Virus record (IMG/VR): IMGVR_UViG_3300033485_000064
Coordinates: 1-29,016 of that record
Direction: 5' to 3' (one strand)
DNA from: a virus
Lineage: Duplodnaviria > Caudoviricetes
DNA: 29,016 nucleotides
The position numbers and the translations under genes are program-made. Under the pieces are notes generated by a model. The model was not told where the DNA came from. It made no database searches and saw only the letters and a program-made list of their open reading frames with translations. This document shows, piece by piece, positions 1 through 29,016 of the stretch (positions within the stretch are counted from its first letter, which is position 1; each line of letters begins with the position of its first letter).

Positions 1-825
1 GAACTCATAAACAGCATAAGCACAATTAGCTTCAATTATGAATACTGTTGCAGTAGTTCCCCCTACGTTGAAGTCAAGCCCGATATGAATATCAGTATAT
101 TTTTGCCAAACTTTATCTGTGTAGTGTTTAATTCTATTATAAAAGTGGTAAACCTTATTTTGATTTAGTGATACTATCTCACCACGTAGGTATAAGTCGG
201 CTAGTATTGGGTCATAGTTATTTAGAATGTTTTGCACATATTCAGGTGGTAAAAATGGATTATCATAAGTTGAGGCTTTATAAACTACATATCCTTTTTG
301 CTTCATCTTATGCCATTTTTCATAAAGGAAGCCATTATAACCTTGGTCTGGAGTGGTCACTACTGCTATGCTATTCTTTGCATCTCCTTCTACCTCTTGC
401 CGAACACGCTCTGTTATCTTACGCCATACATAAGACGCTTCCTCTTTTTTAAGTGTGTCGATCTCATCTACTATTGCGGCAAATACTTCAAACGCAATAA
501 TTCTCTTAGGGTTATCGTAACTTCTAAAAATTACTTGACCATATCCATCTGCTTGTATTGTAGATTCTGATTTATTTAGTTTATATTTAATGTTTGCTTG
601 TTCAAAAAAATCCTCAAAAGCAGGGATAGCCCTAAGGCGTAACAAATCATAGGTAGGCATTGCGTAAAGAAAGTTGGCTGTTGGGTTCTCAAACATAAGC
701 CTAAGCACTCTAAGCACCCCTGCCTCACTCTTGCCACTGCCTAACCCACCCTGCATAGCTGGATGAGGCTCATCACAAAAAACAAAGTCGTATTGATGAG
801 GCAATAACTGTTTGGTAAATGTCAT
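1..825 (-). CDS. terL: Terminase large subunit, N-terminal part (runs off the window edge; absent from the ORF track)
   Basis: Manual translation from ATG 825 gives MTFTKQLLPHQYDF..., Walker A GGLGSGKS, Walker B AAIVDE, motif III VTTP and the start of the nuclease domain IGLDFN. The frame is open to base 1 and has an ATGA overlap with the upstream HNH stop. Confidence 0.95.
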   Translation of the reverse strand, partial: MTFTKQLLPHQYDFVFCDEPHPAMQGGLGSGKSEAGVLRVLRLMFENPTANFLYAMPTYDLLRLRAIPAFEDFFEQANIKYKLNKSESTIQADGYGQVIFRSYDNPKRIIAFEVFAAIVDEIDTLKKEEASYVWRKITERVRQEVEGDAKNSIAVVTTPDQGYNGFLYEKWHKMKQKGYVVYKASTYDNPFLPPEYVQNILNNYDPILADLYLRGEIVSLNQNKVYHFYNRIKHYTDKVWQKYTDIHIGLDFNVGGTTATVFIIEANCAYAVYEF

Positions 826-1727
826 TTATTAATGCCTTTACAATTATCAAAATGCCATCTCTTCATATTTGATGGACTACCTACTTTATCACAATGAGGA
901 CATTTAATTCTAGGAGAGTTTTTTAGCGCTTCAGATATTTTATTTCTTTTTTCTTCTGAAGCTATAACCCCATAGTTTGGGTTTTTATCTCCTCTTATTT
1001 TATCTCCGTTCCCATAGTTTGGATTATTAGCCCCCATTACACTATTTGACTTTATCTTTCTTAACTCATCATCCCATCTTAATCTCTGCGATTCTGACAT
1101 TTTATTTCTAATATCAATACATGATAAAGTTTCTTTTACGCCTTTTGATATTTTAGACTTATGCTCATCGCTAATAGAAGTGCCTTTCTTTTCGGATTTT
1201 CTCCCTTTTAAAGATAAAGACATTTTTAATTTATGATCATCTGTTAATTGTTTACCGATTTTAGACTTAGATATTTTTTCTTTAGTATCATCACTCATAG
1301 CAACCCCTATATTCCAAGGCTCCCCACCATTCTTAAAATAATGATTTTCTGACATAATTTTTCTTGTTTCCGCTGTGTGTTTTTTACCCTTGAAAGCATT
1401 ATGTATTTGCATTTTTTCAGACGCACTAATAGACAAAGCTTTTTTACTTGCTTGATATGAGTGGCTATTTATTCTAATATTTCTATTTTTATTTCTAAGA
1501 TTACTTAGTGCAAAAAATGCAAACCCCATCTCTCTATTCTTATATATTTTCCATAATAAATAATGTGCTATAAAATGCTCTCGAGCAGTTAAATTTATTA
1601 AATTATCTTTTAAATTATTTCCACCCATTGACTTAGGAATAATATGATGTTTTTCAAAATACCCATCATCTAGTATTTCATCTTTTCTTTTTTGTATTAA
1701 TTGATTATATATATTTTCGTAATTCAT
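822..1727 (-). CDS. Free-standing HNH homing endonuclease with NUMOD3-type DNA-binding repeats
   Basis: N-terminal EKHHIIPKSMGG..NL..LTAREHF.AH.LL HNH motif, repeated (H/M/L)(S/T).E/D.(K/R).K(I/M)S units, and C-terminal CPHC...RWHFDNCK. Confidence 0.88.
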   Translation of the reverse strand: MNYENIYNQLIQKRKDEILDDGYFEKHHIIPKSMGGNNLKDNLINLTAREHFIAHYLLWKIYKNREMGFAFFALSNLRNKNRNIRINSHSYQASKKALSISASEKMQIHNAFKGKKHTAETRKIMSENHYFKNGGEPWNIGVAMSDDTKEKISKSKIGKQLTDDHKLKMSLSLKGRKSEKKGTSISDEHKSKISKGVKETLSCIDIRNKMSESQRLRWDDELRKIKSNSVMGANNPNYGNGDKIRGDKNPNYGVIASEEKRNKISEALKNSPRIKCPHCDKVGSPSNMKRWHFDNCKGINK

Positions 1728-1731
1728 AAAG

Positions 1732-1739
1732 GTATTATA
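1732..1739 (-). promoter_or_regulatory. Putative -10 box (TATAATAC) giving a leaderless HNH transcript
   Basis: TATAAT at 1739-1734 is followed by 6 nt and then ATG 1727. No Shine-Dalgarno is present. Confidence 0.6.
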
Positions 1740-1762
1740 TACTATATTTGATGAATTAGATA

Positions 1763-2272
1763 TTAATTATCTCCGACATTACCTATTCTTTGAAATATTA
1801 TTTTAGGAGGCTCTACGTTTGTAAGTTGATTATTTTGTGTATTTACTTCTATCTTATTTGCTTGTGGGTTTGCTATTGACTCAATATCTTTCATTACACC
1901 GCTCACATTCCGAATGTTTCCTAAATTAATATCTTGACGGTTAGCAACAATAACCCCTTGAAGCATTTTAGCTATCTTGCGGTTATTACCTATTAGCTCG
2001 TTATCTTGTTCTAATGTATCAAGCTTTTTTATCATAAGCTCTTGGTTTATCGGGTGGAGTTTCTCGATGTTTTGTGCCATTTTGTGCGTTTCGGCATAAA
2101 ACCCCTCAACATCGGCTTTTAGGTTACCTTTTATTACCCATTTATCAGTGAGGACTTTATTACCCAATAGCTTAGATGGAAGCTGATACCTTTTACATAT
2201 ATCTGCCTTATCTAACCCACCCTCGTATGCTTCACGGATACCTTCCCAATCATACTTACTTGGACGCGCCAC
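1763..2272 (-). CDS. terS: Terminase small subunit
   Basis: N-terminal HTH-like MARPSKYDWEGIREAYEGG, position upstream of terL, typical C-terminal beta tail, and GAGG RBS before a GTG start. Confidence 0.75.
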   Translation of the reverse strand: MARPSKYDWEGIREAYEGGLDKADICKRYQLPSKLLGNKVLTDKWVIKGNLKADVEGFYAETHKMAQNIEKLHPINQELMIKKLDTLEQDNELIGNNRKIAKMLQGVIVANRQDINLGNIRNVSGVMKDIESIANPQANKIEVNTQNNQLTNVEPPKIIFQRIGNVGDN

Positions 2273-2307
2273 GAGTTACCTCTTTTGGTTTTGGTTGCTT
2301 TATATCA

Positions 2308-3564
2308 TCAATCCACACGGTTTTCATCTTTGTACTCCGTCCATGATACTTCTTTGCCGTTTATTTTGATTGAGTCAATTTGTGTATAGTCACACCATCG
2401 CTGGATTATTACTTGGGCGTATTGAGTTGATAACTCTATCATTCTGCAATTCCTATCTAAGTTTTCACAAGCCATCATAGTTGAGCCACTACCTCCGAAG
2501 AAGTCCATAATAATATCACCCTTATCTGATGATATTTTAATTTGGTTTTCAATCAATGCAATAGGCTTCATTGTAGGGTGCAACCCAGTTTCTCTACCTT
2601 CTTCAATGACTCTTGAATAATTTACGTCCTTTAATGCTCCATTCCATTTGGCACTTCTTCTAAATAACAATAAAAATTCAATATCAGGGCGGTGACTTCC
2701 TCCAATAGGGATTGCATTTGGCTTTTTCCAAATTAGCGGATTGAATGATATTTTATTTTCTTTGGCCCAGTTAAGATAATCAGGCAATAAGTCTTTGTTG
2801 CAAAAAACATAGGCGTTAAAATTATTCTTTTCAAATATAGTTGGAAACACTTTCAAAAAGTCGAGAGGGTTAAAATCTGCAATAAATTCGATATCTTTGC
2901 CTTGCTTTTCTAGCCCTTTTCCTATGTCTCCTTTACATCCGCCCTCTGTTTGTATCAAGTATGGAGGGTCAGTGAACACCATATCAGCCTTTTTGCCATC
3001 CATCAAACGCTTAACATCTTCCTCTTTCGTACTATCCCCACAAAGCAACCGATGCGCTCCAATCTCGATTAAGTCACCCAATTTAATCACTGGATTATCT
3101 ACCACTTCTGGAACGTCATCTGCTTTGCTTTCGTCGATGATTGCTTCTAGTTCACCATCTAAGTTAATATCCATCTCCTCTAACTCTTCGGGAGTGAAGC
3201 CGATTAAATCTAAGTCATAGCCTACGTCGTGAAGCTCTTGCATTTCGATAGCAAGCATTTCTTCATCCCAACCACTGTTCAATGCGAGTTTATTATCAGC
3301 AATTATATAAGCCTTCTTCTGAGCCTCTGTGAGGTGTGATAGCTCAATCGTTGGTACTTCATCAAGTCCGAGTCGTTGCGCCGCCATAACACGCCCGTGA
3401 CCCGCAATGATTCCATTTTGTCCATCTGTTAAAATAGGATTAGTGAACCCAAATTCTTTTATACTTGACATTATCTGTGCAACTTGCTCATCTGAATGCG
3501 TGCGACTGTTTCGTGCGTATGGCACTAACTCTTTGACCGATTTATAGACTATTTCTTGCTTCAT
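2308..3564 (-). CDS. ParB-like N-terminal domain fused to an N6/N4 DNA methyltransferase
   Basis: ParB motifs YARNSRTHS, IIAGHGR and ADNKL; MTase motif IV TDPPY, HPTMKP and motif I DFFGGSGST. Confidence 0.92.
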   Translation of the reverse strand: MKQEIVYKSVKELVPYARNSRTHSDEQVAQIMSSIKEFGFTNPILTDGQNGIIAGHGRVMAAQRLGLDEVPTIELSHLTEAQKKAYIIADNKLALNSGWDEEMLAIEMQELHDVGYDLDLIGFTPEELEEMDINLDGELEAIIDESKADDVPEVVDNPVIKLGDLIEIGAHRLLCGDSTKEEDVKRLMDGKKADMVFTDPPYLIQTEGGCKGDIGKGLEKQGKDIEFIADFNPLDFLKVFPTIFEKNNFNAYVFCNKDLLPDYLNWAKENKISFNPLIWKKPNAIPIGGSHRPDIEFLLLFRRSAKWNGALKDVNYSRVIEEGRETGLHPTMKPIALIENQIKISSDKGDIIMDFFGGSGSTMMACENLDRNCRMIELSTQYAQVIIQRWCDYTQIDSIKINGKEVSWTEYKDENRVD

Positions 3565-3689
3565 TACTTCTTCTTTTTGCTTTTAGTCTTGCCAAGTGAA
3601 GCCGTACAAATAGCGTATGCGCTCGACTCACTCTTGCCTTGTTTCTTTACTGCTGAAACGCATCGGTCTTTCTTTGTTGCTTTAGGCAT
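3564..3689 (-). CDS. Small basic protein, 41 aa (MPKATKKDRCVSAVKKQGKSESSAYAICTASLGKTKSKKKK)
   Basis: Manual translation. Fills the gap exactly, with TAATG overlaps at both ends. Confidence 0.75.
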   Translation of the reverse strand: MPKATKKDRCVSAVKKQGKSESSAYAICTASLGKTKSKKKK

Positions 3690-4084
3690 TAAAACCATCC
3701 TTTAACTAAGAATATTTTACTATCATTTTTTTTACTTTTATGCTTAGGTCTTTTTTGTTGCTTTTGAGTTTGCTTCTTTTGTTCGTTTTTAAAGTGTGCA
3801 AATCCTATACCGCTAGACGATAAAAGCCCTTGCAAGTATATTACATAATCATCATTTGAAGTAAATATAAAACTCTTTGAAGTAGCTGTTATAGCCTTTT
3901 CCCCATCATCTAGCGCATTATCAATAGATTCTTCGTAATCTTGCAGTGATAACTCTTCTACTGCTTTTAATACTTTTTTGAATGGTGTATTTTTATCGTT
4001 GTATGAATTTATAACGTGTGCTACTAGATATGTATCATCATTTAGCATTTCAGCAATTTGATAGTATTTATCTATTACGTTCAC
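3689..4084 (-). CDS. Hypothetical protein
   Basis: 131-aa ORF with GAGG RBS, coupled to the downstream gene. Confidence 0.65.
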   Translation of the reverse strand: MNVIDKYYQIAEMLNDDTYLVAHVINSYNDKNTPFKKVLKAVEELSLQDYEESIDNALDDGEKAITATSKSFIFTSNDDYVIYLQGLLSSSGIGFAHFKNEQKKQTQKQQKRPKHKSKKNDSKIFLVKGWF

Positions 4085-4098
4085 ATTACCTCTATTTT

Positions 4099-4123
4099 GC
4101 CCCGTAGTTAATGGGGCTTTTTT
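4099..4123. terminator. GC hairpin GCCCC-N9-GGGGC with a T6 run on the + strand
   Basis: Inverted repeat at 4099-4103/4113-4117 flanked by T runs. Terminator-like for + strand transcription. Confidence 0.4.
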
Positions 4124-4163
4124 GTGCGCTCATAATAGTATTATACTATTTATTTATGAAAAA

Positions 4164-4334
4164 CTAACTTTTTTTGTTGCAAAATTCTGCATAAGATTTA
4201 TGCAATTCACTTACTGGCACATTATGCTTCGTTGCGATCTCTAAAGCTGATACGCTTAACTTTTCGTTGTACTCGATTACTGCTTTTTCCATGTCGAATT
4301 CATTGTATCTGATTGATTCATATTGTAGTGGCAT
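4164..4334 (-). CDS. Hypothetical protein (likely start MPLQYES at 4334)
   Basis: TAATG coupling to the DUF3310 stop and GGAG RBS. Possible HTH-like C-terminus. Confidence 0.55.
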   Translation of the reverse strand: MPLQYESIRYNEFDMEKAVIEYNEKLSVSALEIATKHNVPVSELHKSYAEFCNKKS

Positions 4335-4657
4335 TATTCCATCTCCGTTATTAATTTGTTTATGTACCATTGTGCTTTCTTTAAATCTTGCACATGGTTA
4401 TCTTTCTTGCCAGTACGTGATAAATACTTAATTGCTGTCAATCGTAAATGACCGCAAAACTCTTCATGTGTAGAATATGCTTTCATATAGTCGATTGTTT
4501 CAATGCCGCCTTGATTGTAGTGTGGTGGGTTATTTACCATATCATTACTACTAGGCATATAATCTTTATATGAATCATTAATGAACTTATATGTGCTAGG
4601 CTCACGCTTGTAATCATCCTCAAACTCAGCTTTTAATTCTCTTTCTGTCTTGCTCAT
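4334..4657 (-). CDS. DUF3310 family protein (T7 gp1.7-like)
   Basis: DMVNNPPHYNQGGIETID ... KYLSR.GKK ... QDLKKAQWY signature. Confidence 0.85.
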   Translation of the reverse strand: MSKTERELKAEFEDDYKREPSTYKFINDSYKDYMPSSNDMVNNPPHYNQGGIETIDYMKAYSTHEEFCGHLRLTAIKYLSRTGKKDNHVQDLKKAQWYINKLITEME

Positions 4658-5334
4658 TGTTGTTCCTTTTTTAATTTAGCTTTCGCTCTATAATTGGCGT
4701 TATATCGTTCACGCTGCTCATCGGTTAAAATCCGCTTGATTCCTTTTTCTTTGCACCGTTGTCTCCATTCTTTTGACTGCTGCAATAATTTAGCCTTCTT
4801 TTCTTCGGGTGACATTTTAGTGCGTGGCATAATTCCTTGCTCCCTTCGCTTAATTGTTTTATAGTCTTTTACTTTTTGCTTTTGTTCTTCGGTTAATGGC
4901 GCACGTTTCCATGTTCCAGCCTCTTTCATTTTTCTGCGTCTTTCTTTCTCATACTCATACCGTTTATGCTTTCGTTCCTCTTCGCTCATTTTTACGTGAA
5001 CATTTGGGCTTTTATCCGTATGATACTTTTTCAATGCTCTATCGTTATGATAAGCTCTTTTTTCTTCGGCACTTAATCCGCTTAAATCAGTGCCGTTATT
5101 CTTTTTTGGCTGTGGGTTTTCTTTAGCTCTTGATAATCTTATGCGCTTAATTTTAGGCTTTACTTTATCATGGTTTTCGATAGTTGGCTTCATCGGCTTT
5201 TGTTGATTTTTTGGTGTGATTACGAGAGGCTCTATTCGTTCCTCCCCTATATTCATCATGAGATTAAATTGTTCTAAGCTCATTGGCGTATGTCTTAGCC
5301 CTCTCATTTGGGCGCAGTATGTTTGATATGTCAT
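4654..5334 (-). CDS. Highly basic protein with repeated helix-cap motifs, probably nucleic-acid binding
   Basis: Repeats LSAEEKR, MSEEERK, LTEEQKQ, MSPEEKK and LTDEQRE in a K/R-rich sequence. Confidence 0.7.
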   Translation of the reverse strand: MTYQTYCAQMRGLRHTPMSLEQFNLMMNIGEERIEPLVITPKNQQKPMKPTIENHDKVKPKIKRIRLSRAKENPQPKKNNGTDLSGLSAEEKRAYHNDRALKKYHTDKSPNVHVKMSEEERKHKRYEYEKERRRKMKEAGTWKRAPLTEEQKQKVKDYKTIKRREQGIMPRTKMSPEEKKAKLLQQSKEWRQRCKEKGIKRILTDEQRERYNANYRAKAKLKKEQQ

Positions 5335-5513
5335 TTGTTTACCTCATTAGATGGTGGTGTCCAGCCCATTTTAATTAGTGCTTCTTTTATTCCGCTTTCT
5401 TGAAGATTTATAACAACCCTAGATATCTCTGCTTTTGACTCATTGTAATCTCTAATAGTTGTGATTTGCTCAATGCTATGACTAAATATATTTGTTTCAA
5501 CTTCTATTTTCAT
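5331..5513 (-). CDS. Hypothetical protein
   Basis: 60-aa ORF with AAGGGG RBS and ATGA overlap; ends ALIKMGWTPP. Confidence 0.7.
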   Translation of the reverse strand: MKIEVETNIFSHSIEQITTIRDYNESKAEISRVVINLQESGIKEALIKMGWTPPSNEVNK

Positions 5514-5939
5514 CTATTCCCCCTTATACTCATCATAAAGTTTTTGTGCGTGTTCTCTTTGTACTTCGATAGGATATGTTTCTCTCCATCGGTTAGGCGC
5601 ACCATGTGGCGATATTTCAGGGCTATACTTATGATGCAATTCGCAAAGTGGCAACAGCTCACGGTCATTCTTAACATCACTAGAATGTAATTTTACGTGA
5701 TGCGCTTCAATCTGTGGATTATTGCATACCATACACGTAAAGCCTTGATTATGAAACCATGAGAGATAGGCTTTATCTTTTAGGGCTTTTTGTTTTAGCC
5801 TTGCATTTTTCCTTAGCTGTTTTGACTTGCTGTAATCTTCTTCATAGTAAAAATCATCCTCCTCATCTTCTCTTATTTCTTCATTGAGTTGTTCAGCTAT
5901 ACTTAACATCTTAATTTTCTTTTGCAACATATCTATCAA
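5514..5939 (-). CDS. HNH-like Zn nuclease (DUF968/Ref/NinG-like)
   Basis: YLSWFH..CMVC...IEAHHV...LLPLCELHH motif. Confidence 0.7.
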   Translation of the reverse strand: MIDMLQKKIKMLSIAEQLNEEIREDEEDDFYYEEDYSKSKQLRKNARLKQKALKDKAYLSWFHNQGFTCMVCNNPQIEAHHVKLHSSDVKNDRELLPLCELHHKYSPEISPHGAPNRWRETYPIEVQREHAQKLYDEYKGE

Positions 5940-6159
5940 CTCTTAGTTTTTTCATACCTTCACGACTACAATCTACCCATCGGTAGCACAAGGTGCTTAT
6001 ACTTAATTTTAAATCATATTCACAACCATCACAGCTCTTATTATGCGCCATTGACTCTATGATTACGTATTTGCCTTTGATGATTAAAAAAAGTTCTTCA
6101 ATGTGTGCTTGAAGCCTAGTGATGTACCATCTATCTAGTTCTAATTCGCCTTGTATCAT
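5911..6159 (-). CDS. Hypothetical Cys-containing protein
   Basis: 82-aa ORF with AAGGGGG RBS, ATGA overlap and CDGC motif. Confidence 0.6.
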   Translation of the reverse strand: MIQGELELDRWYITRLQAHIEELFLIIKGKYVIIESMAHNKSCDGCEYDLKLSISTLCYRWVDCSREGMKKLRVDRYVAKEN

Positions 6160-6626
6160 ACTACCCCCTTTAAATATCTATATACGTGCTTAGATAGAAT
6201 ATCGTTGTATTGATCGGTTACTATCCGTGTTACTTTTGGCTTAACATCATCTTCAATAGCTAAAAAAGCCATCCGTGTGATATTGCTTTCTAGGTTCTTA
6301 ATCTTAGACATCCACTCATACTCGTTATAAAATAGCGTTTCTATCATTGTGGGTACGTTTGCTGCTATCTCTTCTTCTTTGTACAGCGTAGCAAGTTCAT
6401 CCCATACGGAAATTTTGATAGCCTCTATATCATCTACTATCTTGTTATGCTTTTTGCACTCTTGGAGCATAATTTTAACGATAGATGATACCGATTGCAT
6501 AGCCGATAACTTTTTCATAATCGGAAGTGATAAATCTTCACCTACTGTTTTATTCAGCTCAAATGCTAACGACCACATAAAAGAGCGTATTACTAACTTT
6601 CTTATTGTCTTGTAGTCTTTATTCAT
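6156..6626 (-). CDS. Hypothetical protein
   Basis: 156-aa ORF with ATGA overlaps at both ends. Confidence 0.7.
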   Translation of the reverse strand: MNKDYKTIRKLVIRSFMWSLAFELNKTVGEDLSLPIMKKLSAMQSVSSIVKIMLQECKKHNKIVDDIEAIKISVWDELATLYKEEEIAANVPTMIETLFYNEYEWMSKIKNLESNITRMAFLAIEDDVKPKVTRIVTDQYNDILSKHVYRYLKGVV

Positions 6627-7015
6627 TGCATTAACTCAGGATTTTCATAGATATTGCCAATTACTTCAAAACCATTTCTATAATGATGATAGTTATATAA
6701 CTCAGACCATCCAAATCCTCTATCAATATTGCATGGGCGAGTGGCTTTTGTTCTTACTGTTTCTAGTATCAACATTCCGCTTTTGTATTTAACTACGCAA
6801 TTTTCATCATAATCATCAAAGCATCTTCCTAAAATATCGCCCTCATAAATATTAACACCATTTTTGTCTTTTAGTCCAGTATACTGTTGATGTTTTAGGT
6901 AGATTAAATCAGATGGGAAAGTTCCTAACCCACCATTATTATCAATACTACCAATACCCAAATTATAGAATTCTTTATTTATTTTATGCCACGCTCTAAA
7001 TTTAATCTCTCTCAT
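6623..7015 (-). CDS. YopX family protein (copy 1), likely start MREIKFRAW at 7015
   Basis: MREIKFRAW, QYTGLKDKNG..IYEGDI and EVIGNIYENPEL signature; SD GAGGTG is correctly spaced to ATG 7015. Confidence 0.88.
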   Translation of the reverse strand: MREIKFRAWHKINKEFYNLGIGSIDNNGGLGTFPSDLIYLKHQQYTGLKDKNGVNIYEGDILGRCFDDYDENCVVKYKSGMLILETVRTKATRPCNIDRGFGWSELYNYHHYRNGFEVIGNIYENPELMQ

Positions 7016-7042
7016 CTCATCCACCTCTTTTTGATATATAAC

Positions 7043-7072
7043 ATTATAACTATATTTAGCTTAATTAAGTAT
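7043..7072 (-). promoter_or_regulatory. Early promoter P1: ATACTTAATTAAGCT-N9-TATAAT
   Basis: The 15-nt motif at 7058-7072 is identical to 10823-10837 and 12422-12436; -10 box at 7048-7043. Confidence 0.8.
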
Positions 7073-7080
7073 TAATAGTT

Positions 7081-7263
7081 TTACACTTTAATGCTATTTA
7101 TCGCCACACGTATTCTTTCAATGCGCTCTTGTTTGCTTGACTTTCTTCGTCTAGCGTTCTTAGCTGTGTAGTAGCAACTTTTACATTCGGCACGTAATCC
7201 TAAGCCTCGCTTTGGGAATTCGCTTTCTTGCTTAGTTTCTGTGCATTTGGCGCATTGTTTCAT
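7081..7263 (-). CDS. Small Zn-finger protein
   Basis: CAKC...CKSC followed by a basic helix. Confidence 0.7.
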   Translation of the reverse strand: MKQCAKCTETKQESEFPKRGLGLRAECKSCYYTAKNARRRKSSKQERIERIRVAINSIKV

Positions 7264-7619
7264 GATATGTCTAGGTATTTAATTATGACTTGTTGCGCTT
7301 CACTGAATGAATAGCATATTGCGCACCGATACCCGCTTGATGATAAAGCACCAATCCATTCTCTTTGATTCTCCGATAGTTTTCCTTTAGCGGATTTCAT
7401 TTCAATAAATAAGCCGTGTTCTGTTTTAGAAGGGAATGCCAAAAATATATCCAGCACTCCACTTTTTACGCCTTCCGCTTTTAGCTTTGTTGCGGTTACG
7501 ATATTACGCTGTCCACCGTTAGGGATAGCGAACATCATAGATAGTTGAGGATGCTTACTACTTTGCATTTTTGCCCACTGGAATAGCTTTTTTTGCTCTT
7601 CATGCTCAGTTTGTTTCAT
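7260..7619 (-). CDS. VRR-NUC domain nuclease
   Basis: TEHEEQ, FAIPNGG.R, GVKSGV.D, LFIEMKS.KG.LS..Q..W. Confidence 0.92.
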   Translation of the reverse strand: MKQTEHEEQKKLFQWAKMQSSKHPQLSMMFAIPNGGQRNIVTATKLKAEGVKSGVLDIFLAFPSKTEHGLFIEMKSAKGKLSENQREWIGALSSSGYRCAICYSFSEAQQVIIKYLDIS

Positions 7620-7622
7620 TTT

Positions 7623-7826
7623 TCAACCCCTATTTAAAAGTAAATGGAAATTTAACCATCTATAAAAAATAAAAATGGTAAATGATGGGTTTGAATATTT
7701 ACTCCAACTTTTTTTATATCCAAACTTATCTAAACTACCATCATTTTCTCCGTCATAGCCGAAATATGTCACTTTAAGTCCATAGCCCAAAATGCTAATA
7801 TGAACAATATCTGATTTATCATTCAT
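7623..7826 (-). CDS. Hypothetical protein
   Basis: 67-aa ORF with ATGA overlap. Confidence 0.55.
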   Translation of the reverse strand: MNDKSDIVHISILGYGLKVTYFGYDGENDGSLDKFGYKKSWSKYSNPSFTIFIFYRWLNFHLLLNRG

Positions 7827-8014
7827 TTTTTACCACGATTCTTCCGTAAACATCCGCATGACTTAGTACCACCAATTGCTACGTTATTTGTGTAAGCCTC
7901 GAACTCTTGACCGCAAAAGCATTTATAAAGTCCATAGCGTTTTTTGTACTTTGAGTTTTTGCCTTCTTTTAGCCCTAAATCTTTTATAGGAATAGGGGGG
8001 GTGTATTCGTTCAT
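7823..8014 (-). CDS. Small Cys-rich protein (stand-alone CxCG...SCGC module)
   Basis: YGLYKCFCG...GGTKSCGCL; AAGGA RBS. Confidence 0.7.
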   Translation of the reverse strand: MNEYTPPIPIKDLGLKEGKNSKYKKRYGLYKCFCGQEFEAYTNNVAIGGTKSCGCLRKNRGKK

Positions 8015-8023
8015 TTTTGTCCT

Positions 8024-8455
8024 TTAAAATGGGATTATCATATCTGTATCAATATCAATGTCTGGTATTTGTGGCATTTCTTTGCGTTCATGATACACTG
8101 GAGCGTTTGCGCCTTTTGATTCGCTTTGTTCGCTACTTTGATTCTTAGATTTTGGCGCAAACTCAATTTTTGGAAACTTTAACTTTGTAGTGTAGTTTTT
8201 CTTTCCATCTTTTTCATACATTTCTGTAATGAGCTTTCCAGTTGCGACACATAACGCACCATCTTGAAACCATTGATTAATAAATTCAGCTTGTTTTTCA
8301 AACGCTGTGCCTCTTAGTGTGAGATTTTCCCACTCATATTTTGAGTTCTTTTCTGAACATTCAATTTGGAATGAACATATAGCCATTCCACTTTGTGAGT
8401 ATTTCAACTCTATTTTATTGATCGTTCCAAATATAGTTACTGTCGGTAGTGGCAT
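8024..8455 (-). CDS. ssb: Single-stranded DNA-binding protein
   Basis: OB-fold pattern (VTIFG...ELKYSQSG.A...AFEKQAE...G.L..YEKDG) and acidic C-terminal tail ending IIPF. Confidence 0.9.
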   Translation of the reverse strand: MPLPTVTIFGTINKIELKYSQSGMAICSFQIECSEKNSKYEWENLTLRGTAFEKQAEFINQWFQDGALCVATGKLITEMYEKDGKKNYTTKLKFPKIEFAPKSKNQSSEQSESKGANAPVYHERKEMPQIPDIDIDTDMIIPF

Positions 8456-8469
8456 CTTATCCCCTTAAT

Positions 8470-8655
8470 TTATTTAAAATTTGTTTTACTTTTTACGCCT
8501 AGTATGTACGCTTCGGCTATTACATCTTCCAAAAGGTCTTTTATCTCTTTTGGGATTGCATAGCCTTGCGTAAATCTTCCTACTATCAATCGCATATCAA
8601 AACCGCTTTCGATCTTGACGCTTTCAAATAGTGAGTCTATTTCTTTTTGAGTCAT
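8470..8655 (-). CDS. Hypothetical protein
   Basis: 61-aa ORF with ATGA overlap. Confidence 0.65.
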   Translation of the reverse strand: MTQKEIDSLFESVKIESGFDMRLIVGRFTQGYAIPKEIKDLLEDVIAEAYILGVKSKTNFK

Positions 8656-8831
8656 GATTTACCTACGAACACATTACGAAGCTTATCGGTATAATACTTG
8701 ACTGCCTTGGCTCTTCCCATACGTGGAGGGATAGTGTCAAACGCTCTCATGTTTAACGCTGATGTTTCGTTTGACTCAAACTCTTTTTTGCGTTGGAAGA
8801 AAGCTTCCCCATGAGTAGGTTTTTGTTTCAT
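8652..8831 (-). CDS. Hypothetical protein, 59 aa (MKQKPTHGEAFFQRKKEF...NVFVGKS), not in the ORF track
   Basis: Manual translation; ATGA overlaps with both neighbours. Confidence 0.7.
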   Translation of the reverse strand: MKQKPTHGEAFFQRKKEFESNETSALNMRAFDTIPPRMGRAKAVKYYTDKLRNVFVGKS

Positions 8832-9175
8832 TTACTGCATCTTTTTATATACATTTCAAATCCAAACAATGAGAATCTATACTCTTTATTAATGGACTTT
8901 AACGATTTACGCATATCTTCATTAACTCCACTATTACACCCATGGCAATATAATGTTACATTTTTCCAAGTATGATTCCCCCCTTTTGATAGTGGTTTAA
9001 TATGCTCTATTGTCGCACTATGTTTTTGTTGTGGGTGTAACCCTTTAGAGGTAATAATGCCACATTTTTGACACTTTCCATTAAATCTTATATAAACAGC
9101 CATTAGGTTAATAGAGTGGTCTACTTTATTAACATTATGCTTTTTACATCGTCTTAAAAAATTAGGGTTTAGCAT
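8828..9175 (-). CDS. HNH endonuclease
   Basis: CQKC...TIEHIKPLSKGGNHTWKNV.L.CHGCN. Confidence 0.9.
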   Translation of the reverse strand: MLNPNFLRRCKKHNVNKVDHSINLMAVYIRFNGKCQKCGIITSKGLHPQQKHSATIEHIKPLSKGGNHTWKNVTLYCHGCNSGVNEDMRKSLKSINKEYRFSLFGFEMYIKRCSK

Positions 9176-9285
9176 TTTCGCTCGAGTTTAGTTTCTTTAA
9201 TAGATTTAATCAATCCAACTGAGCTACGCCCAGTCATAAATACCATGATATAGCTAATTGTTAGTATGATATGGTATTCACTCAT
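9169..9285 (-). CDS. Small membrane peptide, 38 aa (MSEYHIILTISYIMVFMTG...)
   Basis: Manual translation; TAATG coupling; one hydrophobic segment. Confidence 0.55.
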   Translation of the reverse strand: MSEYHIILTISYIMVFMTGRSSVGLIKSIKETKLERKC

Positions 9286-9470
9286 TACCACAACCTTTCA
9301 AGGCATAAACCTTTTGCAATTTTACTTTCAAGAATACAATGATCTTTTCCTATAATTTGTATAGCTTCATTATATTGGTCAATTTCAATATCATAATCAA
9401 CAAGAACAATAAATTGCACTACATTAAAAAATAGCGAAATAACTAAAGCAACTAATAAAAGTTCTTTCAT
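9285..9470 (-). CDS. Small membrane protein
   Basis: N-terminal TM segment (LLLVALVISLFFNVVQFIVLV). Confidence 0.7.
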   Translation of the reverse strand: MKELLLVALVISLFFNVVQFIVLVDYDIEIDQYNEAIQIIGKDHCILESKIAKGLCLERLW

Positions 9471-9471
9471 C

Positions 9472-9549
9472 CTAAACCCTTTTAATTAAAAAACGAATAC
9501 GTGTTATCCATAAATATACCCATAAATATAATCTCCAGTAGTAATTCAT
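9472..9549 (-). CDS. Small aromatic/basic peptide, 25 aa (MNYYWRLYLWVYLWITRIRFLIKRV)
   Basis: Manual translation; ATGA overlap with the upstream ORF; fills the gap. Confidence 0.5.
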   Translation of the reverse strand: MNYYWRLYLWVYLWITRIRFLIKRV

Positions 9550-9632
9550 CTTTCACCATCCAAGTATGTATAAATATAAATCAAAGCTATGACTACGATC
9601 ACCGCACCTGCTATTGTGTTGTCTATGTTCAT
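9546..9632 (-). CDS. Small membrane peptide, 28 aa (MNIDNTIAGAVIVVIALIYIYTYLDGER)
   Basis: Manual translation; AAGG RBS; one TM segment. Confidence 0.6.
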   Translation of the reverse strand: MNIDNTIAGAVIVVIALIYIYTYLDGER

Positions 9633-9633
9633 G

Positions 9634-9885
9634 TTATGCCTTTACATCTAATTTATAGACTGCCTTGCTTTCAAGTTCGCTTATCATGTGTTCAGCTTTT
9701 AAAGACTCAATTTTGATAGCGAAACGCTGATTTTGTAATTCAAGCTCACGTATTTTTGACTGCATGACTCTTTCAGTATTTACCGATTCTGTGATTCTTT
9801 TTTGAAGCCATTTAGCATTTACTAGAATTTGTTCGCTGTCTTTGAAATAGTCGCATAAGAACTGCGATAATGATTTTGTTTTCAT
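9634..9885 (-). CDS. Hypothetical coiled-coil protein
   Basis: ORF track entry; ATG at 9885 with AAGGA RBS. Confidence 0.65.
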   Translation of the reverse strand: MKTKSLSQFLCDYFKDSEQILVNAKWLQKRITESVNTERVMQSKIRELELQNQRFAIKIESLKAEHMISELESKAVYKLDVKA

Positions 9886-9947
9886 CAAAAAATCCTTTCC
9901 GCTATTTCAGCAAACCAATTTTCAAGCTGTTGTAGTTTTTGTTTCAT
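9885..9947 (-). CDS. Short peptide, 20 aa (MKQKLQQLENWFAEIAERIF)
   Basis: Manual translation; AGGAG RBS; overlaps both neighbours. Confidence 0.5.
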   Translation of the reverse strand: MKQKLQQLENWFAEIAERIF

Positions 9948-10162
9948 AGCTGCTCTCCTAAATCTTCAAGCAAAATAGCTTTCAACTCATTACGGTTGAT
10001 ATTGCTATGTTTAGCTATTTTATTAAAAGCCGTTACGATTAGATCAACATAATCATCCATCGAGTCACGAAATTCTTTAATTTCATACTCTGCTTGTTTT
10101 TCGTTTTGTTCCATCTGCTTTTCATAGCGATTTAACGCTTCAGTATTCGCACATCTTTCCAT
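9944..10162 (-). CDS. Hypothetical protein, first ORF after the ncRNA cassette
   Basis: 72-aa ORF with strong SD AGGAGG. Confidence 0.75.
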   Translation of the reverse strand: MERCANTEALNRYEKQMEQNEKQAEYEIKEFRDSMDDYVDLIVTAFNKIAKHSNINRNELKAILLEDLGEQL

Positions 10163-10254
10163 CTCATCCTCCTATATTTTAGGGCTTTAAAACCCTTAAT
10201 ACAGTCAAGTTTATGTCATCTTGTTTGAATGGCTTGACTGTATTAAAAGCTTTA

Positions 10255-10357
10255 TGGTTGGGGGGATGGATTCGCACCACCATAATAGATATTCAAGTAC
10301 AATTATTCTCTATCATCCGCACTACACGGCTAGGCAATCTATAAACCTTTACACCCC
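10255..10357 (-). ncRNA. tRNA/tmRNA-like element ending in ACCA
   Basis: 5' GGGGUGUAAAGGUUU, inner stem AUAGAU/AUCUAU, T-arm GGUGG-UGCGAAU-CCAUC, 3' CCCCCAACCA. Confidence 0.5.
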
Positions 10358-10546
10358 GATATTTTATGACCTGCACCAACTAGCTAGGTTCGCCCCCGAT
10401 TACTCAGTGGTACGGTGCAGGAACTTTTTAGCTATGTTGTCTGAGCGCTTATCCTCGTTTAGTTTCCAAATATAGACTGCCATATCTTTCGACTTAGGAC
10501 TGCCTTGTACGTCTCAGGCATGGGCTTTCACCATCGTATTACTATC

Positions 10547-10612
10547 GCCTACGTCGGAGTCGAACCGCTCGGCTACCATTTCTGATAGTATGCAACCGTT
10601 ACATTTTAAGGC
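10547..10612 (-). ncRNA. Pseudo-tRNA / tRNA-like element
   Basis: Acceptor GCCU/AGGC, D-arm AUGUAACGGUUGCAU, arm CUAUCA-GAAA-UGGUAG, T-arm CGG-UUCGACU-CCG. No canonical 7-nt anticodon loop. Confidence 0.6.
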
Positions 10613-10807
10613 ATAATTAAAAGCTCTTTGAGTTGATATATACTAACTGCCGTCATGCACTTAGGACTTACTGACCGTTGCATATACCAACTTCAAAAGC
10701 TTTTTACTCAACAATTTAAATTCAAATAACTGCAAGATACCGCACACTCCACCTACTCGTGCCGATGAACTTTTTATTGATTCAGGTGATCTGTATCTTG
10801 TAGAACA

Positions 10808-10837
10808 ATTATAGACTAACTAAGCTTAATTAAGTAT
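10808..10837 (-). promoter_or_regulatory. Early promoter P2: ATACTTAATTAAGCT-N9-TATAAT
   Basis: Same 15-mer as P1 and P3; -10 at 10813-10808; predicted +1 near 10801 at the base of the first RNA stem. Confidence 0.8.
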
Positions 10838-10857
10838 AAAAGTGTTTTATTCTTTTG

Positions 10858-11184
10858 TTAATGACATTTAGCCATTAATCTATCCCACTCGTCATTGATA
10901 TATCCGAACTCTACCCCGCTACTTGTGGCTATCATTTCAATCCATGAGATATGATCGCTCATTTGTTTGCTATCTAATTTTGTGTAGCTTAATGGCTCTT
11001 GTCGCTCATCTCTTGGATATTTTAAATCAAGATATTTCAATAGATTACGGATAGACTCACTATGCACCGATGAAGTGCGAAATTTAAACTTTGGCTCTTG
11101 AAATTCAAGAACCACCCCTTCTTTTTTCAATTCAGGCAAAACGCACCCGAATATGAACTTTTGGAAGTTTTGGGATATTAGCAT
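10858..11184 (-). CDS. NinB/Orf-like recombination accessory protein (tentative; start 11184 or 11208)
   Basis: C-terminal SYTKLDSKQMSDHISWIE...GV resembles the NinB C-terminus; lies in the recombination module. Confidence 0.5.
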   Translation of the reverse strand: MLISQNFQKFIFGCVLPELKKEGVVLEFQEPKFKFRTSSVHSESIRNLLKYLDLKYPRDERQEPLSYTKLDSKQMSDHISWIEMIATSSGVEFGYINDEWDRLMAKCH

Positions 11185-11185
11185 T

Positions 11186-11698
11186 TTAAAAACATAACTC
11201 ATCAACAATTTTTACTTTTTTCTTATTTAAGCGTATTGACGGCTCGTTATGCGTGACTTCTAATCGTGCACCTTTGACTTCTACGCCTTCGTTGATCGCT
11301 TGTTTAATCAGCGTTGTATCGGCAACTAACTTGCAATATGAAACGTCTATTGCTTTTTCATCGTCTATGATTACCTTTTGTGTTGGTGCTTTTTCCAAAA
11401 TCATTATTGAGCTTATTAAATCACCTTCCAACTTTTCTACACCGTTTTCTAAAAGCCATTTTGAAACTTCGATTTTAACGATTTCTTCTTGTGCTTCACA
11501 GCGTTTTTTAATCTCTTGAAGTTCTTTAATTGTTTGGCTTATGCGCTCTTTTGTGCTTTGTATATTATCAAGTGATCGCCCGATATAGTCACAAGTTGCG
11601 TTACTTCCGACTACCTCAGCCTTTCGGTTTAGTATGTTTATAATTTCGCCTTGTTCGCACTCTTCTAAAGCGCAAACGTATGTTTTTTGTAAGCTCAT
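11186..11698 (-). CDS. Siphovirus Gp157-like protein
   Basis: Coiled-coil N-terminus; C-terminal VIIDDEKAI...D...IKQAI.EG.EV.GARL...SIR; next to ERF. Confidence 0.75.
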   Translation of the reverse strand: MSLQKTYVCALEECEQGEIINILNRKAEVVGSNATCDYIGRSLDNIQSTKERISQTIKELQEIKKRCEAQEEIVKIEVSKWLLENGVEKLEGDLISSIMILEKAPTQKVIIDDEKAIDVSYCKLVADTTLIKQAINEGVEVKGARLEVTHNEPSIRLNKKKVKIVDELCF

Positions 11699-12315
11699 CC
11701 TAGCACCTTCTCCGCAAGCTTCTTGCCTAATAACTCCATTGCTTGATCGTAATGTGCCGCATAAATCTCAGGCAATGCCCCTACTTTAAACAATGAGCAA
11801 AACTTTTCAATGTCCGCGCCGCTATCATTGACTAATATTTGAAGCTCTTTTAATTGTAGTGGGCTAACTCTGTCACTTTGTGACTCTTGTTTTTTATGTT
11901 GTTGCTTTGGTTCAGGCTTTGCTTGTTCACCACTTGCGTCAATATCTTCATCTACTGCGATACCTACAATAGCACTTAATCCGTAACGCTTCAAGTATGT
12001 AATAGCTGACCCTGCAACTTGGTAATTATTCATTTTTGCAAGTGTTACAAGTGGCATGGTAAACGTATCTTCTACCCACTCACCGCTTTTATGGATAAGC
12101 CGTGTTGTTACCCCGATATAATCTCCGTTGCTTGTTGAGGTTTGAATAAACCCTAACCCTTGCGCTGATAATAAAGGGCGTATGTGTTGCACTATACTAT
12201 CGAATGACGCATATTTATAGCCATAGCCTTCTTTATCTTTGCCTACATCGGTAAGAGTAGATTGCATTTCGATTTGTGCTTGGAATATTGCCTCGACTGT
12301 GCTGCTTGTTTTCAT
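11695..12315 (-). CDS. erf: ERF family single-strand annealing protein
   Basis: YKYA..D.I, TTRLIHKSGEW, Q..GSAITY.KRYGLSA.VGI..DED.D. Confidence 0.93.
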   Translation of the reverse strand: MKTSSTVEAIFQAQIEMQSTLTDVGKDKEGYGYKYASFDSIVQHIRPLLSAQGLGFIQTSTSNGDYIGVTTRLIHKSGEWVEDTFTMPLVTLAKMNNYQVAGSAITYLKRYGLSAIVGIAVDEDIDASGEQAKPEPKQQHKKQESQSDRVSPLQLKELQILVNDSGADIEKFCSLFKVGALPEIYAAHYDQAMELLGKKLAEKVLG

Positions 12316-12380
12316 TGTCCGTCCTTCTTAGTTCTATAATTGTTTGGCTCTTCGCCCGTCTTTGCTTCTTCGTAAGTCAT
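12312..12380 (-). CDS. 22-aa leader ORF (MTYEEAKTGEEPNNYRTKKDGQ) coupled to erf
   Basis: Very strong SD GGAGGTGA directly after promoter P3; its TGA overlaps the erf ATG (ATGA). Confidence 0.65.
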   Translation of the reverse strand: MTYEEAKTGEEPNNYRTKKDGQ

Positions 12381-12406
12381 CTTCTTCACCTCCATTGGTA
12401 TTTAAA

Positions 12407-12436
12407 ATAGTAACATTGTTTAGCTTAATTAAGTAT
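12407..12436 (-). promoter_or_regulatory. Early promoter P3: ATACTTAATTAAGCT-N9-TACTAT
   Basis: Same 15-mer as P1 and P2; extended -10 TGtTACTAT. Confidence 0.75.
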
Positions 12437-12451
12437 AAAGTGTGTTATGTT

Positions 12452-13189
12452 TTAGAACAAACTCCCCTGTACCGCTTCTAAGCGTTTGTTTGCTATCCTG
12501 CAAAACTCTTTATCTATTTCAGTTCCTATAAAATCAAGTCCTAAAGATTTTGCAACGATTCCAACCGTACCACTTCCCATAAATGGATCATATACACGGT
12601 CTCCTTTTTTAGTGCTATTTTGTATCAATGTCTCAACGTACTTAATGGGCTTTTGAGAAATATGATATTTATCACTTGTAGGCATAGTAACATTGAATGC
12701 GGATGGTATTCCAAAATCATTAAGCCCCTTACTCCCACCTTTACGTGCGAAAATAGTAAACTCGCAGTTTTTCATGTAGTGCTGATTAGTAACCATATTA
12801 TTTTTAATCATTACTAAAATGTTATTGATTATGAATCCAACTCTACGCATTTCAATCTCAATATTTGATAAGTGAGCTGAATTGCACATGATATAAATAT
12901 GCCCAGTATCGTCTAGTATTCTAAATAAATCACCCATATAATCTTTTTCTGTAATATCGTTGTGAGTAAATAATTTACCACTATTGAAAGATTCTAAATG
13001 TTGTTTTTCTTTCCAACCAAAACCACTTTTTGTTTCACTGTTCCCACCACCACTATTAATAATATAAGGTACATCGGAAAAAATACATTGAAAATAATTA
13101 TCAGGCACTTGCTTCATAAACTCTAAGCAGTCCTCATTGTGTATCTTTCCCATTTTTTCGTTCATTTGTTCATGCGTTAGCTTATTCAT
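12452..13189 (-). CDS. Orphan N6/N4 DNA methyltransferase (beta class)
   Basis: IHNEDCLEFMK, motif IV SDVPY, H..QKP, motif I DPFMGSGT. Confidence 0.9.
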   Translation of the reverse strand: MNKLTHEQMNEKMGKIHNEDCLEFMKQVPDNYFQCIFSDVPYIINSGGGNSETKSGFGWKEKQHLESFNSGKLFTHNDITEKDYMGDLFRILDDTGHIYIMCNSAHLSNIEIEMRRVGFIINNILVMIKNNMVTNQHYMKNCEFTIFARKGGSKGLNDFGIPSAFNVTMPTSDKYHISQKPIKYVETLIQNSTKKGDRVYDPFMGSGTVGIVAKSLGLDFIGTEIDKEFCRIANKRLEAVQGSLF

Positions 13190-13779
13190 CTCACAACCTT
13201 CTCTTTAGATAATTCAGCAATAGAACTCAATACAGCCACGCTATCGCTTTTATTTTCAATATCCATAGTCTGAGTCACTTTCTGAATAAAGATTGCTTCT
13301 AGGCGGTTACAGAGCATATCTATACCCGAAACAGCACGTTGCAACTCTATGCAATGTAGTGGAGTGCCGATTGTACTTAATGCCAAAATTTCTTTAGGGC
13401 TAAAAAAGTTTACCTCTGCATCGTCTATACTTTTAATATGCTCCCACTTTAGCGATTGTTTATGAGGGTGTGACAATACCATCACATCAAACTGTTTTAC
13501 CTTCTGCGCCAAGCGTTCTGCCAAACTTCCCATTTGTTCAATACGTGATCGGTTCATCGTTTCCGCTTCAATAGCCTTATACCGCTTCGTGAGTGTGAGA
13601 AACTTTTGATAAGCCGTTAAAAACTTAATATCATTAAGGTTAAATCCGTTTTTTAGATATCGGACATATTCAGCGTGGTTTTGTATTTCGACTATGTCGT
13701 TCTCCATATCCATGATGGCAATAGTGCTTTTCATTTCTAGCCCAAAGATTTGAGCTATGTAGTCTATTAGGTCTTTCAT
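13186..13779 (-). CDS. Hypothetical protein in the replication module
   Basis: 197-aa ORF with ATGA overlaps. Confidence 0.7.
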   Translation of the reverse strand: MKDLIDYIAQIFGLEMKSTIAIMDMENDIVEIQNHAEYVRYLKNGFNLNDIKFLTAYQKFLTLTKRYKAIEAETMNRSRIEQMGSLAERLAQKVKQFDVMVLSHPHKQSLKWEHIKSIDDAEVNFFSPKEILALSTIGTPLHCIELQRAVSGIDMLCNRLEAIFIQKVTQTMDIENKSDSVAVLSSIAELSKEKVVR

Positions 13780-14126
13780 TTTAAAAGCTCATAATTAGAG
13801 TAAATGTTACCGATAACTTCAACTGAAACATCAATTATAATATCGCAGTCAAGTTGTCTTTGTTTATGTGAATTTTCATATCTTCCTCTCATTTCAAAAC
13901 AGCATCTATCTTCATTCCATAAAACTTCTAAAATATCATTAAGTGAGTTTTTAATAATATCCCCCTCATAAATCTCAACACCGTTTTTGTCTTTTAGTCC
14001 AGTGTATTGCATAACAACATAATCATCATAAATATTTAGCTCATCATCTTTTAAAAATGTTGCGTATTCTGTTAAAACCATTCCTTTTGATTTTTTGCTA
14101 AATGCTCTAAATTTAATCTCTCTCAT
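13776..14126 (-). CDS. YopX family protein (copy 2)
   Basis: MREIKFRA, MQYTGLKDKNGVEIYEGDI, EVIGNIY.N.ELL. Confidence 0.9.
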   Translation of the reverse strand: MREIKFRAFSKKSKGMVLTEYATFLKDDELNIYDDYVVMQYTGLKDKNGVEIYEGDIIKNSLNDILEVLWNEDRCCFEMRGRYENSHKQRQLDCDIIIDVSVEVIGNIYSNYELLK

Positions 14127-14920
14127 GCTATTTCTCCTTCAATCACATTTTGATTTCCAGCTTGTTGTCGCTTCATCTCTTGGACACGCTCGTAAGTTTC
14201 CATTGTTATATCCATTTTGCTTTTATGTGGCTCATACTTCTTTCCAGTACGCAAAGCGAATAGCCCTGCATATCCTCCAGCGATTGAAGCGTTTATAACT
14301 TCGGTTGTGTCCATGCCTAAACGGTTGAAATCTTCAAGCTGTTTAAATTGTTTTTTAATTGTCGTAGGTGTGAGAGGCTTTTTAATCTCTTTACGGTGTT
14401 GTACCCATTCATTCCATACGTCAGAAGAAATACAAGAAGGCAAAAATTGTGTTTCATTCGCCTTATTATTATACTTACCTTTACTAACCTCTCCTATACT
14501 ATCCTCTACTATACTACGCTGTCCCATGGACGTCCCATTGTCGTCCCGTGTATTTTCATCATGTTTTCGGTCTGCTCTATCACGTTTTTCAATTAGATTT
14601 ATATCGGGTAAAAGTTGCAACAATAGGTTCTTGTAAATGCTGTCTACCTTGCGATCTGAGCGTATTAAGTTATGTTCTTTCCAATCCGTAATGTGAGATA
14701 CTAAATCATCATTTAGCACCGTTACAAAGCCCTTAGCAACGAGAATTTTTAAGCTATCCTCTGATACTCCAAGTAACCGCATTACAGAAAATGCCTCTAC
14801 TATTCCGTCATCATCAGCACGTATACCTAAATGAAAATAAAATGACTGTGTTTCCAGTGGCATTTTAATAAATCTTGCACTATCAATTATCTTTTTTGCA
14901 AACATACGTCTTTCAGCCAT
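14123..14920 (-). CDS. Phage replication initiator / replisome organizer
   Basis: N-terminal MAERRMFAKKIIDS.RF..MP...Q..YFHL...ADDDG; C-terminal W.EW..HRKEIKKPLT...I..SI..GY.GLF domain. Confidence 0.85.
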   Translation of the reverse strand: MAERRMFAKKIIDSARFIKMPLETQSFYFHLGIRADDDGIVEAFSVMRLLGVSEDSLKILVAKGFVTVLNDDLVSHITDWKEHNLIRSDRKVDSIYKNLLLQLLPDINLIEKRDRADRKHDENTRDDNGTSMGQRSIVEDSIGEVSKGKYNNKANETQFLPSCISSDVWNEWVQHRKEIKKPLTPTTIKKQFKQLEDFNRLGMDTTEVINASIAGGYAGLFALRTGKKYEPHKSKMDITMETYERVQEMKRQQAGNQNVIEGEIA

Positions 14921-14922
14921 TA

Positions 14923-15021
14923 TTAACCCTTTTTTACATTAATTAAAATATGCAACGGTATCGTTACGAAAAGTGCTGGTAAAAAGAAAATAACTGCAAT
15001 AATATGTAATATCCACATCAT
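14923..15021 (-). CDS. 32-aa hydrophobic peptide, copy A (MMWILHIIAVIFFLPALFVTIPLHILINVKKG)
   Basis: Manual translation; AAGGAG RBS; paralogue at 16763-16861. Confidence 0.8.
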   Translation of the reverse strand: MMWILHIIAVIFFLPALFVTIPLHILINVKKG

Positions 15022-15031
15022 AGTAAGCTCC

Positions 15032-15694
15032 TTAAACCAAATCAATAAGTGTGATATTATCTACCATGCTTTTTGCTTCGTTAAATTGTAGGCGTGGTAT
15101 TTCCATGTAGCTTGATACTGCAAAACGGTTTTTTAGCTTTGAGTACACTTTGGCAAATAGCTTTTTGTTAGATTCAGCAGGAGCATTGAAGCTGTAAACT
15201 TTTAATGATACTGATTTTTGAAGTGTGCGTTTTTGTGCAGGGGTTATGACAATATCGTTTTTAAGTCCTTCCAAATCATCTTTAATTTCGATTAGTTCAA
15301 TATTAGTTGCTTTTTGAGCATCGAATACAAGTTGTAAAATTTCCATAGGGTTAGTCGGTAGTTTTGGAGCTTCTTTGATTTGTAGTTCCATTTCATTAAA
15401 AGCATCTATTAAATCTAGTTTCCAATTTTCGGCTTTTTCACCAGTGAACCCCATAGCTAAAAACATAAATCCGTCACGGTTCATTTCATACATTAAGCAA
15501 AGTTTATTTTGATCTGAATAGTAAGCTGATTCCGTAAAATTGCGGAGTCCTCTTTCATTGAATGAACGTATTTTTCTAATTACATCATCATGACGTTTTC
15601 CGAATACTTTTGCAATTTCTGTACTTTTTGCAAATACTAGCCCATTAAGGGTAATTAATTTAACCTCAACATTGTTGATTATTACGTTTGACAT
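15032..15694 (-). CDS. rha: Rha-family regulator/antirepressor with an ORF6C-like C-terminal domain (likely start MSNVII at 15694)
   Basis: S..IAKVFGKRHD.V.R.I, YEMNRDGFMFLAMGFTGEKA..WK...I.AFN.ME; C-terminal LK.RF.VSSY..IPR..F.EA. Confidence 0.9.
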   Translation of the reverse strand: MSNVIINNVEVKLITLNGLVFAKSTEIAKVFGKRHDDVIRKIRSFNERGLRNFTESAYYSDQNKLCLMYEMNRDGFMFLAMGFTGEKAENWKLDLIDAFNEMELQIKEAPKLPTNPMEILQLVFDAQKATNIELIEIKDDLEGLKNDIVITPAQKRTLQKSVSLKVYSFNAPAESNKKLFAKVYSKLKNRFAVSSYMEIPRLQFNEAKSMVDNITLIDLV

Positions 15695-15730
15695 TAATAC
15701 CTGAGATATGAATTTAAGAGGGTGAAGGAT

Positions 15731-15803
15731 GTGTCTCAATCATCTATCATCAATCTTACGATTAAACTCTTAACGGTATTTCTACCGTGGATGATTGAGA
15801 CAC
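15731..15803 (-). ncRNA. C4-antisense-like three-stem RNA in the rha leader
   Basis: Perfect 14-bp closing stem (15731-15744/15790-15803) enclosing ACGGUA-GAAA-UACCGU and AAUC-GUAA-GAUU hairpins. Confidence 0.7.
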
Positions 15804-15823
15804 CGTTAAAAGTTTGTGAAAGC

Positions 15824-15851
15824 ATTATAAAACTATATTTCTTAATTGTAT
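15824..15851 (-). promoter_or_regulatory. Promoter of the rha/replication operon: ATACAATTAAGAA-N9-TATAAT
   Basis: Variant of the P1-P3 motif with the same spacing. Confidence 0.7.
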
Positions 15852-15853
15852 AT

Positions 15854-15884
15854 AAAAACGACGCTCTTTTATAAGAGGTTGTCG
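15854..15884 (-). terminator. Intrinsic terminator (sRNA and late/lysis operon)
   Basis: CGAC..CUCUU-AUAA-AAGAG.GUCG followed by UUUUU. Confidence 0.7.
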
Positions 15885-15956
15885 AAGGTATCGCCCTGAG
15901 ATGAAGCAGGACGATTGAGGAGGAGGTGAATAGATGAGTTGTCCTAGATAGGAACA
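15854..15956 (-). ncRNA. Predicted trans-acting sRNA with an anti-SD/anti-AUG seed
   Basis: Promoter immediately upstream; 5' hairpin; unpaired ACUCAUCUAUUCACCUCCUCCUCA; 9-bp hairpin with a G-U pair on this strand; intrinsic terminator. Confidence 0.75.
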
Positions 15957-15960
15957 GGTA

Positions 15961-15988
15961 ATTTTATAGCAACATAGCTTATATTAAG
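15961..15988 (-). promoter_or_regulatory. sRNA promoter: CTTAATATAAGCT-N9-TAAAAT
   Basis: Same TAAGCT-N9-(-10) architecture as P1-P3. Confidence 0.65.
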
Positions 15989-16193
15989 CTTGTAATACTT
16001 CTTTTGCTTGTTTAACGTGGTCTTGGCTTACTTCGTTGGCTTCGCTTTCTGTGATCGCTTCTAAGAGCGTCAGGGCTAGTTTCTTTGGGATACCATTAGG
16101 AGCTTTTTTGAGTGCTTTGATTGATATTGAAGCGATACCTTTTAATAGCGGTACTGCTAGGTATTGAAGGGCTAGTGCTGTAAATGGGTTCAT
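15984..16193 (-). CDS. Small lysis-cassette protein (function unclear)
   Basis: 69-aa ORF with AAGGA RBS and a hydrophobic N-terminus, downstream of the endolysin. Confidence 0.65.
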   Translation of the reverse strand: MNPFTALALQYLAVPLLKGIASISIKALKKAPNGIPKKLALTLLEAITESEANEVSQDHVKQAKEVLQA

Positions 16194-16194
16194 G

Positions 16195-16611
16195 TTATTC
16201 CTTTATTTCATAATGTGGGTAGTCAATAAACTTTTTCCAGTCACCGCCCCACGTGATAGCAATTCCTAATTCATCGGCGCATTGCTTTACAATGACTGCA
16301 AGTTTTTTAAATCGTGAAATATCATTCCAATCAATCGGGTATGGTACAATGTCTACCGCTAAAGAAGGAGAGTGATTATGTTTTGATTTTTTAATCTTAC
16401 CATCCAAATTTGTAACTACTTTTCCGATAATAGTCCATATGCCTTTAACAAGCTTTCGCCCTATTTTATAGAGTTTAAATTGTTCATCCTCGCTTCGCTC
16501 TCCATACAGCACAGTAAAGTCGGTACGAGTGATTGCAAGGTTCATAACCGCTTGAATGTCAGGATGGCACGTTGCTAGAATTGCTTTTGATTTTGCGCTA
16601 AAACTTGGCAT
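16195..16611 (-). CDS. Endolysin, M15 family (L-Ala-D-Glu peptidase-like)
   Basis: HPD, DFTV..G.RS...Q..LY..GR, SKH..S.AVD, WGGDW..F.D.PH.E. Confidence 0.92.
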   Translation of the reverse strand: MPSFSAKSKAILATCHPDIQAVMNLAITRTDFTVLYGERSEDEQFKLYKIGRKLVKGIWTIIGKVVTNLDGKIKKSKHNHSPSLAVDIVPYPIDWNDISRFKKLAVIVKQCADELGIAITWGGDWKKFIDYPHYEIKE

Positions 16612-16763
16612 TAATTATCCTTCATAGTTTTATTAAGCTTACTAATATGCTTTTTTAATTCTTTATTTGCCCCATAATATTTACCACTTTGAAAACCTGC
16701 TGAATACCCTATTGAAAGTAATATGATCGTAATTATTAAAAGCTGTATTCTATTAAGGCTCAT
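16611..16763 (-). CDS. 50-aa N-terminally anchored membrane protein (possible lysis accessory)
   Basis: Manual translation MSLNRIQLLIITIILLSIGYSAGFQSG...; TAATG overlaps at both ends. Confidence 0.65.
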   Translation of the reverse strand: MSLNRIQLLIITIILLSIGYSAGFQSGKYYGANKELKKHISKLNKTMKDN

Positions 16764-16861
16764 TATGCGCCCTTTTTAGCAATAAGAATATGAAAAGGTA
16801 TTGTAATAAAGAGAGCAGGAAAAAAAAATAGAACAGCTATTATATGTAAAACCCATATCAT
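16763..16861 (-). CDS. 32-aa hydrophobic peptide, copy B (MIWVLHIIAVLFFFPALFITIPFHILIAKKGA)
   Basis: Manual translation; AAGGAG RBS; ATGA/TAATG overlaps; paralogue at 14923-15021. Confidence 0.8.
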   Translation of the reverse strand: MIWVLHIIAVLFFFPALFITIPFHILIAKKGA

Positions 16862-17163
16862 TGATTACTCCTTAATACTAAAGTTAAAAGTGCAGCTAAA
16901 ACAGTGAGTACAATTGTATAACCAATTTTAGAACGAGTATTTTCTAGGCTTTCAATGCGCTCATTTTGTCTTTTAACTGAGTTTGATTCGACTTCAATAT
17001 GAGATTTAAACTCTTGTCTTAGAAGTCTTATATCAGTTGAAATTTCATTTTGTCTTTCTATCGCTTGCTCTATCTTGCCAAGTGTTGCATTCATTTGATG
17101 AAGCTCTTGCTGTAAAAGTCCTTGATTACTTTCAAGTCTTGTTACCCTTGGTTCGATTTCCAT
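16858..17163 (-). CDS. Coiled-coil protein with a C-terminal TM helix (XhlA/holin-like)
   Basis: RVTRLE coiled coil and a C-terminal hydrophobic helix; upstream of the endolysin. Confidence 0.65.
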   Translation of the reverse strand: MEIEPRVTRLESNQGLLQQELHQMNATLGKIEQAIERQNEISTDIRLLRQEFKSHIEVESNSVKRQNERIESLENTRSKIGYTIVLTVLAALLTLVLRSNQ

Positions 17164-17197
17164 TAATAGCCTTATTTTTAATATTTTATATTATACA

Positions 17198-17263
17198 TTA
17201 ATCTACACTAAATGCAATAAATAGCCAAAACACAATAGCAAAAGCTATAACTGCCCCTATCAT
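17198..17263 (-). CDS. 21-aa hydrophobic peptide (MIGAVIAFAIVFWLFIAFSVD)
   Basis: Manual translation; ATGA overlap with the DUF1353 stop. Confidence 0.45.
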   Translation of the reverse strand: MIGAVIAFAIVFWLFIAFSVD

Positions 17264-17664
17264 GTTGGCTCAATCATAACGAGATCACGATAGCCTGAAA
17301 CGTCAATTCTAGCGAGGTATGATGATTCCCCAGCCGCACGAACAGCGTAGTACATCGACCGAGCGTGTATCTTAGGCATGTCACAGCTTAACAGAGCCTC
17401 ATAGAATATATAATCACACATTCGTCTATCGAATAGCTGTGTGCGATATAAAGCGTCATGGATGAAACCAGCTTTTGTATCAATGCCCCCAAACGGACAT
17501 CCTAATAATCCCCAAGACGCAGCGGGTTTAGATAACCCATCGCACACAAACTCTTTAAAAAGAGTGATTGTATATTTTGAGTTCTGGTACACCAATGGGG
17601 AAGTGAGTTTAAAGGATTGGTCGCCTACAAGCTCAACTTTTAATGGTGTAAGGAATTTTGGCAT
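17260..17664 (-). CDS. DUF1353 family protein
   Basis: F.L..PLVY, F.CDGLS.P, A..IHDALY, D.IF.EAL, MY.AVR..G. Confidence 0.85.
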   Translation of the reverse strand: MPKFLTPLKVELVGDQSFKLTSPLVYQNSKYTITLFKEFVCDGLSKPAASWGLLGCPFGGIDTKAGFIHDALYRTQLFDRRMCDYIFYEALLSCDMPKIHARSMYYAVRAAGESSYLARIDVSGYRDLVMIEPT

Positions 17665-18155
17665 CAGAACACTACTGCGTTTATAGCTGTAATAGTAGTT
17701 GCATCATTAACAGCATTTTTCTTGAGGCGCAGATTCAATTCACCTTCAAATACTTTAGAAGCTACAGCCAACTTAATAGTATTAGCTTGATCTAACGTAT
17801 AGTCAGAAAACACATTTGAACTATCCCATATAGTGAATACAGTGCCACCGCTCTCAGATACTAATTGGATATAGTCTCTGATTGCTTGAGCTGATTCGAT
17901 GCCGCCATTGTAGGTTTTAGTTCCTACTGTGACTGGTAGTTTTGAAGCTACTTGGAAAACTGTTTCTAGCTCTTGTGTTTTGGCTAATTTAGCATTTACT
18001 AGTAGTTCTGCATCTGTGAACTCAGGTTCAGGAATATTGCCTTCTAATAGCCATTGTTTGTATTCTTCTGCTTCAATAGAGTATGAAACAGTTGCACCAT
18101 CTTCTCTAGTTCCATATACTGATTGTCCGTTGTTAGTTAATTTAAAAGCAATCAT
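17664..18155 (-). CDS. Tail fibre-associated/assembly protein (DUF4376-like)
   Basis: Directly follows the tail fibre; EYKQWL..GN.PEP motif; ends ATT...INAV.F. Confidence 0.65.
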   Translation of the reverse strand: MIAFKLTNNGQSVYGTREDGATVSYSIEAEEYKQWLLEGNIPEPEFTDAELLVNAKLAKTQELETVFQVASKLPVTVGTKTYNGGIESAQAIRDYIQLVSESGGTVFTIWDSSNVFSDYTLDQANTIKLAVASKVFEGELNLRLKKNAVNDATTITAINAVVF

Positions 18156-19585
18156 AGTTCACATCCTGTAAATAGAATTAATGTATTTGAGTTACATGTT
18201 AATTCTGCACCTTGACCAGCAGTAAGCGTCGGAGAACCCGGAGTAGTTGTAAAATTACAAACAAGTGTACTTACTCCTCCATCTTTTATTACTGCTGCTG
18301 TTGGTACACCTAATATACCACTTCCATTTATTATACTAATGTTTGATAAGTTATTTATACTTATACCAGTCGGAGAAACTCTAGCTTTTGTATTGAAAGG
18401 AAATGCTATGTATGAATATATTGTGTTTACTGAATAACCCATAAAACCATGTATTCCAGCAAAGCTTGGTAAATACCTCTGACAAGCCTGAACCTCTCCG
18501 CCAAATTCGCCATCATAAGGATGCCAACCGTTAGTAACTACGCTTCCATCTTCAAGTTTTACGAGTGATACTGTACCGCTCGCAAGAGTAATCTTGATAT
18601 ATTTTCCAGCCGCAGGGGTGAATGTACCGTTTACGACAGTTACAGTGGTATATGTAACGTTATCCGTGGACTCTGTAACTGTGAGGGTTGCAGTCCCCAT
18701 ATTGGATAATGTTATCGTACCCCCGTTGTTAGAGGTGTTCTCTACCTTTTGAACTATACCACTTGCGGGAGCTATTACCGTTACAATTCCATTTGTGGTG
18801 GTAAATGTTGCACTTTCCCCAGTTGTAGGGATGTACCATCGGTCAAAAATATATTGATTCGCTACTACTGTTGCAGTACCACTCACATAAGCACGTTCGT
18901 TGATTTTAAAGTTGCCATTAATTAAATAATTTCTACGTTGAGGAAGTGATGATTTTAAATTAGCCCATGTTAGCTTTTTAATAACGAATGAACTTGCACT
19001 ATCGGTAATGACAATTTCATCAGCATCAATTGGGATAGTTTTAGAAGTAGCGGAATGAATCAATGAAGCCATATTAGAATATGAAATTAATCTCCAGTAT
19101 CCAAGCGCCCCATCTTCACATTCAAATTCTGCTACATCACCCGCAATAGTTGTTATGTTCGTTCCATTTGGCAATATCAGAGAGGTTGCGTTATGTGTGA
19201 TGGTTAATGCGCTATCGAAAACTAAAGCTCTGCGAGTTCCGGTTGTAGAAACTCCAAAAGAAGTTATTGCAACTGTTCCCGTAATGTGAGCAATATTCCC
19301 ACTTGCAAAAGTCCCTATTGTTGTCGTGGTTGCAGATGCTATATTTGCACCCATTACTGACTCAATAGGGATAATATCCCATGCGGTATCTGCTTTATTT
19401 CTAAGCTTTAATTGATTTGGAGTAGTTGAAGTATCAAGCCATAATGTGCCTGATACATAACTTGTAGGAGCTATTGCTCCACTATTTGATGACTTAATAG
19501 CAGATAATACAGTATTTAGGTCTTGTCTAAATTGCAATCCACTAATAGCATCTGAGCTATTTATATCGTAATCATGTTGAGCCAT
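18152..19585 (-). CDS. Tail fibre / receptor-binding protein
   Basis: MAQHDY.I N-terminal anchor, T/S-rich beta repeats, RNYLINGNF...DRW and CQRY motifs typical of side fibres. Confidence 0.8.
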   Translation of the reverse strand: MAQHDYDINSSDAISGLQFRQDLNTVLSAIKSSNSGAIAPTSYVSGTLWLDTSTTPNQLKLRNKADTAWDIIPIESVMGANIASATTTTIGTFASGNIAHITGTVAITSFGVSTTGTRRALVFDSALTITHNATSLILPNGTNITTIAGDVAEFECEDGALGYWRLISYSNMASLIHSATSKTIPIDADEIVITDSASSFVIKKLTWANLKSSLPQRRNYLINGNFKINERAYVSGTATVVANQYIFDRWYIPTTGESATFTTTNGIVTVIAPASGIVQKVENTSNNGGTITLSNMGTATLTVTESTDNVTYTTVTVVNGTFTPAAGKYIKITLASGTVSLVKLEDGSVVTNGWHPYDGEFGGEVQACQRYLPSFAGIHGFMGYSVNTIYSYIAFPFNTKARVSPTGISINNLSNISIINGSGILGVPTAAVIKDGGVSTLVCNFTTTPGSPTLTAGQGAELTCNSNTLILFTGCEL

Positions 19586-19619
19586 TGTTTACCCCTTATT
19601 AATATAGTATTTTATCATA

Positions 19620-22600
19620 TTAGTAACCCTTGGCTAACCAGTTAATCGTCCTTGACACATTTGAGCCACCATTTCTAACAACAATATCAAATCCAGTAGC
19701 TGTTTCGTTGGTTAATTTTACATCATCACCATCTTGGGCATTGACGATTGTTATCTGAACATTAGGCGCAACTTGGAAAGCGATAGGGTATGTAATTGTA
19801 GTTCCTGTTATTGAAACTGATATTCCATTATCACTTTGTAATTTATCTTGCATATCTACATAAAAAATAGCCTTAGACAAAATACAAGTCGTGTATTGGT
19901 CATAAGAATAAAATAGTCCTCTAAATTTAAACTTTCTTCCAACGTAATCGCCCACATTAAAGTTTTCCCATGCTCCAAATATTCCATCATTTTGTGCAAT
20001 AGATATCTGAGGAACAAGCCCGAAAGCTGAACTATATCCATCTACATTTACCCAGCTATTAAAATCCAATATTCCATCCAGTCTATTCGTAACAACTAAG
20101 CCTTCTGCTTTATAGTCCATCCATATTCTGCAAATTTGAGCTGTCCCAACGTCCACTATATGAGCGGATGGTATTTCATAAGACCCTGACGGTTGGATTC
20201 CTCCTGCATAATCAAAAATAGGAATATCATCTATAATTGGCATATCGTTAATATTGAGGGATAATAGTTCTAAATTTCCATCACCATTTACATATACGTT
20301 ACTTTTAGTTCCAATCCATCCAGTTGATTTTTCATCAAAAGTAGCGACTATATTTTTTGGAAGGATAGCATTCGTAATTGTTAATTGAGCTTCTAATGGA
20401 CTATATAGTTCTGTTCCATCAGGATATGAATGATGTACCTTAATCATATATGTTCCATTAGCTGAAACAACATACTCTGCAAGTGGTGTTCTTCCTATAA
20501 TGTACCCATTTTCCCAAATAGTACCCATTCTTATTTCATAATCAATAGGAGTTCTTAAATCAGTAACAACATCCCATATCATCTTTGTTATTTCATTTAC
20601 ATAGAAAGATTTTAGATTAGCTACATTGTCAAGTGGTGATACTGAAATAATTACACTTTGAGCCGTTGATCTATTCCCAGTGCTATCAACCGCCATAACC
20701 GCAAATGTTTTAGTTTTTGTATCCCTATAAAATACGCTGTATTTATTGTCTATAGTCTTACCTATTACTGCGCCATCTTTTAGTATTTCAAAATAAGCAA
20801 AGTCAAGCGGTTTAAATGCGTATGCCCATGATAAGCTATAAGTTCCATTTGATTCGCTACCTATTAGAGCTGTTATTGGCTCAGGAGGTACTGATTTACC
20901 TTGAATGGTGTATCTAACAGATGCTTCGTCCACGTAGAAAATATATTCAACGCCATCTTCAAGCCCATATATATCAATATTATTGCTTCTTGTTTGCCCT
21001 AAGCTTACAAGCGATGCGCCCGATACGTTTTTAATGTATGAAATATTATAAAATAATGATGAACCACGCCATGCTAATAAAACAACCGTTTCTACTGTTC
21101 CATCTTTGCTTTGATTGAGATAATCTGAAATACTTATCCCAGTTGTGCGAAGATCGCTTATTTGGGTGGGTGCTGATATTAAAATAGTATCAGTGTAAAT
21201 ACTTTCATTATATTCAATGGCTGATATTTTACGCTTTAATTCACCCGATGTTGATATATTTAAAATTCTCATCTTTTTAGCGTGTCTTTCAACTTCACCA
21301 AAAGAATAATTTGAATAATCGCCAACTGATTCAGATAATGAAATTTCTAATGTTAATGTATTATTGACTATTGATATTACTTTATGATATAGCTGTGTAT
21401 CTGTATTAGAATTTGATATTTGGATATAGAATGTTTTACCAACCTCTAAAACTAAATCGCTTCTATCGACAATTACAGTTGTGCCACTTGCTGAAACTAT
21501 ACGTCCACTATATCCCCATTGTGGTACATCATGCGCCACGTTTACAATATCACCTACTCTACAATGGATTGAGTCTATTGAAGCCTCCCAAGTAGCTGTA
21601 ATCGTTAAATACCTATTTTGGTTTAGATGATACTTTGCTTGATTTATGGCTTGTGTTCTATCAGTACATCCGATAAGGTCTATGGTTGCCTTAGATACAT
21701 TTGTAACAAGATCATAATTCCCTTGACTCACCTCAACAGAGATACGATTATAATCTTCCGTAGAGTCATAATAAGTCACCTCGACAATATTAGCTCTTTC
21801 TTTTAATGGCAAAAATGATTCAGTAAATGAGTTTTGAATAATATTACCCATTGAGAATAAAAACCCTTGAACTGCCATAATATTAGGTTTATCTACTAGA
21901 GCGGTAAATGTTGAGCCATACTGAATTACAGAACCACGACCTAACTGCCCGATAGTTTTAAACGCTTGACTTAAATTCGTTATTTGATCGAGATAAATGT
22001 TTACTTTAAAATTTTGAGCAGAACAATATGAAGCCCAATCGCTAAATGATGTAAAGTCAATGCGTAATAAAGGTATCCCTGCACCATATCTTTCATTCAT
22101 AAGTAAATCAAGGCAAGCCCATGCAGGGTTGTCGAGTGAGCCATAAGTTCCAGTTGTGCGAGTTGCAATACACGTTACTCTTGGAAGCCCACCGCTTAAC
22201 TGATCTGTTGCTAATGCCTTAATGCTTAATAATGCAGTATTTGGATAAATAAAATCATCACTTATTGCTTCTTGTAAGAACTCAAAAAACACAGTTGAAC
22301 CATATCTTGTTCCACTTGAAGGTAAAGAATGAAATTTTATTCTAACTTCATATTGTGCAGGGGTTAAGTTTGTTAAAAAGTAGGTTTTTCTTACTGGTGA
22401 ATTTGTAGCTCCTGAAATTGAGAAATATGAATAATTAGCCTCATAAGAATAATACGCCCAACAATACTGCCCATTAAAGTTAGTTTTTGCCCAATCGCTT
22501 CTAGTTGGAAGAGTAGGAACTTCACCGATATAAACTAGATTATCATCAGAAGTATCTTTAGTATCATAGTTTATTCTTTTATAAACATCATACGGGCCAG

Positions 22601-23654
22601 TTCCATCCGCTATTATTGATGATAAAAATGTAGTTGGTGTTTTATCCACATACAAATACTGCACATTAATAAGATTAGATGAAGATATAACTGGACTCCA
22701 TGCCCCTCCAACTACTCTATACTCAATATCTATATTAACTGTGTATCCATCTAATCCACCTGCATCATTAGCATAATATAATCCTTGTGGGCATATTACC
22801 CCAATACATAGCTCAGTTACTGAATCACCGCTTGTAGTGGCTTCTACCCATGTTGAGGTATCTACTACTTTTTTATTGACAGAAACATCGCTCCATGTTT
22901 CTCCCCAAAGAGGTAATAAGTCTTGGTTATTTGTTCCCATACGTGTTTCAATAGATACATTTGAGTAATTTGAAGCTGGGTCACCATTTAATCTAATATC
23001 ATTTATTGAGTCAAAAGTACCATCTCCAAGTGCAAGTAAAATAGATAGATACTGTTTATCATTATTTACAGTAACATATTTTCCAATATATTGAGGAGTA
23101 ATTTTCATTGTTCCGTATAAAATAGGGATTGGATAACCTTGGGCTGTATTATTCCCAATTACATCCCAGCCATAAGTAGGGGATGATTCTTGATTCTGCA
23201 TACCAACTGATGAACCAATATCTGGTATTTTAGGCTTAAACACAGAGCTTACAATCATAGCACCTACTATTGTAAATCCTATTTGAGCTACTAATGCCCC
23301 CCCAATTATCATAGCTGAACTCGCACCCATTGAGCCTAACATTAGTCCTGCATAAGTTCCAACACCTGGTGCGGCTATGCTTAGAGCCACCATTGCAACT
23401 ATTGCTAATGCTTGTTTTCCTCCACCGCCTCCTCCGCCTTTAGGAACTACAGCAAAGTAAACAATATCATCTTTTTCTATTACAAAGTCACAATCAATAA
23501 TTTCATTATTTTTAGATATTACAATGTCATAACAATCAATATCGTAATTAATATTAGCTAAAAGGCTATATGCGGATGTTCCATATTCTACTGGAACGTA
23601 GCTTATATCGGTAGTATCGAATGGATTATTGTATTGTATTACCTCTGTCGCCAT
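19620..23654 (-). CDS. Tail tip / host-specificity protein (lambda J-like, with an I-like N-terminus)
   Basis: 1344 aa; VP.GGGGGGK, G.PIPILYG, DNPAW..LDLL.N.RYGAG, FnIII-like repeats. Confidence 0.9.
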   Translation of the reverse strand: MATEVIQYNNPFDTTDISYVPVEYGTSAYSLLANINYDIDCYDIVISKNNEIIDCDFVIEKDDIVYFAVVPKGGGGGGGKQALAIVAMVALSIAAPGVGTYAGLMLGSMGASSAMIIGGALVAQIGFTIVGAMIVSSVFKPKIPDIGSSVGMQNQESSPTYGWDVIGNNTAQGYPIPILYGTMKITPQYIGKYVTVNNDKQYLSILLALGDGTFDSINDIRLNGDPASNYSNVSIETRMGTNNQDLLPLWGETWSDVSVNKKVVDTSTWVEATTSGDSVTELCIGVICPQGLYYANDAGGLDGYTVNIDIEYRVVGGAWSPVISSSNLINVQYLYVDKTPTTFLSSIIADGTGPYDVYKRINYDTKDTSDDNLVYIGEVPTLPTRSDWAKTNFNGQYCWAYYSYEANYSYFSISGATNSPVRKTYFLTNLTPAQYEVRIKFHSLPSSGTRYGSTVFFEFLQEAISDDFIYPNTALLSIKALATDQLSGGLPRVTCIATRTTGTYGSLDNPAWACLDLLMNERYGAGIPLLRIDFTSFSDWASYCSAQNFKVNIYLDQITNLSQAFKTIGQLGRGSVIQYGSTFTALVDKPNIMAVQGFLFSMGNIIQNSFTESFLPLKERANIVEVTYYDSTEDYNRISVEVSQGNYDLVTNVSKATIDLIGCTDRTQAINQAKYHLNQNRYLTITATWEASIDSIHCRVGDIVNVAHDVPQWGYSGRIVSASGTTVIVDRSDLVLEVGKTFYIQISNSNTDTQLYHKVISIVNNTLTLEISLSESVGDYSNYSFGEVERHAKKMRILNISTSGELKRKISAIEYNESIYTDTILISAPTQISDLRTTGISISDYLNQSKDGTVETVVLLAWRGSSLFYNISYIKNVSGASLVSLGQTRSNNIDIYGLEDGVEYIFYVDEASVRYTIQGKSVPPEPITALIGSESNGTYSLSWAYAFKPLDFAYFEILKDGAVIGKTIDNKYSVFYRDTKTKTFAVMAVDSTGNRSTAQSVIISVSPLDNVANLKSFYVNEITKMIWDVVTDLRTPIDYEIRMGTIWENGYIIGRTPLAEYVVSANGTYMIKVHHSYPDGTELYSPLEAQLTITNAILPKNIVATFDEKSTGWIGTKSNVYVNGDGNLELLSLNINDMPIIDDIPIFDYAGGIQPSGSYEIPSAHIVDVGTAQICRIWMDYKAEGLVVTNRLDGILDFNSWVNVDGYSSAFGLVPQISIAQNDGIFGAWENFNVGDYVGRKFKFRGLFYSYDQYTTCILSKAIFYVDMQDKLQSDNGISVSITGTTITYPIAFQVAPNVQITIVNAQDGDDVKLTNETATGFDIVVRNGGSNVSRTINWLAKGY

Positions 23655-24028
23655 GAGTAGAAGCCTTTTATAAAATATGACATATCATCTATATTCACGA
23701 TATGTGTACCTATTGATTCAAGTGTATGTAGCATTTTACCATTACCTAGATAGACTCCGAAATGTTGCACTACTCTTGGGTGGATAGGGTCGTGTGCCAT
23801 GGCGATAACATCGTACAAATTTGGCTCTTTTGATAGTTGCCAATACTGTGAAATTTGCTTTATGTAATCGCTAAATATTGCTTTAGTAGAATGGCATGAG
23901 CTATGAAAAGATGGTATTTCAATACCTAATTCATTGCGATAAATAAGACGTATAATTCCGTAACAGTCTGCACCATTTAAACTCTCTCCTCTATCCTCAA
24001 ATGGCACTCCTATATATTTATCTATCAT
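23639..24028 (-). CDS. NlpC/P60 tail tip peptidase (lambda K-like)
   Basis: YIGVPF..RG....GADCYG, HFGVYLGNGKMLH. Confidence 0.9.
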   Translation of the reverse strand: MIDKYIGVPFEDRGESLNGADCYGIIRLIYRNELGIEIPSFHSSCHSTKAIFSDYIKQISQYWQLSKEPNLYDVIAMAHDPIHPRVVQHFGVYLGNGKMLHTLESIGTHIVNIDDMSYFIKGFYSWRQR

Positions 24029-24657
24029 AGTCTTACGCCAGTACCGCCAACACCTGCAAAGCCCCCAAAACGTGCCGAGTTATTTAATTGCTTACATCGT
24101 GTTAATGTTTTATCGCACGTAGTTTGTGCGCCAACATAACCACACTCAATGCCTTTAAACTTCCAATAGCAAAAAGTCTTTATAAATCTTCGCTTAGGTA
24201 TTCCGATATTAAAAGGGCTATCTGCTGTGAGGGTAAATGTTGCAGTTTCAGGCGTAGTAGTTGGTTGAGATAATTCAAAATAAACGGTCTTTACTGGTTC
24301 GGTATTTGCTAAATCTAAAGTATTAACGATATGGCAAATACATTTAATCTCGTTGCCGTCTATTCCGTTTACTTTCAAATATTGGTCGTATTGTTGTAAA
24401 TATGTTTCTATAACTCTTTGTCGGTTATCTAATGTAATTTGCCATTGAGGGATTTCGCCTCGTCCATCCTCTGAAAGTTCTCCAATATCAAAAGGGAAAG
24501 TAAGCCATGTTTCGCCATTCCAAACTATATCATCACCATTTGAAGTGATAAAAATATGGCTTGCGAGTGAAGGAATTTCAATGTCAAGCAATACAGCAAA
24601 AACGCTATCCGTACCTAGTTTATTCTTTTCTTGAATGACTGTTAATGACAGTGCCAT
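24025..24657 (-). CDS. Minor tail protein (lambda L-like)
   Basis: C-terminal C.WKFKG.ECGY.G....CDKTL..C...N..RFGGF Cys cluster. Confidence 0.88.
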   Translation of the reverse strand: MALSLTVIQEKNKLGTDSVFAVLLDIEIPSLASHIFITSNGDDIVWNGETWLTFPFDIGELSEDGRGEIPQWQITLDNRQRVIETYLQQYDQYLKVNGIDGNEIKCICHIVNTLDLANTEPVKTVYFELSQPTTTPETATFTLTADSPFNIGIPKRRFIKTFCYWKFKGIECGYVGAQTTCDKTLTRCKQLNNSARFGGFAGVGGTGVRL

Positions 24658-24992
24658 TAAATCTCCTCTAGTATTACACTTGTGCTACATAGCTCTTTTG
24701 TAGTTGCCTGATAATCAAGTTCATTGTTTTGGAATGATACTTGATAAGATAATGAGTTCTCAGGATTGACGTATGTAAATATTGTACCTATATTAGCATC
24801 AAAAAAAGCTTCAATAATGGCAAATTCTTCTTTAGTTATATTGTCATATCTTAGAGTAAATACAGAGCGTGATCGTGTTGAAGCTTTACGAACTTGCATA
24901 TAGTTAGCTTCAAAAGAGTTCTTTAATATATTGTATTTCTTTTTTGAAGATGAGCCTAGTCGTGCTTCGGGTTCTATTGGATATGTTGCCAT
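24657..24992 (-). CDS. Distal tail protein (lambda M-like)
   Basis: 111 aa, directly after the tape measure gene; F...Y.Q and I..FF....G..F.Y..P pattern. Confidence 0.75.
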   Translation of the reverse strand: MATYPIEPEARLGSSSKKKYNILKNSFEANYMQVRKASTRSRSVFTLRYDNITKEEFAIIEAFFDANIGTIFTYVNPENSLSYQVSFQNNELDYQATTKELCSTSVILEEI

Positions 24993-27361
24993 TATCTGCC
25001 TCCTTGGAATATGTCACGCATACCAGACTTGTTACGCTTCACAGCATCTATTACAACGCCTATGACAAACTGTTCCCCATCGAACCTTGTCTGTGACTCC
25101 GTTACTTCTACTTTTTCGCCTGAGTTATTTATGATCTCGATTTTAATATCTTGACCTCCACCCATCCCACTTGCATTTATTCCAAGCTTACCGCCTGCAC
25201 CACGAGATAGAGGCATAATAGCTTCGGGGCCAGCTTCTCCAAACAATGCCATTGGCGCAGTAGTAGGCTTATCTACTATTGAATTGGTAAACGCTCCACC
25301 CGTTGCAAAGGCTGTTATGTTGCCACCGCTAAAAGCATTTCCGTTAGCACTTGCTACGGGAGCAGTACCAAAGAACCCAGAGATAGCCCCTGCAAGTGGA
25401 GCAGTTATTGATGCTCTTATTTGCATACGAATCAAATCTTCCATTATGGATTTAAACATATCTTTCGCATTTAACTTGCCAGTCATAAACATATCAACTA
25501 AAGCATCCTCAAGCCCATATACTGCGCTTGTTGCTACGTCAAGCGATGTTATAAGTGCTACTTCAAACTTCTTCACGTTCTTTTGTCGTGCCGCCGATAC
25601 ATAAGCGTCTATTTCTATTTGTGTGCGCCCCTGCTCTTTGAATAGATCGACTTGCTTTTGAATGTTTGCCTCTTGTATTTCTGATTCAGTCCCTGATAAT
25701 TCGATCATTAATTGGTTATAGTCTATTAAGTCTTTTTTCTTTTGTGCCATATTCTTTATATTATCTTCGTATGCTTTTTGATCATCATCCCACATTTTTT
25801 GCTTTATGTCGTTTTGATCTTTGGTAATTCTATTTATGCCTGATAATTCATCTTGTGCTTTATCATGTTCTTTTTTTCTTTGGTCTGCAATTTCTTTTTC
25901 TAATTGTTTCTCCATCTTTTTTTGTGCTAATAATTCTTTATTACTTGATATTTTAGGGGATGCCTTTTCTAATGCTTTTGCGGCGGCAATAGATGCTTTG
26001 TTTTCTTCTTGTATTTTTATAGCCGCATTGCTTCTTTGAGTTCCAATGGAATTTAATCTATTCTCTATTTTCTTTAGTTCAGCATCTATAATGGCTGTTT
26101 CTTTCTTTTGAGTCTTATCTAAAGCAAATTTATCACTTTGAATCTCTATCCGTTTTTTTAGTAAAGCGTCATGGGCTTTTGTAAGTGCTTCGATACTATT
26201 TATAGTAGAGTAGTTTTTCTTTTCAAGTGCATCGTCATGCGCTAAGTATGCAGTTGTAGCAATGCCCAATGCTACCGATATGGCTAATAATATAGGTGCT
26301 GATGTTTGTAGGGCTATCATAGCGGCACGTAAAGCAAAAACAGACGTTGTTATCCCTCGCACTCCATTTGCAACAGCACCTCCAGCGATGAAAGAATAAT
26401 AAGCAACAGCAACCCCTCCTACTAGCCCAGCGGTTAATCTAAGCCCATCATTATGGTCGTCAATTAATTTAGAAGTACCTTGATAGAATGATGCAATATC
26501 TTTTCCATAAGTTGATAAATCACCGCTAAAATCATTAATCATTTCCGCTAAAGCCTTTGTTGCGCCTGTTGTTTTGTCAAGTTGTGCAATTGCTGTTGCT
26601 AAATCAGTTTCTAAGTTTGTAGTAGCCATTCCTACTGTTTGGGGGATGCTTCCAAAATCAGAATTTATCTGACCTGACATTTTAAGCAATGCCGCAGAAA
26701 CTCTACCCGATGTTAGCTCCCCTTGCTCTGCCATTTTTCGCATTGCAGTTATTGGAACGCCCATCCCATCTGCAAGATATTGCATTATTTTTGGAGAGGC
26801 TTCATTTATCGCATTAAACTCTTCGCCACGTAATACCCCTGAACCCATAGCCTGAGCAAATTGTAGGATTGCACTTGAAGCTTCTTGTGTATTAGCTCCA
26901 CCCAGCTTAAGGGCTTTAGAGAATGATTCTGTAACTCTATTAACGTCCTCAGTTGTTCCTCCAATAGATTTTAAAGCAGGGTTTAATTTAGTATATAGAG
27001 TTGTAATATCTGAAATACTAGAAAATGATTCTTTGGATATTTGCAATAATTGCTTTTGTTGCGATTCATATTCAGCGGTAGAAGCTGAAACCATTTTTAA
27101 CCTTGCATCAAGCATATTCATAGAGTCTGCAATATCTACATACTGCTTGGCAATATAGCCAGCACCTAAAGCGGATATAACAGAACCTATGGCAGTTTTC
27201 ATGCCATTAAAAGATTCAGATGTATTATTTGTACTCTTAGATAGTTTATTGTTTGAATCTTCGGCTTTACCAGCGGATTTAGAAAGGGTATCAAGATCAG
27301 TAGCTGATTTCTTTATCTGTGTTGAATCTGATTTAAGAATCAAAGAGTGAATTTCAGCCAT
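24992..27361 (-). CDS. Tail tape measure protein
   Basis: 789 aa; QFAQAMGSGVLRGEEFNAI.E tape-measure domain; C-terminal ANGNAF..G...FA.GG...GEAGPEAIMPL. Confidence 0.95.
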   Translation of the reverse strand: MAEIHSLILKSDSTQIKKSATDLDTLSKSAGKAEDSNNKLSKSTNNTSESFNGMKTAIGSVISALGAGYIAKQYVDIADSMNMLDARLKMVSASTAEYESQQKQLLQISKESFSSISDITTLYTKLNPALKSIGGTTEDVNRVTESFSKALKLGGANTQEASSAILQFAQAMGSGVLRGEEFNAINEASPKIMQYLADGMGVPITAMRKMAEQGELTSGRVSAALLKMSGQINSDFGSIPQTVGMATTNLETDLATAIAQLDKTTGATKALAEMINDFSGDLSTYGKDIASFYQGTSKLIDDHNDGLRLTAGLVGGVAVAYYSFIAGGAVANGVRGITTSVFALRAAMIALQTSAPILLAISVALGIATTAYLAHDDALEKKNYSTINSIEALTKAHDALLKKRIEIQSDKFALDKTQKKETAIIDAELKKIENRLNSIGTQRSNAAIKIQEENKASIAAAKALEKASPKISSNKELLAQKKMEKQLEKEIADQRKKEHDKAQDELSGINRITKDQNDIKQKMWDDDQKAYEDNIKNMAQKKKDLIDYNQLMIELSGTESEIQEANIQKQVDLFKEQGRTQIEIDAYVSAARQKNVKKFEVALITSLDVATSAVYGLEDALVDMFMTGKLNAKDMFKSIMEDLIRMQIRASITAPLAGAISGFFGTAPVASANGNAFSGGNITAFATGGAFTNSIVDKPTTAPMALFGEAGPEAIMPLSRGAGGKLGINASGMGGGQDIKIEIINNSGEKVEVTESQTRFDGEQFVIGVVIDAVKRNKSGMRDIFQGGR

Positions 27362-27364
27362 GAT

Positions 27365-27724
27365 CTATTCCTTTATGTATGGTGAAGGGTCGTTTATATC
27401 TTTTCGTGTTATCTCATACGCAAACGCATTAGACAATTCTTTTATCATTATAGCCTCCCATGGAGAGAGACATACGCTTGTTACTTGCGCCCATGCGTGT
27501 ATCTCAACAAATGATAAGCTTTTACCGTCTGACATATATCCAAGTTCTTCTAAGTATCCCAAAAGATACTCAAAGCCCTCTATGTTTGGACGTTCTAAAA
27601 GCCGTGTATTCTTTTGAAGCTCTAAGAATACTTTACGAGGCTTTGTTTGCTTATCGGGCGTTACGTTTAACCACGTATCATGCCGAGCGTATAATTTTAA
27701 ACGCTCGGCTGTTCGTCCAAAAAA
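27365..27724 (-). CDS. Tail assembly chaperone C-terminal extension (gpT part, reached by -1 frameshift)
   Basis: The -1 frame is open from the slippery site at 27724-27718 through LGYLEELG to the stop at 27365. Confidence 0.8.
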   Translation of the reverse strand, partial: FFGRTAERLKLYARHDTWLNVTPDKQTKPRKVFLELQKNTRLLERPNIEGFEYLLGYLEELGYMSDGKSLSFVEIHAWAQVTSVCLSPWEAIMIKELSNAFAYEITRKDINDPSPYIKE

Positions 27725-28074
27725 TTAATATCATCTCCAATGAACGAATCAACTTGTTTACGCAACCAAGGCAATTCAGAATAAATACGCTTTGCATTTT
27801 CTTTAGAGAATGGTAATTGTTTTTTATTCTCTTCGATGTTGTTCCATGAAGCCGTACAATCAGCTAGAAGCGTTAAAGCCGCATCTTCGATCTCTTCCAT
27901 TGTCGCACTTGATTTATTCTTTGAGCGTGACTTGGCGAGTGAATTAACAGCGCTTCTATAATGCTTAGTATCAGCGCCATACAATTCGATAGTAATGTCA
28001 GTTTCAGAACCGTTTAGAGGGTGACGAACCTTCAAGATAGAAGTTTCGCTAACCTTTACAGAGCCAATATCCAT
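27697..28074 (-). CDS. Tail assembly chaperone (gpG-like)
   Basis: Located between the major tail protein and tape measure genes; ends ...FIGDDINFL at a slippery sequence. Confidence 0.85.
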   Translation of the reverse strand: MDIGSVKVSETSILKVRHPLNGSETDITIELYGADTKHYRSAVNSLAKSRSKNKSSATMEEIEDAALTLLADCTASWNNIEENKKQLPFSKENAKRIYSELPWLRKQVDSFIGDDINFLDEQPSV

Positions 28075-28535
28075 TACGGAGCCGCCACGAATACAACGTC
28101 AGAGGTATATTCCAAAGAAGCTGTGTGTGCTTGAACAGTGTCAGCAGTTCCGTTATTCTTTGGCGCACCCATTACGATTGCACTTACATAGTCAGTAGCT
28201 CCATTGTTATAAACTACTTTGAATGAATATGAGTTTTGGCTCAATGTTGCCGCCGCCATAATAACTTGACCCGCATCGCTTGGAACAGATGCATAGTTAA
28301 ATGTAGCCGAACCGAACTGTTTTTGACCTTTTTTCTTAGTGGTAAATCCAGTGGAAAGAAGATCATAGGATACTACGTTAGCAGAACCGCCCAAAGCTGG
28401 AAGATCAGCCGCACCACCTACCTCTGTATATGTTAGAGCTTCAAAGCCCGCCTTGTTATAAGTAGCTGGAAGTGATGCCGATACATAGATAGAACCGCCC
28501 GCAACCGTTACTAAATCTTCGCTTGTTACTGCCAT
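28074..28535 (-). CDS. Major tail (tube) protein
   Basis: 153 aa; PATY...GF.AL..TEVG, K.KG....G, DAGQ motifs; expected position in the tail module. Confidence 0.85.
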   Translation of the reverse strand: MAVTSEDLVTVAGGSIYVSASLPATYNKAGFEALTYTEVGGAADLPALGGSANVVSYDLLSTGFTTKKKGQKQFGSATFNYASVPSDAGQVIMAAATLSQNSYSFKVVYNNGATDYVSAIVMGAPKNNGTADTVQAHTASLEYTSDVVFVAAP

Positions 28536-28577
28536 GGTAACCCCTTAGTGTAAATGTAATGAGTATTTTAACATACT

Positions 28578-28967
28578 TTACGCAGTCAGGAAATTGTAGG
28601 CAATAGTGACTGGTATTTTGTAATGTCCTTCTCCATCATTAAAGCCTTGCGATGTGTATGGTGTGCGATCAATTCGTATTCCATTAATTACCGTTCCACG
28701 CTTGAAAGCATTAATAATAATCTTTGCTATCTCTGACGCTGTTAAAGCACCAATACCGTCTAAAGTAACACAGTTGATCTGAATTAAACCGCCGTTCATA
28801 GTTACTTCTTTAATCCCTATGTCGTCAGGTACAATAGGCATAATATTAACAGTTATGTATTCAGATGGGATAATCGTATAGTTAATATTTGGATAGAAGA
28901 TTTTAGGCAAACCCCCAACGCTTTTTAAGTATGTAAAAACATTGTTTAATAGTTCATCTGGTAGCAC
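28578..28967 (-). CDS. Tail completion/terminator protein (DUF4128-like)
   Basis: I.YPN, G.LQI......G.G, A..I...F.RG, IPVTI.Y; upstream of the major tail protein. Confidence 0.7.
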   Translation of the reverse strand: MLPDELLNNVFTYLKSVGGLPKIFYPNINYTIIPSEYITVNIMPIVPDDIGIKEVTMNGGLIQINCVTLDGIGALTASEIAKIIINAFKRGTVINGIRIDRTPYTSQGFNDGEGHYKIPVTIAYNFLTA

Positions 28968-29016
28968 TGAATTTCCTTAATGCTGATTTTGCGGATGCGA
29001 TAGAAATTCTAAACAT
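28954..29016 (-). CDS. C-terminal end of an upstream neck/tail gene (HK97 gp10-like, partial)
   Basis: Open frame MFRISIASAKSALRKFSATR* entering from the window edge. Confidence 0.45.
   Translation of the reverse strand: MFRISIASAKSALRKFSATR

Follow-up and report, generated by a model that had tools for sequence, protein, structure and literature searches.

Genes and features of the locus

The window, the whole 29,016-nucleotide stretch of DNA analyzed here, is a linear virus record of 29 kb that is 38% complete and carries every gene on the minus strand. Its genes encode a terminase, methylases, a single-strand binding protein, Gam-like, Erf and DnaD-like proteins, an antirepressor and an endolysin, and, as judged from gene size and order, tail proteins. 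A free-standing HNH homing-endonuclease-like gene (301 aa; positions 822-1727) separates the large terminase gene from its preceding neighbor. Because relatives of the window proteins were found in Campylobacteraceae assemblies, along with prophage-like regions encoding such relatives in 20 of 401 Campylobacterales genomes, the host of this phage is probably a Campylobacterales bacterium.

The locus of interest is a gene-free gap of 695 nt (10163-10857) that, according to a hand-picked gene list, is by far the largest in the window, the runner-up measuring 244 nt. The gap had previously been described, from the sequence alone, as the largest non-coding interval of the genome, which is borne out both by its size and by its minus strand, where no open reading frame exceeds 34 aa and none has a ribosome-binding site; the structural motifs listed in that preliminary description are all present where it had placed them. 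The second largest gap (15740-15983, minus strand) separates the lysis genes from the antirepressor gene, and the 100-nt segment at 15741-15840 had the strongest folding z-score (-8.5) among the 200 windows tested.

Transcription of the interval is predicted to start near position 10802, behind a promoter-like block (Table 1). Of the early promoter proposed previously, the TATAAT hexamer is present and the block is both repeated and kept in relatives, but a sigma-70 scan did not report this site. A near copy of the block precedes the Erf gene (12422-12448), and the related loci L006, L007 and L040 retain it; the repeated block probably represents a family of phage early promoters. Blocks with TTAAGC ten bases upstream of the -10 hexamer occur twice in the window and three times in L040, the further copies in L040 being located at 9215-9241 and 14882-14908.

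Of the genes upstream, Erf and Gam were assigned by PHROGs, and NinB is a language-model lead only (0.92-0.93) with no Pfam match; as annotated, the neighborhood is a lambdoid early recombination region. Downstream, homologs of the 72-aa gene stand behind a bare promoter in L006, L007 and L040 and behind a cassette in L121. A search of 250 genomes for the 72-aa protein gave no match and is uninformative because it also missed the known homolog in G303.

Table 1. Positions of the features in and around the gene-free interval of the window
Feature	Positions	Strand	Description
NinB-like gene	10858-11184	-	upstream of the cassette, following the Erf and Gam-like genes
Promoter-like block	10808-10850	-	TTAAGC at 10829-10824, TATAAT at 10813-10808
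M1	10731-10802	-	helices of 10 bp (closing) and 4 bp (inner); pseudoknot CACCU/AGGUG predicted
Closing helix CAAGAUAC/GUAUCUUG	10800-10793/10740-10733	-	motif of the preliminary description, confirmed
boxA-like 10-mer GUUAUUUGAA	10721-10730	-	directly 3' of the first hairpin
Stalk A1	10619-10704	-	basal box GCUUU/AGAGC under ~19 bp of stem; apex (10681-10643) exchangeable
Pseudo-tRNA	10547-10612	-	4-bp acceptor GCCU/GUAGGC, D-like arm, canonical T loop, no CCA
D4	10430-10544	-	multi-helix, GAAA hairpins, CCUAAG/UAUGG pair (10498-10480)
Type B stem CCUGCACC/GGUGCAGG	10370-10421	-	variable top
TL	10255-10358	-	acceptor of the tRNA-Pro type; three inner arms; CCA end; lacks a 7-nt anticodon loop
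Stalk A2	10189-10253	-	~22 bp, basal box GCUUU/AGGGU, starts on the CCA of TL
72-aa gene	9944-10172	-	no known family, GGAGG ribosome-binding site; first gene downstream of the cassette

Structured modules

Folding energies were compared with those of 200 shuffled sequences, a control for the modules that had been proposed earlier. The two long stems lie clearly beyond the shuffles (A1, z = -5.0; A2, z = -6.7; 0 of 200 shuffles in each case), the values for M1 and type B are borderline (z = -1.7 and -1.5), and the pseudo-tRNA, D4 and TL stay at the level of the shuffles (z = +0.2, +0.5 and -0.2); for the whole region, two computations gave z-scores of -1.8 and -2.0. What backs the weaker modules is that such units recur elsewhere. 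The last stem, previously put at 14 bp, is present with a length of ~22 bp (10253-10189).

The preliminary description could not match the region to a known RNA family, and neither did the Rfam covariance search, which covered the window, the region and 14 homologous or candidate loci and gave nothing for the modules of the window; the Rfam models of known self-cleaving ribozymes, in particular, did not match the window or the region. Against 50,697 phage records, BLAST with the region returned chance matches only, and a DNA search of 401 Campylobacterales genomes returned 5 matches, all short and located in or beside unrelated host genes. Mimicry of rRNA, considered because the start of M1 resembles the 16S 3' end and D4 and the type B stem are reminiscent of 23S rRNA, was rejected, as no module shows a likeness to the rRNA operon of genome G230 beyond that of shuffles. 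The cassette has no CsrA-type ANGGA sites and no match above the cut-off to Rfam CRISPR repeat families (best E-value, 7.5), and the single CRISPR array from 5 genomes, which need not include the true host, is unlike the modules by eye.

Module M1 has four members (in the window, L027, L113 and L121) with two invariant stretches, GAUCACC and AAAAAGUUCAUCGG. In their alignment, 97% of the cells are paired, a level that 0 of 500 shuffles attained and that dropped to 32-49% in slid controls, and 11 of 19 pairs change on both sides. The covariation that was looked for is thus present in M1, resting on four sequences and with four of the five pseudoknot pairs invariant: the closing helix differs among all four members, and two-sided changes occur at two pairs of the inner stem and at one of the predicted pseudoknot. 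A pattern search for M1 gave real matches in two of the seven genomes with any match (G230 and G303) and for one of eight matches in viral sequences (G403), and BLAST against plasmids gave chance matches only. The covariance model of M1, R1, recovered only its four training sequences in 48 sources and, when run on 150 genomes, G303 and a weak match in G437. This weak match, L133 (G437:C36:5145-5209), scores 27.6 bits with an E-value of 9e-4. The M1 copy of L113, from the G230 prophage, is enclosed by a stalk, with a tRNA-shaped unit and a further stalk behind it. L013 and L041 share a first module that is related to M1 but has a different core (GGAAUACAGC...CAUCGGUUCC...GGAAC), a second candidate new RNA family. 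Measured against Rfam, M1 itself is a new structured RNA family, although the supplement of PMC5737381 or newer motif lists could hold it.

The two tRNA-shaped units of the window are not decoding tRNAs: their loops measure 6 and 5 nt, the 6-nt loop of the pseudo-tRNA standing where an anticodon loop is expected, ARAGORN found no tRNA or tmRNA in the window, and RF00005 did not match. The cloverleaf of the pseudo-tRNA lies within 0.7 kcal of the minimum; neither it nor D4 has a diverged homolog, and both folds are therefore proposals. L027 contains a copy of TL that is 92% identical and has one two-sided change in the acceptor; in both the window and L027, the first 9 nt of TL equal those of the tRNA-Pro of G230. 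Its 3' end reads G-A-CCA in L027 and in the runs X5, X6 and X7 and A-A-CCA in the window, where the G before the discriminator is lost and the T loop is altered. Variants with other T arms occur in the same three runs; the T arm and acceptor vary, whereas the inner arms, which differ at 2 of 43 nt in run X7, are conserved. The earlier label of this unit as tmRNA-like does not hold, as its acceptor ends are closer to those of the host tRNA-Pro, with C1-G72 and A73, than to those of tmRNA. We take a tmRNA to have an Ala-type acceptor (GGGG..CUCCACCA) with G3-U70 and a tag reading frame; four host tmRNAs start with GGGG(C/A/G)UGAC and end with CUCCACCA, whereas TL starts with CGGGGUGUA and ends with CCCCAACCA.

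A tRNA score is still reached by units in L013 (46.7 bits) and L113 (43.1 bits), although their anticodon arms are broken. The L113 unit at 3102-3217 has a long insert between the D and T arms, an acceptor of ~9 bp and no CCA, and in L013 (1550-1625, minus strand, and 1690-1800), a tRNA whose anticodon loop has 6 nt follows the first module that is common to L041.

The CCUAAG/UAUGG pair of D4 is presumably an 11-nt tetraloop receptor. D4 recurs, 95-100% alike and with its 5' edge at 10537, in the runs X2, X4 and X5 (two studies), where it lies behind another neighbor; a pattern search detected it in none of the viral contigs and in 0 of 291 genomes. Stems related to type B and ending in GGUGUAGGUCA occur in L010, L012 and L027, and the type B stem itself follows other upstream neighbors in the runs X3 and X4.

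An optional and mosaic cassette

The interval is non-coding and optional, its frame is shared, and its modules are swapped between unrelated phages. At the empty site of L006, L007 and L040, the same promoter and first eight transcribed bases run straight into the ribosome-binding site that serves the 72-aa gene. The upstream protein of L006 and L007, which are identical at the empty site and may be one population, is 97% identical to that of the window, and the Gam-like protein of L040 is 95% identical; a contig from run X1 has the same joint, skipping 654 nt. Because the empty form keeps the 5' arm of the first helix, there are hints that it arose by loss of the cassette.

A comparable promoter and array were found in nine other elements, namely L010, L011, L012, L013, L027, L041 and the prophage-type G242, G230 and G303, the last three being regions in Campylobacterales genomes; the prophage with the G230 cassette is part of one 2.56-Mb contig. 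The number and order of modules vary, with up to seven per cassette, and L010, L012 and L041 have stalks with no tRNA-like unit. The phage G403, which contains L027, has other replication and tail modules, and of 30 window proteins tested, only the methylase, the YopX-like protein, the nuclease and the product of one small gene match it, yet its M1 and TL are 81% and 92% like those of the window, separated by a small gene and by modules other than those of the window. Small open reading frames intervene between modules in L010, L013 and L027. The one at 3212-3439 in L027 encodes a 75-aa protein of the crAss001_48 family (Pfam PF21825), and that at 4482-4646 in L010 a 54-aa protein with no family.

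Further exchanges were seen in public runs, including a contig in which the middle 437 nt are swapped for 79 nt; this evidence comes from short contigs and from loose ends no longer than 30 letters. None of the matching sequencing runs is listed as RNA, and X4 is labeled as probably DNA. Among 34 phage-type loci, an automated scan flagged 11 gaps, of which three (L095, L113 and L041, the last flagged on the opposite strand) were kept and eight were dropped as not cassette-like. The L113 cassette had no BLAST match, and no second full-length copy of the window cassette was found.

A shared frame of boxA-like element and stalks

Two elements missed by the preliminary description, a boxA-like 10-mer and a box at the base of the stalks, are the frame of the cassette. 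In the window, the 10-mer has one mismatch to GTTCTTTGAM of the host rrn loci, and its equivalent after the first hairpin of G242 is GUUCUUUGAC. The basal box has the consensus G[CU]U[UC]U paired with A[AG][AGU]G[CU]. Both motifs were defined with the cassettes already in view, and these ten were themselves chosen by matches and by eye, so the contrasts with background are descriptive: eight of ten cassettes contain a 10-mer with at most 2 mismatches in the first 130 nt (280 nt for L121), compared with 40 of 578 background windows (6.9%); the summed mismatches are 19, against 31.5 +/- 2.2 in shuffles (0 of 500); and the basal box is present in 12 of 28 long cassette helices (13 before removal of one overlap artefact) but in only 12 of 550 control helices. 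The cassettes lacking the 10-mer are L041 and L121. Reading the 5' arms of the stalks as repeated boxA elements was tried and discarded, the likeness being weak (4 of 28 compared with 30 of 437).

With at most 1 mismatch, only 6 of 26 host rRNA loci have the boxA string behind the pre-16S stalk, and only 13 of 26 leaders contain it, often as the stalk's 5' arm, GAUCUUUGA. This arm sequence equals the boxA of Bacillus subtilis, which binds NusB and lies directly behind a 5' hairpin, and rrn leaders have this order of hairpin and boxA (PMC13753749, in part). NusB and RNase III are each encoded by all three prophage hosts. The 10-mer is likely a boxA form of Campylobacterales phages.

The eight elements with stalks have 15 of them, 15-30 bp long (a second script listed 16, of which one artefact was dropped), with tops of 6-56 nt that are unrelated to one another. 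In run X5, an 88-nt apex replaces the 39-nt apex of A1 in the window. The upper stem of A1 is common to L011, L012 and L027, with two-sided changes in 2 of 10 pairs, which is not significant by pair counts (100 of 500 shuffles). A2 adjoins the upstream side of the next gene, other tRNA-type 3' ends precede it in the runs X6 and X7, and in several cassettes an A-type stalk is the final element ahead of the ribosome-binding site. The base of Campylobacterales pre-16S stalks is similar (CUUU/ARAG or CAUU/AGUG), and in Helicobacter pylori the rRNA stalks are cut by RNase III (PMC6582327, in part). A1 and A2 are predicted substrates of this enzyme, for which an irregular helix of ~12 bp per half-site is the minimal substrate (PMC8708148, in part), a size reached by the 15 stalks. 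Because RNase III of Escherichia coli has no strong sequence consensus (PMC8708148, in part), the conserved basal box may serve another protein.

In L113, repeated palindromic TTACTGTTACAGTAA sites (1735-1800 and 2870-2920) cover both divergent promoters of the G230 prophage and are likely repressor operators that control its cassette.

Proposed function and alternative readings

The anatomy of the cassette points to an early transcript, built like an rRNA leader, that is protected by Nus factors, cut by RNase III and processed into multiple RNAs, a reading that we consider probable. Host RNA polymerase would start near 10802, and NusB-S10 would load on the boxA-like 10-mer and either shield the 600 untranslated bases from Rho or help the stalks to fold, both being roles discussed for boxA and Nus factors (PMC4807359, in part). 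RNase III would then cut the long stalk hairpins, and tRNA-processing enzymes (RNase P) would trim the tRNA-shaped units, so that several small RNAs are released and, given that no minus-strand terminator was called in the region, the downstream genes acquire a new 5' end.

The released RNAs may serve as decoys or inhibitors of host RNA-binding defense proteins, with anticodon-less tRNA mimics perhaps occupying proteins that cut or sense tRNAs. An accessory counter-defense locus is suggested by the optional, fast-shuffled array in an early region. A processed cassette carrying anti-defense decoys is nonetheless a tentative proposal, prompted by context and held at that level because no target of the cargo was found. 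The preliminary description had offered a polycistronic precursor of decoy or regulatory RNAs as one of two options; the anatomy agrees with this, and the processing and the decoy role are putative. In its boldest form, which we regard as speculative and rather doubtful, the cassette would be a miniature, plug-and-play mimic of an rRNA operon that serves Campylobacterales phages as an RNA counter-defense island; host Nus factors and RNase III would mass-produce the shuffled decoys, such as anticodon-less tRNA-Pro mimics and M1, and each would be directed against a different host defense that senses RNA or cuts tRNA.

Alternatively, the cassette could act solely in cis, as a leader that enlarges on the lambda pL leader or the early RNase III sites of T7, with boxA and M1 tuning elongation, the stalks and tRNA-shaped units making or stabilizing mRNA ends for the early genes, and nothing acting in trans. 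Its placement downstream of an early promoter and ahead of the first ribosome-binding site in a lambdoid early gene context, the terminator-free minus strand, the A-type stalk that closes several cassettes, and the small open reading frames among the modules of L010, L013 and L027 are all compatible with such a leader. Yet L006, L007 and L040 have the same promoter and gene with no leader, up to seven modules in variable order are more than end formation requires, M1 shifts from the first position to the interior of a stalk, and apices are exchanged while stalks are kept, all of which makes this reading unlikely. If the cassette were instead a decaying phage tRNA array, with tRNAs and processing spacers turning into pseudogenes and tRNA-shaped units that have no current function, then the high tRNA scores of the L013 and L113 units with broken anticodon arms, the canonical-looking tRNA 3' ends at the TL position in the runs X6 and X7, and the lost G and altered T loop of the TL in the window would be readily understood. 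Such decay is improbable, given that the non-tRNA inner arms of TL are conserved and three variants retain G-A-CCA, that M1 covaries and is not tRNA-like, and that three cassettes have stalks with no tRNA-like unit.

In other phages, tRNA-associated HDV-like ribozymes free neighboring units, and M1 or D4 might cleave itself to the same end. M1 does have invariant unpaired bases and a pseudoknot, and in L113 it lies just upstream of a tRNA-like unit, but no Rfam ribozyme model matched, its helix order is presumably unlike those of the HDV, twister, pistol and hammerhead folds, and it is mostly the 5'-most element, where a cut would free little; self-cleavage therefore seems very improbable. The other option of the preliminary description, one large new RNA, ornate in the manner of GOLLD or ROOL and folding or perhaps oligomerizing as a whole, is already largely refuted, and we give it almost no credence. 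The length is similar (~620 nt), the context is of the prophage type, and there are tetraloops and a receptor motif mid-region, but the centroid fold does not pair the 5' and 3' ends, no Rfam family matched, and the whole cassette is missing from near-identical phages. Because the modules are exchanged, separately present or absent and reordered, with no second full-length copy found, the cassette is no integral GOLLD- or ROOL-like molecule.

The cassette also supplies one or more new structured RNA families (M1), a natural expression frame of stalks and cargo, and a likely phage form of boxA. Counter-defense of phages has nearly always been sought in small proteins, and a shuffled, optional, non-coding array points to an overlooked RNA layer that, if the decoy proposal is true, would be the RNA counterpart of anti-CRISPR gene clusters. 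The cassette is directly testable, as near-identical phages with and without it exist.

Comparison with known systems

The elements of the frame are each known from rRNA operons, lambda or T7; a shuffled phage RNA cassette of stalks and cargo is not described in the literature searched, which was largely without subscription journals. The genes for RNA C and RNA D of phage T4 lie in its tRNA cluster. These, too, are phage-made small RNAs with no assigned function (PMC9697503, in part), but they are set apart, by description, as fixed, late products of a lytic myovirus, whereas the cassette is shuffled, early and carried by lambdoid phages and prophages. GOLLD and ROOL resemble it as large non-coding intervals of phages and prophages near tRNA-like elements (PMC5737381 and 10.1101/2024.12.08.627333, both in part), but they are single, conserved, cage-forming folds, and their covariance models gave no match at E <= 5 in the window or E <= 10 in the region. 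The tRNA-Lys with which phage T5 counters PARIS is a precedent for a tRNA-type phage RNA as a possible counter-defense; it replaces the cleaved host tRNA in translation (PMC11464382, in part), whereas the cassette units, having no usable anticodon, could not stand in for it and would be limited to competition or inhibition.

The lambda pL leader combines the boxA-boxB of nutL with an RNase III hairpin ahead of N. The cassette likewise has a boxA near an early promoter and hairpins of the RNase III type before the first gene, as do the lambda nut sites (PMC4807359, in part) and the T7 R1.1 RNase III site (PMC8708148, in part) in their respective features. It differs in having many modules instead of one hairpin and no identified boxB/N pair, and, from both lambda and T7, in its tRNA-shaped units and in being dispensable as a whole leader.

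Unlike the bacterial rRNA operon, the cassette is phage-borne and optional and continues into protein genes, and its cargo measures 6-60 nt and is interchangeable, with no sequence likeness to rRNA. In both, however, a promoter is followed by a hairpin, a boxA or boxA-like 10-mer, long stalks enclosing a cargo, and tRNA-shaped spacers (PMC13753749, PMC6582327 and PMC4807359, each in part), and just as 16S rRNA lies inside its stalk, M1 lies inside a stalk in L113, the layout of G230 being a small copy of the operon.
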